A stretch of 64,000 nt of DNA from an uncultured delta proteobacterium (GCA_963771175.1 CAVYSY010000030.1:96001-160000); one strand, 5' to 3'. Shown: positions 1 through 64,000, counted from the stretch's first letter. Notes: a model not told the origin generated them from the letters alone. Translations and numbers: made by a program.

Positions 1-334
1 TCTTCAGCTCCGAGGCCATGAAGACGTCGAACCCCAGGGTGTGGGGCGCGACGAAACGGGGGGCGCGGAGCTCGGTGCCGACCTGGTCCGCGGCGACCAG
101 ATAGTTGGAGGTCGCGAGGAGCTCTCCGAAGGGAGTCTCGGCGATCTGCGTCATCGAGCCCTTGGCCAGGGTCTTCACGTCGAAGGAGATCTGGTTGCCG
201 GTACCGGCCGCGTACTCGGCATACATGCCCTCGGCATAGCCGCGGCTCGCCTCCTGATTGCCAGCAGCCTGCGCATGTCCAACTCCGAGAGCGAGCACGC
301 CAACAGCCACCCATCCAACCTGGGGAAGACGCAT
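1..334 (-). CDS. Secreted hypothetical protein, runs off the window start (5' part only)
   Basis: Not in the ORF track. Manual translation from ATG at 334 gives MRLPQVGWVAVGVLALGVGHAQA-AGNQEASRG..., open to position 1. It has a signal-peptide-like N-terminus (AQA) and an AAGGAG RBS just upstream. Confidence 0.65.
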   Translation of the reverse strand, partial: MRLPQVGWVAVGVLALGVGHAQAAGNQEASRGYAEGMYAEYAAGTGNQISFDVKTLAKGSMTQIAETPFGELLATSNYLVAADQVGTELRAPRFVAPHTLGFDVFMASELK

Positions 335-627
335 GTGAATCTCCTTTGGGGGTCAAGAAAAAAAGAAGTGCCTCGTTCTCCAGAGTGGAAAGGAGGCGCA
401 CGCAAGGTGCGGTTTCTCAGAAATTAAGTCAAATGTTTTTTGGGTTTTACTGGTTAGTCTGGTTGTGCGTGGAAATGGGGGTGAAGGTGGTCGAGGTGCG
501 CAGGTCGCGCCGATGAGCTGCCGGTAGGACGGCGTCCCTCGGCGACACGACAGGCAAACGACGCTGTCTGGCATTGAGAGCTGGAGCCGTTGCACGAGGC
601 GTGGATTCCAGCGACCCTCGGCCGCGC

Positions 628-1368
628 ATGGAGGAGCCGGAGCCCCCGTCGATGACGCGCCAGGACGACTCGCTGGAGGATCTGGACCTGCCGTTCTTCC
701 AGGCCGTGGCGCTTCAGGTATCGGTGTTGGCCATCGGTCTCTTCACCCGAGTCACGGACGTGTGTGTGCTGCTGGTGCGTCCGTGGCTGCTGCGGCCCTA
801 CCTGGGCATCTGGCTGGCGGAGCTGCTCCACTCGCCCTACCGGCCGCGGCGCACCTTCGAGGTGACGCGGGCGCTGAAGGTCAGCGGGCAGGGGTTCCGC
901 GAGCTCATCTATGGCGAGACGCCGTTGCTCACGGCGCTCCGGTTCTTCCGGCGGGCCGGAGTGGGCCGGGGCAGCCGGGTGGTGGACATCGGAGCCGGGC
1001 GGGGGAGGGCGCTGCTCGCGGCGCGGTGGTTGGGCGCGGAGGCGCGCGGGGTGGAGCTGCTGGTGGACCATGTCGCGAGCGTGGCGGGGCAGCTCGGGCC
1101 CGCGGGCATCACCCTCACCGTGGGGGACGCGACGCGCGAGGACCTCGGGGACGCCACGCACGTCTTCGCGGCCTGGACGGCGTTGAGCCCCGAGACGAAG
1201 GCCCGCCTGGTGGAGCGCTTCCGCCTGTGTCGGCCGGGGACGCGCTTCCTCACGGTCTCGAGGCCCATCGAGGGCGCGGGCTTCGTCACCCTGGCCCGCT
1301 ACCGGATGCTCTTTACCTGGGGCTTCGAGGCGGTGTGGCTGCAGGAGTACCGTCCGGAGAACCCATGA
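628..1368 (+). CDS. Class I SAM-dependent methyltransferase
   Basis: Motif I VVDIGAGRG, acidic motif II ARGVE, and VGDAT. Start is uncertain (628 or 652). Confidence 0.75.
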   Translation: MEEPEPPSMTRQDDSLEDLDLPFFQAVALQVSVLAIGLFTRVTDVCVLLVRPWLLRPYLGIWLAELLHSPYRPRRTFEVTRALKVSGQGFRELIYGETPLLTALRFFRRAGVGRGSRVVDIGAGRGRALLAARWLGAEARGVELLVDHVASVAGQLGPAGITLTVGDATREDLGDATHVFAAWTALSPETKARLVERFRLCRPGTRFLTVSRPIEGAGFVTLARYRMLFTWGFEAVWLQEYRPENP

Positions 1369-1511
1369 ACCTTCCTTCGCTGCCTACTCGCCCGGCTCCG
1401 TCCACGGGCAGGCGACCAGGGGCTCTCGCCCCGGTCCGACCGTAGTCTGGAGCACGATCCCTGAAGAACGAGCGGGCGCCAGCCGGAAAGGCGCATTAGT
1501 GTTGGGACGCC

Positions 1512-2117
<606 letters not shown>

Positions 2118-2263
2118 CTGTCTTCCGAGGGCCCGCCCGCCGCGTGCAACCGCTGCGGGCCGGGACTCGGCTGGACGCAACACTTGCGGGCCGGGCTCCG
2201 GGGCTCCCGTCGAGCCCCCAGGAAGCCGCCCTTGGCACGGACCATGCTCACCTTTGAATCGTC

Positions 2264-2623
2264 ATGGTCCCATTCCGCCCCGCACTTGCCCTCCTCTTGA
2301 GTTTCACCCTCCTTGGCGTCGGCTGTGCCGGCCCGACCCAGGAGCGCCGCATGTACCCGGAGCCTCCGAACACCGTCCAACAGGAGCTCGGCTACAACGA
2401 CGTCATCCGCCTCGGCCAGGAATACGCCATGTCGGCGGGCTACGAGGTGACCGAGGTCGCCGAGGCCGAGCAGGTGCGTCCCAACTACTGGCGCGTGCGC
2501 TTCGGCCTGGCGCCTCGGGGCTCGGGCAAGCTGCTGGACCTCGAGTTCGATGGGACCCAGCCTCGGGTCATCGGGACCACCGAGGTGGGCGGCGCGGCGG
2601 GCCGCGGCACTCCGGCGCCGTGA
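2264..2623 (+). CDS. Small lipoprotein, PepSY-like pattern
   Basis: Lipobox LLGVGC. Helix followed by WRVRF...LEFD, similar to the 45351-45779 protein. Confidence 0.65.
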   Translation: MVPFRPALALLLSFTLLGVGCAGPTQERRMYPEPPNTVQQELGYNDVIRLGQEYAMSAGYEVTEVAEAEQVRPNYWRVRFGLAPRGSGKLLDLEFDGTQPRVIGTTEVGGAAGRGTPAP

Positions 2624-2657
2624 GGAGCCAGGGTCCCCGGCTCCTCGGGGGCCTGCC

Positions 2658-3635
2658 TCACGGCAGGGACGACAGGAATCGCGTCACGTCCTGCTCGAAG
2701 CGGTCCGCCTCTTCCAGGTAGGGGAAGTGCCCGCTCCGCTCGTATTCGAGCAGGGTGGCGCGCGGCAGGGTCGTCGCCAGGGCCTGCATCGTCTCCAGGC
2801 CGATGGCGCGGTCATGGCGCCCGCCGACGACGAGCACCGGTGCGGTGATTCGCTCGGAGGCCGTGAAGCGGTAGGAGGCCAGCTCGTTGGAGAACAGGGC
2901 CCGGGACAGCTCCCCCGTGTTGCGCAGCCCGCTCTCCGCGTCCACCGCCTCCTGCATCTGGAGGTACGTCGTGTTCTGGAACTGCAGCGTGTTGAAGAAG
3001 CGCTGCGCGTCCAGGCCCCGCAGCGCCCGCATCACCCGCGTGTAGTCCGAGGAGTCCTCGTCGGAGGCCGTCTCGGCGAGTCGCCCGGGGTGCAGGCGTT
3101 CGAGCTCGCGCTTCCAGGTGGCGAACGAGGCCGCCGAGTCGGACAGGCCGCTCACGTACACCACGCCCGCCACGTGCTCCGGGTGGCGCGCCGCGTACTC
3201 CAGCGCGAGCGTCCCGCCGAAGGAGTGCCCCATCAGCACCCAGCGCTCCACGCCCAATTCCTGGCGCAGCGCCTCCAGGTCCGCCACCAGCACCTCCAGC
3301 GAGTAGCGGCCGTCCCACGGGCGCTCGGAGCGGCCACAGCCGCGCTGGTCCAGGTAGACCAGGCGCCGGGTCTTCTCCAGCCGCTGCCCCATCAGCCGGG
3401 CGAAGCTGTAGCTGTTGTAGCCGGGGCCTCCGTGGAGGAAGAGCACCGGGGCGCGCTCGGCCGGGGCCTCACCGGCGACGCGGTAGTACAGCCGGACGCC
3501 GTTGATGACGCGGTGGTTCTCGCCCATCGCCAGCGGTGGCTCGGCCCCGCCGGACGGTGGCGCGTGGTGGCTACAGGCGACCACCAGCGCAACCAGCACG
3601 GCACAACCCAGGACTCCAAGACGCGAGGAAGGCAT
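2658..3635 (-). CDS. Alpha/beta hydrolase (proline iminopeptidase-like) lipoprotein
   Basis: FLHGGPG, DQRGCGRS, nucleophile motif GHSFGG, C-terminal SGHF, lipobox VVAC. Confidence 0.9.
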   Translation of the reverse strand: MPSSRLGVLGCAVLVALVVACSHHAPPSGGAEPPLAMGENHRVINGVRLYYRVAGEAPAERAPVLFLHGGPGYNSYSFARLMGQRLEKTRRLVYLDQRGCGRSERPWDGRYSLEVLVADLEALRQELGVERWVLMGHSFGGTLALEYAARHPEHVAGVVYVSGLSDSAASFATWKRELERLHPGRLAETASDEDSSDYTRVMRALRGLDAQRFFNTLQFQNTTYLQMQEAVDAESGLRNTGELSRALFSNELASYRFTASERITAPVLVVGGRHDRAIGLETMQALATTLPRATLLEYERSGHFPYLEEADRFEQDVTRFLSSLP

Positions 3636-3723
3636 GGCCCGTATGTGCCACGTCTCTGCTCGGGCTGCCCGTGCGAGGAGCGGAAAGTGTCGCCCGCTGC
3701 CCGGCTCGACTGTCAGGTGGAGG

Positions 3724-5400
3724 CTACTCGACGCGGGTGATGCGGTTCGTCTCCGGCGGGGTGAGCGGGGAGTGCGACTTCAACCACAACTCCAGTGCAT
3801 CCACGTCCACCATGCCGCCGCGCCGCTCCGTGCCCTCGGCGAGCACGCGGAAACCGTCTCCGCCATTCGAGAGGAAGTTGTTCACCGTGACGCGGTAGCG
3901 GCCCGCCGGGTCGATGGGCTGGCCATTCAACCGGAGGCTGGCCGGGTCCACCCGCTGGCCCACGGGTGCCGAGGCCTTCCACGTATAGGAGAAGCCTCGT
4001 GAGGGCTGGAGGATGCGGGGATTGCTGCCCTCCCACTGCTGCTCCAGCAGGGTGTGGAGCTGCGCGCCGGTGAGCGTCATCGTCACCAGGGCATTGCCGA
4101 AGGGCTGGAGGGTGAAGATTTCTCCGTAGGTGACGTCGCCCGCGTCGAGGTCCCCCCGGATGCCGCCCGGGTTCAGGAAGGCCACCTGGGCGCCCGCGTC
4201 CTTCGTCGCCTCGAGCTGCGAGTCGGTGATGGTGTTGCCCAGCGTGGACTCGCCCGAGGGCCACACCTTGGCGTTCGGCTGCCGGAGCGGCACCGTCACC
4301 TGGCCGAGCACGCGGTCGCGCAGGGGCGCGGCGAGCGCGTCGTAGCGGTCCACGAGCGTCTGCACCTCGGGGACGCCCTCCACGTCCCGGGTGACGATCA
4401 CGTTGTGCGCGGTGCTCTCCACGACGTCTCCGGTGGCCGAGTCCAGCACGAGGTCGATGTCGGTGATGAGCCGCCCGAAGGACGCCCCGCTGGTGACGCG
4501 CTTGCCGTCGATGACGCAGTTGTACGCCTGGTGGGTGTGGCCGGTGACGAGCACGTCCACCGCCTTGTCCACGCCCTTGGCGATGTCGACGATGGGGCCG
4601 GAGATGCCCTCGCACCCGTCGTACAGGCCCGGCTGGGTGCCGCCCTCGTGCACCACCACGACGATGGCCTCCACCCCCTGCCGCTTCAGCTCGGGCACCA
4701 GGGCGTTGACCGTCTCCACCTCGTCGCGGAACTGGAGCCCCACGATGCCCGAGCCGTCGACGATTTCCGGGGTGCCCTCCAGCGTCATGCCGATGAAGGC
4801 CACCTTCACGCCCTCGAACTCGCGGACGGCGTAGGGTGGGAAGAGGGTGGTGCCCTGGGGCGTGTGCACGTTGGCGGCGAGGTAGGAGAAGCGGGCGCCC
4901 GCGTAGGGGGTGCCATCCTGGCAGCCGGCCACCGGGTGGCAGCCGCCGGACTGCATGCGCTGCAGCTCGGCGGCGCCCTCGTCGAACTCGTGGTTGCCCA
5001 CGGCGGCGAGGTCCAGGCCCATCAGGTTCAAGGCCTCGACGGTGGGCTCGTCGTGGAAGAGGGCGGAGAGGAGCGGGGTGGCGCCGATGAGGTCCCCCGC
5101 GGCCACCACCACCGTATTCGGATTGGTGGCGCGCAGGTGGGCGAGGTGCCGGGCGAGGAAGCTGGCACCCCCGGCCTTCACCCGGGCGGAGTCCGTGCGG
5201 ATTTCGCCCGAGGAGCCCGGCGGCGGGGCGAGGTGGCCGTGGAGGTCATTGATGGCGAGCACCTGCACCCGCACCTGGCGGGGCGCCCCGTCCGAGACTG
5301 TGGACGGAGGCTGGCCACCGGCATGGGCGCAGGAGATGAGGAGCGCGCTGGAGAGCAGCAGGGAGTGGAAGGGGGAGAGGGAGGAAGGGGGCGTTCGCAT
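3724..5400 (-). CDS. Bifunctional metallophosphatase/5'-nucleotidase lipoprotein
   Basis: NDLHG, AGDLIG, GNHEFD and GHTH metallophosphoesterase motifs. NPGGIR and GGDGF in the C-terminal domain. Lipobox LISC. Confidence 0.93.
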   Translation of the reverse strand: MRTPPSSLSPFHSLLLSSALLISCAHAGGQPPSTVSDGAPRQVRVQVLAINDLHGHLAPPPGSSGEIRTDSARVKAGGASFLARHLAHLRATNPNTVVVAAGDLIGATPLLSALFHDEPTVEALNLMGLDLAAVGNHEFDEGAAELQRMQSGGCHPVAGCQDGTPYAGARFSYLAANVHTPQGTTLFPPYAVREFEGVKVAFIGMTLEGTPEIVDGSGIVGLQFRDEVETVNALVPELKRQGVEAIVVVVHEGGTQPGLYDGCEGISGPIVDIAKGVDKAVDVLVTGHTHQAYNCVIDGKRVTSGASFGRLITDIDLVLDSATGDVVESTAHNVIVTRDVEGVPEVQTLVDRYDALAAPLRDRVLGQVTVPLRQPNAKVWPSGESTLGNTITDSQLEATKDAGAQVAFLNPGGIRGDLDAGDVTYGEIFTLQPFGNALVTMTLTGAQLHTLLEQQWEGSNPRILQPSRGFSYTWKASAPVGQRVDPASLRLNGQPIDPAGRYRVTVNNFLSNGGDGFRVLAEGTERRGGMVDVDALELWLKSHSPLTPPETNRITRVE

Positions 5401-5494
5401 GTGAGCGGCCCTTATCTCTCACAACTCGTGCCTTTCCGCCTGCCCCCCCATTCGCCATAGACTGGAGGCGCTTTCCTGAACGAGGGGGACGCTC

Positions 5495-7312
5495 ATGTGG
5501 GCTCGCTCATACACAGTTCGCGCCGTGCTCGCCGTGGGGTTTCTCCTCCTCTTCTACGCGGTGGCGGTGGGGACGGCGCTCGGCCTGCTGTCCATTCCCT
5601 ACGTCCTCTACACGATGGCGCACCGCGTCCACCTCCAGCTCACCGTCATCTGCGTGGTGGCGGCGGGCGCCATCCTGTGGAGCCTGGTGCCGCGAGGCCC
5701 CTCTTTCCAACCGCCCGGGCCTCGCCTCACCGAGGAGGAGCACCCGCGGTTGTTCGCCGCCATTCGGGACGTGGCCCGGCGCATGGAGGCGGAGATGCCC
5801 GCGGAGGTGTACCTCATCCCGGATGTGAACGCCTTCGTGGCGCAGGTGGGAGGCTTCCTCGGCTTCGGCGGCCGGCGCGTGATGGGCATCGGCCTGGGCC
5901 TGCTGGCGGTGGACAACCTCTCGCAGTTCCGGGCCACCGTGGCGCACGAGTTCGGCCACTTCAAGGGCGGTGAGACGAAGCTGTCCGGCCTCATCTACGC
6001 CACGCGCGCGGCCATGAGCCGCACCCTGGAGAACCTGGGGCAGAGCGGTCGCAACCTGCTGCAGATTCCCTTCGAGTGGATGCTGCGCATGTACATGCGC
6101 CTCACCCAGGCCATCAGCCGGCAGCAGGAGCTGGTGGCGGACGAGTGGAGTCTGCGCATCGCCGGCAAGCAGGCGCACATCACCGGCCTGCGGCAGGAGG
6201 GCATGCACGGGGTGGGCTTCTCCCTCTTCCTGGACCACGAGGTGTACCCGCTGGGGCGGCTGGGCGTGGTGCCGGACAACCTCTTCGAGGGCTACCGCCG
6301 CTACATCGGCAGCTCGGGCTGGGAGCGGATGCAGCCGAAGGTGAAGTCGCTGCTGGCCGAGCGGAAGACGGACCCGTTCGACTCGCACCCGGGCCTGGAG
6401 GAGCGCATCGCCTTCGCCGAGAAGGTGGAGGTGCCGGAGCAGCCCATGGACGAGACGCCCTCGTACACGCTGCTCTCGGACGTGGAGAAGCTGGAGAAGC
6501 GCTACACGGACGAGATGCGGCCGCAAGAGCTGAAGCTCATTCCCTGGTCCGAGACCGGGGCGCGCTGGAGCGCGCTGTGGAACGAGACGGCCAACCGCGT
6601 GCAGGCGCGGGTGCCGGACTTCTCGCTGGCCCAGGTGTCGGTGCTGCTGACGGACGCCGCCGCGCGGGAGTCCTTCGCCGAGGCCGTCAACCCGCGGCTG
6701 GTGGGCTACCGGGCGCCGGACCGCGCCAGGCGGGTGCGCGAGACGGTGGGCCACTCGGTGAGCGCGTACGTGGCGAGCATCCTCGGCCGGCACGGCGGCC
6801 TGTCCTGGACGACGTCTCCCGGCGAATCGCTGAAGCTGGAGCGCGATGGGGTGCAGGTGGACCCGACGTCGCTCGTCGAGGAGCTGCTCGAGGGCAGGCT
6901 CGGGCCCGAGGCGCTGGAGCGCCTGTGCACCCAGCACGCGGTGGCCGAGGACGCCGCGTGGAAGGTGCAGGGCAAGGAGCTGGAGGATGCGCTCGCGCCC
7001 CTGGCCACGGTGAAGGTGCAGCAGGCCACGGGCGGGGCGGAGGTGCGGGCCCCGCTCGCGCGCCTGGGCCTGCCCCAGTGCTGCGCGCTGTGCTGTGGCA
7101 CCCTCGCCGGCCACGTGGAGACGCAATTCCGGGTGGGCGGGATGATGAGCGACAGCGGCCAGGTCACCTTCGACGTGCCCACCTGCGAGGCGCATGCCGA
7201 GCAGGCGCACGAGGCCCTTCGGGTGAAGGAGTACGAGCAGGGCGCGGACCTCATCACGCTCGAGGTGCCCAACGCGGAGTACGCGCAGCTCATCCAGCGC
7301 AGCAACGCGTGA
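5495..7312 (+). CDS. M48 (HtpX-like) membrane zinc metallopeptidase with C-terminal Cys-containing extension
   Basis: Two N-terminal TM segments, NAFV, AHEFGH, QELVAD, DSHP. Confidence 0.85.
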   Translation: MWARSYTVRAVLAVGFLLLFYAVAVGTALGLLSIPYVLYTMAHRVHLQLTVICVVAAGAILWSLVPRGPSFQPPGPRLTEEEHPRLFAAIRDVARRMEAEMPAEVYLIPDVNAFVAQVGGFLGFGGRRVMGIGLGLLAVDNLSQFRATVAHEFGHFKGGETKLSGLIYATRAAMSRTLENLGQSGRNLLQIPFEWMLRMYMRLTQAISRQQELVADEWSLRIAGKQAHITGLRQEGMHGVGFSLFLDHEVYPLGRLGVVPDNLFEGYRRYIGSSGWERMQPKVKSLLAERKTDPFDSHPGLEERIAFAEKVEVPEQPMDETPSYTLLSDVEKLEKRYTDEMRPQELKLIPWSETGARWSALWNETANRVQARVPDFSLAQVSVLLTDAAARESFAEAVNPRLVGYRAPDRARRVRETVGHSVSAYVASILGRHGGLSWTTSPGESLKLERDGVQVDPTSLVEELLEGRLGPEALERLCTQHAVAEDAAWKVQGKELEDALAPLATVKVQQATGGAEVRAPLARLGLPQCCALCCGTLAGHVETQFRVGGMMSDSGQVTFDVPTCEAHAEQAHEALRVKEYEQGADLITLEVPNAEYAQLIQRSNA

Positions 7313-7318
7313 GGACCG

Positions 7319-8506
7319 TCAGTGCACGGACCTCGGCCCGGGCGGCGTCGGGAGCTGCTCGCGCGAGACGGTCTCGTGCCCCGTGGCCTTGCCCGTCTCG
7401 AGCAGCGACTTGAAGCGCAGCAGGTCGTCATCCATCTGTCTCTTGGGGTCCACCCCCAGCAGCCGGGCGAAGCCGTGGCCCAGCGCGCCCGCGGGCGGGT
7501 TGTAGGACAGGCGGATGTCCAGCCGCGTGGAGCGGCCGTCGTTGGCCGGCTCGAAGCGGATGATGCCGGCATTCTCCACCGTGGAGCCCTCCACGCTCTT
7601 CCAGGCGAGCACCTGGTTGGGGATGAGCCGGGTGATGAGGGCGTCCCACTCGAAGGCGATGCCGGCCGGGCCCTTCACCCGCCAGTGTGAGCGCTCCTCG
7701 CCGCTGGTGCGCACCTCCTCCACATGGCTCATGAAGAGGGGGAAGTTCTCCATCGCCCGCCAGAAGGCGAACACCTCCTGCACCGGCGCGTGGACGAGGA
7801 TGTCCTTGTGCAGCGCGATGGCCTGGCGCCCGGCGCCCACGCCGGTGAGGCGCTTGAGCTCGAGGTTGGTGATGACGCGCAGGGTGAGCAGCGACCCGAG
7901 GAAGGTCGTGCTTCCTCCCACGAGGCCGCGGCGCCATAGGCCCCACGTCAGCAGGCTTCCTCCACAGAGGCCTCCGATGAAGCGCGCCGCGGGCGACCAG
8001 TTGCGCTGGAGGAACTCGGGCCTGTCTCCCGTGCGCGCCATGCCGCCCTGCAGGTCCGGGTGATTGCCGGCCTGCTTGTGCACCTGCAGGTCGTCGAGCA
8101 CGTCCAACACCCCGCGCACGCGCGCGATGCGGGAGAGCACCTTCGGGTGCTCGGTCTTGAGGATGTCCCCCCCGAGCCGCACCCGGCCGAGCTCCACGCT
8201 CACCTGGATGGCGTGCGGGTGCGAGCACACGCGGCCGAGCGCCGAGCGGACGCGGGCCTCGATGGTCCTGTCGTCCACCTCTTCGCGGCGCATCCGGCCC
8301 CGGGTCTCGAAGAAGAAGCCGCGCACGCGGTGGAGGATGTCGCGTGCCACCACGCGGGCCGCGTTCCCTGTCTCGTGGAGGGCGTGCAGGGCCTTGTCGT
8401 GCGTCACGGCCCGACGGCGCCGCCCACTGCGGGGATCCGCCCAGTACATCAACCCCACGCCCACCCCCACTCCTCCCAGCATCCACCCGGCAACTCTCAT
8501 CTCCAC
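7319..8506 (-). CDS. BON-domain + SRPBCC (polyketide cyclase-like) protein
   Basis: DDRTIEARVRSALGR (BON). ENFPLFMSHV...SHWRVKGPAG...DLLRFKSLLETG (SRPBCC). Confidence 0.85.
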   Translation of the reverse strand: MEMRVAGWMLGGVGVGVGLMYWADPRSGRRRRAVTHDKALHALHETGNAARVVARDILHRVRGFFFETRGRMRREEVDDRTIEARVRSALGRVCSHPHAIQVSVELGRVRLGGDILKTEHPKVLSRIARVRGVLDVLDDLQVHKQAGNHPDLQGGMARTGDRPEFLQRNWSPAARFIGGLCGGSLLTWGLWRRGLVGGSTTFLGSLLTLRVITNLELKRLTGVGAGRQAIALHKDILVHAPVQEVFAFWRAMENFPLFMSHVEEVRTSGEERSHWRVKGPAGIAFEWDALITRLIPNQVLAWKSVEGSTVENAGIIRFEPANDGRSTRLDIRLSYNPPAGALGHGFARLLGVDPKRQMDDDLLRFKSLLETGKATGHETVSREQLPTPPGPRSVH

Positions 8507-8607
8507 GCCCTCCTGGGAACTCAGGTGGAACCAACGTGGGGGCAGGTGGGAGGTTTAGCAGCCAGCGGACGAGGGCTCTCTCCCTTGGCCGCCTCGTACC
8601 CGGAGCG

Positions 8608-9096
8608 TCAGCGGGGGAGGTTGGCGCAGGCCCGTTTGTCGCCGCCGTCACACGCGCGGCGGAGGAGCTCCGTGGCCCGGGCGTCGTTCTTCTCGGCGCA
8701 GGTGCCCGTGCGGTGGCAGATGGCCGCGCTGAAGCAGCCCGCCGCGTCACCGGCCTCGCACCCGCGCATGTAGAGGGTGTAGGCCCGGGCCGGGTCGGCG
8801 GCCTGCACGCCGCGGCCCTGCCAGTAGAAGGTGCCCAGCATCACGCAGGCGCGAGCGAAGCCCACGTCACACGCCTGGGTGTACAGCTCGACGGCGCGTG
8901 GGGCGTCGCCCTTCTTCTCGGCTTCGGCGGCGGCATCCAGGCACCCCTTCACCGTGGCGCCCGGACACTTGTCGTCCTGGCGCGCCAGGAGGGCCTGCTG
9001 CTCCGCGGCCTTGTTGTCCTTTCCCGCCGTGCTCTTCTCCTGCGAGCAGGCTCCCGATACCACCGACAGCAACGCCAATACCCAGACTCGTCTCAA
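8608..9096 (-). CDS. Sel1-like repeat lipoprotein
   Basis: Lipobox VSGAC. Repeats of the form A..LY..ACD.G...AC..LG. A TTG start is assumed. Confidence 0.75.
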   Translation of the reverse strand: MRRVWVLALLSVVSGACSQEKSTAGKDNKAAEQQALLARQDDKCPGATVKGCLDAAAEAEKKGDAPRAVELYTQACDVGFARACVMLGTFYWQGRGVQAADPARAYTLYMRGCEAGDAAGCFSAAICHRTGTCAEKNDARATELLRRACDGGDKRACANLPR

Positions 9097-9163
9097 GGGG
9101 TCCTCCCGGCTCTTGCGGCGCCGGACCCTAGCAGAGCGGAAAGCGCGCGGAGCGAGGTCCGTC

Positions 9164-10969
9164 TCAGTCCCCCGTGCTCCCATGCGGGTAGAGGCGCTCG
9201 ATGAGGTCCGCGTAGGTCTTGCTGACGATGTGCCGCCGCACCTTCAGCGTGGGCGTCAGCTCGTTGCTCTCGATGGTGAAGTCGTGCGGGAGGATGACGA
9301 ACCTGCGGATGGACTCCGCGCGCGACACCGAGCGGTTGGCCGCCTCGACCGCATGGCCCACCTCCGCGCGCAACTCCGGGTCCTCCACCATCGACTCCAG
9401 CGGTTGCCCGGACTTGCCGTGCTTCCGGGCCCACTGGGCGAAGGCTTCGTTGTCGATCGTGATGAGCGCCGCCACGAAGGGCTTGCCCTCGCCCACCACC
9501 ATGGCCTGACTGACCAGCGGGTGCTCGCGGAGGCGGTCCTCCAGCGGCCCCGGTGCCACGTTCTTCCCGGCCGCGGTGACGAGGATCTCCTTCTTGCGGC
9601 CGGTGATGCGCAGGAAGCCCTGCTCATCCAGGCTCCCGAGGTCTCCTGTCTGCAGCCAGCCGTCGGGGGTGAACGTGCGCTGCGTGGCCTCGTCGTTGTG
9701 CCAGTAGCCCTGGAAGACCTGCGGCCCCTTCACGAGGATTTCTCCATCCTCCGCGATGCGTACGGAGGTACCGGGCATCGGCTTGCCCACCGTGCCAATG
9801 CCCACGTCGTCCTCGACGTTGATGGCCAGCACCGGGCTCGTCTCGGTCATGCCGTAGCCCTCGAACACCCTCACGCCGATGCCGTGGTAGAAGTGGTTGA
9901 GCCGCTCGGGCAGGGGCCCGCCGCCCGACACGGCGAAGCGCAACTGGCCGCCCATCACCGCGCGCAGCTTGCGGTACAGGAGCCGGTCGAAGAGCGCGTG
10001 CTGTACCCACGTGAGGAAGGAGACGCGGCCGGCGGAGCGCTCGCGCGAGAACTCGATGGCCACCTCCGTGGCCATATCGAATACCCGCTTACGGCCCGCC
10101 TGCTCGGCCTTCTGCTGCGCCGCATGGAACACCTTCTCCAGCACCCGAGGCACCATGCCAAACCACGTGGGCTGGACCATGCCCAGTTCCTCGGTGAGCT
10201 TGCCGGCGCTGCTGGCGAAGGCCACCGGGTGGCCGCGCTCGAACGCCACGAGGAAGAGCATCTTCGCCAGCGAGTGGGCGAGCGGCAGGAACAGCAGCGT
10301 CCGGTCCTGGTCGGTGAGCACCTTGCTGGCGTGTTTCATCACCTGCAGGGTGTTCGTCCGGAGGTTGGCGTGGGTGAGCGGGCAGCCTCGGGGCCGTCCC
10401 GTGGTGCCCGAGGTGTAGATGATGGTGGCCAGGTCGCTCGTCTTCAGCCGCGCCAGCCGCTCGTCGAGGCGGGCCTCGTCGACCTCGTTCCCGCGCTGCT
10501 GGAGGTAGTCGAGCGCCGCCTGGTCGATGACGAAGGTGCTCCGGCAGGCGGGGAGCTTGTCCGCGACCTGCCGGTAGTGCCCGTGCAGGGTGTCGGTCTC
10601 GAAGAACGCCGCCACGGCCTCGCTGTCGCGGAGGATCCACTCCACCTGCTCGGCGGAGGAGGTCTCGTAGATGGGCACGGTGACGGCCCCGGCGGCGAGG
10701 ATGGCGAAGTCGAGCAGCACCCACTCGAGCCGCGTCTTCGACATCAGCCCGACCCGCTGCCCCGGCTCGATGCCGAGTGCGATCAACCCCCGGGCGAGCC
10801 GGCGCACCGTCTGGACGACCTGCTCGGCGGTGAGGGACTCGAACCGGTCGCCGACGCGGTGCGAGAACATCGGCTTCGTCGGGTTGCGGCGTGCGTGCTC
10901 CAGGAGGGGCTGGAGCAGGTGCCCATCCGGTGCGAGGGTGATCTGTCCCTGCCCCACGATCTCCTTCAT
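9164..10969 (-). CDS. Long-chain fatty acid--CoA ligase (AMP-dependent synthetase)
   Basis: IIYTSGTTGRPRG, EGYGMTET, TGDLG, GRKKEILV, LTPTLKVRR. GGAG upstream of ATG 10969. Confidence 0.93.
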   Translation of the reverse strand: MKEIVGQGQITLAPDGHLLQPLLEHARRNPTKPMFSHRVGDRFESLTAEQVVQTVRRLARGLIALGIEPGQRVGLMSKTRLEWVLLDFAILAAGAVTVPIYETSSAEQVEWILRDSEAVAAFFETDTLHGHYRQVADKLPACRSTFVIDQAALDYLQQRGNEVDEARLDERLARLKTSDLATIIYTSGTTGRPRGCPLTHANLRTNTLQVMKHASKVLTDQDRTLLFLPLAHSLAKMLFLVAFERGHPVAFASSAGKLTEELGMVQPTWFGMVPRVLEKVFHAAQQKAEQAGRKRVFDMATEVAIEFSRERSAGRVSFLTWVQHALFDRLLYRKLRAVMGGQLRFAVSGGGPLPERLNHFYHGIGVRVFEGYGMTETSPVLAINVEDDVGIGTVGKPMPGTSVRIAEDGEILVKGPQVFQGYWHNDEATQRTFTPDGWLQTGDLGSLDEQGFLRITGRKKEILVTAAGKNVAPGPLEDRLREHPLVSQAMVVGEGKPFVAALITIDNEAFAQWARKHGKSGQPLESMVEDPELRAEVGHAVEAANRSVSRAESIRRFVILPHDFTIESNELTPTLKVRRHIVSKTYADLIERLYPHGSTGD

Positions 10970-11296
10970 CTGCGCGCTCCCGCTCAGGGTGACTCCAGGG
11001 CCTACCATGCTCCCGAGAGCGCGCGGGCCCAGGGAGAAGAGGGAGCCACTGTCGGACGAGTGACAGGGATGCGGGTGCGAACTGCTCGTAGTGGACGGTG
11101 CGCCGCGCTCCGGGGCGCGATTTTCCGGTCCAGGAGGTTCACGCTGCAGCACAGGGCGCGCGGTCTCCAGGTCACCTCGCGAGGCGGACAGCAGCCCATC
11201 GGCGACAATGGCCGCGCCGCACTTGTTACAGGGGTGTAGCCATGGCGGCGGGTGATACCTGGGCGGCGGCTCAGGCGCAGGTGCGTGCTGTATGCG

Positions 11297-11725
11297 CTAC
11301 CGCTTCGAGAGGATGCGACCCTGTCCGTCGATGGCGTACTCGGCCCCTGCATCCGGCACGATGAAGCCGGGAGCGCACTTCTACAGATCCGGGGAGAGCA
11401 GGACGAAGAAGAGATTGTCGTTGGCCTGCATTACGACCGTCCGATAGGTGTCCCAACGGGCGAGACATTGGAACTCGGGTCCTTCCTGGTCCTCGGGGTT
11501 GATATGGGCGGGGAGGTAGTCATTCATCGCCACCGAGAGAGCCTTCATCTTGGCTCCGTCGAGGCGGACACCACTTTCATATGAGTCCGGGAACTTGATG
11601 TTTGCCGCCTCCTCGGGAGGTGCCAACTCCGCCTTCTGGTACTTGTGATACCCGAGGCGCTCAATCAATGCGCAGCCTGGCAGAACGCAGGTGGCGAGGA
11701 GGAGGGAAGGTAAGAGGAGTCTCAT
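11297..11725 (-). pseudogene. Lipoprotein with an in-frame internal TAG
   Basis: Lipobox LPGC. TAG at 11383-11381 is followed in frame by KCAPGFIVPDAGAEYAIDGQGRILSKR and a second TAG ending at 11297. Confidence 0.6.
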
Positions 11726-11908
11726 GGCATCCCGTTTCGCGCATCTGGGCAAGAGGGGAACACCGCAGGTAGGCGGAGAGGTTACGCGATCATGTCGGGC
11801 GGGGTGTAACTCGGGTAGAGCGCTTCGTGGCCCCAGTTCGGGGAGGCTTCCGTGATGTCAGTACCTCGGTCTACTCTGCGCGTACTGCGTCAGCAGGGAG
11901 ACCTGAGA

Positions 11909-13334
11909 ATGGCCGAGGAACGGACGTACCTGGAGCTGTCCGAAGAAGGTGGCGGCTCGCACAAGTTCTACGAGGTGAGGCTGGAGGGCAACTCCCTCAC
12001 GGTTCGCTATGGCCGCATCGGCGACAAGGGTCAGACGCAGGTCTCCAGCTTCCCGTCCCCGGAGAAGGCGCTCGCCGAGGCTCGCAAGAAGATCAACGAG
12101 AAGGTCCGCAAGGGCTACGCCCCCGCCGTCCAGGGCCTGCGCGCGAAGCGCTCCGTCACCCGCCGTGAAATCACCAGCGGCCGCTCCAACGCGACCCAGG
12201 CCCCGCTCCTCTGGAAGTTCAACTCGGGCGACCGCGCCTTCGGCATCTTCGTGGACGACTCGCGCTGCTGGGTCGGCAACGAGAGCGGCTCCATCTACTC
12301 GGTGGACCACGAGGGCCGCACGCTCTCCCAGTTCCGCCTCGCCGATGGCGTGAAGTGCATCGTCGCCGATGACCGCTGGCTCTACGCCGGGTGCGATGAC
12401 GGCCGCGTCTACGACCTCGGCGGCAAGGTGCCGCGCGTGGCCTATGCCGATCGCGGATGACGTGGACATCTTCTGGCTGGACATCAAGGACGGAGTCCTC
12501 GGCGTGTCCGACGCGGGCGGCAAGCTCACCGCCATCAACCACGAGGACGAGTCCCAGTGGGTGAAGCAGAGCGTCGGCACCCACGGGTGGATGGTGCGCT
12601 GCGATGAGCTGGGCATGTACCACGGCCACGCGCGCGGCCTCACCATGTACGACTGGGAGGACGGCCGCGAAATCTGGCACCGCCCCACCCAGGGCAACGT
12701 CATGTTCGGCTGGCAGGAGGAGTCGAGCCTCTACGCCTGCACCAACCTCGGCTTCGTGCACCGCTTCACCAAGAAGGGCGACGCGGGCCCCGTCATGCAG
12801 TGTGACGCGGCGGTGTTCTCCTGCGCCGCGGTGGATGACGGCCGGTACGTCTTCGCTGGCGACAACATGTCCAGCGTCTACTGCTTCAACCACAAGGGCG
12901 AGCGCCTGTGGAAGCTGTCCACCGGGTGCGGCTCGGCCTTCTCCATGCAGTTCTTCCAGGACCGGCTCTACCTCGTCACCACCGAGGGCGTGCTCGCCTG
13001 CATCGACGCGAGCGAGAAGGCCATCCAGGCCGCGCAGTCCGGCTCGCTGCCGCAGGCCCGCAGCATCCAGGCCCCCAAGCCCGTGGAGGCCGTGCCCGCA
13101 GGCATCGTGGAGACGACGCGCGAGGCGGGCAAGGGCGTCATCGTGGAGTGCTACCAGGACGGCCCCCACCTGCGCGTGCGGGTGGTGTCCCCCGGCTACC
13201 ACTCCGACTGGCACGTGCAGTTCCCCAAGGACATCCGCCAGGCGGGCAGCCGCTACGTGGTGGAGGGCGTCCACGAGTCCGCGCGTGGTGGCTTCTACCG
13301 CGCCCATGGCGACATCCGCAGGCTGGTGAGCTGA
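11909..13334 (+). CDS. WGR-domain + PQQ-like beta-propeller protein (one +1 frameshift near 12448), first gene of the retron operon
   Basis: YLELSE..SHKFYEV...VRYGRIGDKGQ...EKVRKGY (WGR). Propeller-like repeats YAGCDDGRVY and FAGDNMSSVY...GERLWK. ORFs 11852-12460 and 12369-13334 join at VAYA/IADDVDIFW to give about 474 aa. Confidence 0.8.
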
Positions 13335-13335
13335 C

Positions 13336-16300
13336 GTGAAACTGCTCGAGCAGGTGACGCTGCTCTTCCAGGAGGGGAAGAGCGACAAGGTGTACGAGGT
13401 GGACCTCCTGGAGGTCTCCCCGGGCCAGTGCGTGGTCAACTTCCGCTACGGGCGGAGGGGCACCGCGCTCAAGGATGGCTCGAAGACGCCCGTGCCCGTG
13501 CCCCAGGCCGAGGCGAAGCGCGTCTTCGACAAGCTCGTCCAGTCCAAGCTGGACTCGGGCTACCTGCGCGGCGGCGCACCCGGTGCTCCCGCCTCGCCGC
13601 CCGCGTCCCGTGCTCCCGAGCCCCCGCCTCCGAGGGTGGAGGCTTCGGCCGGCACCTCGCCTCGCGAGCGCACCCTGCTCCAGCAGCTCCAGCAGGAAGC
13701 CACTGCCCGGCGGTGGTTCCGTCGCGCCGACGTACGTGCCCAGCCTCGCAAGCTGGAGCGTGTCATCTGGCGCGCGGGCGAGCTGCGCCTGCGCGCCGCC
13801 GAGCCCCTGTTGCTGCCCCTGCTGGAGCGGGCCCAACCCCTGCGCGCCTACAGCATCGCCGCCGCACTGGGGCGCCTGGGCTCGGAGTCCTCGGTGTCCG
13901 CGCTCGGGCGGCTCTATGGGGAGGCCTCCACGCCGGACATGGTGCGCCGCATGGCCACCGAGGCGCTGCTGCAGCTCTCCGACGAGGCCACCCGCGCCGA
14001 CTTCCGCCGGGACGTGCTGGAGAAGCTGCCTCCCGCGTTGCGCGAGCCGGCCCGGGCCGGGAACGCGGAGGCCTTTGGCCAGGCGCTCGACGCGCACCTC
14101 GCCTCCGGGAAGGCGGACGCGCTCGACGTCCTCGAGTCCCTCTATCTGGTGGACTCGGAGACGGTGCGGCCCGTGCTGCTGCGCGTGCTGCGCACGGTGC
14201 CCTTCACCGTGCAGTCGGTGCGCGTGCTGCGCCACCTCTTCAAGGCGGCCGAGTACCGGCGCGACGGCGAGGTGTTCGGCCTCATCGCCTGGCGCTACGA
14301 GAAGGAGCGCTCGCTCGGGGCCAGCCGGCCGCGCGCCTACACCCTGGATACGCGCAAGTACCTCCGGCGCCGTGTGTGGCGCACGCTGCGCCGCCTGGGT
14401 GAGTTGGAGAGTCCGGACTTCGTGAAGATGGCGGTGGGCGTGCTGCTCGCCTTCAGCGACGCGGACGCGGTGCCCGTGGGCACCTCGGGCTGGAACTCCA
14501 AGACGTACTGGGACGCCTACGCGCCCTACTGGGCCTTCAACCAGGTGCTGTACGCGGAGAGCCCGCGCTACGAGCCCATTCCCAATCCGCTCCGCTTCCG
14601 CTGCAAGGGCTCGTTCCGGCCCGGAGAGCGGGCGCCCGACATCCGCGAGGAGGCCTTCCCCAAGCTGTGGGAGCGCACCCCGGCGGGCCTCCTGCACCTG
14701 CTGGACGAGAGCCGCTGCGCCCCGGTGCACGAGTTCGCCGCCCGCGCGCTGCGCGCCTGCCCGGACTTCCTCGCCCAGCTCGACGTGGACGTGCTGGCCA
14801 TGCTGCTGGAGCGGCCCTACGAGGCCACCGCGCGGCTCGGCTTCGAGCTGGCTTCTCGGCGGCTGGATGCGAGGCGCGAGCCCCGGGCCCTGCTGCTCGC
14901 GGTGGCGCGCTCGGTGTACGCGCCCGCACGCCAGCAGGCCTTCCGGTGGATGGACGAGCTGCGCCATGTCCTCGTCGAGGACTCCGGCTTCGTCGCGGGG
15001 CTGGCCACCGCGCCGCACGCGGAGACGCGCGCCTACGCCGCCAACATGGTGCGAGGCTCCGTGCTCTCCGCGCAGACGATGCAGGCGCTCGTGGGTCGGC
15101 TGGTGGCGGCGCTGCTGCCGATGAAGTCGAAGGAGGACGGCCCCGTCGCCGCGGACGTGGCCCGCGTGGTGCTCGCCGCGCTGGGGCCCTCGTCCCGGGC
15201 GGTGGGGCTGGACGTGGTGCGCGACCTGCTCGCCCACCCGGTGCCCGAGGTGCAGGAGTTGGGCGGCGAATTGCTCCTGCGCCGCGACCTGCGCACCGAG
15301 CCCGTGCCGGACGAGCTGCTCCAATTGTTGGTGCAGGCGGAGCACGCGCCGCTCCGGGCCCTTGGTCTGCGGCTGCTCGCGCTCCTCGCCGAGTCCGAGG
15401 CCACGCTGCTCGCCCAGGAGGAGCTCCTCACGCGACTGGCCACCAGCCGCGTGCCGGACGTGCGCGCCGCGGTGCGCCCGCTGCTCGGGAGACTCGCGGC
15501 CGCGAGCCCCGCCGTGGGGGCGCGGGTGGTGGAGGCCCTGCTGGCCGCGCTGCTGCGTCGTCGTCTGCCGGAAGGTGTGCCGGCCCATGTGGCCTCGGTC
15601 CTCTCGGAGGAGCTGGCGCCCGCGCTGGCCTCGCTGCCGGCCGAGACGACGTGGCGGCTGCTCGATTCCGAAGATGCCGCCGCGCAGGGCGTGGGGGCCG
15701 CGCTGCTCGCCCGCCGTGGCGCGGAGCTGGCGGTGGACGTGCCTCGCGTGGCGAAGCTCGCCGGACATGACGTGCTGGCGGTGCGCGAGTGGGCGTGGCG
15801 CTGGCTGGAGGCCCACATTTTCGAGGTGCGCACGGAGCTGTCCACGGCGGTGGGCCTGCTGGACTCGCGCTGGGACGACGCCCGCGCCTTCGGCTTCCGC
15901 TACTTCCGCGAGCGCTTCGCTCCGGAGGACTTCTCCCTGGAGGTGCTCGTCTCCGTGGCGGACAGCGTGCGCAAGGACGTGCAGGCCTTCGGGCGGGACA
16001 TGCTCACGCGCTCGTTCCGCGAGGAGGACGGGCCCGAGCTGCTCCTGCGCCTGTCCGAGCACCCCGCGCCCGCGCGTGCAGCTCTTCGCCACCAACTACC
16101 TGGAGCGCTTCGCCAGTGGGAAGCCGGCGCTGGTGGAGCAGCTCGCGCCGTACTTCATCCGGGTGCTGAGCCAGGTGAACCGGGGCCGCGTCGCGCGGCA
16201 GCGGGTGCTGGGCTTCCTCCAGCGCGAGGGCCGGAGCACCGAGGCCAGTGGCCGCGTGGCCATGGAGGTGCTGCACCGGATGTCAGCCACCATTGCTATA

Positions 16301-16408
16301 GAGCATCGGGCCGCGGCGCTGGAGGCGATGCTCGTCATCGCCAAGGCGCAGCCGTCCATTCCCATGCCCTTCCACGTTCGCCCGGTGGAGGTCCGCCGTG
16401 CAGTTTGA
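13336..16408 (+). CDS. WGR-domain + ARM/HEAT-repeat protein (one +1 frameshift near 16070), retron type XIII-like partner
   Basis: N-terminal SDKVYEV...FRYGRRG...KLDSGY followed by long Leu/Ala-rich helical repeats. The frame switches at LSEHPAP/RVQLFATNYLE, giving about 1023 aa. Starts 1 nt after the previous stop and overlaps the next start. Confidence 0.8.
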
Positions 16409-18047
16409 ATACTCCTACAAGGGCAACACCGCGGTGCAGAACCGGGGAGACAGCACCGAGCTGTCATTCGCGCCGGACCTCAAGCGGCAGCCCACCTTCT
16501 TCTCCGGCGAGCTGCGTCAGAACGTGGCCTTCCGCGAGGCCATCTCCGCGCTCCACGACGTGGTGGTGTCGGACCTGCGCTTCAAGCCCAAGGACAAGAC
16601 GGCCTACAAGGCCTGGGCGGCGCAGCGCGACGAGACGCTGGACGTGGAGGCCGTGCTCGCCAACCGCCAGGCGGTGGCCAGCCGGATGAAGGCCCTGCGC
16701 GAGGAGCTCACCGAGCTGGAGAAGGAGAGCTCCCGGCGCATGAGCGCCTTCTACTCGGCGCGCACGCGTTACTACCAATACCTCTACGAGAAGAACCGCG
16801 ACTTCTGGTTCGTGTTCGACCCGGTCATCACCGTCCACCCGGACGAGTGCTTCTTCGAGTGCTTCAGCCAGGACGAGTCGAGCTACGGCCGGCTCGGCGC
16901 CAGCTACGAGGTGTTCCAGAACGTCGGCGAGTTCGCCTGCGGCACCACCAACATCGACTACTCGTCGCCGCTCTACGACGAGTTCCAGAAGATCCGCACG
17001 TACAAGCGCACGCGCTTCGAGGTCGACCCGAGCGGCTTCACCACGCGGACGGGCACGGACGAGGCGTACAAGGAGGTGAAGATCGACCTCCCGGACTCGT
17101 GGGTGCGCGGCTTCCTGCAGGTGAACTCGGCGATGGCACTGCCGGCGGTGCGCTTCACGCTGCACCCCATGGATGTGCACAACTTCCTCTTCGTGCTCAA
17201 GCGGCACAAGGAGAAGAAGGGCCCGCGCTCCATGCGCTACAAGCTGGCGCCGGGGCAGCCGGTGAAGGTGGTGTTCGAGCCCTGGGGCACGGAGGTGGTC
17301 TGCCCGCGCTCGGTGTACGAGGGCGAGGGTACGCACGACATCCGCGTGTGGGGCCGCCGGCGCCTGGGTGTGCTGGAGCGGCTCATCCCGGTGGCGAAGC
17401 GCTTCACCGTGCACCTGCTGGGCTCGGGGCTGCCGTCCTTCTACGTGGCGGACCTGGGCGACCTGTCCTTCACCCTGGGCCTGTCCGGTTGGACGGCCAA
17501 TGACTGGTCCACCGCGGGCAACTTCGACCTGATGGCGCCGCGCGGGCAGGTGGACGAGTTCACCCGCCGCCGCGTCTTCGACGCGCTCAAGGAGACGTGG
17601 TCCGCGAGGCCCGAGGCGCTGGCCTCGAAGCTGGGGCTGGACCGGGGCGCGGTGCTCGGCGCGCTCTCGGCCTGGACGCAGGCGGGGCGGGCCATCTGGG
17701 ATTTGAACAAGGGCGTGTACCGGGCGCGCGAGCTGAGCCGCGAGCCGCTGCCCATGGACAGGCTGCGCTTCGCCAACGAGCGAGAGGAGCGCGCCACGCG
17801 CTTCCTGGATGCGGGGGCGGTGAGTGTGTCGGCGCGGCCCTCCAGCACGGATGGCTCGCTGGAGCTGAGCGGCTCGGTGAAGGAGGGCGGGAAGGTGCTC
17901 CGTCCCACTTTGCGACTCGACGGGGACCAGCGTATGGTTTTCGGCGAGTGCACGTGCAACTTCTTCCAGCAGAACAAGTTGTTCCGGGGGCCGTGCGAGC
18001 ACCTGCTCGCGCTGCGGCTCCAGCACTCACGGGTGTCTCGCACATGA
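16398..18047 (+). CDS. Winged-helix + SWIM zinc-finger protein, retron type XIII-like partner
   Basis: C-terminal CTCNFFQQNKLFRGPCEH fits CxC-xn-CxH (SWIM). wHTH-like PEALASKLGLDRGAVLGALSAWTQAGRAIWD. N-terminal coiled coil. Confidence 0.85.
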   Translation: MQFEYSYKGNTAVQNRGDSTELSFAPDLKRQPTFFSGELRQNVAFREAISALHDVVVSDLRFKPKDKTAYKAWAAQRDETLDVEAVLANRQAVASRMKALREELTELEKESSRRMSAFYSARTRYYQYLYEKNRDFWFVFDPVITVHPDECFFECFSQDESSYGRLGASYEVFQNVGEFACGTTNIDYSSPLYDEFQKIRTYKRTRFEVDPSGFTTRTGTDEAYKEVKIDLPDSWVRGFLQVNSAMALPAVRFTLHPMDVHNFLFVLKRHKEKKGPRSMRYKLAPGQPVKVVFEPWGTEVVCPRSVYEGEGTHDIRVWGRRRLGVLERLIPVAKRFTVHLLGSGLPSFYVADLGDLSFTLGLSGWTANDWSTAGNFDLMAPRGQVDEFTRRRVFDALKETWSARPEALASKLGLDRGAVLGALSAWTQAGRAIWDLNKGVYRARELSREPLPMDRLRFANEREERATRFLDAGAVSVSARPSSTDGSLELSGSVKEGGKVLRPTLRLDGDQRMVFGECTCNFFQQNKLFRGPCEHLLALRLQHSRVSRT

Positions 18048-18315
18048 GAAGGGGGAGGGTTCGCGCACGCGGCGGTCAGGGGGCAGTACCTTGCAATCCG
18101 GACGGTGTTTCGCCGTCCATGCCTCATGGCCTGTCATGCATCACTGGCCCGCTCTTCACTGTGCGGAGCCTCCCTCCCTGTCGCGGCAGCGATGTCGACC
18201 TCGTCGGTCCTGCGCGCGACAGGGAGGGGGCTCCGCTGGAGTTGAGACGGTCCAGTCCCGAGAGCAGTACGAAGGTGCTCTCTGACCGCCGCGTGGACGG
18301 ACTCTCCCCCTCTCA
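18045..18315 (+). ncRNA. Retron msr-msd non-coding RNA
   Basis: a1/a2 inverted repeats: perfect core CACGCGGCGGTCAG (18066-18079) / CTGACCGCCGCGTG (18282-18295), extending imperfectly to 18045-18092 / 18272-18315. msr hairpin 18100-18118. Long msd hairpin with arms 18163-18185 / 18215-18236. Sits directly upstream of the RT. Confidence 0.85.
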
Positions 18316-18325
18316 CTGACCCGCC

Positions 18326-19918
18326 ATGTCCTCCCAGCCTCCCCGCAGCAGACAGGAGCTGTACGACCGCATCCGCGCCGGCTCCAAGGACGAGGTCGTC
18401 CTCGAGGAGATGGTGCGCCTGGGCTTCTGGCCCGCGCGCAGCGGCATTCCCGGGGACCCGGCGGACGTCATCCACCGCCGCAACGAGCTGCAGGGGCAGA
18501 TTCGCGCGCTCGCCACCGAGCAGAGCCGGCTCGGCAACCTGGAGGCGATGAAGCGCGAGCTGCTCAAGCGGCGGCTGGAGGAGAGCCGGCGCAAGCAGCA
18601 GGAGACGAAGGAGCGGCGCGAGCGCGAGCGGCAGCAGCGCGCCGAGGCCTGGAAGGAGCGCAAGGCGAAGGAGGTGCTCTTCCTGGGCCGTGGCGTGTCC
18701 GGCGGCCTGAGCGAGCGCACTGCGGACGAGGTGAGGCTGGCGCGCCTGGGTTTGCCGGTGCTGGCCACCCCCGAGGCGCTGGCGCAGGCGCTGGGGCTGA
18801 GCGTGGGGCAGCTCCGAGCCCTGTGCTTCACGCGCACCGCGTCCACCACCAGCCATTACGTGCGCTTCCTGCTGCCCAAGAAGACGGGCGGCACCCGGCT
18901 CATCTCCGCGCCCCTGCCGAGGCTGAAGGCAGCGCAGGCGTGGGTGCTGGAGAACCTGCTGAAGAAGGTGCCTGTCCACGAGGCGGCGCACGGCTTCCGT
19001 GAGGGGCGCTCCATCGTCACCAACGCCCTGCCGCACGTGGGCGCGGGCATGGTGGTGAACCTGGATCTGAAGGACTTCTTCCCCTCGGTGCTGTACCCGC
19101 GGGTGAAGGGCGTCTTCGCCAAGCTGGGCTACAGCGAGGCCACCGCCACGGTGCTGGCGCTGCTGTGCACCGAGCCGGACGTGGAAGAGGTGGAGCTGGA
19201 CGGGCAGCGCTGGTTCGTCACCCAGGGCAAGCGGCGACTGCCCCAGGGCGCGCCCACATCTCCCGCGCTGACGAACATCCTCTGCCGGCGGTTGGACCGG
19301 AGGCTCGCGGGCGCGGCGCGCAAGCTGGGCTTCGTCTACACGCGCTACGCGGATGACCTCACGTTCTCCGCCCACGGGCCGGGGCCGCATGACGCGGGCG
19401 AATTGCTGCGGCTCGTGCGCTGGGTGGTGGGGCAGGAGGACTTCACCCCGCACCCCGACAAGACGCGCGTCCTGCGCCGGGGTCGGCAGCAGGAGGTGAC
19501 GGGCGTCGTCGTCAACGACAAGCCCGGCGTGGACCGCAAGACGCTCAAGCGCTTCCGCGCCCTGCTGCACCAGCTCGAGAAGACCGGGCCCGAGGGCAAG
19601 CGGTGGGGCCACAGCGGGGACGTCATCGCCTCGGCGGTGGGCTTCGCCAACTACGTGGCCATGGTGGACCCCGGGAAGGGCAAGGCGCTGCAGGCGAAGG
19701 CTCGCGCGCTGGAGTCCCGCTACGGGCGCCGCCCCGTCGCACCGCCTCGCGCGAAGAAGGTGGCCGCGCAGGCCGGGAGCACCGTGGCCGCGCCCTCGGC
19801 GGTTCCCTCCGCGGTCCCGGCCCAGGCTCCCGAGGCCCCGGTGGCGCCCGTGAGCAGCCCGAAGACCGAGGAGACACCCGCCGAGGCTCCGAAGAAGAAG
19901 TGGTGGAAGCTGTTCTGA
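18326..19918 (+). CDS. Retron-type reverse transcriptase (myxobacterial Mx162-like clade)
   Basis: PKKTGGTRLISAP, AHGF, region X NALPH, DLKDFFPS, LPQGAPTSP, YTRYADD, region Y VTG. Confidence 0.95.
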   Translation: MSSQPPRSRQELYDRIRAGSKDEVVLEEMVRLGFWPARSGIPGDPADVIHRRNELQGQIRALATEQSRLGNLEAMKRELLKRRLEESRRKQQETKERRERERQQRAEAWKERKAKEVLFLGRGVSGGLSERTADEVRLARLGLPVLATPEALAQALGLSVGQLRALCFTRTASTTSHYVRFLLPKKTGGTRLISAPLPRLKAAQAWVLENLLKKVPVHEAAHGFREGRSIVTNALPHVGAGMVVNLDLKDFFPSVLYPRVKGVFAKLGYSEATATVLALLCTEPDVEEVELDGQRWFVTQGKRRLPQGAPTSPALTNILCRRLDRRLAGAARKLGFVYTRYADDLTFSAHGPGPHDAGELLRLVRWVVGQEDFTPHPDKTRVLRRGRQQEVTGVVVNDKPGVDRKTLKRFRALLHQLEKTGPEGKRWGHSGDVIASAVGFANYVAMVDPGKGKALQAKARALESRYGRRPVAPPRAKKVAAQAGSTVAAPSAVPSAVPAQAPEAPVAPVSSPKTEETPAEAPKKKWWKLF

Positions 19919-19945
19919 GCCGGGCCTCGCGGTAGGTTCGCCGCC

Positions 19946-20203
19946 GTGAACGGGAACGGGAACGTCGTTGTCGCGGTGCTGGTGGTGGTGGGGTTGGTCG
20001 GGCTCATCTTCTGGGCCCTGCGGTTCTTCAATCCCGTCAACCGCCTGCGCAACCAGTACTTCCGCAGCGTCCGCCAGACGCGCCCGGAGGCCGAGCAGTC
20101 CCTCGCGCGTCACCTGGCTCGCCTCCAGGAGCGTTACCCCGGCAAGTCCGAGGCCTGGTACCTCCGCCGCGTCCTGGCCGATCTGGAGCGCGATCGGCGG
20201 TGA
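19946..20203 (+). CDS. Small single-pass membrane protein
   Basis: 85 aa with a hydrophobic N-terminal segment VVVAVLVVVGLVGLIFWAL. Starts 27 nt after the RT stop. Confidence 0.6.
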   Translation: MNGNGNVVVAVLVVVGLVGLIFWALRFFNPVNRLRNQYFRSVRQTRPEAEQSLARHLARLQERYPGKSEAWYLRRVLADLERDRR

Positions 20204-21157
20204 TGGGTGGAAGGTTTCCTGAGCAGGCGCCGAGCGGAGAGCCCGCCCGCGTTTTGCTAGAGAGTACCCTCATGGCAGGGCAGGACTGAAGGGGGAGCCA
20301 CCATGACCCGAGAGCAGAGCAACGAGGTGACGTTCACCTCGATTCATTTTGAGAACTTCAAGGCGCTGGCCTCGTACCGCGTCCCCCTGCAGCGGATGAA
20401 TGTGCTTGTCGGAGCCAACAACTCGGGCAAGTCCACGGTCATCGCCGCGTTCCGGGTACTCGCTGCGGGCTTGCGTGCAGCCCGAGCGCGCTCACCTACT
20501 CCTTTCGACGGTCCGGGTGGACAGACACGTTGGGGCTGGTCCATCCCAGTTGATGAGCTGCCGATCTCCGTTGAGAACGTCCACAGCGACTACAACGATC
20601 GTCCATCTACCGTCACCTTTCATCTGTCGAACAAGAACAGGCTTCTGCTGTGGTTCCCCACGGAGCGTGGCTGCTTCCTGTTCCATGAGAGCGAGGGGAC
20701 CGCGATTCGGACTCCGAGCGCCTTCAAGAAAGCCTTCCCCGTTACCGTGGGCGTCGTTCCGGTCCTTGGTCCCGTGGAGCATGAGGAGCGGCTGGTCGAG
20801 TCAGGGACGGTGACTCGCGGACTCGCGACTCATCGAGCGTCCCGTCACTTCCGCAGCTTCTGGCGCCACTTCCCCGAGCAGTTCGAGGAGTTCGCTGCAT
20901 GGGTCCGGGAGACTTGGCCGGGCATGGAGATCAACCCGCCGGAAGAGGTGGTGATACAGGACGGCGCGCGCCTCTTCACGAACCTCTCCATGTTCTGCCG
21001 AGAGGAGCGCATTGATCGGGAGCTGTATTGGGTGGGGTTTGGATTCCAGATCTGGTGCCAGTTGCTCACCCATATCGTCCGCAACCGAGCATCCACCCTG
21101 CTCGTTCTCGACGAGCCGGAGACCTATCTCCACCCTGACGTGCAGCGAAAGCTCCTA

Positions 21158-22363
21158 GTGGACTGTCCGCGAAGTAATTCGACATAGTCAGGAGTGATGC
21201 CTGTCCACCCAATCGTGCATTTTGGGACGGGTCCAGGACCAAGTGAATGGGTGGGCGTAGAGGCGGTTGTACTCGGGCCAGCTCGCTTCGAGGTGGGCGA
21301 TGAGCTCGGAGCGGCTGGTCCAACTCCCTCGCTGGAGGTAGCGCTCTCCGAAGGCGCGCAGCAGTAGTTCGGCCTGGTTGAGCCAGGAGGAATGGGCCGG
21401 GGTGAAGAGCACCCGGACCTGGGGGTAGCCGTGCCGCAGGAAGTCATGCGTCTCCTGGGCAATGTGGCTGGAGCCATTGTCCCAGATGAGATGGATGCGT
21501 CGCGCCTCCCGGTGCTCTCCAAGCAGATGGGGCAGCACGGCCCGCAGACAGGCCCCGTCGTTGCGCTCCAGGTGCCAGCCTCGCATCCGTCCGGTGGGCA
21601 CCACCAGCTTCGCCAGGAAGTTCACAGTGCCATGTCGGATGTACTCGAACTCCTGTCTCTCGATGAGACCCGGCTCCATCGGGTGCGTAGGGCGACTGCG
21701 CTCCAGCACCTGGAGGTTGGGGAGCTCGTCCAGGCACAGCACCACCTCGCCCCTCTCGGCCAGGGACTGCGCGCGCTCGTAGCACCAGAGAACCTTCGCC
21801 GCCTTGTGGCGGAAGGTGTCGTCGGGGATGGGAGTCCTCCAGTAGCGGGAGCGGTGGGGTTGCAACGCAGCGTCCCGAAGGATGAGCGCCACGGTCGAGT
21901 GGGAGAGGGTCGGCGCGATGCCCTGAAGTCGAGCCGCCAGGGCCAGGCTGCGAGTGGACCAGTGGGTCATGTGCAGGCCAATGCCCGCTGGCTCACAGCA
22001 GGCCAGCCGCTCCACCTCGACGCGCTGGAGGGGGGGAAAGCCGCCGCGGGCGGCCTGGGCGAGGCGCATCATCGACGACCTCTACGCCCCGTTGCTCGAA
22101 GCGGCGGCACAGGGCCCAGATGGTCGTACGGTCCAGCTCGAGCCGGTCAGCCAGCTCCGAAACGATGGTGTCCGGCTCGTTCATCGCCAGCAGAATGCGT
22201 GCCCTGCGCGCGATGCGCTGCTCGATACGTCCGTCTCGTACCAGAGCCTCAAGGTAGGTGACCTCTGCTGGTGAGAGGTGGACAAGTCGCGGGGGGCGTC
22301 TCCTCATCCCACAGAGCTATGCATTCCCTGCGACTATGTCGAATTACTTCGCGGACAGTCCAC
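21158..22363 (-). mobile_element. IS630-family insertion sequence, 1206 bp, TA target duplication
   Basis: Perfect 32-bp terminal inverted repeats GTGGACTGTCCGCGAAGTAATTCGACATAGTC (21158-21189 / 22332-22363), flanked by TA at 21156-21157 and 22364-22365. Confidence 0.93.
21188..22307 (-). CDS. IS630 transposase in two frames (HTH 22307-~22035, DDE ~22035-21188)
   Basis: RARILL...DDAPRPGRPR (HTH part). LCLDE, IWDNGSSH, FTPAHSSWLNQAE (DDE part). Frames join at CTTTCCCCCCC. Confidence 0.9.
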
Positions 22364-23593
22364 TAGGGCTCCTTCGCCACGCAGGGCCCGACATCATGTT
22401 GGCGACGCACTCGTCGGAGATCATCGCTGAAGCCGAGCCCAACGAGCTACTCCTGATCAACAAGCGTTTCAAGTCCGCGCACCGTGTCTCGGATGCGGAT
22501 GGCGTGCAGAAGGTGCTGGATGCGGTGGGGTCGATCCAGAACCCCACGCTGACCCACCTCGCCAGGACGCGACGTGTGCTGTTCGTCGAGGGAGAGGACT
22601 TCCGGATTCTCCGACGTTTCGCGCGGCGCCTCGGGCTCGACGAACTCTCTAACGGTAATGATTTGACCGTGGTTCCTATTGGCGGCTTCGCGAATTGGGA
22701 GAGGGTCGTGGGGGTTGGATGGGGTATCGGGCGAACACTGGGCCGGCCGCTCGCGCTCAGCATCGTGCTGGATCGGGACTACCGGGCTGATGCCGAGATC
22801 GAGGAAGTACGGGCGAAGTTGGCCGCCCATCTTCAGTTCGTACATCTGCACCGACGTAAGGAGGTTGAGAACTATCTGCTCGTCATTGGGCCTCTGACGC
22901 GGGCAGCATCCGCTGCCATCCGGGAGCGCTCACGGCGTACCGGAGTGACGGTGTCGGAAGTGCCGGATCTCCAGGCACTTCTCATGGAGGTCGCCGACTC
23001 GTTCCAAGGCGAGGTACTCAGCCAGTACCTATCTCGTCGGCAGTCGGCCGAGCAGCGTGGGGGCATCGACGCCGCCACGGCGATCAACCGTGTGCTTTCC
23101 GAGTTCCACGCACGCTGGTCGACGTTGGATGGTCGGATGGAGTTGGTGCCGGGGAAGCGCTGCCTTGCCGCCTTGAATAAGCGTTTGCAGGAACTGCACA
23201 AGATACAGGTGACGGCGACCGCCATCATTGACTCGTTCCACCTCGACGAGGTGCCGGCAGAGGTGCGCGACCTGCTCGCCGGGCTCGACGTCTTCCGACA
23301 GAGTGCCGTGCCATCGGGAGAGGACGTGGCGCAGACTGGATGACTCTTACCTTCCTGGCCGACCTGGAGCGCGATCGGCGGTTCTCCGCCATCCGCTAGG
23401 TGTTCGGCGACTACGTGAAGTTGCCCTCCGAGAGCTGCCCCTCCAGGCGCTCGCGGGCGACAAGGCAGGGCTCAAGTGGCTCCGCCCGCTCGGGCTTCAC
23501 TCCGATGACACCAGCAGGGGCCACACGAAGTGCTTGACACCCTGGCAGAGACACCCGTTGGCTGAAACTCCGTTGGCTGCTCAGGAGGTATGC

Positions 23594-23821
23594 ATGGACT
23601 GGCGATTCGCCGTCGTATCCACGCTGTTGCTCGTCATGTGCACGGGATGTCCTCGCACATGGGGCCGAGGAGGCACCATGGATCGGGCCATGGCGAAGGA
23701 CATTCAGGAGAACCTCCAGCGTCAGAAACAGCCATGCACCTTGAGCGAGGCCGAGTGGGAGGAGCGCTGCGAGGAGCCCGCGGATTGGGAATACTTCGAC
23801 TGCCCACAGGAATGTCGATGA
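23594..23821 (+). CDS. Small Cys-containing lipoprotein
   Basis: AGGAGG RBS. MDWRFAVVSTLLLVMCTGC lipobox. ATGA overlap with the next gene. Confidence 0.7.
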   Translation: MDWRFAVVSTLLLVMCTGCPRTWGRGGTMDRAMAKDIQENLQRQKQPCTLSEAEWEERCEEPADWEYFDCPQECR

Positions 23822-24684
23822 GGTGGCGCACGCTGCTCGCAGTGAGCCTCGGGCTGCTGTTTCCAGTTCCACTGGTCTGGCTGATTCATACGGCTGCGTC
23901 TGGCGAGAACCCGAGTGCTCCAGGGCCGCGAACGATTCCAATGCTCTCCCTGGAGGAGCGCCGGAGCCTGCTGACCTACGAGCGTCCGTGCCAGAAGCCC
24001 GAGGACTGCGAGCCCCCGCTCGCGTGCTTCTTCAATCCGAGGCGGAGGGAGCGCTACTGCACGGATACAACGTGCATGACGGATTCGCAGTGCCCGGAGG
24101 GGTTCGCTTGCCGCGCGCTGGCGCTCGGGCGCGAGGGCCCATTCCTTCGGCTGTGTGCGCTGGTGGGGATGCGAAGGGAGGGCGAAGCCTGCCACGCCCT
24201 GCCGGAGACACCGCGCGAGGGCTGCGAGCAGGGACTCGTCTGCCAGGGCTGGTGCGGTCGTCCCTGCCGGCTGGATGAACCCGCGAGCTGTCCCGAGGGC
24301 TTCTTCTGCGAGGAGGGTCCCCGCGGTGCCTCCTGTCTCCCCACGTGTGATGGCCGCTCATGCCCCGAGGGGCAGCGCTGCGTGCGGGTCGGAGAGCGCA
24401 CTTCGGTCTGCGCGCGGCTCCACGGTGAAGACTGCCAACAGACGCCCTGCCCCGAGCAACAGAGATGTCTCGTGGATTACACCCCGCAGCGCCCGGGTGA
24501 GGCCTGGATGCGGTGTGTCGCCCGCTGCGGCGAGAACGAACGCCCTTGTCCCGAAGGGCTCGTCTGCCACGTCTTCCGTTGCCGCCAGCTCTGCGACCCG
24601 GAGGTCCCCGGAGTGTGCGGCCCCTTCCACCACTGCCACCGCCTCTCCGAGACCGAGCCCTGGGTCTGCCGTCCAGATTACTGA
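23818..24684 (+). CDS. Cysteine-rich membrane-anchored/secreted protein
   Basis: N-terminal hydrophobic segment and repeated CPEG(F/Q/L)xC units. Paralogous to 52837-53734. Confidence 0.8.
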   Translation: MRWRTLLAVSLGLLFPVPLVWLIHTAASGENPSAPGPRTIPMLSLEERRSLLTYERPCQKPEDCEPPLACFFNPRRRERYCTDTTCMTDSQCPEGFACRALALGREGPFLRLCALVGMRREGEACHALPETPREGCEQGLVCQGWCGRPCRLDEPASCPEGFFCEEGPRGASCLPTCDGRSCPEGQRCVRVGERTSVCARLHGEDCQQTPCPEQQRCLVDYTPQRPGEAWMRCVARCGENERPCPEGLVCHVFRCRQLCDPEVPGVCGPFHHCHRLSETEPWVCRPDY

Positions 24685-24685
24685 G

Positions 24686-25291
24686 TTAGCGGGTGCCCGT
24701 CGCCGCGCAGCGGACCATCATCGCTTCCAGATCGCTGCGCGTCTGCGCCAGCGCCTCGCGCCGCAGGTCCTGGCGCAGCGCGCTCGACAGCGAGCGCGAC
24801 AGCGTCTTCACGATGTTCAGCTCCTCCGCCGTCCACCGCCGCTCCTTCTGGCAGTCGTCCAGCCGCAGGAAGCCCCACCACTGCCCGTTGATCGTCCCCA
24901 CGCTGATGGGGCTCAGCATCACCGACTGCACGCCCTGCGCCTCCAGGTTCACCTTCAGCGGGCCCGGGATGTTGCGCACCAGCTCCCAGACCGGCTGTCC
25001 GCGCGAGAGCACCTCCACCCAGCCCGTCATTTGATCCTTCAGCGGGAAGGTCTGGAGCAGCGGCGTCATGGGGGCCACGCCCCACACGCTGCGCATCACC
25101 GACAGGCGCCGGCCCGGCATCGTCGAGGAGCCGTTCTCGTACACCACCGCCCGGTCCACGCCGATCGCACGGCCCACCAGCTCGATGGCGCCCAGCACCG
25201 CCTGCGACGAGAATCCCTGCTCCACCAGCAGCTTCGAGGCCTCGGAGACCTTCGTGAATGCTTCGAGCGACATCGCATCCTCCGTTGCCAA
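24686..25291 (-). CDS. Stand-alone GAF-domain protein
   Basis: GVDRAVVY...GVQSVMLSPI...WWGFLRLDDCQKERRWTAEE. Start may be 25273. Confidence 0.8.
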   Translation of the reverse strand: MATEDAMSLEAFTKVSEASKLLVEQGFSSQAVLGAIELVGRAIGVDRAVVYENGSSTMPGRRLSVMRSVWGVAPMTPLLQTFPLKDQMTGWVEVLSRGQPVWELVRNIPGPLKVNLEAQGVQSVMLSPISVGTINGQWWGFLRLDDCQKERRWTAEELNIVKTLSRSLSSALRQDLRREALAQTRSDLEAMMVRCAATGTR

Positions 25292-25439
25292 TGAACCCAG
25301 GCATACCCTGGAAGGCCAGTAGCAGCCGCTTTCTTAGCGACTCATGAGTTCATTGAACAGCAAGCTATCTGCGACTGTCAACTCTGTCTGGATTTTCTCA
25401 GCTACTCTGAAATAACTGATTCTCCCAGTGGTGGACAGT

Positions 25440-26870
25440 TCACGGTGAGCGTGGCTGCGCGCCTCCCACGACGCGCTTCACGAGCTGGCCCGCGGGGAGC
25501 GTCTCGCCCGGGGAGACGCCGTTGAGGGTGGCCAGTTCTTCCAGGGGGAGGGTGGAGGGGTAGCGGCCGTTGAACTGCTCCAGCGTCATCGCCTCGGGGA
25601 GCGTCACGAGGTCCAGGCGCGCCGGCTGCACGCCGAGCATCGCCGGGTCGGTCAGCTCGCGAAAGCTGGTGAGGGTGGCGCGGAAGGCCGGCTCATGGGC
25701 GGCGAGCTGGCCGGCGACCGTGTAGCCGATGAGCTGGTACGTCGTGCCGCCGTGGGTGAGGAAGCTCGTCACTCCCTGGACGACCCCCTGCTCCGTACGC
25801 GCCTCGAAGAAGCGCGACTGCGGGGGGAGTCCCCCGGTCGCCACGGCGAGAGGTTGCACGCCCTCCTGCGAGAAGAACTGCCGCAGGGCCTGCTCGGGCG
25901 GGACGTTGCCCACCATGGCGAGCCCCACGAGGGCGTCCTTCCGAGGGCTCACCGCCAGCACCGCCTGCGTCTGGTTGGCCGTCTGCCAGCCCTGGGGGAA
26001 ATCCAACTGGAAGCGCAGCTCCGGGTGGAGGAAGCGTGTGCCCTGGAAGAAGCCCTGCCGGGGGTTCTCCCCATAGGGCATGTCCTGTAGCAGGCGCAGG
26101 TATCGCGCGCGATCCTCCCGCAGGGGGGAGAAGTCCACGTGCAGCCCGGCGAGGCGCTGCTGCGTCTCCTTCAGGCGGTCCCCCGGGTTCGGGTGCGTGG
26201 AGAGCCACGTCGGCAGCCGGCCGCCCTCCTTGGCGCTCACGCGCGAGAGCATCTGGAAGAGGTCCACCATCGCGCGTGCGTCGTAGCGCTCGTTGAGCAT
26301 GTAGCGCAGGCCCAGCTCGTCGGCCTGGGTCTCCGCGTCGCGTCCGTACTTGAGCAGGAGGAGCCCCATCCCGGCCGAGGCCAGCTCGCCGTACTTCGCC
26401 AGGTCCGGCGACAGCACCATGCCCAGTCCCAGTCCGAGCTGCGCGAGCTGCGTCCGGGTGAGCTGTCCGGCCGTGTGCCGCGCGGTGACGTGGCCGATCT
26501 CATGCCCGAGCACCGCCGCCAGCTCCGCCTCGGAGTTCATGTGGGTGAGGATGCCGCGCGTGAGGAAGATGGGGCCGCCGGGCAGCGCGAAGGCGTTCAC
26601 CGCGGGATCGTCCAGTACCTCGAAGCTCCAGGGCAGGTTCGGCCGCTCCGTCTTCGCCGCCAGGCTCTTGCCCACCTGGGCCACGTACTCCTGCACCTGG
26701 GGGTTGGGCAGCAGCCCGATGGTCTGCCGCACGTCCTGGGCGCCCTGCTGGCCAATCTCGATCTCATCCCGCTGTGACACGAGGGAGAACTGGCGCCTGC
26801 CGGTGACGGGGTTGTGGACGCACGCGGACATCGCGAGCAGCAGCGACAGGGCGAGGAGTCGTCGGGACAT
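25440..26870 (-). CDS. M48 family metalloprotease lipoprotein (BepA/YfgC-like)
   Basis: Lipobox MSAC, NPVTGRRQ, NAFALPGG, GHEIGH, ETQAD, LSTHP. Confidence 0.9.
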   Translation of the reverse strand: MSRRLLALSLLLAMSACVHNPVTGRRQFSLVSQRDEIEIGQQGAQDVRQTIGLLPNPQVQEYVAQVGKSLAAKTERPNLPWSFEVLDDPAVNAFALPGGPIFLTRGILTHMNSEAELAAVLGHEIGHVTARHTAGQLTRTQLAQLGLGLGMVLSPDLAKYGELASAGMGLLLLKYGRDAETQADELGLRYMLNERYDARAMVDLFQMLSRVSAKEGGRLPTWLSTHPNPGDRLKETQQRLAGLHVDFSPLREDRARYLRLLQDMPYGENPRQGFFQGTRFLHPELRFQLDFPQGWQTANQTQAVLAVSPRKDALVGLAMVGNVPPEQALRQFFSQEGVQPLAVATGGLPPQSRFFEARTEQGVVQGVTSFLTHGGTTYQLIGYTVAGQLAAHEPAFRATLTSFRELTDPAMLGVQPARLDLVTLPEAMTLEQFNGRYPSTLPLEELATLNGVSPGETLPAGQLVKRVVGGAQPRSP

Positions 26871-27024
26871 GGTCCTGGGCGATAGGGATGCGCTCCGCCT
26901 TCGGCCAGCCTCCCCGGAGTCGGGAGGGGGCGATGGTGGACAGAGAGCCGGACTGCGGGGCCGGGCTCGGTTAGCCTCCGGGCATCCGGTGCCGGCCATT
27001 GGGGCCGGAGGGGAGGTCTCGTCG

Positions 27025-27645
27025 ATGGAGAGCCTGGACTCGCGCCTGGAGAACCTGGAGCGCCGCTGCCGCCGCCTGCAGTCCCTGACCTTCGCCGCGC
27101 TCGTGCTGGGGGCGCTCGGGGTGGGCACGGCCACGCTGCGTCCGCTGTCGTCTGGCGGGGAGTTGGTGGCCTCGCGCCTCACCCTGCGGGACGCGCAGGG
27201 CCGCACGCGCGCCACCCTGTCCGCGCAGGGCGGCGAGGGCGGCCTGGTGCTGCACGACGTCCAGGGCCGGCCCCGGGCCCTGCTGGGCGTGGATGCCAGC
27301 GGCTCGCCCCGGCTCCGCTTCGCCACCGCCGAGGGCGCCTCGCTCGCCGAGCTCACCGTCTACTCGGACGAGGCCCCGCGCCTCTCGCTCGGGAAGAACG
27401 GCGGCACCGAGTTCTTCTCCGTGGGGCTCATGTCCGATGGCTCCTCGCGCCTGGAGCTCGCGGACGAGGACGGGCGCCCGCGGGCCATCCTCGGCGCGGA
27501 CGAGCACGGCTCTCCCGGGCTGATGCTCGTGGACCGGAAGGGACAGCCCCGCGCCTCGCTGCGGGTGTCTCCCAAGGACGAGGCGAGCCTCATCCTCGAG
27601 GGACAGGACGGCGCGGTGTTCCGGGCCCCGACTCCCGTGCAGTAG
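27025..27645 (+). CDS. Hypothetical membrane protein with repeated L.D..G.PRA.L units
   Basis: GGAGG RBS, short coiled coil, TM segment, then internal beta-like repeats. Confidence 0.7.
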   Translation: MESLDSRLENLERRCRRLQSLTFAALVLGALGVGTATLRPLSSGGELVASRLTLRDAQGRTRATLSAQGGEGGLVLHDVQGRPRALLGVDASGSPRLRFATAEGASLAELTVYSDEAPRLSLGKNGGTEFFSVGLMSDGSSRLELADEDGRPRAILGADEHGSPGLMLVDRKGQPRASLRVSPKDEASLILEGQDGAVFRAPTPVQ

Positions 27646-27646
27646 G

Positions 27647-27815
27647 CTGCTTCTCCGCGCCGACCGACGAGGGTGACGCCTCCGCCTGCTTCGTGGAGAG
27701 CGCTGGAGGCCCCGGGCTCTCCGACGCCGAGCGCATGCTGCGCATGGTGTTCGCCGCCGCGCGCCGGCGCCTGTGGATCGCCAACGCCTACTTCACCCCG
27801 CCCAAGACCATCTGA
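27647..27815 (+). pseudogene. Internal fragment of a cardiolipin synthase/PLD-family gene
   Basis: Translates to ...DAERMLRMVFAAARRRLWIANAYFTPPKTI*, which resembles the second PLD half of Cls. No start codon and no HKD motif. Confidence 0.55.
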
Positions 27816-27924
27816 AGGGTGGGGTGCGCCTTTATGTGGATGTCCTACGGATGCGCTCCTGCCCGCAGGCGATTCCGCGCGCCAGGTGCGCGAAGCAGGT
27901 TGGCCATGGAATCGTCCCCGGTCG

Positions 27925-28872
27925 TCAGACCTGAGTGAGCTTCCCCATGCTGTCGCAGGTCACGAGCATCTCCTTCTGACTCGTGCTCGGCAGGTAATCC
28001 ACATTGATATTCTTCATGAAGGCGGCCATGTCGTCATTGTCCTCGGACCGCTCCGTCATCTGAGGATTATAGCCTTTCCAGACGGAGGCCTTCTTTTGTT
28101 CGGCATGGTTCCAAGGCGCGGGGACGGCCTTGTACTTCTTGGCGGTCATGAGGTTTTCCCAGAACTGCACCCGCTGGGCGACGCACGCGTAGTTCCTGTA
28201 GCGATAGACCCACCGCATCTCCGCGTAGGTGATTCGCTTTTCCTCGACGGCCTCGAGCGAGTTCCCCACGGAATCGGAGGGGTACTGCGCATGATACTGG
28301 GTGAACTTGTAACCCAGACCGTGCTTCGAGCCGGAGACCACCGGGCCGTAGTCGAGGTTCTTGTCCACGATGAAGTGGATGTTGTAGCCCTTCACGAACA
28401 GCGCCCAGAACAGGCCGGCCTTGCTCGTCCGCTTGAAGCGCGCGTTCCACTGGTAGGGATTGGAGGAACTGGCCGGAGTGTAGCGGGTCTTCTGGATCCA
28501 CTCGATGAAGTCAGCCCGGTCCTGATCCCGGAAATCATTGGTGGTCGAGCCCGAGGCCCAGGTGCTGGGGAGGGCGCTGTTCGAGCTACGGCTGGGGTTC
28601 TTCTGCTTGGAGGCCTCCGTGGGCGTGAAGTCCGTGGCTCTCCCGACCTTCGTTCCCCACGCGACGGCGGGAGTTGGACCCATCGACTGCGTCAGGTAGT
28701 CGATCTTGTGCTGATCGAGCTCGTGTCCGGCCCAGATAGGGAGCTGCTGCGCCTTGTTGATGTAGTCAGTGTAGAAGTAATAGCGCAGCTTCAAATCGCC
28801 GGTATCCAGACCGTAGATCAGATCCCGCTCACCGAACGGGATTTGTGTTCCCTCGACGTACTCGAGCGACAT
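27925..28872 (-). CDS. Hypothetical protein, putative toxin/effector-like domain
   Basis: 315 aa, GGAGG RBS, more A/T-rich than its neighbours. Motifs RTSKAGL, IHFIVD, ITYAEMRWVYR, VQFW, PAPW. Confidence 0.6.
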   Translation of the reverse strand: MSLEYVEGTQIPFGERDLIYGLDTGDLKLRYYFYTDYINKAQQLPIWAGHELDQHKIDYLTQSMGPTPAVAWGTKVGRATDFTPTEASKQKNPSRSSNSALPSTWASGSTTNDFRDQDRADFIEWIQKTRYTPASSSNPYQWNARFKRTSKAGLFWALFVKGYNIHFIVDKNLDYGPVVSGSKHGLGYKFTQYHAQYPSDSVGNSLEAVEEKRITYAEMRWVYRYRNYACVAQRVQFWENLMTAKKYKAVPAPWNHAEQKKASVWKGYNPQMTERSEDNDDMAAFMKNINVDYLPSTSQKEMLVTCDSMGKLTQV

Positions 28873-29175
28873 GCGTCAGCCTCCAGAAAGGCTCTGTGGT
28901 GGGCACAGGGCGGCCAGCGAGTCCGCGCGCTCACCACGGCACCTGCCCACGGCAGGCACACCACCGAGAGTCGGGTCGCCGCGCTTCAACGCGGAGGGTT
29001 CCTAGGAGCGGGAACCATGGAATGCAGGCATTTCTGGGTCAGCTCATATCACTTCCAGGGGCGGAAGAAAACCCGCGAAGGAGCGAGGTGCGCCCGATGA
29101 ACCAGGCCCCCAATCAGTTCCTTTGCGCGGCGAGTGACGCAGATGCTCGCTCCGAACCGTTGAGTCCGCGGGGAC

Positions 29176-29880
29176 TCAGCGCGGGTTGCGCACGCCCACC
29201 TGCTGGCACATGGACAGCAGCGGGCACGTCGAGCACTTCGGCCGCGTGCCCGTGCACACGTGCTTGCCGAAGGGTACCAGCAGCCGGTTGAGCTCCACCC
29301 AGTGCGCCCGTGGGAGCTTCGCCTCCAACGCGGCCAGCGTCTGCTCGGGCGTGCGTGCCTGGACGTAACCCCAGCGGTTCGTCACCCGGTGCACGTGGAC
29401 GTCCACGCTGATGCGCTCCTGCCCACAGGCGATTCCGAGCGCCAGGTGCGCGCACTTGGGGCCCACGCCCTTGAAGGACTGCAACACCTCCGCGTCGCCC
29501 GGCAGGTCGCCGCCGAACTCCTCCACCGTTCGTACCGCGATGGCGTGGATCGTCTTCGCCTTCGGCTCGGGGAACGTCACCGGGCGGATGAGGGAGGCGA
29601 GCCGCTCCGGCCCCAGACGGCGCATCGCCTCGGGCGTGCGGGCCTGGGACAGCAGCCGGAGCGACACGGGCAGCGACACCTCATCCCGCGTGCGGATGGA
29701 GAGGATGCAGCCCACGAGCTGCTCGAAGAGGCTCGTGTGGCCGCGCGCCGCCAGCTCGAACATGGCGGCGTCCGCGAACCCCTGGATGGACTCGCGCACC
29801 CGCGTCAGTGCCACCTCGATGTCGAAGGGCTCCTTGTCCGCGCGTCTACTGGGAGCCCGCCTTGGAGCTGCCGGGGGCAT
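29176..29880 (-). CDS. nth: Endonuclease III-family HhH-GPD DNA glycosylase
   Basis: FEQLVGCILS, GVGPKCA, VDVHVHRVTNRWG, and Fe-S motif CTGTRPKCSTCPLLSMC. Confidence 0.85.
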   Translation of the reverse strand: MPPAAPRRAPSRRADKEPFDIEVALTRVRESIQGFADAAMFELAARGHTSLFEQLVGCILSIRTRDEVSLPVSLRLLSQARTPEAMRRLGPERLASLIRPVTFPEPKAKTIHAIAVRTVEEFGGDLPGDAEVLQSFKGVGPKCAHLALGIACGQERISVDVHVHRVTNRWGYVQARTPEQTLAALEAKLPRAHWVELNRLLVPFGKHVCTGTRPKCSTCPLLSMCQQVGVRNPR

Positions 29881-30076
29881 GGAGCTGCCTCTTGTCTTCC
29901 TTCCCGGGCTTGTTGGGGCCTCCGTGCGTGCCGAACTCGCCCACGTTGCGATGCTTGGGATACTCCTCGTCCGACAGGCGCTCCCGGCCTTGACCCGAGA
30001 CGTCACCCGAGTCGACCTTCGGGTGCAGCTTCTCCTTGTCCGCGTCGGAATGCAGCTTTCCCTTGTCCTGTGCCAT
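29846..30076 (-). CDS. Small hydrophilic hypothetical protein
   Basis: GGAGGT RBS before MAQDKGKLHS. 76 aa, highly charged. Confidence 0.55.
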   Translation of the reverse strand: MAQDKGKLHSDADKEKLHPKVDSGDVSGQGRERLSDEEYPKHRNVGEFGTHGGPNKPGKEDKRQLHAPGSSKAGSQ

Positions 30077-30177
30077 TCGGGCACCTCCCTTTCTGGGAGG
30101 AAGATGGGGATGCCCGATGGACGTGGCTCCCGGACGCCGCCGCGTCGCCGAGCGGGTAGGTGACCGGGCGTTTGTCC

Positions 30178-30465
30178 TCAATCCAGGAAGCGGCGCTCCC
30201 AGCGGAGCATCTCCTCGGGGTTCATGGTGCCGTAGGACAATTTCCAGTGATGGAGGTGGGGCTCGAGGAGCCGGGCGAGCGCGCGGTGGAGGGGGAGCGT
30301 CTGGCCCGCCTCCACGTCGCCTGGCTCTGGCTGCTCGCCGAGCGTGACGAGCACCCGGCCTCCGCTCAGCTCCTGGAGGGAGACTCCCGGGAGGGACAGG
30401 TGCTCGCGCAGGCCGGCCAGACCGCCGAGCTTCCCGAGTACCGGCTGCCCGAGGAAGTTCAGCAA
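30178..30465 (-). pseudogene. C-terminal remnant of a DUF3396 (T6SS immunity-like) gene
   Basis: LNFLGQPVLGKLGG...TLGEQPEPGD...LPLHRALARLLEP...WERRFLD matches the C-terminus I recall for this family. The N-terminal part is absent. Confidence 0.7.
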
Positions 30466-30504
30466 GCCTTCACGGGCCAGGGCGCGCTGCCCTGAGGCCG
30501 CGGC

Positions 30505-31005
30505 TCAACCCACCCGCAGGTCGAGCGCGTACCAGCGGTCGCAGCCGAAGTGGCCCGTGGCACCCATGGGACGCGGCAGCGGCTGGAAGCCCAGGCGGCG
30601 GTACAGCTTCTGCGCCTGACTCATCCCCGCCAGTGTCTCCAGGTAGCAGGTCCGGTAGCCCGCCTCTCGGGCGAACGCGAGGCACTGGCGCAGCAGGCGC
30701 TCACCCACGCCGCGTCCACGGGCTTCCGGCAGGAAGTACATCTTCCGCAGCTCGCAGATGCCCGGCTCGCCGCCGTCCAGCGGCGCGATGCCGCCTCCGC
30801 CCACCACCCGGCCCGTCCCATCCTCCACCACCCAGTAGGCGCGGCCCTCGCGTGAGTAGGCCGCGCTCATTCCGTCCACCTCCGGGTCGTGGATGGCGAA
30901 TCCCGGCCCGCTCGCTCCGAATTCCGGCATCACCGTCCGGATGACCGCCGCCATCGCCGCGTCGTCTCGCGGCTCGATGGGGCGCAGCTTCAGTTCAGTG
31001 CTCAT
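30505..31005 (-). CDS. GNAT family N-acetyltransferase
   Basis: CELRKMYFLPEARGRGVG, CYLET, AQKLYRRLGF. Confidence 0.9.
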   Translation of the reverse strand: MSTELKLRPIEPRDDAAMAAVIRTVMPEFGASGPGFAIHDPEVDGMSAAYSREGRAYWVVEDGTGRVVGGGGIAPLDGGEPGICELRKMYFLPEARGRGVGERLLRQCLAFAREAGYRTCYLETLAGMSQAQKLYRRLGFQPLPRPMGATGHFGCDRWYALDLRVG

Positions 31006-31216
31006 GGTGGGTGCAACGTTCCACGGCGTCCGCCCCGAGGCCAGCGCTCTCCGGGGGGGGCGGGAGGCTCGTACCCGGAGTGTGAGTCTCTCCCGCCTGT
31101 GTAGGGGAGGAGACAGGGCCCCATGGCCCGCCGCGTCAGTGTCGCGGGGAGGTGGATTTCGCGAGGGGGGCGCCCCTATACACCCGCCCGGGAAGTCCCT
31201 CCCGGAGACATCGCAC

Positions 31217-32281
31217 ATGGCCAACAAGGTCAAGGCAGTCCTCATCGGCGGTACCGGCTACGGCGGCGCCGAAATCCTCCGCCGGCTCCTCTTCAACCCG
31301 AACGTGGAGGTGGTCCGCGTCACGGCGGTGGACAACATCGGCAAGAAGGTGGGCGACGTCCACTTCAACCTCGCTGGGCTCACCGACCTCTCCTTCCAGG
31401 AGATGTCCCCCGCGCAGGCCGTGGCCGGCGCCGACGTGGCCTTCCTGGCCATGCCCCACAAGACCACCGCCAAGGTGGTGCTGGACATCATCAACTCGGG
31501 CGTGCGGATCGTCGACCTGTCCGGCGACTTCCGCCTGCGCGACGCGGCCTCCTACGCGAAGTACTACGGCGTGGACCACCCGGCGCCGCGGATGCTCACC
31601 GACGGCGCCTTCACCTACGGCATGCCCGAGCTCAACCGCGAGGCCATTCGCACGGCGCGCTACATCGCCAGCCCCGGCTGCTTCGCCACCACCATCGCGC
31701 TCGGCCTGATGCCGCTGGCCAAGGCGGGCCTGCTCACCGGCCCCATCCACACCGTGGCCGCCACCGGCTCCTCGGGCAGCGGCGCCAACCCGCAGATTAC
31801 GACTCACCACCCGCTGCGCGCGGCCAACCTGCGCACCTACAAGCCGCTCGAGCACCAGCACATCCCCGAAATCCTCCAGACGCTGCGCATCGCCGGTGGC
31901 AAGGAGGACATGTCGCTGGAGTTCGTGCCCGTGTCCGCCCCGCTGCCGCGCGGCATCTTCTCCACCTCGTTCGCCGAGGTGCCCGCCTCCGTCACGCAGG
32001 AGCAGCTCACCGCCGCGTGGAAGTCGGCCTACGGCAACGAGCCCTTCATCCGCATCGTCAGCGGCGGCCGTCAGCCCGAGGTGGTGGGCGTGTCCGGCAG
32101 CAACTACGTGGAGGTGGGCTTCACGCTCGGCCCCGTGACGGGCAACACCCGCCGCGTGGTGTGCTTCTCCGCGCTCGACAACCTGGTGAAGGGCGGCGCC
32201 GGCCAGGCCATCCAGAGCTTCAACATCATGATGGGCTGGGACGAGCGCCTCACCCTCGCCGAGCCGGGGCTGTGGCCGTGA
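31217..32281 (+). CDS. argC: N-acetyl-gamma-glutamyl-phosphate reductase
   Basis: GGTGYGG, DLSGDFRL, YGMPE, SPGCFAT, HQHIPEI, DNLVKGGAGQAIQ. Confidence 0.95.
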   Translation: MANKVKAVLIGGTGYGGAEILRRLLFNPNVEVVRVTAVDNIGKKVGDVHFNLAGLTDLSFQEMSPAQAVAGADVAFLAMPHKTTAKVVLDIINSGVRIVDLSGDFRLRDAASYAKYYGVDHPAPRMLTDGAFTYGMPELNREAIRTARYIASPGCFATTIALGLMPLAKAGLLTGPIHTVAATGSSGSGANPQITTHHPLRAANLRTYKPLEHQHIPEILQTLRIAGGKEDMSLEFVPVSAPLPRGIFSTSFAEVPASVTQEQLTAAWKSAYGNEPFIRIVSGGRQPEVVGVSGSNYVEVGFTLGPVTGNTRRVVCFSALDNLVKGGAGQAIQSFNIMMGWDERLTLAEPGLWP

Positions 32282-33126
32282 GCGGGCTCTCCGACTTCCG
32301 CGGGCGCTGGTTCGTCGTGAAGATTGGCGGCGAGCTGGCCATGAACCGTCCCAAGCTGGCCGCCAGCGTGGGCGCCGCCGTGCGCGCCTTCCTCGACGCG
32401 GGCATCCGCGTGGCCGTCGTCCACGGCGGCGGGCCCCAGGCCACCGAGATGCAGAAGCGGCTCGGCCTGCAGCCGAAGATGGTCGCCGGCCGGCGCTACA
32501 CCGACGAGGCCACCCTCGAGGTGATGAAGATGACGCTCGCGGGCCAGGTGTCGGTGGACGTGGCCTCGGCCTTCCGCCTCGCCGGCGTGCCGGCCCTGTG
32601 CACCACGGGCATGTCCGCCGGGCTCATCGACGCGACGCGACGGCCTCCCAAGGTGCTGAGCGGCGCGGGCCCGGACCCGGTGGACCTCGGGCTCGTGGGC
32701 GATGTCTCGGGCGTGAACACCGAGGCCTTCCAGCGCATCTCGGACGCGGGCTTCGTGCCCGTGCTCGGCTCGCTCTCGGGCGACGCGCAGGGCAACGTCT
32801 TCAACATCAACGCGGACACCGTGGCCACCCGCGTGGCCGCGAAGCTGGGGGCGGCCAAGCTGTTCCTGGTGTCCAACGTGCCCGGCGTGCTGGCCAACAA
32901 GGACGACCCGTCCACCCGCCTGCCCACGCTCACCCCCGCCGAGGCGCGCGAGAAGATTGCCTCCGGCGTCATCCAGGGCGGCATGATTCCCAAGGTGGAT
33001 GAGAGCCTGGAGATGCTCGAGGAGGGCATCGAGGCCATCCACATCGTCGGCATCTCGCCCGACGACGCCGTGCTGCGCGAGGCCGAGAAGGCCGGCAGTC
33101 AGGGCACCGCGTTCCTGCGCGGGTAG
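32278..33126 (+). CDS. argB: Acetylglutamate kinase
   Basis: VVKIGG, VVHGGGPQ, GRRYTD, NINAD, GGMIPKV. GTGA overlap with argC. Confidence 0.93.
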   Translation: MSGLSDFRGRWFVVKIGGELAMNRPKLAASVGAAVRAFLDAGIRVAVVHGGGPQATEMQKRLGLQPKMVAGRRYTDEATLEVMKMTLAGQVSVDVASAFRLAGVPALCTTGMSAGLIDATRRPPKVLSGAGPDPVDLGLVGDVSGVNTEAFQRISDAGFVPVLGSLSGDAQGNVFNINADTVATRVAAKLGAAKLFLVSNVPGVLANKDDPSTRLPTLTPAEAREKIASGVIQGGMIPKVDESLEMLEEGIEAIHIVGISPDDAVLREAEKAGSQGTAFLRG

Positions 33127-33343
33127 TGGCTCGCGTGCGCCCTCGCCCCGTTGCCTGGGGGCGTGGGCGCACCGACACGGAGGCGGGAGTCAGTGCTCCG
33201 GGGTCTGGTTCCCCGTGCTGGCGCTCATCTCACTTTTCGTGTCTGTACCCTGCTGGACACCCAGCAAGGGCGGCCTTTGTTGGCTCGGGCGGGCGGGCCC
33301 AAGATGATCGCACTCCCCTGAAGGGGAGAAGGGGGAACTCCCG

Positions 33344-34886
33344 ATGGCCGAGGCACGAGCGCTCTTCGTAGGTGCCTGCACGAGCACGAGCGCGCGAATC
33401 ACCGTGGTGGCGGATGCGAATGTCCAGGTGGCGCACCTGGCCTGGTCGGAACAGGCGCAGGGTGGAGAGCAACTCACCACCATCGTGCTCCGGGATGCGC
33501 CTCCCTACCGGATGGGCACCTTCGAGCTCTCGGGGCTGACACCGGGGGCGACCGTCCGGTACGCCGTGGATTGCGCGCCGCTCGGGCTCCCGGCATCCAT
33601 GCCCTCGGCGCTCCTGGCCGAGGCGTCACGTCGGCACTCCTTCCGCCTGCTGCCCGCGGACACCGGCCGGCCGCTGCGCGTCGTCCTGCTGAGCTGCAAT
33701 GCCATCGAGCACTCGGACGAACGCTCCCGCTTCGACATGTGGAAGCGGCTGGCGGGCGCAGATCGACGCGGGGCGCGTGGACCTCCTCATCCACTGTGGG
33801 GACCAGATCTACGCCGACGACATCTGGCAATGGCACGAGAAGCATCACTCGGTGCCCTCCCTGGACGCGCTCACCGCCGAGTACCGGGAGGAGTACGTGC
33901 GCCTGTGGGGCGACAACCCGGACATCCGTGGGGTCCTCGCGAGCTGTCCCTCCGTGATGATGTGGGACGACCACGACATCTATGACGGCTTCGGTTCGAA
34001 CGATGACGATGACCAGCCGTCAGCGCGGCACTACTTGCAGGCGGCGGCGCAAGCCTTCCGAGACTTCCAGGGCGTCAACAACCCGCCGCTGGACCTGGCC
34101 TACCTGAAGCACCGGGATGGGACGCAGGTGTCGGCGAACGACTCCTTCTTCTCCTGCTTCCGCTCGCATGGCATCGGGTTCATCCTGTTGGATGGCCGCT
34201 CGAACCGGAACTACCTCCGCTCGACCATCCTGGGGGCCAACCAGTTCAAGGTCCTGGAGACGGTGCTCGAGGCCTGGAGGGCGGACAAGGCATTGCGCTG
34301 GCTCTATGTCATCGTGGGCGTCCCCCTCGTCCATGTGGAGGTGGCCGCGGCGCTCGCCGTCTCGGAGGCGATGGGGGACCCCGCCGGAATCAAGGACGAC
34401 CTGCGCGACAACTGGGTGTCGCCCAACAGCCGCGAGGAGTGCCGGCGGCTGCTGACGAGCCTGTTTGACTTCATGGTGCAACGTCCCGACATGGAGGTCA
34501 CCGTGCTGGGCGGGGATGTGCACGTGGGGACGGTGGGTCGCATCTGGAGCTCCATCCACGTCCTGCCCAATGGTCGCACCCCGGAGTTCTACCAGGTGAC
34601 CTCCTCGGGGATTGCCCACCCCGCGCCCGACGGGCTCAAGGCGATCGCCATCCGGAACGCGGCGAAGCCGGTGCGTCACAGCCTCGCGGGAGGGCAGCAG
34701 ATCCAGGGCGCGCTGATGCCCATCCCCGGCAACCCGGGGACGCGCATCCTCTGGAAGCGCAACTTCGCCCTGCTGAAGCTGGGGTCCGGGGAGGGCACGC
34801 GGTGGGACCCGAAGCGGATGCTGCGCGTCGAGTTCCACGCCGAGGGGTTCTCCCACCCGCTGGAGATGGAGCTGGTGAACCTCTGA
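33344..34886 (+). CDS. PhoD-like alkaline phosphatase family protein (one +1 frameshift near 33751)
   Basis: LSCN, GDQIYAD, WDDHDI, LDGRS, GGDVH. Frames join at MWKRL/RAQID. Confidence 0.8.
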
Positions 34887-35048
34887 GAGGGCGAGCGTCC
34901 AGGGCCTCGCTCGGCTCGGACCGCGATAGGCATGGGGCTTCCCGAGAGTCACCGTGGAGGCTTGTCCATCGGCTCCGGATTACACAGGGGAGGTGGCGGC
35001 GACCCGCGCCTATGCTAGTGAACGCACCCTCACCGGGAGGACAGTTCC

Positions 35049-35771
35049 GTGGGACGCATTTTCGAGACCCGTAAGACGACGATGATGGCCCGCTGGAACA
35101 AGATGGCCAAGCTGTTCACGCGGATCAGCAAGGACATCGCCATCGCCGTCAAGGCGGGGGGCCCCAACCCAGACACCAACCCCACGCTCCGCCGCGTGCT
35201 CCAGAACGCGCGCGCGGGCAACATGCCGAAGGACAAGGTCGAGGCCGCCATCAAGCGCGCCAGCGGCCAGGAGCAGCAGGACTACGAGGTCGTCCTCTAC
35301 GAGGGGTACGGGCCGCACGGCATCGCGCTGCTCGTGGAGACCGCGACCGACAACGTGGTCCGCACCGTCGCCAACGTCCGGATGCACTTCAAGGACTACG
35401 GCGGCAACCTCGGGACGACCGGCAGCGTCGGTTTCCTCTTCCAGCGCATGGGTGTCTTCCGGCTCGCGCCCGAGGGGTTGGAGCTCGAAGCGCTCGAGCT
35501 GGAGCTCATCGACCACGGGCTGCAGGAGATGGGCGAGTCCACCAACGAGAAGGGCGAGAAGCAGATCGTCATCCGTTGCGCCTTCAACGACTTCGGGCAG
35601 CTTCAGGCCGCCATCGAGGCCCGCGGCCTCACGCCCCTGTCCGCCGAGTCCGAGTACATCGCGCAGACCCCCGTCGAGCTGCCGGAGGACAAGGCCAACG
35701 AGGTCCTCGAGCTGGTGGATGCGCTCGAGCAGGACGAGGACGTGCAGCGGGTGTTCCACAATCTGGCGTGA
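35049..35771 (+). CDS. YebC/PmpR family protein
   Basis: [49 protein letters not shown]. Confidence 0.95.
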
Positions 35772-35937
35772 GGTTCCTCCGCCCGTGGGTCCCCTCCTGC
35801 GCCCGTGCCTCGATGTGCAGTAGTCTGCACGCGGGGCGCGGGCGTGGTGCGTTGGGCCGGTGGCACCCCAAGAGCCAAGTTCTTCATTTGCCTGGGTTTC
35901 GTGCCCGGCACGGTCGTTGTAGGGGATGTGACCCACC

Positions 35938-38900
35938 ATGTATTGCCCGTCCTGCCGGCAGGAGCGCCTCGGAGGCCAGCGGTGTGCCGCGTGCGGCGAG
36001 CCGATGACCGCTCGCCCTCGTGCGGCCATCGAGCAAGAGCTTCGCCCACGTCCACTTCCTCCTCGATGAGCTGAAGCACTGGGATATCTCCTATGTGCCC
36101 AAGGGGGCTCGCAGCTACCTCGTGCAACGGTACGAGCGGCAAGCGCGGATCCTCCTCTCCTCCCTCGCCGAGCTGTCGGCGGTGGGCGAGCCTTCGGTGG
36201 CCGAGGCCGCGAACGTCGTGCCGGCGGAGGCGGCGGTGCCGCCCGCCGTCGTCTTCGAGGTCGCGGGGGAGGCCCAGCCGTCGCAGACCGTCGAGGCTCT
36301 CGCACCCGAGGGTTCGGGTGAGGTTCCAGGGGCCAAGGAGGCGGTTGAGCCCGAGGCCAAGGAGTCGGTTCATCCGGAGACCACGGAATCCGTTCAGGCC
36401 GAGCCCCAGGATTCTGGAGTGCGGGACGAAGAGGAGGCTCCGCTTCCGCTTCCTCCCGTCACCACCGAGCCGATCTTCGATGCGCCTCCCGTGCGCACCG
36501 CCACCGCGCGCTTCGTCGAGGAGGTCTCCACCTGGGACACCGTCTGGCGCCCCTTCCTCTACGAGAGCATCGGCTGGTTCATCGGTGCCTTCCTCATCGT
36601 CGCCGGCTCGCTCTACCTCGCCTTCGATAGCTGGGCCGGGCTCACCTCCGTCACGCGCTCGCTCGTCGTCTTCGGGATGACCGCGGGCTACTCCGCCGCC
36701 TTCTCCATCTGTGGCTCCCTGCTCGCCCGCCGCGAGGCCCTCGCCGGTGCTGGTCGCATCCTCGGGCTCATCGGCGCCGCCGTGGCCCCGCTCGCGGGTG
36801 TCGCGCTCGGGCCGCTCGACAGCCTCAGCCTCGATGGCGTGCCGCTCGCGCTCCTCCTCCCGCTGCTCCTGGGCTGGGCCGTGGGCGCCGCCGTGCTCGT
36901 CCGCAAGCCCGCCGAATCCTTCGACGGCCCCTCCCGGCCCTACGTCCAGCTCGCCCTGCTCGGCACCACGTTGATGATGGGGCTGGCGTCGCTCTTCGCC
37001 CGGCTCGGCGCGCCCGCGTTCTGGCTCGATGCGCTGCCGTGCGCCCTCTTCTTCGTCCTCTCGCGCAAGCCCGTCTCCGAGCCTCGGAGCAACAAGGCGC
37101 TGGCCTTCGCCCTGGCCGCGTCCCTCTACCTGTTGCTGCTCTACCTGGTGCGGCTGCACCTGGCCCTCTCCGTCGCCGGGGTGCCCCCCGCGTTCGGCAG
37201 CTACGCCCCGTTCCTCGCCTTCCTGCTCGCCACCTGTCTCGGCTTCCGCCAACTCGAGCCCGAGGCGGCCGCGGATCCGCTCTCGGTGGGCGTCGCCGCG
37301 CTCCAGGTGGGCTGCCTCGTGCTCGCGGGCACGGGCGCGCCCCCGGCCCTCTTCCTCACGGCGGCCACCTTCACCTGGACCACGTTCGGGCTCTCCCGCG
37401 GCGAGCTGCCCCGGGTTCGCTGGCTGTACCCCGCCTATGCCGGCGCGTACTTCGCCTATGCCTCCGTCAGCCAGCTCGTCCCCGGGGCCGTGCGCTCCCT
37501 GCTCGACGCGCTCAAGGCCGCGCTCGGCTACCCCGTGTCCGACAAGCTCCCGTTCCACTACGGGGCGCTCTCGGCCGTGCCCTTCGTCATCGCTGGAGTG
37601 GTGCTCGCCGGGTGGTTGCGCTCCCGCGCCGAGCGGACTCCCTCGGCGCGGGACGTGGCGTCCGCCGAGGTGCTCCTGCGCTCCACCGCCGTCGCCAGCC
37701 CGTTCTTCGTCCTGCTCGGGCACATGGGCGCCGACCAGCGCCCGGCCTTCTGGACCGCGCTCGCCCTCATGGTCGTGTGCGTGAGCAGCGGGCTGCTCTT
37801 CGAGCGGCTCTACCTGTCCATCGTCGGCGCCGTCCTCTCCTTCTTCCTCACGCTCTCCTCCGTCATCCTCTTCGGGCCCGCGAGTGCCTCCCTGGTGTGC
37901 GGTGGGGTGGCGCTGGGCTTCGCCGCGTTGTCGCTCGTCTGCACCCGCAGCACGCGCATCACCTTCAGCATCGCGGTGGGGTGGCTCGCCTTCGTCGGCT
38001 TCGCGTACGGCCTCGGCGCGGGGCCGCGTGCGTCGGCCCTGGTGGGCCTCATGCTCTGCGGCGCCGCCGCGCTCCTCGTGGCGTGGAACCTCGCCAATCC
38101 CTACCTGCTCGCCACCGCGGCCTTCGCCGCCGCCGCCGTGGTGCCCAAGCTCGCCAGCCTCGTCGAACCGTCGCTGGTGCCCCTGGCGCTCGCCCTCACG
38201 GCATTGGGGCTCGCCGCCCTCGGTGAGCTCGGTGGCCGGGCGCGAGTGCTCGGCTGGCCGGGCATCGCGTATGCCCTCCTGGCGTTCCTCTGGGGCCTGT
38301 CCATCCAGCTCCCCTGGTTCGGCGTCATCGTGCTCCTGGGCGCGGCGGCCGTGGCCGTGGCCTCGCGCACCACGCCCCAGGTGCGCCCGCTCGCGGTCAT
38401 CCTCGCTGGTTTCGCGCTCCTGCCTCGTGTGGGGGCCTTCTCCGTCTGGCCGTGGATGACGCCGGCCCTGTCCGTGGCCTGCTTCGTCCTCTGGGCCCTG
38501 GGCGCCTCGGTGACGGCCGCGCGCTGGGGCCGCAGCGCGAGCACCTTCACCGCGGGCCTCATCGCGCTCCTCTATCCCCTGGTGGCCGTCGGCGCGGCGC
38601 ATGGGGAGCAGCCGTACCCGCTGCTGCTCGGCGCGGCGCTCGCGGCCCTCCTCACCGCGCGCGCGCTGCACCCGTCCGTCAGCATCGTCGCCGCCACCCT
38701 GCTGGCCAGCGTGGACATCCTCCAGCAGGGCCCCCTGGAGCAGCTCGCCCTGGCCACGCTCCTGAGTGTCCTCGCCCTCCTCGAGCTGTCCCGCACGGCC
38801 TTCCGGCTCCTCGCCGGGGAGCGTCGCTTCGCGCTCGTGGCGAGCCTCTGTGCCCTCTGCCTCCTGGGCTTCGCGTGCCTGAAGGCCCGTGGGCCGGAGT

Positions 38901-41374
38901 CCCAGGTGGTGCTCGCCGGGGCGGTGCTGCTGCCCCTGCTGTGGACGCGCGCCAACCGCTTCCCGTTCTTCGCGGCCCTCGCGCCGCTGTTCGTGCTCTG
39001 CGTCGTCCTCGTCTCGCGAGAGCCCATGCCCTGGGCGAGCCTGTTGCCGCTGCTCGCGCTCGGGGTGGTGCGTGCCGTGGAGCACCTGCCGGCCGCGCGC
39101 TTCCTCCTGCTGGGGAAGAGCGACGAGGCGTCGGCGCGCGAGCTCTCCATGTGGATGCAGGGCTCGCTGATGATGGCGGGCGTGGTGCTGGTGCCCGAGA
39201 CCCACGCCGAGCCGGGGGTGATGGGGAGCCTCGCGGCCTCCCTCGTGCTGCTGCCCGGGCCGAAGCCCTCGGTGCGCGTGGGGCTCGGGGTGGGCCTGCT
39301 GCTCTTCTGCTTCCCGCTCCACCCGGCGGGAATGGTGGTGTTGCTGGCGCTCGGCCTCCTCACGCACCACCGGCCCGGGGCGTTGTGGGCCTTCTTCCGC
39401 ACGCCCGCGGACACGGCGCTGCGGCCCACCACGGTGGTGGGGGCGCTCGCGCTCAGCGGGTGCTCCATCCTCCTGCAAGCGCCCACGCCCGGGGCCATCT
39501 CCCTGCTGGCCGGCGTGCTGCTGGTGGGGGCCTTCCTCCTCTCACGGCGCGAGCTGCTCACCGCCGCGGTGCTCGTCTTCGCCAGTGCCTCGCTGGGCAA
39601 GACGGCCGAGCACGGCTTCCTCGAGTGGCGGCTGGAGTCGGCGCTGACCTTCGCCGGGGTGGCGCTCGGTGCGGCGCTGCTGTCGGCGCTGTGCCAGCAT
39701 GGCGGCATCCAGCGCGCCCTCATCCGGCTGACGGCGCGCCTGTCGCCGGGCATCTCCGAGACATGGAGCGAGCCGCTCTGGGCGGCCGGTGCCATCGCCA
39801 CGGGGGTGCCCGTGGTGGTTCACCTGATGGACCGGGGTCCGGGCGCGTTGCCCCTGTCGGTGGCGCTCCTCGCGGGACTGGCCTCGCTGGTGCTGATGGT
39901 GACGCGTGAGCGGTGGATGGCCAATGTGGCCACCGCGCTGCTGGGCGCGGCGCTCGTCGCGGCGGTGCCTCCGCTGTGGACGCCCGCGGTGCTGAGCGGC
40001 ACGGGGCTGGTGCTGTGCCTGGTGGGCACGTGGCTGGACGAGCGCGACGTCGACGTGGGCGCGGCGCTGCACCACGCGGGCTGGATGCTGTCACTCCTCT
40101 CCGTCTTCGGGCTGAGGGACTTGAAGCACCCGGGCACGGGGGCTTGCCTTCTCTTCGGAATGACTTCCGCCTGGGCGGTGGTGTACCGGCGTCCCGAGCG
40201 CGCGGTGGTGGGCTGGGTGGCCACGCTGGTGGGGATGCACGGGCTGCTCGCGCACGTGGCGTCTCTGTTCTCCACGGGCAGGGGGGTGGAGTTCATCCTC
40301 CCGCTCTTCGGGGCCCTCAGCGCGCTGCTGGCCACGGCGGCCCTGTTCCTCGCCAGCGAGCGGGTGCGCCGGGGCGTGGGGCACTCCTTCGCGGTGGTGG
40401 CCCTGGTGGAGGTGTTCCTCGGGCTGGTGCTGGTGCCCGGAGCGGCCGGCGTGGTGGTCTCGGCGCTCGTCGACTGCGTGTGTCTGGCGGTGCTCTTCTT
40501 CGCCCTGGTGCGCCGCGCCGTGCGCGAGCGGGACGAGGGCTCCGCCTTCCTCGCGCAGTGGACGCTGGTGCTCGGCTACCTGACGGTGCGGCTGCATGCG
40601 CTGGCCTCGGGGCTGGGCACGACGGACAGTCTCGCGGCCCTGGTGGGCGGCGCGCTCTTCTCCGGCCTCTACGTCTTCGCGCACCGCGAGGGCTCGGGGC
40701 TGCCCGCCTTCCGCCGGCCCGCGCTGTGGGGTGCCTTCCTCTTCCCCCTGGCGGGTCTGCTCACCGCGCCGTGGCACAATCCGCTCCACGTGGCGGCCCT
40801 GCTGGTGGGCTACGCCGCCCACTTCGCCGCGCTGGCCGCGCACCCCTCGCAGCGCGGCATGGCCTCCCTGGTCTCGGCGGGCGCCTTCAACACGGCGCTC
40901 TTCTTCGTGTGGGCGGGCACCGGCGCCGGGGAGCCGCAGTACTACGTCATCCCCGTGGGCCTCTCGCTGCTCGTGCTGCTGCGCGTCTTCCACGAGGCGC
41001 TCTCTCCGGACGCACGGGCGAAGCTGCGCGCGCTGGCCATCACCATCGTCTACGTGGCCGGGGCCTGGAAGCCGCTCATGTTCCAGGACGGCGGGGCCAT
41101 GCTGCTGTGCGTCTTCCTGTGCGTGGTGGGCGTGGCGGCCGGCGTGGCGCTGCGCATCCGCTCCTACGTGTACCTGGGCAGCGCCTTCCTGGTGACGTGT
41201 GTCATCGCCAACCTGGCGCGCTTCGGCATCCGGGACCATCGCATGGGCGCCGCCTTCCTCTCGCTGCTCGGCGTGGGCGTGGTGGGCTTCATGGTGCTCT
41301 TCACCGCCAAGCGCGCGGAGTTGCAGGAGCGCTACGCGCGGGTGCGCGCGATGATGTCCACCTGGGAGGGGTGA
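35938..41374 (+). CDS. Very large polytopic membrane protein with N-terminal zinc ribbon (frameshift near 36041)
   Basis: MYCPSC...CAAC from ATG 35938 joins the 1784-aa ORF at EQEL/AHVHF. Dozens of hydrophobic segments follow. Confidence 0.75.
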
Positions 41375-41375
41375 G

Positions 41376-42644
41376 TCACGGCCGGGGCGCCTCGCCGTCG
41401 GGGGCCTCCAGCAGGGGAATCGTCACGGTGAAGCGGGCGCCCTGTCCGGGCTCGCTCGCCACCGAGACGGTTCCGCCGTGCCCCGCGACAATCTCCCGGA
41501 GGATGTAGAGCCCGAGCCCGAAGCCGCCGTAGTGGCGCATCGAGGCGGCGCGCTCGAAGGGCCCGAAGATGCGCTGCTGGTCCTCCGGCGAGATGCCGAT
41601 GCCCTCATCCCCCACGCTCAGGAGCGCGCGGCCCTGCTCGGCCCGGCAGCGGAGGTGGATGGGGCGGCCCGCCCCGTACTTCATCGCGTTGGACAGCAGA
41701 TTCTCCAGCACCTGCTCCAGCCGCAGCTTATCCCCCAGCACCGGGAGGGGTCCCTCCACCTCCGCGTCGAGGGAGCACCCCGCCTGGGCGAGCACCTCGC
41801 GCGAGCGCTCCAACACCTCGCGCACCAGCTCCGTCAGGTCGCATGGCGCCAGCTCGAGCTGCAGCTCGCCCCGCGTCAGCCGCGACAGGTCCAGCATGCT
41901 CTCCACCAGCCGGGAGAGGCGCACCACCTGCCGCTCGGCCACCATCAGCCGGGCCAGCACCTCCCCGGTGGAGGGGTGCCCGCCGTGCACCATCCGGATG
42001 GCATGCTGCACCCCCAGCCGCAGCGGCGTGAGGGGCGTGCGCAGCTCGTGCGCGGCGATGGCCAGGAACTCGTCCCGGGCGCGCACCGCCTCCTGCGACT
42101 CGCGCAACAGCCGCGCCCGCTCCGCCTCGGCCTTCCGGCGCTCGGTGATGTCCACGAAGGTGACCACCGCCCCCATCCGCTCGGAGCCCCGCCACACCGG
42201 GTAGGACCAGAGCTCCACCGGGAAGCCCGTGCCGTCCGCGCGCCACAGCCACTCGTTGTCGCTGTGGAAGCCGTCCCGCCTGGTGGCTTCGTAGACGGCG
42301 CACTCCGACCGGGGGTAGGGCGTCCCGTCCGGGTGGCTGTAGTGGATGGTCTCGTGCATGGGGCGCCCGAGGAGCGCCGAGGCCTCCGGGTAGCCCAGCA
42401 GCCGCGCGCAGGTGCGGTTGGCGAAGGTGCACCGCCCCTCCCGGTCGAGGCCGTAGATGGCCTCGCCGGTGGAGTCGAGCAGCAGCCGGAAGCGCTCCTC
42501 GCTCTGACGGAGCTGCTCCTCGGCGCGCAGGAGGGGGGGCCCCGACTCCCTCGTCCGTCCCCGGGTCGGGCCACGCCGGGCGAGCCAGACTCCCGCGGCG
42601 CCACCGAGCGCACCCGCCAACAGGCCGATGACGAGGGAATTCAC
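41376..42644 (-). CDS. PAS-domain sensor histidine kinase
   Basis: PAS GEAIYGLDREGRCTFAN, H-box AAHELRTPL, NLLSNAMKY, DEGIGI, GFGLGL. Start is uncertain. Confidence 0.9.
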   Translation of the reverse strand: MNSLVIGLLAGALGGAAGVWLARRGPTRGRTRESGPPLLRAEEQLRQSEERFRLLLDSTGEAIYGLDREGRCTFANRTCARLLGYPEASALLGRPMHETIHYSHPDGTPYPRSECAVYEATRRDGFHSDNEWLWRADGTGFPVELWSYPVWRGSERMGAVVTFVDITERRKAEAERARLLRESQEAVRARDEFLAIAAHELRTPLTPLRLGVQHAIRMVHGGHPSTGEVLARLMVAERQVVRLSRLVESMLDLSRLTRGELQLELAPCDLTELVREVLERSREVLAQAGCSLDAEVEGPLPVLGDKLRLEQVLENLLSNAMKYGAGRPIHLRCRAEQGRALLSVGDEGIGISPEDQQRIFGPFERAASMRHYGGFGLGLYILREIVAGHGGTVSVASEPGQGARFTVTIPLLEAPDGEAPRP

Positions 42645-42839
42645 GCTCCCCACGCTAGTGCCCTCCCTCGCTCCCATGAAGAGAAACCTCCCGGCTGCTG
42701 GCAATCGTCCAGTAGTCTTGGACGGTGCGGGAGCTTGGGCGTCCAACGGAGAACACCCCCGGTGACGCCTCCCTGGCGCTTCGCGTCATCCCGGTATGTT
42801 CGCGAGCGCTGGGCGTTGTGCCAGTACGAAGGGAGAACC

Positions 42840-44438
42840 ATGCCGTCGCGCGAAGCCGCCATGCAGGCGCCAGTGCGGCAGGAGGCCGGGTTGTCGCGGC
42901 GCATCCTGGACGCGCTGCCGTATCCCATCATGTGGAAGGGGCGCGACCTGCGCTATCTCGGGTGCAACGCCGCGTTCGCGAGGATCGCCGGGCTGGAGCA
43001 CCCCGACGCGGTGGTGGGCCTCAGCGACTACGAGCTGCCCTGGCGCAAGGAGGACTCGGACTTCTACCGGGAGTGCGATCAGCAGGTATTGGAGACCGGG
43101 GAGCCGCTGCCCGATTGCGAGGAGCCCGTCCGGGGCAGTGACGGCCTGCAGCGGTGGACGCAGACCAGCAAGGTGCCGCTCCGGGACGAGCACGGGGCCA
43201 TCTTCGGGGTGCTGGGCATCCTCATCGACGTCAGCGCGCGCCGCGAGGCGAAGGAGCAGCTCCAGGTGGCCGTCGCCGCGAGCGAGGCGGCCAACGCCAT
43301 GCTCAAGTCGGAGGTGGCCGAGCGCGAGGCCATGCAGCGTGCCCTGGCGACGAGCGAGATGCGGCTGCGCACCGCGATGCGGGGCGCGCAGATGGTCATC
43401 TGGGCATGGGCGCCGCGGGGCACCTTCACCTTCGCGGATGGAGGGGGGCTGGCCGCGCTGGGCCTGAAGCCGGAGGAGCTGATAGGGCGCTCGGTGTTCG
43501 AGCTCTACGGCGGCTTTCCGGAGATCATCGGGCAGGCCCGACGCGCCCTGGCCGGCGAGTCCTTCACCGGATACATCGCGATGGCCGGCTTCCACTACGA
43601 GACGCGGTACACGCCGGTGCTCGACGAGGCCGGCGCGCTCACCGGGGTGATTGGCATCGCCACCGACGTCACCGAGCGCATGCGCTACCACGAGACGCTC
43701 GAGGCGGAGCTGGAGCGGACGCGCCAGCAACTCCTACAGGTGGAGCGGCTGGCGACGCTGGGCACGCTGTCGGCCGGCGTGGGGCACGAGCTGCGCAACA
43801 TCTCCACCGTGCTCAACAGTCTGCGGGGCTCCTTCATCGAGTGCGCCGAGCGCGGAGTGCCGCCGGACCTGGAGGAGCTCGAGGAGCTGCGCTGGGCCTG
43901 CGAGCACGTGGCCACGCACGGGCGGCACCTGATGGACCTGGGCCGGCCCGGGCAGGCGAGGGTGGAGCGGTTGGACCTGCGCGAGCTGGTGTCGGGCTCG
44001 CTGTCGATGCTGCGCACCGCGGGCACCATCAAGCACGTGAAGGTGTCGTCCTCGGCGCCCGAGTCGCCCATCTGGGTCCAGGCGAGCCGGACGCGGGTGG
44101 AGCAGGTGCTGCTCAACCTGGTGAGCAACGCCGCCGACGCGGTGGAGTCGGTGCGCGACCGGCCCGCGGAGGTGCGGGTGCGCCTCTTCGAGGATGGTCA
44201 GCAGGGCTTCGCCTGCTGCCGCGTGGAGGACACCGGCGTGGGCATCCCCGAGGAGAAGCTCTCCTCCATCTTCGACCCCTGGTTCACCACCAAGCCCCCG
44301 GGCCGAGGTACGGGTCTGGGCCTGCCGGTGGTGCGCACCATCCTCCAGGAGTACGGGGGAGACCTGTCGGTGGAGAGCCAGGTGGGGAAGGGCAGTGCCT
44401 TCACCTTCCGGCTGCCCTCGGCGGCTCCGTCCCCCTGA
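42840..44438 (+). CDS. Two-PAS sensor histidine kinase (NtrB-like)
   Basis: Two PAS/PAC blocks, GHELRN, NLVSNAAD, DTGVGI, FTTKPPGRGTGLGL. Confidence 0.9.
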   Translation: MPSREAAMQAPVRQEAGLSRRILDALPYPIMWKGRDLRYLGCNAAFARIAGLEHPDAVVGLSDYELPWRKEDSDFYRECDQQVLETGEPLPDCEEPVRGSDGLQRWTQTSKVPLRDEHGAIFGVLGILIDVSARREAKEQLQVAVAASEAANAMLKSEVAEREAMQRALATSEMRLRTAMRGAQMVIWAWAPRGTFTFADGGGLAALGLKPEELIGRSVFELYGGFPEIIGQARRALAGESFTGYIAMAGFHYETRYTPVLDEAGALTGVIGIATDVTERMRYHETLEAELERTRQQLLQVERLATLGTLSAGVGHELRNISTVLNSLRGSFIECAERGVPPDLEELEELRWACEHVATHGRHLMDLGRPGQARVERLDLRELVSGSLSMLRTAGTIKHVKVSSSAPESPIWVQASRTRVEQVLLNLVSNAADAVESVRDRPAEVRVRLFEDGQQGFACCRVEDTGVGIPEEKLSSIFDPWFTTKPPGRGTGLGLPVVRTILQEYGGDLSVESQVGKGSAFTFRLPSAAPSP

Positions 44439-44537
44439 CGGGCCCCGGGCGAGGTAGTTCCTCCGCCTGGTCGTAGAGGGTGCAGGCGGGAGGCGTGGTG
44501 GATAATGTCGCCCCCCCTCGTCTCCCAGGGCCCTCGC

Positions 44538-45293
44538 ATGCGCTGTCTCTTCCTCGCTCCGGTGTGTCTCCTCGTCGCCTGTGCCGGTACCGCTCCCGCG
44601 CGCCGCCCGGTCGTCGCCGCTCCGGCGGAGTCCGTCCCCGTGGCCGCCGAGGCCCCGCGCGAGGACGTGGTGGCGGAGGCGAACGCGCTGGCCACCGTGC
44701 TCGAGGTCATGCGGCTCGCGTCAGGCTCCCGGTCCCTGCACCTCGGCTTCGCGGCGGCTCCCTCGCGCGCCGCGGCCCTCATCGTCGAGCGCGCGGTGCA
44801 GCTCGTGGGGGTGAAGCAGCTCGGCCGCGTGGACCGTGGCGTCCCGGACGACTGCTCCGGCTTCGTGCGGCTCGCCTACCAGAAGGCCGGCATCGACCTC
44901 GTCAACCATGGCTTCCTCGATGGGGAGAACGCCGTCACCGCCATCTACCGCCGCGCGGAGAGCCGGGGCGCCCTCCACCAGCGCCGTCCGCGTCCGGGGG
45001 ACCTCGTCTTCTTCCGCGAGACGTATGACCGTAACCGCGATGGCCAGCGCAACGACGGGCTGACCCACATCGGCGTCGTCGAGAGCGTCGAGCTCGATGG
45101 CACGGTCACCTTCATCCACCGGGGGAGCAAGGGCATCGCCCGCTCGCGCTTCAACCTCTTCTTCCCGCGCACCCACCGCATCGGCGAGGGCGGGCCCGTC
45201 CTCAACGACTTCCTCCGGGCCGCGGCACGGGGCCAGCGCGCCTGGCTGACCGGCGAGCTCTTCGTCGGCTTCGCCTCGCCTGGGTCTTTGTAG
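44538..45293 (+). CDS. NlpC/P60 (CHAP-like) peptidoglycan hydrolase lipoprotein
   Basis: Lipobox LVAC, DCSGFV (Cys), PGDLVFF, THIGVV (His). Confidence 0.85.
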   Translation: MRCLFLAPVCLLVACAGTAPARRPVVAAPAESVPVAAEAPREDVVAEANALATVLEVMRLASGSRSLHLGFAAAPSRAAALIVERAVQLVGVKQLGRVDRGVPDDCSGFVRLAYQKAGIDLVNHGFLDGENAVTAIYRRAESRGALHQRRPRPGDLVFFRETYDRNRDGQRNDGLTHIGVVESVELDGTVTFIHRGSKGIARSRFNLFFPRTHRIGEGGPVLNDFLRAAARGQRAWLTGELFVGFASPGSL

Positions 45294-45350
45294 TCACCTC
45301 GGCGCTCGTGTGGGTTTGAAGCTCGGCGCCGCTCATGCGTAATGAGGTGC

Positions 45351-45779
45351 ATGCGATTCGCACTGCTCCTCGGACTCCTTTGCCTCGCTCCCGGCTGCGT
45401 GCTCCATGCTCGCGGCTACTACCCCCGGCCCGCACCGCGCCCGGCGCCCGCTCCGGTCCGCCCCGCTCCGTCTCCCCCGCCTCGCGTCATGTCGTACGAC
45501 GAGGCCGTCTCGCTCGGCCTGGGACAGTGCCGCTCCCGTGGCTACCGGTGCGAGCTGAAGGAGGCCCACCTGAAGGGGAACGACGTGTGGAAGGTGAAGT
45601 TCCGCGCCTTCGCCTCCGGCGCCAAGGGCCACCTGCACCTCGAGTACGACGCCTGGTCCCGCGCGCTCCTCAAGGTCGACGAGAAGGTCAAGGACCGGGA
45701 CCACGACTGGGATGACGACGACGACGGCCGGGGGCATGGCCGTGGCAAGAAGAAGGGCCATGCGAAGTGGGATGACTGA
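45351..45779 (+). CDS. Small lipoprotein, PepSY-like pattern
   Basis: Lipobox APGC, Pro-rich linker, MSYDEAVSLG...WKVKF...LEYD. Confidence 0.7.
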   Translation: MRFALLLGLLCLAPGCVLHARGYYPRPAPRPAPAPVRPAPSPPPRVMSYDEAVSLGLGQCRSRGYRCELKEAHLKGNDVWKVKFRAFASGAKGHLHLEYDAWSRALLKVDEKVKDRDHDWDDDDDGRGHGRGKKKGHAKWDD

Positions 45780-45796
45780 GGTGGGGTGAGGGGGCG

Positions 45797-48295
45797 CTAC
45801 TTCTTCGTCAGCGTGCGGATGGCGTCCTCCGCCTCGTCCTGGCCGCAGTTCTTCGAGCCGAGCAGCGCCTTCTCCCGGGGCTGCTCGCTCAGCCGCTTCA
45901 GCGCTGGCACCGCGTCCGCGTCTCCCAGCGCCGCGAGCCGCCGCGCCGACCGCGCCCGCGTGCCGCAGTTCTTCGACTCGAGCGAGCGCATGTACAGCCT
46001 CACCAGGTTCAGCCCGTCGGTGGACTGCACCGCCTCGAGGTAGCGCAACGCGCCCCACTGCTTCGGCGAGGGCTCCTCGGTCGCGAGCTCCTCGAAGTGC
46101 TCCTTCACGCGCTCCTTGGGGAGGATGGACAGCACCTTGCGCAGCCCCTTGTCCGTCTCGTCCTCTCCGAAGTCCTCGGCCAGCGCGTCCAGCACCTGGC
46201 CCTCGACGGACTCGCGCGCCTCCATGTCCAGCCCCGCCAGCACCGAGTGCTCCTCCCCGTGCCGGCTCAACCCGTGCAGCGCCCGCGCGCGCACCTGCCG
46301 CATCGCCGCGGCCTTGTCCTTCTTCACTTCCGCCGGGACGTCCTCCAGGCGCTTCAGCGCGTCCACGGGCTTGTCCGCCTCCAGCAGCTCGCGCGCCTGG
46401 TACACGGGGTCGTCGCGGCGCACCAGCTCGAACGTGCCGACGCCCAGCACCACCACCAGCCCCAGCCCCACGCCCGCCGTCCGGCCCGGGTTGGCGCGCA
46501 CGACGGCCAGCACCCGCTCGGCCACCGCACCCAGCATCGGTGCCACCAGCTTCCACACCTTCCGCAGCGGCTGCACCACCGGGGCGAAGCGCTCCTCGAG
46601 TGGGGGGCTCATGGACACCTCGTCCTGGCCTCCGAAGGGCAGGCCCTCCGCGGCCCGGCGGCAGCGGTAGAGCTGGAGCGGCTCGCCATTGCCCGGCATC
46701 GGCACCGTGCCGCGGGGCTCGGAGTCTCCCTCCACCCGGCTGCGCGCGAGGTTCACCGACTCGGTGAAGATGACCTCACCGGCCTCGGCCACCGCCTCCA
46801 CCGCCTTCACCACCTCCATCGGCTCGCCCAGCACCGCGTCGCGCGTGACGAGTACCTCGCCCGTATGGAGGCAGATGCGCACGGGGAGCTGCTCCTCCGG
46901 GGCGCACTGCTGGTTGTGCCGCCACAGCCGGTCCTGCAGGGCCATGCCGCACAGCACCGAGTGGGTGGGCGAGGGGAAGACGGCCAGCAGCGAGTTCCCC
47001 CGCTTCTGCACCAGCTTCCCGCCGTACTCGCGCAGCAGCGGCAGCAGCAGCCCGTCGTGCGTCTCCAGCATCCGCGCGTTCTGCTCGTGCGTCTGCCGCG
47101 AGGTGCGCTCGGTGTAGCCCTGCAGGTCGGTGAGCATCACCGTCAGGTTCTGGGGCTTGCCCAGGAGCGTGCTGCTTCCGGCGACGCCAGGCACCGTGCC
47201 CGAGGGCTTGAGGCCCTGGAAGCCCGTGACGCCGTGCATCGGCTTCTCGGGCTCCGCGACTTCGGGGGCCGCGAAGGCGAGCGTGCCCGAGGGCGGAGAA
47301 GGAGCCGGTTCCGTCGAGGGCGCGGCGAAGGCGGCCGTGCCACCCCCGAGCGAAGCGGGCGGAGGCGCGAGGAAGGCCGTGATGCCCGAGGAGGGGGGGG
47401 CCGCGCCCGATGCCGCCGCGAAGGCTCCCATCGCCACGCCCTGGGCACCCGCGGCCGCGGCGGCGCCGAGTTCATCCACCAGCGCGTTCGCGTGGGGCAG
47501 TCGCTGGCCGGGGTCCTTCTGGAGGAGCTGCATCACCAGCGCGGCGAGCGCCGGGTAGGCGCCGAGCGTGGGCGCGGCCTCGAGGAGGGGCAGGGGCGCG
47601 GCGGCGGCGTGCTGGGCGACGTACTGGGTGGGCCCCGGTCCCGGGAAGGGGAGCTGGCCCGAGAGCACGCGGTAGGCGAGCACCCCGAAGGAGTACAGGT
47701 CGCTGCGCGGGTCCACCGGCGCCCCCACCGCCTGCTCCGGGGAGAGGTACTCCGGCGTGCCCACCACCAGGCCCACCTGGCTGAGGTTGCTCGCCGTGTC
47801 CGGCTCCACCAGCCGGGCGATGCCGAAGTCCAGCAGCCGGGCCTGCTCGCCGCGCAGTCCCTTGGTGAGGAGCACGTTCTCCGGCTTGAGATCCCTGTGG
47901 ATGATGCCCTTGTCGTGGATGGCCGCGAGCCCCTCGGCGAGCTGGTACAGCAGGGGCAGCGCGCGCGAGGGCGCCATGGCCCCCTGCTGGAGCACGTCGT
48001 AGAGGTTCTCCCCCTCCACGTACTCCATCACCAGGCAGGCGCCGACCCCCGCCTCGCCATAGTCGATGACGCGCACCACCGCCGGGTGATCCACCGCGGA
48101 CAACAGGCGCGCTTCACGCTTGAAGCGCTCGATCATGCTGGGGTGCACCATCAGGTCCGCGTGCAGGACCTTGATGGCCACCTTGCGGCCGAGTGACACC
48201 TGCTCACCGAGGTAGACCTCGCCCATGCCACCTGCTCCGAGGAGCTGGAGCACGCGGAAGCGGCCATCGAGGACGAGAGTACCGGGGTCGATCAC
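45797..48295 (-). CDS. Ser/Thr protein kinase + nucleotide-cyclase-like domain + TM + helical C-terminus
   Basis: GAGGMGEV, VAIK, HRDLKPEN, DFG, GTPEYLSPE. TVMLTDLQGYT...VRICLHTGEV is class III cyclase-like. Confidence 0.9.
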   Translation of the reverse strand: MIDPGTLVLDGRFRVLQLLGAGGMGEVYLGEQVSLGRKVAIKVLHADLMVHPSMIERFKREARLLSAVDHPAVVRVIDYGEAGVGACLVMEYVEGENLYDVLQQGAMAPSRALPLLYQLAEGLAAIHDKGIIHRDLKPENVLLTKGLRGEQARLLDFGIARLVEPDTASNLSQVGLVVGTPEYLSPEQAVGAPVDPRSDLYSFGVLAYRVLSGQLPFPGPGPTQYVAQHAAAAPLPLLEAAPTLGAYPALAALVMQLLQKDPGQRLPHANALVDELGAAAAAGAQGVAMGAFAAASGAAPPSSGITAFLAPPPASLGGGTAAFAAPSTEPAPSPPSGTLAFAAPEVAEPEKPMHGVTGFQGLKPSGTVPGVAGSSTLLGKPQNLTVMLTDLQGYTERTSRQTHEQNARMLETHDGLLLPLLREYGGKLVQKRGNSLLAVFPSPTHSVLCGMALQDRLWRHNQQCAPEEQLPVRICLHTGEVLVTRDAVLGEPMEVVKAVEAVAEAGEVIFTESVNLARSRVEGDSEPRGTVPMPGNGEPLQLYRCRRAAEGLPFGGQDEVSMSPPLEERFAPVVQPLRKVWKLVAPMLGAVAERVLAVVRANPGRTAGVGLGLVVVLGVGTFELVRRDDPVYQARELLEADKPVDALKRLEDVPAEVKKDKAAAMRQVRARALHGLSRHGEEHSVLAGLDMEARESVEGQVLDALAEDFGEDETDKGLRKVLSILPKERVKEHFEELATEEPSPKQWGALRYLEAVQSTDGLNLVRLYMRSLESKNCGTRARSARRLAALGDADAVPALKRLSEQPREKALLGSKNCGQDEAEDAIRTLTKK

Positions 48296-48534
48296 GGGCG
48301 CTGCATCTTCGCCGGAAATGGGGGTCGCGGGCAGGGGGCACTGCGTGAAATGGCGGCGCTACTCTGCCTGCCCTCCTGCCAGTGGGACAGCAAAACCCGA
48401 CGCTCCGCCTCCCGCGCGGTTCTCCCGGATGGCTCGAAGTGAACCTCTCGTGGTGACGTCGAGGCGCGGAGTGGGGGGATGTGTGGACGCCCTGGCCGGG
48501 TACTTTGAATGGGGCCACGGAGGTTGCCGAGGTC

Positions 48535-49279
48535 TCAGCCGGTCATCTTCCGGTAGCAACTCCGGCACAGCGGCTTGTTCATGGTGGCCGGGAACTCCTT
48601 GCCGCAGCCGTGACAGTAGCTGTCTTCGTAGTCCGCGTTCTCGTACTCAGCCCACTTCTGGAAATCGTCCCAGCAGTACGGCTTCTCCGGGTCAAGCTCG
48701 ATGGAGAGGGCGCACCGGATGCAGAACCCGTGGGTCACCACGGGCGCACGGGGGCCCTCCACGTTTCTGCTCCTCCTAGGGACACGAGAGTCCTCCTCCT
48801 CATTGACGCCCGCGCGCTTCAGGATGTCTTCGCGTGAGAGGAAGTGCGGCTCAATCTCCTGTCGGAAGAACTTCCGTATCTGGGCAACGTCCGCTGGGTC
48901 CTGCGACCACAGCCCCACCTCGATGCTGGAGAGGAACGAGGAGGAGAGCAGGTTCAACGAGGTGATGATGACCTCGGACTCCGACCAGTAGAGCTTCGCG
49001 TGGAGTTTCGGGAGGACGCGGATTCTGAAGTCCCCGCTCCGTGAGTTCCTGGAGGTGCTCGTTGAAGGTCCGAGCGAAGGCATGGACATCCTCGTCGAGC
49101 CGGAAGACCACGGTGACGGAGACCTTGTTGTTCAGCGCCGCCCGAATGGCCTGACCGAGGCGGTTCTCTCCTCCCAATGTGATGTAGGGGGAGACGAGCC
49201 ACACCTCCTTCCGCGCGTTCTTGATGAGCGAGAGGAGTCGGCTGATGGTCTCGTCCGTGTTCAGGAGCGTCAGGTTCAC
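48535..49279 (-). CDS. Phospholipase D-like (single HxK) nuclease with C-terminal Cys-rich zinc-binding region (frameshift near 49030)
   Basis: LIKNARKEVWLVSPYI...LHAKLYWSE..IITSLNL...EVG, followed by CIRC, CHGC and CRSC. Confidence 0.7.
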
Positions 49280-49310
49280 GCCGCCAGCATGCTTGGATAC
49301 CGAACCGTGC

Positions 49311-49334
49311 GTCACTCGTTGACGTCAACGAGTG
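49311..49334. repeat. 24-nt repeat containing a perfect 22-bp palindrome (left copy)
   Basis: GTCACTCGTTGACGTCAACGAGTG, identical to 56034-56057. Confidence 0.9.
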
Positions 49335-49354
49335 GTGTGTGTGGATGTGGGATG

Positions 49355-49374
49355 CTCATTGACGTCAACGAGTG
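49355..49374. repeat. Degenerate second copy of the palindrome, 40 bp downstream of the first
   Basis: CTCATTGACGTCAACGAGTG, one mismatch over the 18-bp core. Confidence 0.8.
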
Positions 49375-49446
49375 TGCGTGGGGGAGGGGCCCCGGGCGTC
49401 CTGTGCTGTCGGGTGGTGCTACGCTGGCCCACCTCGGAGGTTGAGC

Positions 49447-51473
49447 ATGCACGGGGGCATTGGGGCGGGCGTGTCGACGGGGAGGCGGGGACGGATGTTG
49501 GCGGGGCTGCGCGGGCGCCGGGCCGGGAATGACGACGCCCTGGCGGCTTCGCTGCCCCCCCTGGGCACCACGGTGGGCGGGTTCCTGCTGGAGTCCTTCG
49601 TGGGGGAGGGGGGCTTTGGCACCGTGTACCTGGCCCGGCGTGGCGGGCAGGTGTTCGCGGTGAAGTTCACCTCGCTGCTCTTGGCGGCGGAGTGGGGGCG
49701 CAGGGAACTGGGGGTCATGCTGCGCCTGGAGGAGGTGGGCGGCGTGGGGCTGAAGGGCCATGGCTTCTGGCCGGATGAGGCGCCCCGCTTCCAGTTCATC
49801 GTCATGGAGTACGTCCCGGGCTGGGAGCTCGATGTCTGGGCCCTGCATCGCAATCCCACCGCCCTGGACGTGGTGGACGTGCTGCTGGAGCTGACGCGGG
49901 AGGTGGCGGTGGTGCATGAGGCGGGGGTGGTGCACCGCGACATCAAGGGCAGCAACGTGCTGGTGCGCGAGGAGGACGGGCTGGCGGTGCTGGTGGACTT
50001 CGGCGTGGCCACCTACGCCGGGGCGCCGCGCGTGACGGGCCCGGAGGTGCCCGGGTGCCGGGAATACCTCAGCCCCGAGGTGGTGGGCTTCAACCGGGAG
50101 CGGGCACCGGGTGAGGACTACCTCCCCCGGGCGCAAGACGACCTGTGGGCGCTGGGGGTGGTGACCTACAAGCTGCTGACGGCCACGTACCCCTTTCGTG
50201 GGCACAACGCGTTGGAGGTGGAGAAGGCCATCCTCGAGCAGGCCCCCGAGCCGCCGCACATGCGCAACCCGCGTGTGCCCCGGGCGCTGGGGGAGGTGTG
50301 CCTGCGGCTGCTGGAGAAGGCTCCCGAGGCGCGCTACCCGGACGCGGACGCGGTGGCCGAGGCTCTGGAGGAGGTGCGGCGGGGAGCGGACGAGGCGTGG
50401 ACGGTGCCGCTGTGCGAGGCCTGGGGCCCCGACGCCGCCACCACCGGGCGCACCGGGGCGCTGTCGCCGGAGGAGCAGCGAGCCCGGTTGAGGCGGCTGG
50501 TGGAGTACGAGCAGCGCCACCCCCGGCGGGGCCAGCCCCGGCCCGTCCCGGAGGAAGCGTCTGTGCCCCCGGTGGCGCCGCCGCCCCCGCCGGGCGCGGC
50601 CGTGGCCTCGTCGGCGCGGCCTCGGAAGGGCGTGCGCGGGGCGCTCTGGCGGTGGGGGGCCGTGGCGGCTTCCGTGCTGGCCGTGGGGATGCTGGCCCTC
50701 GTCGCCACCGGGCACCGGGGCCGGCCGCGAGGTCCCCGGAGGCGGTGCCGCCCCCCACGTTCCCGGTGGACTTCCTTCCACCAACGCTGGAAGTCATCCT
50801 CGGGTCCGGCCAGGAAGTGGCGCCCCCGTGGATGTCGCCGGAAGGTGGCGCGGGCGCGGCGCCCTCCGAGGCGGCAACCCCCGCGTCCGTCGCCAGCGCG
50901 ACGCACCCAGAGGACACCACGAGCGTGAAGACTCCACGGCGGACCCGCGAGACGCGAGACGAAGGCTCGGCGGCAGGGGAATTGCTCGACGGCGGGAAGG
51001 GTGGGCGGCGCCCTGCTCGCCTGCTGCCTGGGCTCGGGCTGCCCCGGTTCCGGCACCCAGGTACGTCCCCAGCCCCCGCCCGCCGAGTGCCCGGCCGGGG
51101 CCGCGGAGGCCATGGAGAAGCTGGGCGCCCGGGAGCCGGGTCGGACGTCACCCTCGTCGAGGGCAATGCCCGTGTCCTCACCGTGAGCGGGGGCGAGGTC
51201 ACCGTGCGTCTTCATCGACAGCACCGGGAAGCTGGTGGTGGGCTCCACCTTCACGGGGCAGCTCATCATCGGCGAGTCGCGCGTGTATGGCCGTTTCACC
51301 CGGGGGCGCCTGCCCAATGGGGAGACGTTCCCCGTCTGCTTCGAGTTCATCGCCCGTGAGAAGCCAGGGGTGGAAGAAGAGCCGGGGCGCTGATCGAGGG
51401 GCCCGCGCCCGAGCCGGGCCTCGCGCGCATCTTCTCCACCGAGATTGCGCGGCCGGTGAAGCGCTTCCACTGA
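49447..51473 (+). pseudogene. Ser/Thr protein kinase with TM and C-terminal domain, multiple frameshifts after ~50710
   Basis: GEGGFGTV, AVK, HRDIKGSN, DFG, YLSPE. C-terminal pieces lie in different frames and end ...ARIFSTEIARPVKRFH*. Confidence 0.75.
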
Positions 51474-51583
51474 CACCGCGAGGCGCGCGGGCCTCGGGGC
51501 GGAACCTGGTGCGAATGTGAGGACAGGGAGGGGTCAACGTCCGAGGTGCTTGTTAAACTCCTCCACTCCGGAGGTCATGTCCC

Positions 51584-52526
51584 ATGCTCGCGCTTCCCGC
51601 CGCCCTCGCCTTGTTCGTGCTCCTCGTCGAGTGCTCCCGCCGCCGCCCAGTCCGACCCCGAGACCCTGGCGAGGGGGGCGCCAGCTGCTTCTTGTCGGCC
51701 AGTGCGTCGCGGCAGGTTCATGAGGTGCGCATCGGTCCCGGCACGTCCCTCAACCTGTTCTTCGACGCCCCGGTGCAACTGGTCGAGCTGGAGGCGCGCG
51801 AGCACTTCCGCCGGGTGGAGGTGGTGGAGGACTCCATCCTCCTCCTGGCCTCGCGCGAGCTGAAGCCGGAGCGGCGGCTGCGGATGCCGGTGCGCTTCGT
51901 GGACGGGCAGCCTCCATCGCTCGTGGACTTCGTGCTGGTGGTGGTGCCTCCCGGCCCAGGCCTGAGCACCAGGTGGAGGTGTTCCGCCCCCGTGCCCCGG
52001 AGGTCTGCCAGGAGGAGGCACGGGAGGAGCGCGAGAAGGCGCGGCAATGCCAGGCCGAGCTGGAGCGGGAGCGCGCGGTGCCGAAGGGGTTGGGGGACTC
52101 ACGGGTCTGCTCGCCCCGGAGCAGATGGATGGCCAGGGCGTGTCCGCTCTTCCGCTCCGGCTCACCTGGCTGGACGGGCAGGCGCTCCGGTGGCGGTGGG
52201 CCATCAGCTATCGTGCTACCTGTCCGCGCGAGGAAGGAGAAGGCGAGGAGCAGCCCGTGATGGTGCGGGTGGCAATGGTGTTGTGGGTGGAGAACGAGAG
52301 CCTTCAGCCCTGGACGGCGCGGGCGCGGAACTGGTGTCCGAGAAGGGGGGCCGGCATGCACTGTCGGTGTGGCAGCGGGGAGCCATCGTCCCGGGCGCCG
52401 GGAAGCAGCGCATCGTGGTGGAGGGCGGAGTTGCCGCAGGCGGAGTCCCGGGGCACCTTCACGCTCGCGTTGTGGGAGGAGGGGCGGGAGCGTCCCGTCA
52501 CCCTTGGAGGCGTGTCCTTCCCATGA
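51584..52526 (+). pseudogene. DUF2381-family protein, frameshifted
   Basis: EVRIGPG..LFFDAP, MPVRFVDG, QVEVFR, coiled coil, and C-terminal RGTFTLALWEEGRERPVTLGGVSFP, spread over several frames. Confidence 0.7.
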
Positions 52527-52580
52527 GGCCGGAGGGGCCAGGGTGCTACCCTGACGGGTAACGGAGAGGGAGACTCCTTC

Positions 52581-52850
52581 ATGCCTGGAAGATCGCCGCT
52601 GTCGCTCCTTTGCTCGCCACCGTCATGACGGGATGCGGTCAGACGGAGTTTGGACCCAATGGCTCGATTCCGATGGCCCTCCACAGGGACACGACGAATG
52701 CTCAGCGGAAGTGCCGGATGGGCAAGCACGAGTGGCTGGAGAAATGCGGGACGGATTTTAGAACCAGGTCTCGCGAGGCAGCAGGTGGCATGTCCGGTCG
52801 AGTGTCGTCCCGACAGAGTGATGAGAAGGGAAGCGCATGAACTGGCGTAG
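52581..52850 (+). pseudogene. Small Cys-containing lipoprotein, paralog of 23594-23821, frameshifted
   Basis: LLATVMTGC lipobox, C.....EW.E.C and CPVECR pattern shared with the 23594 protein. Confidence 0.55.
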
Positions 52851-53734
52851 GGTCCTGCCTGTCCTGCTCGGCCTGCTCATGCCGCTGCCGTTGGTGTGGC
52901 TGGGCTTCATCGCCCTCTCCGGAACCGGTGCGCAGGTGCCACTTCCCCGAGGCAAGACCCTCGTTCCCATGCTTTCGCCCGAGGAGCGCCTGCGCCTGTC
53001 CACCTATGAGCGGGATTGCGAGACGGACGCGGACTGCGAGCCGCAGCTCCGCTGCTCCTATGACGTGGGGACAGCGCGTGATTATTGCACGGACAGCAAG
53101 TGCACGGAGGACGAGCAGTGCCCGTACGGCTTCACCTGCGTCCCCCTGGAAGCCGAGAACGATAAGGATCTGGTGCGTGTCTGTTCGCTGCTGGGGGTGC
53201 GGAAGGAGGGAGAGCTTTGCGAACTGCCGCCCTCGAAGCGAGAAGACGGCTGTGCGCAGGGGCTCTTCTGTCAAGGCTTCTGTGGCCGTCCGTGTTGGAT
53301 GGACGGGCCTGAGTGTCCTGAAGGGTTCTTCTGCCATGAGGGTTCCAATGGCTCGTCGTGCCTTCCCTCCTGTGAGGGTCGTGCTTGCCCGGAGGGACAG
53401 CGGTGCGTGGCGCTGTCGGCGGAAGGCGGCGTCCGTCTGCATGAAGATTCATGGACAGGACTGCGAGCGCACCCCCTGTGCCGAGGGACTGTACTGCACG
53501 CGGAACGCCTACCCGGATGCTCCGGGTGAAATCTGGATGGAGTGTCTGCGAGGGTGTGGCGGCGAGAGCGATCCGCCCTGTCCCGAGGGCTCGGTCTGCT
53601 TTCTCTTCCAGTGCCGCAAGGCGTGTGACCCCGAGGAGCGCTCGGTGTGTGGCGAGGGCTTCAAGTGTGGTCGCAACCATCCCAGCATGCCCTGGGCCTG
53701 CGTGCCCGGCAGCACCTCCAAGGACGAGAACTGA
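52837..53734 (+). CDS. Cysteine-rich membrane-anchored protein (frameshift near 53430), paralog of 23818-24684
   Basis: Shared PMLS.EER..L.TYER.C, CQG.CGRPC, CPEGFFC and CPEGQRCV. Confidence 0.75.
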
Positions 53735-53926
53735 CGTCCCGGTGGGACTCCCCTTGTAAACGCCTTTACAGGGCACGCCGCATTCACAGCGCGAAAGTGG
53801 CTGTGCGTGACCCGCCAGGTCCTTACAGGAAGCGTGACTCCGAGAGTAACCTTTCTCCGCCTTCACCCGGCCTGTTCCGTGGCGGAAGCTGGCCATCATC
53901 CCCCGAAGGCAGGAGGGTTGCCGCGC

Positions 53927-55078
53927 ATGGAGTCCCCCACCCATTTCCGGAAGCAGACCGCGCGGGGCAAGGAGGCCACGGACCGGGTTCTCTTCTCCAA
54001 CGAGGACACCGAATTCCTGGTCGTCTGGCGCATGGACCACAGGCCGCACGGGCTGCTGCGCTACCTGGTCCGCCCGCGCACCTGTCAGCGTGTCGGCGGG
54101 TTGATGGAGGCGGACATGTTGCCTTCCCACGCGCCCCACGAGGCGCACCTGCGTCTGGTGGAGGAGTCGCGGCTCGTCTCGCTCCTCGCGCACCCGGCCA
54201 TCGTCCGCGTCTACGGATTGCACGAGTCCGAGGGCACGGTCTTCCTCCTCAAGGAGCATGTCGAGGGCTGCAACCTGGATACGGTCACCAGCCTGGGGGT
54301 GCTGCGGAGACGGCGCATGAGCGAGGCCTTCTGCCTGTACGTCGGCGGCGAGGTGGCCGGGGCGCTGCACGCCGCGCACACCGCGAGGGATGCGGAGGGC
54401 CGTCCGCTGGGTCTGCTCCACCGCGCCGTGAGCCCGAGCTGCATCCGTGTCGGACTGAAGGGACAGGTGAAGCTGACGGACTTCGCCTCGGCGTACTCGC
54501 TGCTTCCCGGACGCTTGGGGACTCCGAAGGGGTTGGTGCCGGGGGAGATTGATTACGCCGCTCCGGAGCGCTTGCTGAAGCGAGGCACGGACGTCGGGGA
54601 TGCCCGGGCGGACGTCTTCTCGCTGGGCGTGGTGCTGCTGGAACTGCTGACGGGTTGGAACCTCTATGGCCTGGAGGCCGTGGAGCGGGCGGCGCGGGGA
54701 GCGCGGCGCGTGCTCAAGGCGCGGGCCAGGGCGAGGTCGGAGCTGCCGAGCTGGGCCTCGGTCAAGGAGATGGCCCGGCTCGCCTCCTCCTTCCGCCCGG
54801 AGCACGTGGAGGCCGCCATGTGGGGAGTGTCAGCGCCCGTGAGGATCGTCATCCACAAGGCCCTGCGCGCGGATCCCGCCGAGCGATATGCGACCGCGGC
54901 GGAGTTGCAGGCCCACCTCCAGCAGTGCCTGCGCGCGCGGCGCGATCCCTATGGCGCGGAGCAGGCCGCGCGAGAGCTCATGGTCGCACGCACGGAGGCA
55001 GAGGCCTCGCCCGAGCGGGAGACCGCCGGCCTTTTGGAATGGGGCATCTTCGCCGAGGACGTGCCCCGGCATTCGTGA
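53927..55078 (+). CDS. Ser/Thr kinase-fold protein, probable pseudokinase
   Basis: HPAIVRVY, YAAPE and ADVFSLG are retained. The catalytic loop reads HRAVSPSCI, DFA replaces DFG, and there is no Gly-rich loop. Confidence 0.75.
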   Translation: MESPTHFRKQTARGKEATDRVLFSNEDTEFLVVWRMDHRPHGLLRYLVRPRTCQRVGGLMEADMLPSHAPHEAHLRLVEESRLVSLLAHPAIVRVYGLHESEGTVFLLKEHVEGCNLDTVTSLGVLRRRRMSEAFCLYVGGEVAGALHAAHTARDAEGRPLGLLHRAVSPSCIRVGLKGQVKLTDFASAYSLLPGRLGTPKGLVPGEIDYAAPERLLKRGTDVGDARADVFSLGVVLLELLTGWNLYGLEAVERAARGARRVLKARARARSELPSWASVKEMARLASSFRPEHVEAAMWGVSAPVRIVIHKALRADPAERYATAAELQAHLQQCLRARRDPYGAEQAARELMVARTEAEASPERETAGLLEWGIFAEDVPRHS

Positions 55079-55199
55079 GCGGGCCGCGCGGCCAGGTCTT
55101 CCCAGTACCTGGGCACGAAAAAAGCGGGGAGGGAACACCGACCCTGATGGGTCCGCGTCCCTCCCCGCCCGTGACGTCACCTCATGTTGAGGTGTGGTG

Positions 55200-55870
55200 C
55201 TACTTCGCCGCCAGGGAGGGCTGGGCCTCCATGCCCTCCTGGAGCGCCGTCATGAGCCGCGCCATCTCCGACATCGGCACGTCCTGCAAGCTGACGAGCG
55301 TCTTGCCGCCCTCGTTGCGCGCGGTGAAGCGGACTCTCGCCACCCCGTTGAAGTTCCGGAAGAGGCTGTCCTCGAAGAACAGGAGCCGCGCCTGGTCCGG
55401 CACGGGCACCCGCACCCGGGCGGGGCCTTCTTGGCCCGCGTGGCCCGCTCCACCTCGTCCACGCTGCACTCGGCGAAGGTCTTCGTCACCACCTTGCCGT
55501 CCTCCTGCGGTACGTCGATCATCACGGTGCTCGGATCCGGGCCCAGGACGGTGCCGGTTGCCTCCACGTAACGGAGGAGGGCTCGCAGGCCGTACACGCC
55601 GTACTGCGTGCAGACGGCTTCCGTGAAGCTTCGGGCCACGGCGCCGTACACGGTCAGGGTGGACTGCGAGACCGCCTTCACGCGCTTGCTGAAGTAGTCC
55701 TGGGCGGTCTTGTACCCGGCCAGCTCCGGCAGCTTCCGATCCACCACGTAGTTGTACAGCGTGCCGATCTGGTGCGCGGCGGTGTTCCCTTGCCTGAGCA
55801 GCCCGACCATGGTGTCCGTGGCCTGCTCCAGCGTCATGTCGGTGCCGATGGCCTGTCGAATCACTACCAT
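55200..55870 (-). CDS. Hypothetical protein (frameshift near 55420)
   Basis: MVVIRQAIG...GYKTAQDYF... joins ...RVRVPVPDQARLLFF...SLAAK*. GAGGGGG upstream. Confidence 0.6.
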
Positions 55871-56033
55871 ATGTCTTACCCCCTCGTTTTGTTGTTGAAC
55901 CGCGTTGAATGCGGCGAGCATGGACATGGCAGGATGCGGGCCAAGGACGGGTGGTCCCTGGTTTCAGATACTTACGTGTCGGGCATGCTCCTTTGGGGTC
56001 CACCCCGTGCTGGACCATCCGGCATTTGAGACG

Positions 56034-56058
56034 GTCACTCGTTGACGTCAACGAGTGA
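56034..56058. repeat. Right copy of the 24-nt repeat; perfect 24-bp palindrome at 56035-56058
   Basis: TCACTCGTTGACGTCAACGAGTGA. Confidence 0.9.
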
Positions 56059-56197
56059 GGGGGCCTGCAGACGAGGGGCCTGCTCTTCCGCCAGGTGGAA
56101 GACGCCGCGTCGCCTGCCCTCCGGCCGGGGGAACAGCAAAAATTCCGGGGGCTTAGGTCGCGTGGTAACTTCGGGTGCTCTTTAGAAGCCCCCGCAG

Positions 56198-59100
56198 ATG
56201 GCCACCGACAGCGACTCCCCCAAGCCCGCGTCCGAAGCGCAAGCCGCAACCCCCGAGCTGCGCCTGTTGGATCGTCGCGCCTTCGTGGGGTTTCCGCCCC
56301 TCGAGCTGGCGCCGGGTCTGTCCATCGCGGACTTCGCGCTGCAGATTCCGGACGTCTCCTTCCCCTTCAACGTCAGCTCGGGCGCCTCGCGCTACCAGCG
56401 CAAGAAGCTCCTCTTCGGCTTCCTGGAGCTGCACGTCGACGCGGACCTGGTGGCGCGCAAGGTGGCGGAGCTCGCCGGGCGCGTGGCGGGCCTCGAGGGG
56501 CTGAAGCTGCACTTCCGCCCCGGCTACCTGGAGGGCCAGGCCTTCCTCCAGGCCCCGGAGCGCACCCCGCTCACCTTCAAGGTGGCCTTCGACGCCGACG
56601 GGGAGCGGCTCGCCCTCTACCTCTACGACGTGCGCCTGTACGGCTTCGCCTCCACGCCGTCGGTGCAGGTGCCCGGGCTCCTCGCCACCACCGTGGCCGA
56701 GCTGGGCCTGCTGCCCGAGGTGGAGGTGCGCGGCGCCACCGGCTTCTCCACCCGCGTGCTGCCCGCGCTCTGCCAGAAGGCCGCCGTCAGCCGGGGCTTC
56801 AAGATGCCGACGCTCGACACCGCGCGCCTCTCCTCCGCCGAGGTGAGCAGCGCGGGTCTGCGTCTGCGCTTCTCCTCTGGAGGCCTGCCGCCGCCGGCTC
56901 CGCCCGACGAGGAGCTGCTGCTGGCCCTCGAGGGCGCTCGCGCCTTCGCCGATGCCGAGGCCCTCATCGCCCAGGGGCGGCTCGCCGAGGCGCGCGAGGC
57001 CTACCTCCAGGCCGGGGACGCCCAGGACGCCCACCCCTTCGCCGCCGAGCGTCTGCTGTCGCTGCTCGTGGCGGACCCGCAGGCGCACGATCTCGCCCTG
57101 GACCTCGCGGCCACGCTGCTGCGCCGCCGCGAGAAGAGCCCCGCCGCCCTCTGGGGCGAGGCCGTGGTGCGTGAACGCCGTGGTGAGCACGCCCGCTCCG
57201 CCGAGCGTTTCCTCGCCCTGTGTGCCCTGTCGCGCCGTGCCTCCGAGGAGGCCGCCGCCTTCTTCTCCGCCGAGGCCGCCGCTCGCGCCGCCCGCGACCA
57301 CGCGCCCCAGGTGGCGGTGAAGGCCCTCCACGAGGTGCTCGGCCTCAAGCCGGACCACCTGCCTTCCCTCAAGGCCCTCGCGCGCGCCTCGGACCAGAGC
57401 CGCGACCGCGCCGGTGCCGTGCGCGCCTACCGCCGCATCGCCGCGCTCGCGAGAGACCCCGCCGAGGCCGCGGATGCACACGTTCACCTCGCGCGCCTGT
57501 GCGCCCAGACGGAGGACGACGTCGCCGGCGCCCGCCTGCACTGCGAGGCCGCGCTGCGCCTCTCGCCGGACCAGCCGGATGCGCTGCTGCTGCTCGGTGA
57601 GCTGTGCCACCGCGGCGGCGAGCACCTGCGCGCCCTCAAGGCCCTGGACCGCCTGCGCGAGGTGGCCATGGCCCGCCACGAGCTCGACCGGGTGGGCCGC
57701 GCCAACCTCATGGCCGGCCGCATCTGGGAGCAGGGCCTCCAGCAGCCGGACAACGCGCTGCTGCGCTACCGCGAGGCCGTGTCGCTGCTGCCCGGCGAGC
57801 CCGAGCCCCTCTTCGCCACCGCGCGCGTGGCCGAGGCCCTGGGCAAGCTGCAGGAGGCGCTTTCCGGCTACCAGCAGGCGCTGGAGCTCGCCGGCCCCGC
57901 CCCGCGCTCCGAGTCCGTCCGCGAGGCCGCGCACCAGAGCCACCACGCCCTGGCTCGCCTGTACCGCACGAAGCTCGGAGACCCCGCCCGCGCCCGCGAG
58001 CACCTCGAGGCCGCGCTCGCGTTGGACCCGCGCGACACCGCCGCGCTCGACGAGCTGATTCCCTACTTCCGCGCCACCGGCCGGGCCCAGGAACTCGCCG
58101 AGGCGCTGGAGAAGGCCGCCGCCGTCCACGAGGAGCCCGGCCGCCGCGCCGTCCTCTGGGCCGAGGCCGGTGAGCTGTTCCGCGGCCGCCTGCAGCAGCC
58201 CGAGAAGGCCGAGCGCCTCCTCACCTCCGCGCTGGAGGCCGACCCGGACTACCAGCCCGCGCTGGAGTCCATGCTCGCGCTCGCCGAGGCGCGCCGCGAT
58301 GGAGGGCTGCTCACCCGGTGCCTCTCCGCCCTCGCGCGCCTCACCCCCGAGCCCAAGGAGCGCGCGCAGAAGTACCGCCGCCTCGCCGTGGCCGCGCGCG
58401 ACCTCGCCTTCGACCTGGACCTCGCCGCCACCGCCCTCCTGGAGGTGCTGAAGGCCGAGCCGGAGGACCTGCCCACCCTGGGCGAGTTGTGCGCCCTCCA
58501 ACGCAAGCGCTCGGACATGGCGGGCCTGGCCAGCGCCTTGGAGGAGCGGGCGCGCGTGGCCGAGGCGCAGGGCGACAAGCGGCTCGCGGCCGCGGCGCTG
58601 CGCGAGCTGTCCAATGTGCTGGAGGCCCGGCTGGGCCGCATCGGCGAGGCGCTGGTGTCCCTGGAGAAGGCCGCGCGCCTCTCCCCGGACCAGGCCGTGT
58701 TGCTGGAGCTGGCGGACCTCTCGCTGCGCTGCGAGCGTCCCGAGCACGCCCGGCGCGCGCTGGAGACGCTGCTGTCCACCCTGCCGCGCACCACCGCGCC
58801 CGAGCGTCTCGCCGACATCCGCTCGCGCCTGGGCCGCGCGTGCGAGCAGATAGGAGACCGCGAGGCCGCCATCGCCGCCTACGCCCAGGCCTTCCCGCTG
58901 CGCCGTCTCGATGACGCGCTCGCCTCCCGGCTGGAGGCCCTCTACACCGAGGCCGGTGAGACGCGTGAGCTGGCCGAGCTGTGGGCCTCGCGTGCCCAGG
59001 CCCTCGTCGCCGCCGAGCGCGCCGCCGAGGCCGCGCCCCTCTTCCTGCAGAGCGCCCGCGTCCTCCTGGAGCGCGGGGAGAAGGGCCCCGCCCTCCTGCG

Positions 59101-62100
59101 CCTGTCCGCCGCCCTCGACGCGAGCCCCTCGGGCCCGCTGGCCGCCGAGGTCCTCGACGCGCTCGCCGAGCTGGAGCTGGAGCGCGGGGAGAAGCTGGAG
59201 GCCGCCCGGCTCTTCGCGCGCAAGGCCTCGCTGGTGGCCGATGCGCGTGCCGGCGCGAAGCTCCTCTTCCGCGCCTCCGTGCTCGCCATGGGCACCAGCC
59301 GCGAGGAGGCCTTCCTCGCCGAGGCCCTGGAGCGCGATGCCTCCTTCGCCCCCGCGCGCATGCGCCGTGGCGAGCTGCGGTTGCAGGTGGACCCTCGCGC
59401 CGCCCTGGAGGACTTCGAGGCCGTGCTGGCGCTGCCTCCGGCGGACCCGGATGCGCTCCGCGAGGAGGAGCTGCTGGAGCTGACCCGTCGCGCCTCCTCC
59501 GCCGCGGTGCGCGCGGGCCGCTCGGACTCCGCTCGCCGCCTGCTGGCGCAGTACTGCGCCCTGGCTCCCGAGGACCTCGAGGCCCGGTTGGAGCTCGCCG
59601 GCCTGCACCGCAAGGCGGGCGCTCGCGAGCCGCTGGCGGACCTTCTCGCCACGCTGTGGCCGCGCCTCTCCGGTGACGCGCGCCGCTCCGCCCGCCGCGA
59701 GCTGACCGAGCTGTCCCTCGCCCTCGGCCGCACCGCCGAGGCCGCCGACGCCCTGCGCAGCCTCCTGGCCGAGGAGCCCCACGACGCGTGGGCCACCCAG
59801 TCCCTGCTGGAGCTGTTGCCTCCGCCGGGCACCGGCACCGTCCAGGAGGAGACCGAGCGCCTCGCGCTGCTGGGCACCCTCATCTCCGCCGCCGAGGGCG
59901 ATGCCCGCGCCGAGCTGCTCGCCCGCCGCGCCGCCCTCCACCGCAACGCCGGCCGCTCCCAGTCCGCGCGCGACGACTTCCTCGCGGCCACGAAGCTCGC
60001 CCGCCGTCCCGCGCCCCTGTGGCTCGCCCTCGCCGCGCTCGCCCGCGAGGCGGGGGACGACGTGGACGAGCTGCACGCGTGGCGCAACGTCGTCGCCTCC
60101 GAGCCCGAGCTGGCCGAGCGCGCCCGCGCGCGTCTGCTCGCGCTCGCCTCCGCGCTGGTGGAGAAGGACGCGCGCGCTCCGGCCCGCGAGGCCCTGCTCG
60201 CCGCCGTGGAGCTGCCGCTGTCCCCGGCCGAGCGCTGTGATGCCTTCTTCGCCCTCGCCACGCTCGAGCGCCGCGACGGGCAGGTGGCCGCCGAGGTGGA
60301 GGCGCTCGCCGAGGCCGCGCGCCAGGGCCCCACGCCTCGCCGGGTGGAGGCGCTGCTGGTGCGCGCGAGCCTGCTCGAGAAGGCCGGGGACCTCTCCGGG
60401 TCCGCCGCCAGCCTGGAGGCCGCGCTCTCCCTCGCCCCGCGCCATGCCGGTGCCACCACCGCGCTCCAGCGCGTGCTGCGGGACATGGAGGACTGGGCCC
60501 GCCTCGCCGATGCTGCTCGCCGCCGAGGCCCCGCACGCTCCTCCCGCCGAGGCCGCCGCCCTCTACGCGGAGCTGGGCACCCTCCACCTGGAGCGTCTGG
60601 AGCAGCCCGAGGCCGCCGAGGCCGCGCTGCGGCAGGCGGTGCGTCTGGCACCCGGCGGACCTCGTGGTGCGCCGCCGGCTCGTGGCGCTCGTCGCGGACC
60701 GGGGGGACTTCGCCGAGGCCTCGAAGCTCCTCGACGTCGGCACAGGGGACATCGCTCCCGCCGAGGCCGCCGCCCTCCTGCGCGAGGGTTCCGCCCACGC
60801 CCGCTCCGCCGGGGACATGGCACGCGCCCTCGACATGGCCCGCCGCGCCCATGCGCTCGTCCCCGCTCGGGACGCGCAGCTCTCCGAGCTGGCCGAGCTC
60901 CTCTTCCTGCACGGCGACGTGAAGGAGGCGATGCCCCTTCAGGAGCAGCTCGCCGCCGCCGCCGACTTCGCCACCGAGCCCGAGCGCGCCGAGAAGGCCT
61001 GGCTGCGCCTGGGAGCGCTCGCGGAGAAGCTCGGGGACGCCCGGCGCGCGGTGTCCGCCTACAAGCGGCTCCTCGCCGAGCGCCCGCTGAACGAGGTGGC
61101 CGTGCAGCGCCTCGCCGCGCTGCTGGAGAAGGACGAGCCCCGCGCCGCCTTCGACGTGCTCGTCTCCCACGCGCGCGCCCTGCCTCCCTCCGAGGACACC
61201 GCCCAGCGGCTCGTCTTGCTCTCGGAGCGCGCCCGGGACTCCCTGGCCGACTCCACCCTCGCCGCCACCCTGCTGGCTCGCGCGGCGGAGATGGCCGCCG
61301 GAGCCGCTGCCGCTGCACCAGTCGCTCGCCGACCTCTACCGTGACGCGGGCCGCGTCCCCGAGCTGATGGCCCAGCTCCAGGTGGTGGCCGCGCTCTGCC
61401 AGGAGACGGGAGACACCGACGGCGCCATCGACGCTTGCGCGGAACACGCGCGTCTGGCCGAGGAAGCCGGCCGCGTGGACGAGTCCCTGCGCTCGCTGGA
61501 GGCTCTGCGCTTCCTCCTGGAGGAAGCGGGCCGCGTGGACGAGGCCGCCGACCACGAGCGCCACCGCGCGGAGATGCTGCGCGACGCGAAGCTGGACCTG
61601 CCCGCCGCCGAGGCCGCGCTGGAGCGGGCCTTCGCGCTGTCCGCGCAGCTCGACACGGCGCGCATGGGCATCGAGCTGGCCGCTCGCCGGGACGACACCG
61701 TCGCCGAGGCCCGCTGGCTGGAGCGCGCCCTGCCGCTGCTGCCCGTCACGAGCGAGCAGGCCACGTCGCTGCTGCGGCTGGCGAAGCTCCACCTCGACGT
61801 GCTGGAGGAGTCCGGCAAGGCCGAGGGCTTCCTGCGCGAGGCGCTCCGCCACGACCGCTCCCTCGAGGAGGCCGAGACGCTCCTGTGCGAGCTGCTCGAG
61901 CGCGAGGGCCGGGTGGCGGAGCTGGCCGCCTGGTTCGAGGAGTCCGCCTCGCTGGAGGAGGACCCCTCCCGCCGCGCGCAACTGCTGCTGCGCGCCGCCA
62001 CCCTCTACCGTGAGCGCGCCGGGCGCCCGGAGGCCGCCGTCATCGCGCTGCTCGCCGCGCGCTCCGCGCTGCCGGATGACCTGGGCCTCACCCGCCAGGC

Positions 62101-64000
62101 GGCGGACCTGCTCCACGAGCTGGGCCGTGCCGAGGACGCCGCCGAGTTCGACGCCCTCCTGCTGGAGGCGGACCCCTTCCGGGAGCCCGTCTACTCGCGC
62201 CACCGCGCCTTCCTCACCGACGTCGGGCGACCACCAGTCGCTCGCCGCGCTGATGCTCCGCCGTGCCCAGCGGCAGCCGCCCGTCGAGGCCGCCGAGAGC
62301 TACCTCGCCGCCGCCAGGGCCTTCCGCGAGGCCGGTGCGCTGGAGCGCGCGCTGCTGTGCGAGGACCAGGCCTTCGAGCTCGCCCCCTCCAGCGCCGAGG
62401 CCTTCCACCTGCTGCGCGCCCGCGCCGCCGGGGACGTGCGCCGTCTCGCGGAGCTGCTCGCCCTGCGCGCCGCCGCCGTGCCGCCCGAGCAGGCCCTGCC
62501 GCTGCTGCGCGAGCGCGCGGACTCGCTGCTGAAGGCGGGGGAAGCCCTGCTCGCCGCCCAGGCCTTCGACGACTACCTCGCCAAGGCGGGGGATGACACG
62601 GACGTGCTGGCCACTCGCGCCGAGCTGGCCGCCGAGGGCGGTGGCCCCAACGCGGCCCAGCCGTACGACCGGCGCCTGCTCGCCGCGGGCGGTGAGTCGC
62701 TCCCCGTCCCGGTGCGCGTGCGCACGCACCTGCGGCTCGGCCATGCCTCGCTGTCCTCCGGCGCGTATCGCGACGCCGCGGAGTCCTTCGAGGCCGTGGT
62801 GACGCTCGACCCCGAGGGCGAGCGCGGACAGGAAGCGCTGTCCCTCCTCTCCGAGGTGTACGGCCGCACCGGCAACACCCAGGGCCTCTACCGGGCCTCG
62901 CTGAAGCTCGCGCGCAAGGCGGACGCCCCCACGGCCGAGGTGCTGTACCGCCGCGCCGCCGACCTCTTCGAGGACCCGAGGGACTCCATCGACGCGCTGC
63001 TCCACCTGGCGCGCCTGCGTCCCGCGGATGCCAGCGTCATCGACCGGGCCGTGGAGGGCCTGCGTGCCCTGAGTCGCCCCGCGGACCTGCTCGCCGTCTA
63101 CGAGGCGGGGGCACAGGCCGCCGGGGGCGCTCGCGCCGCGGAGCTGTTGCTGGCCGCCGCCGACGTCGCCGCGGCCCAGCTCGATGACCCCCAGCGCGCC
63201 ACGGCCCTCCGGGAGCGCGCGGCCGATGCGGACCCGTCCAACGTGGTCGCGCTCCGCGCCCGGGTGGAGGGCCTGCGCCAGACGGGTGACTCGGCCCGGT
63301 TGCTGGAGTCGCTCGAGCGGCTGGTGTCGCTGACGGAGGACGAGGACGAGGCCTCCCTCCTGCGCCTGGAGCTGGCCTCCCTGGCGAGTGCCGCCGGCCG
63401 TCAGCCGCTCGCCCGCGAGTCGCTGGAGGCGGTGGTGGCCCGTGGTGCCTCCGGTGCCGGTTACGCCGAGGCGCTGGAGGCCCTGGAGCCGCTGCTCGCG
63501 GAGGAGCCGGACCGCCTCGCCGAGGTGCGGCTGGCCCGGGCGGAGCTGCTCCCCAACTCGGATCGCCGGGAGCTGCTGCTGTCGGCGGCGCGCGACTTCG
63601 AGTCCGCCGGCCATCTCCCGGAGGCGTTGCGCGCGGCCCGTGCCGCCGTCTCCGTCGAGCCGGACGTGGAGTCGCTGCGGCTGGTGGCCCGGCTGCACCA
63701 GGCGTCCAACGAGCCCGGTCGCGCGGCCCAGTCGCTGCTGCAGGCGGCTCGACTCGCGTACTCCGCCCAGAGGCCGGCGCTGCTGCTGGAGGCGGCGGAC
63801 CTGTGGGAGTCCGCGGGCGAGCGTGGCGAGGCCCTCGAGGTGGTGGAGCGTCTGGCCACGGAGGCCCCGGGCACGCTGGGCCCGGCGGAGCTGTCCGAGC
63901 GCTTCCACCGGCTGGGCGCCTCCGCGCGTGCCGTCGAGGTGGGCTTCGGGCCCATGCTCGAGTCCGGGGATGCGGCGGGGGCGCTCGCGCTCGCCGAGCG
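56198..64000 (+). CDS. Giant TPR-repeat protein (partial, runs off the window; frameshifts near 60510, 60653, 61300, 62226)
   Basis: Continuous A/L/E/R-rich TPR-like helices (e.g. AREHLEAALALDPRDTAALDEL). ORF pieces join with single-base shifts. Confidence 0.8.

Follow-up and report, generated by a model that had tools for sequence, protein, structure and literature searches.

A highly probable Ne144-like msr-msd RNA gene of a type XIII retron in an uncultured delta proteobacterium

Positions 18046-18314 (+ strand) of a 64,000-nucleotide stretch of DNA from an uncultured delta proteobacterium (GCA_963771175.1, CAVYSY010000030.1:96001-160000; the whole stretch is called the window here) are, with high confidence, the msr-msd RNA gene of a type XIII retron, and the RNA belongs to the Ne144-like class. 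This class is already published, and the RNA of the window is an ordinary further member of it that introduces no new principle. An initial annotation, made from the bare sequence, had read an msr-msd architecture at this place, and that reading is borne out by the type XIII genes that PADLOC recognizes next to it and by covarying RNAs in the homologous spacers. The genes that flank the RNA are the following.

13336..16689, + strand: WGR / HEAT-ARM accessory gene, given as the longest open reading frame with start and end unrefined; PADLOC WGR_XIII (E = 1.2e-301 over residues 1-912) and HEAT-ARM_XIII models
16398..18047, + strand: SWIM zinc-finger accessory gene, of Mestre's cluster 114 type; PADLOC SWIM_XIII, E = 3.2e-235
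18326..19918, + strand: retron reverse transcriptase (RT), 530 aa; PADLOC RT_XIII, E = 7.2e-189; Pfam RVT_1, E = 1.6e-21

PADLOC type XIII models match all three of these genes at E <= 1e-188, with SWIM_XIII and WGR_XIII directly upstream of the RT and on the same strand, which is the gene set of type XIII. The translated RT shows the motifs NALPH (NAXXH), YADD and VTG by which a retron RT is recognized, and the Pfam SWIM domain (PF04434) is found in the SWIM gene at E = 2.4e-4 and 21.0 bits, above the cut-off of 19.6. An IS630 element interrupts a neighbouring ATPase gene. In the portion of Mestre et al. (2020, PMC7736814) available to us, type XIII is described as a clade 10 RT linked to a SWIM/DEDE protein, mostly with a WGR / HEAT-ARM protein before it, and Mx162, Mx65, Sa163 and Ne144 are assigned to this type, with RNA structures of their own. 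Three type XIII RNA classes (A_firmi, B_Ne144 and C_Mx162/Mx65) are tabulated in the accessible part of PMC13712802, which also gives type XIII the broadest phylogenetic distribution among the groups surveyed. The literature that we searched yielded no demonstrated function for type XIII. Reportedly, it is the oldest known retron type (Mx162, 1984).

The genome of the window holds two more RT_XIII loci, which makes three type XIII copies in all, and the RT_XIII locus on another contig (L220) has an Mx162-like RNA before its RT. A search of the same genome for extra copies of the window RNA gave no match beyond the locus and its own inverted hairpin. Retrotransposed RNA copies are said to occur in N. 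exedens.

The RNA gene itself was resolved into the following parts.

18046..18084, + strand: a1 arm (5' inverted repeat), pairing with 18277-18314; drawn from the MFE fold and 17 close relatives
18085..18087, + strand: AGU bulge that holds G18086; unpaired in the MFE fold, columns variable
18089..18092, + strand: innermost a1/a2 helix CCUU, with AAGG 18272-18275; RNAalifold helix, columns 112-115 with 319-322, 94.3% of cells paired
18093, + strand: predicted priming (branching) guanosine, the third base of the context UUGCAA, directly 3' of the closing helix
18100..18118, + strand: msr stem-loop GGACGGUG-UUU-CGCCGUCC, 8 bp with the loop UUU; 99.2% of cells paired in 79 RNAs
18119..18142, + strand: linker from the msr hairpin to the msd stem, with G18128 invariant; the predicted msDNA 3' end lies near 18126/7
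18126..18271, + strand: msd, the predicted template, its boundaries set by homology with the N. exedens locus L206
18143..18256, + strand: msd hairpin, with base helix 18143-18154/18244-18256, main stem 18163-18185/18215-18236 and tip 18186-18214
18272..18314, + strand: a2 arm (3' inverted repeat), on the same basis as a1

Paired a1/a2 ends thus enclose an msr hairpin and one long msd hairpin, the layout of a retron RNA. In the MFE fold, 18043-18084 and 18088-18092 pair with 18272-18318, and A18088-U18276 adds a fifth pair to the innermost helix in the window. The RNA folds at -186.2 kcal/mol as compared to -126.9 +/- 5.6 kcal/mol in 200 dinucleotide shuffles (z = -10.59, with 0 of 200 as good), and the minus strand reaches -168.1 kcal/mol, 18 worse than the plus strand. 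Four pairs of the arms are G-U (18082/18279, 18080/18281, 18061/18300 and 18058/18303). Pairing at the RNA level, suggested earlier from differences between the arms that are compatible with G-U, agrees with both of these observations, and the strand-specific pairing and the G-U pairs together argue against a cruciform at the DNA level. The other elements described in the initial annotation could likewise be read off as they had been given, namely the perfect 14-bp core of the arms (18066-18079/18282-18295; 14 Watson-Crick pairs), the msr stem-loop at 18100-18118, and the msd hairpin, whose main stem has 22 pairs and one bulged U (18171) and continues outward to 18143/18256 and inward through GCAG/CUGC and CGAC/GUCG.

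To place this RNA among its relatives, the RT was searched against one genome per species, which returned 599 candidate stretches and 477 coding relatives, the best 80 of which were kept. The nearest of these 80 come from Archangium species (84-90% identity), and the others from Myxococcota, Bacteroidota, Acidobacteriota, Cyanobacteria, Planctomycetota and Proteobacteria. Using nhmmer with the core of the window RNA (18088-18276), we found a homologous RNA upstream of the RT in 74 of the 80 loci (again the best 80 of 477 relatives). The core gave no nhmmer match at the other six (L024, L034, L039, L040, L041 and L075), two of which hold less than 100 nt upstream. Two tandem copies of the RNA are present at six of the 80 loci.

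An alignment of 79 RNAs (A1), from which the partial matches L012 and L068 were left out, yielded an RNAalifold consensus of 44 pairs, 34 of which show compensatory double changes; together with the fold energy relative to shuffles (z = -10.59), this answers in favour of the structure the folding and covariation checks that had been proposed along with it. In the consensus core, 91.7% of cells pair. Shuffles give 73.4 +/- 0.5%, none of 500 reaching the observed value, and sliding the partners against each other lowers the figure to 34.5-45.5%; changes on both sides are seen in 654 cells versus 208 in shuffles. Both-sided changes affect 5 of the 8 pairs of the msr hairpin and all 18 consensus pairs of the variable main stem of the msd, and the msd base helix (18143-18154/18244-18256) is paired in 98.0% of cells. 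Two further helices were considered and rejected. A second msr hairpin within 18119-18142 keeps only G18121-C18139 and C/U18122-G18138, with no compensatory change and no RNAalifold helix, and the helix 18132-18142/18262-18271 of the MFE fold, which shows no variation in 17 close relatives and is absent from the 79-row consensus, is unsupported.

Since sequence alignment of the arms fails between phyla, they were tested partner by partner, by pairing the 46 nt 5' of the G in each RNA with the 46 nt 3' of the template start and comparing the result with 5808 foreign pairings, arms more than 60% alike being excluded. Pairing with the own partner averaged -50.0 kcal/mol, and with foreign partners -24.7 kcal/mol; the own partner was the best in 61 of 79 RNAs, and the a1/a2 sequences vary freely between lineages. 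The duplex is weak in 4 of the 79 over the 46-nt flanks tested. At about 39+5 bp, the arms of the window are longer than those of the family, and their own-partner duplex reaches -76.7 kcal/mol against a family median of -47 kcal/mol.

The limits of the arms were examined in the Archangium clade (A2, 17 rows, comprising the window and 16 relatives). Out of 39 arm pairs of the window, 19 are invariant in this set, 9 change on one side and still pair, 6 change on both sides and 5 depart by unpaired cells only, and the outermost pairs, at 18043-18045, form in just 6-7 of the 17 rows. Judging from this comparison, the supported arms are 18046-18084/18277-18314 plus the inner helix. The RNA was correctly said to overlap the end of the SWIM gene, whose stop codon (TGA, 18045-18047) falls within the first pairs of the a1 arm; the supported stem starts at 18046 inside this stop codon and ends at 18314, 11 nt ahead of the RT ATG at 18326.

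Among known retrons, the closest likeness is to Retron-Nex2 (Ne144), which we take to be represented by the N. exedens DSM 71 locus L206. From the priming G to the template, the RNA of L206 is alignable with that of the window at 66% identity, and the L206 RT is 61% identical to the RT of the window over 455 aa. The RNAs share the same single msr hairpin, the CG before a2 and an msd base reading CACUGG...CUCUU / GAGUUGAG...CCAGUCC, but the top of the msd hairpin in the window is unrelated in sequence to that of N. exedens. A second Nannocystis, Nannocystis bainbridge (L054), aligns within A1, which together with L206 places the RNA of the window in the B_Ne144 class. Retron-Mxa1 (Mx162) and Retron-Sau1 (Sa163) are alike at the level of the system, as they are of type XIII, have SWIM and WGR/HEAT genes as partners and possess an RT whose N-terminal extension is long (portions of PMC7736814 and PMC6868368), and they likewise have long a1/a2 arms, a long DNA hairpin and a myxobacterial host. 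Their DNA, however, measures 162-163 nt versus the roughly 145 nt predicted for the window, and the Mx162-like RNA in the same genome (L220) is not alignable with the window RNA, the RT cores being just 49% identical. Myxococcus is absent from the best 80 RT loci (of 477), and a search with the pattern CCTTGCAA returned no Myxococcus among the 80 loci listed. Mapping onto Mx162 was thus unsuccessful, and Nannocystis was taken as the experimental anchor. The best-studied retron, Retron-Eco1 (Ec86, type II-A), is assumed to share the a1/a2 stem, a priming G at its inner end, a start at the C 5' of a2 and a hairpin msDNA, but it differs in RT clade and effectors, in a DNA of 86 nt and in having no sequence similarity to the window. 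The arms of Ec86 are short, about 12 bp.

Given this framework, the priming guanosine could be assigned with some confidence. The initial annotation had left the branching G between G18086 and G18093, and the comparison favours the latter. All 79 aligned RNAs have a G in the G18093 column, which lies immediately 3' to the CCUU/AAGG helix and faces the nearly invariant CG at 18270-18271, and the Nannocystis sequence reads TAGC there, its G falling in the same column. The usual context of the priming G, at the 3' end of a1, is TAGC, and the exceptions listed in the part of Simon et al. (2019, PMC6868368) available to us are Mx162, Sa163, Mx65, Ec67 and Vc81; Ne144 is missing from them and is thus expected, by exclusion, to have TAGC. 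The window and 77 of the 79 family members have UUGC instead, which is not among the contexts given in the same portion of that paper (TAGC, CAGA, CAGC, GAGC and ACGC) and differs both from the TAGC of Nannocystis and from the CAGC reported for Mx162 and Sa163 (PMC6868368). In view of its invariance, its alignment with the TAGC of Nannocystis and its place after the closing helix, G18093 is probably the priming G.

Priming of the same retron RNA from G18086 in the AGU bulge, with the start of the DNA shifted accordingly, is the strongest of the competing explanations and still improbable. G18086 is left unpaired within the stem by the MFE fold, it stands in a CAGU context similar to the CAGC of Mx162 and Sa163 (PMC6868368, in part), and 41 of 79 RNAs hold a G in its column. 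This column nevertheless lies in a variable bulge and is not conserved, to the point that 4 of the 79 RNAs have no G at all within 7 nt 5' of CCUU, whereas its competitor G18093 is invariant and aligned with the TAGC of Nannocystis. Moreover, a helix of 4-5 bp would separate G18086 from the template start, unlike in known retrons, where the priming G is described as lying at or just past the inner end of the stem (PMC6868368, in part).

With G18093 as the predicted priming G, the extent of the msDNA can be estimated from the N. exedens locus, in which the distance from the G to the first template base (the G of the CG before a2) is 177 nt as compared to 178 nt in the window, the aligned stretches being 178 and 179 nt long, respectively, at 66% identity. 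If L206 is Ne144, a DNA of 144 nt would end 34 nt past the priming G, which in the window corresponds to an end at 18127, or at 18126 if copying starts at the C. Ec86 reverse transcription starts at the cytosine just 5' of a2 (figure legend in PMC6868368). The predicted msDNA would therefore be the reverse complement of about 18126/7-18270/1, approximately 145 nt long and starting opposite C18270 or G18271, and the interval 18125-18270 proposed in the initial annotation comes within 1-2 nt of this homology-based one. Folded as DNA, the predicted molecule reaches -47.0 kcal/mol (z = -5.98). Alternatively, copying may stop at the foot of the msd stem (18143), in which case the DNA would be shorter, at about 129 nt. 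The equation of L206 with the published Ne144 relies on the name of the organism and the arithmetic of 144 nt, and this is the weak link, since N. exedens holds two strong RT_XIII matches. In the second locus (L224), the SWIM gene abuts the RT without a spacer and the RT match contains a TGA.

No sigma-70-type promoter or intrinsic terminator was found in a scan of 17400-18500, and the RNA may accordingly be cut out of an operon transcript. By what is known of retron biology, it probably shares a transcript with the WGR/HEAT and SWIM genes upstream, or is reached by transcription through them. Pairing of the long arms a1 and a2 would then place G18093 at a helix end that faces the CG at 18270-18271, so that the RT (18326-19918) could prime from the 2'-OH of this guanosine and copy the RNA leftwards from 18270/1 through the msd hairpin, stopping near 18126/7. 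The result would be a branched molecule of RNA and DNA, whose single-stranded DNA, about 145 nt long, folds into an extended hairpin. If type XIII works like the retrons of other types that have been studied, a complex of RT and msDNA may restrain the SWIM and WGR/HEAT partners until it is disturbed by a phage.

A further explanation is a relic, in which the structure is inherited but the copy in the window no longer yields msDNA. The IS630 cut in the neighbouring ATPase gene does show that the region has suffered insertions. Against this, the reading frame of the RT is uninterrupted and encodes every catalytic and retron motif, each accessory gene matches its PADLOC model over the full length, every conserved position of the RNA family is retained in the window copy, and close relatives maintain the pairs through compensatory changes, all of which makes a relic a still smaller prospect than priming from G18086.

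Rfam offers no family for this RNA, as no retron or other family reaches gathering and the 7 matches at E <= 10 are to microRNA, snoRNA or similar models, the best, of microRNA-hairpin type, scoring 27.8 bits where gathering requires 100. This missing match, and a long perfect stem that would suit RNase III, could be cited for a structured intergenic element with no part in reverse transcription, be it an attenuator, a stem processed by RNase III or a cruciform in the DNA. The probability of such an element is negligible when the RNA is found with a retron RT at 74 of the 80 loci (the best 80 of 477), which span several phyla, carries the full retron layout of arms, invariant G, msr hairpin and long variable hairpin, and has no U-tract terminator in the 17400-18500 scan.

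The sequence of the msr-msd RNA gene also occurs in RNA libraries of soils and biocrusts. Twenty listed sequencing runs contain part of it, six of which are RNA libraries, and four of these were compared with it; the contigs may derive from DNA and cannot show transcription, molecule ends or levels. One library (X15) has a single 208-nt contig identical to 18083-18290 (zero differences), another (X16) a 2974-nt contig of a relative that covers all of 17901-18500, and a third (X18) 126-nt contigs that cover 18127-18252. The start of the latter at 18127 was considered as a DNA end and discarded, because 18126 is polymorphic in those runs, which is enough to break a contig. The uncovered parts beside the 208-nt contig were set aside as evidence, and contig depth cannot rank parts.

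A short direct repeat lies beside the predicted priming G. The heptamer GCAGUAC at 18083-18089, which includes the AGU bulge, recurs at 18264-18270, the first templated nucleotides, and reaches 11 nt if two G/A differences are allowed. At these two positions, different lineages carry repeats of different words (GACAUCUU, GAAGCCU, CAAGGCUCU and GGGUUCCG, among more). A shared run of at least 7 nt is found in 10 of 46 lineage representatives versus 2.8% of foreign pairings, and, in a larger set, in 12 of 66 lineages versus 3.4%, a count of 12 being reached in 0 of 2000 re-pairings. Several of the cases share the family consensus GAGCCUU, which reduces the independent events to perhaps eight or nine words, and the repeat is lineage-specific, being absent from most lineages.

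Several explanations for this repeat can be envisaged. It may allow the RNA to form another local hairpin in which the start site is hidden, or it may be a by-product of the evolution of the arms. A more speculative reading, which we consider rather doubtful, is that the 5' end of the msDNA (about 11 nt), being complementary to the RNA just before the branch, displaces a2 and forms a second RNA-DNA duplex that acts as a lock at the branch. If this were true, the second duplex would close by a loop of 3-4 nt at the 2'-5' branch once the template is removed, the AGU bulge, which a2 cannot pair, would be covered, and the branch lock would be an addition to the textbook picture of msDNA.

The analysis annotates, base by base, a retron RNA of an Archangium-like myxobacterium, with its arms, predicted priming G, template and the DNA expected from it. 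The three type XIII copies of this genome, of which one is Ne144-like and one Mx162-like, would also make it a convenient one in which to ask whether such copies act independently.

Within the linker of the retron RNA, we found that a single position, G18128, was occupied by G in all 79 aligned RNAs, while the surrounding linker was otherwise variable. This G is one base removed from where the msDNA 3' end is predicted to lie and may form part of the stop signal. The RNA also holds a short direct repeat:

18083-18089, + strand: GCAGUAC, copy 1, just 5' of the priming region
18264-18270, + strand: GCAGUAC, copy 2, at the first templated bases

When two G/A differences are allowed, the repeat extends to 11 nt. 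Repeats were also present at the same two places in other lineages, but of different words.

We also examined the open frames around the retron genes. The longest ORFs of the WGR/HEAT and SWIM genes share 292 nt (16398-16689) in different frames, and the match to the WGR model stops at residue 912 of the 1117 residues of the longest WGR/HEAT ORF. A further frame covers the RNA gene itself:

17597-18319, + strand: open frame of 240 codons, spanning the entire RNA gene

Its stop codon, TGA at 18317-18319, lies 6 nt upstream of the ATG of the reverse transcriptase (RT) gene, and the frame is probably open by chance, the DNA being G+C-rich.

Among the best 80 of 477 coding relatives, six loci (L027, L028, L030, L031, L036 and L046) carry the retron RNA gene in two tandem copies, spaced about 260-330 nt apart, upstream of a single RT gene. 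The window's own genome encodes two further type XIII RTs:

C54:159708-161054, - strand: type XIII RT, locus L220 (E = 4e-160)
C58:20920-21864, - strand: type XIII RT, locus L221 (E = 1e-113)

An Mx162-like RNA, with long arms and CAGC motifs, was found upstream of the L220 RT. A fourth match to RT_XIII, on contig C11 of this genome, is weak and has a TGA inside. One in-frame TGA falls within the RT match at the second RT_XIII locus of N. exedens (L224), where the SWIM gene extends to the RT start, leaving no spacer for an RNA gene.

Back in the window, three reading frames were identified between 20303 and 23343:

20303-21187: ORF of an AAA_15/AAA_21 ATPase, with matches to NsnB, AriA, Old and GajA
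21188-22072, strand opposite to the ATPase ORF: IS630-family transposase gene
22258-23343: ORF beyond the transposase gene, with a weak match to the later part of GajA

The end of the ATPase ORF (21187) directly abuts the oppositely oriented transposase gene (21188). This interval looks like a defence ATPase gene interrupted by an insertion sequence.
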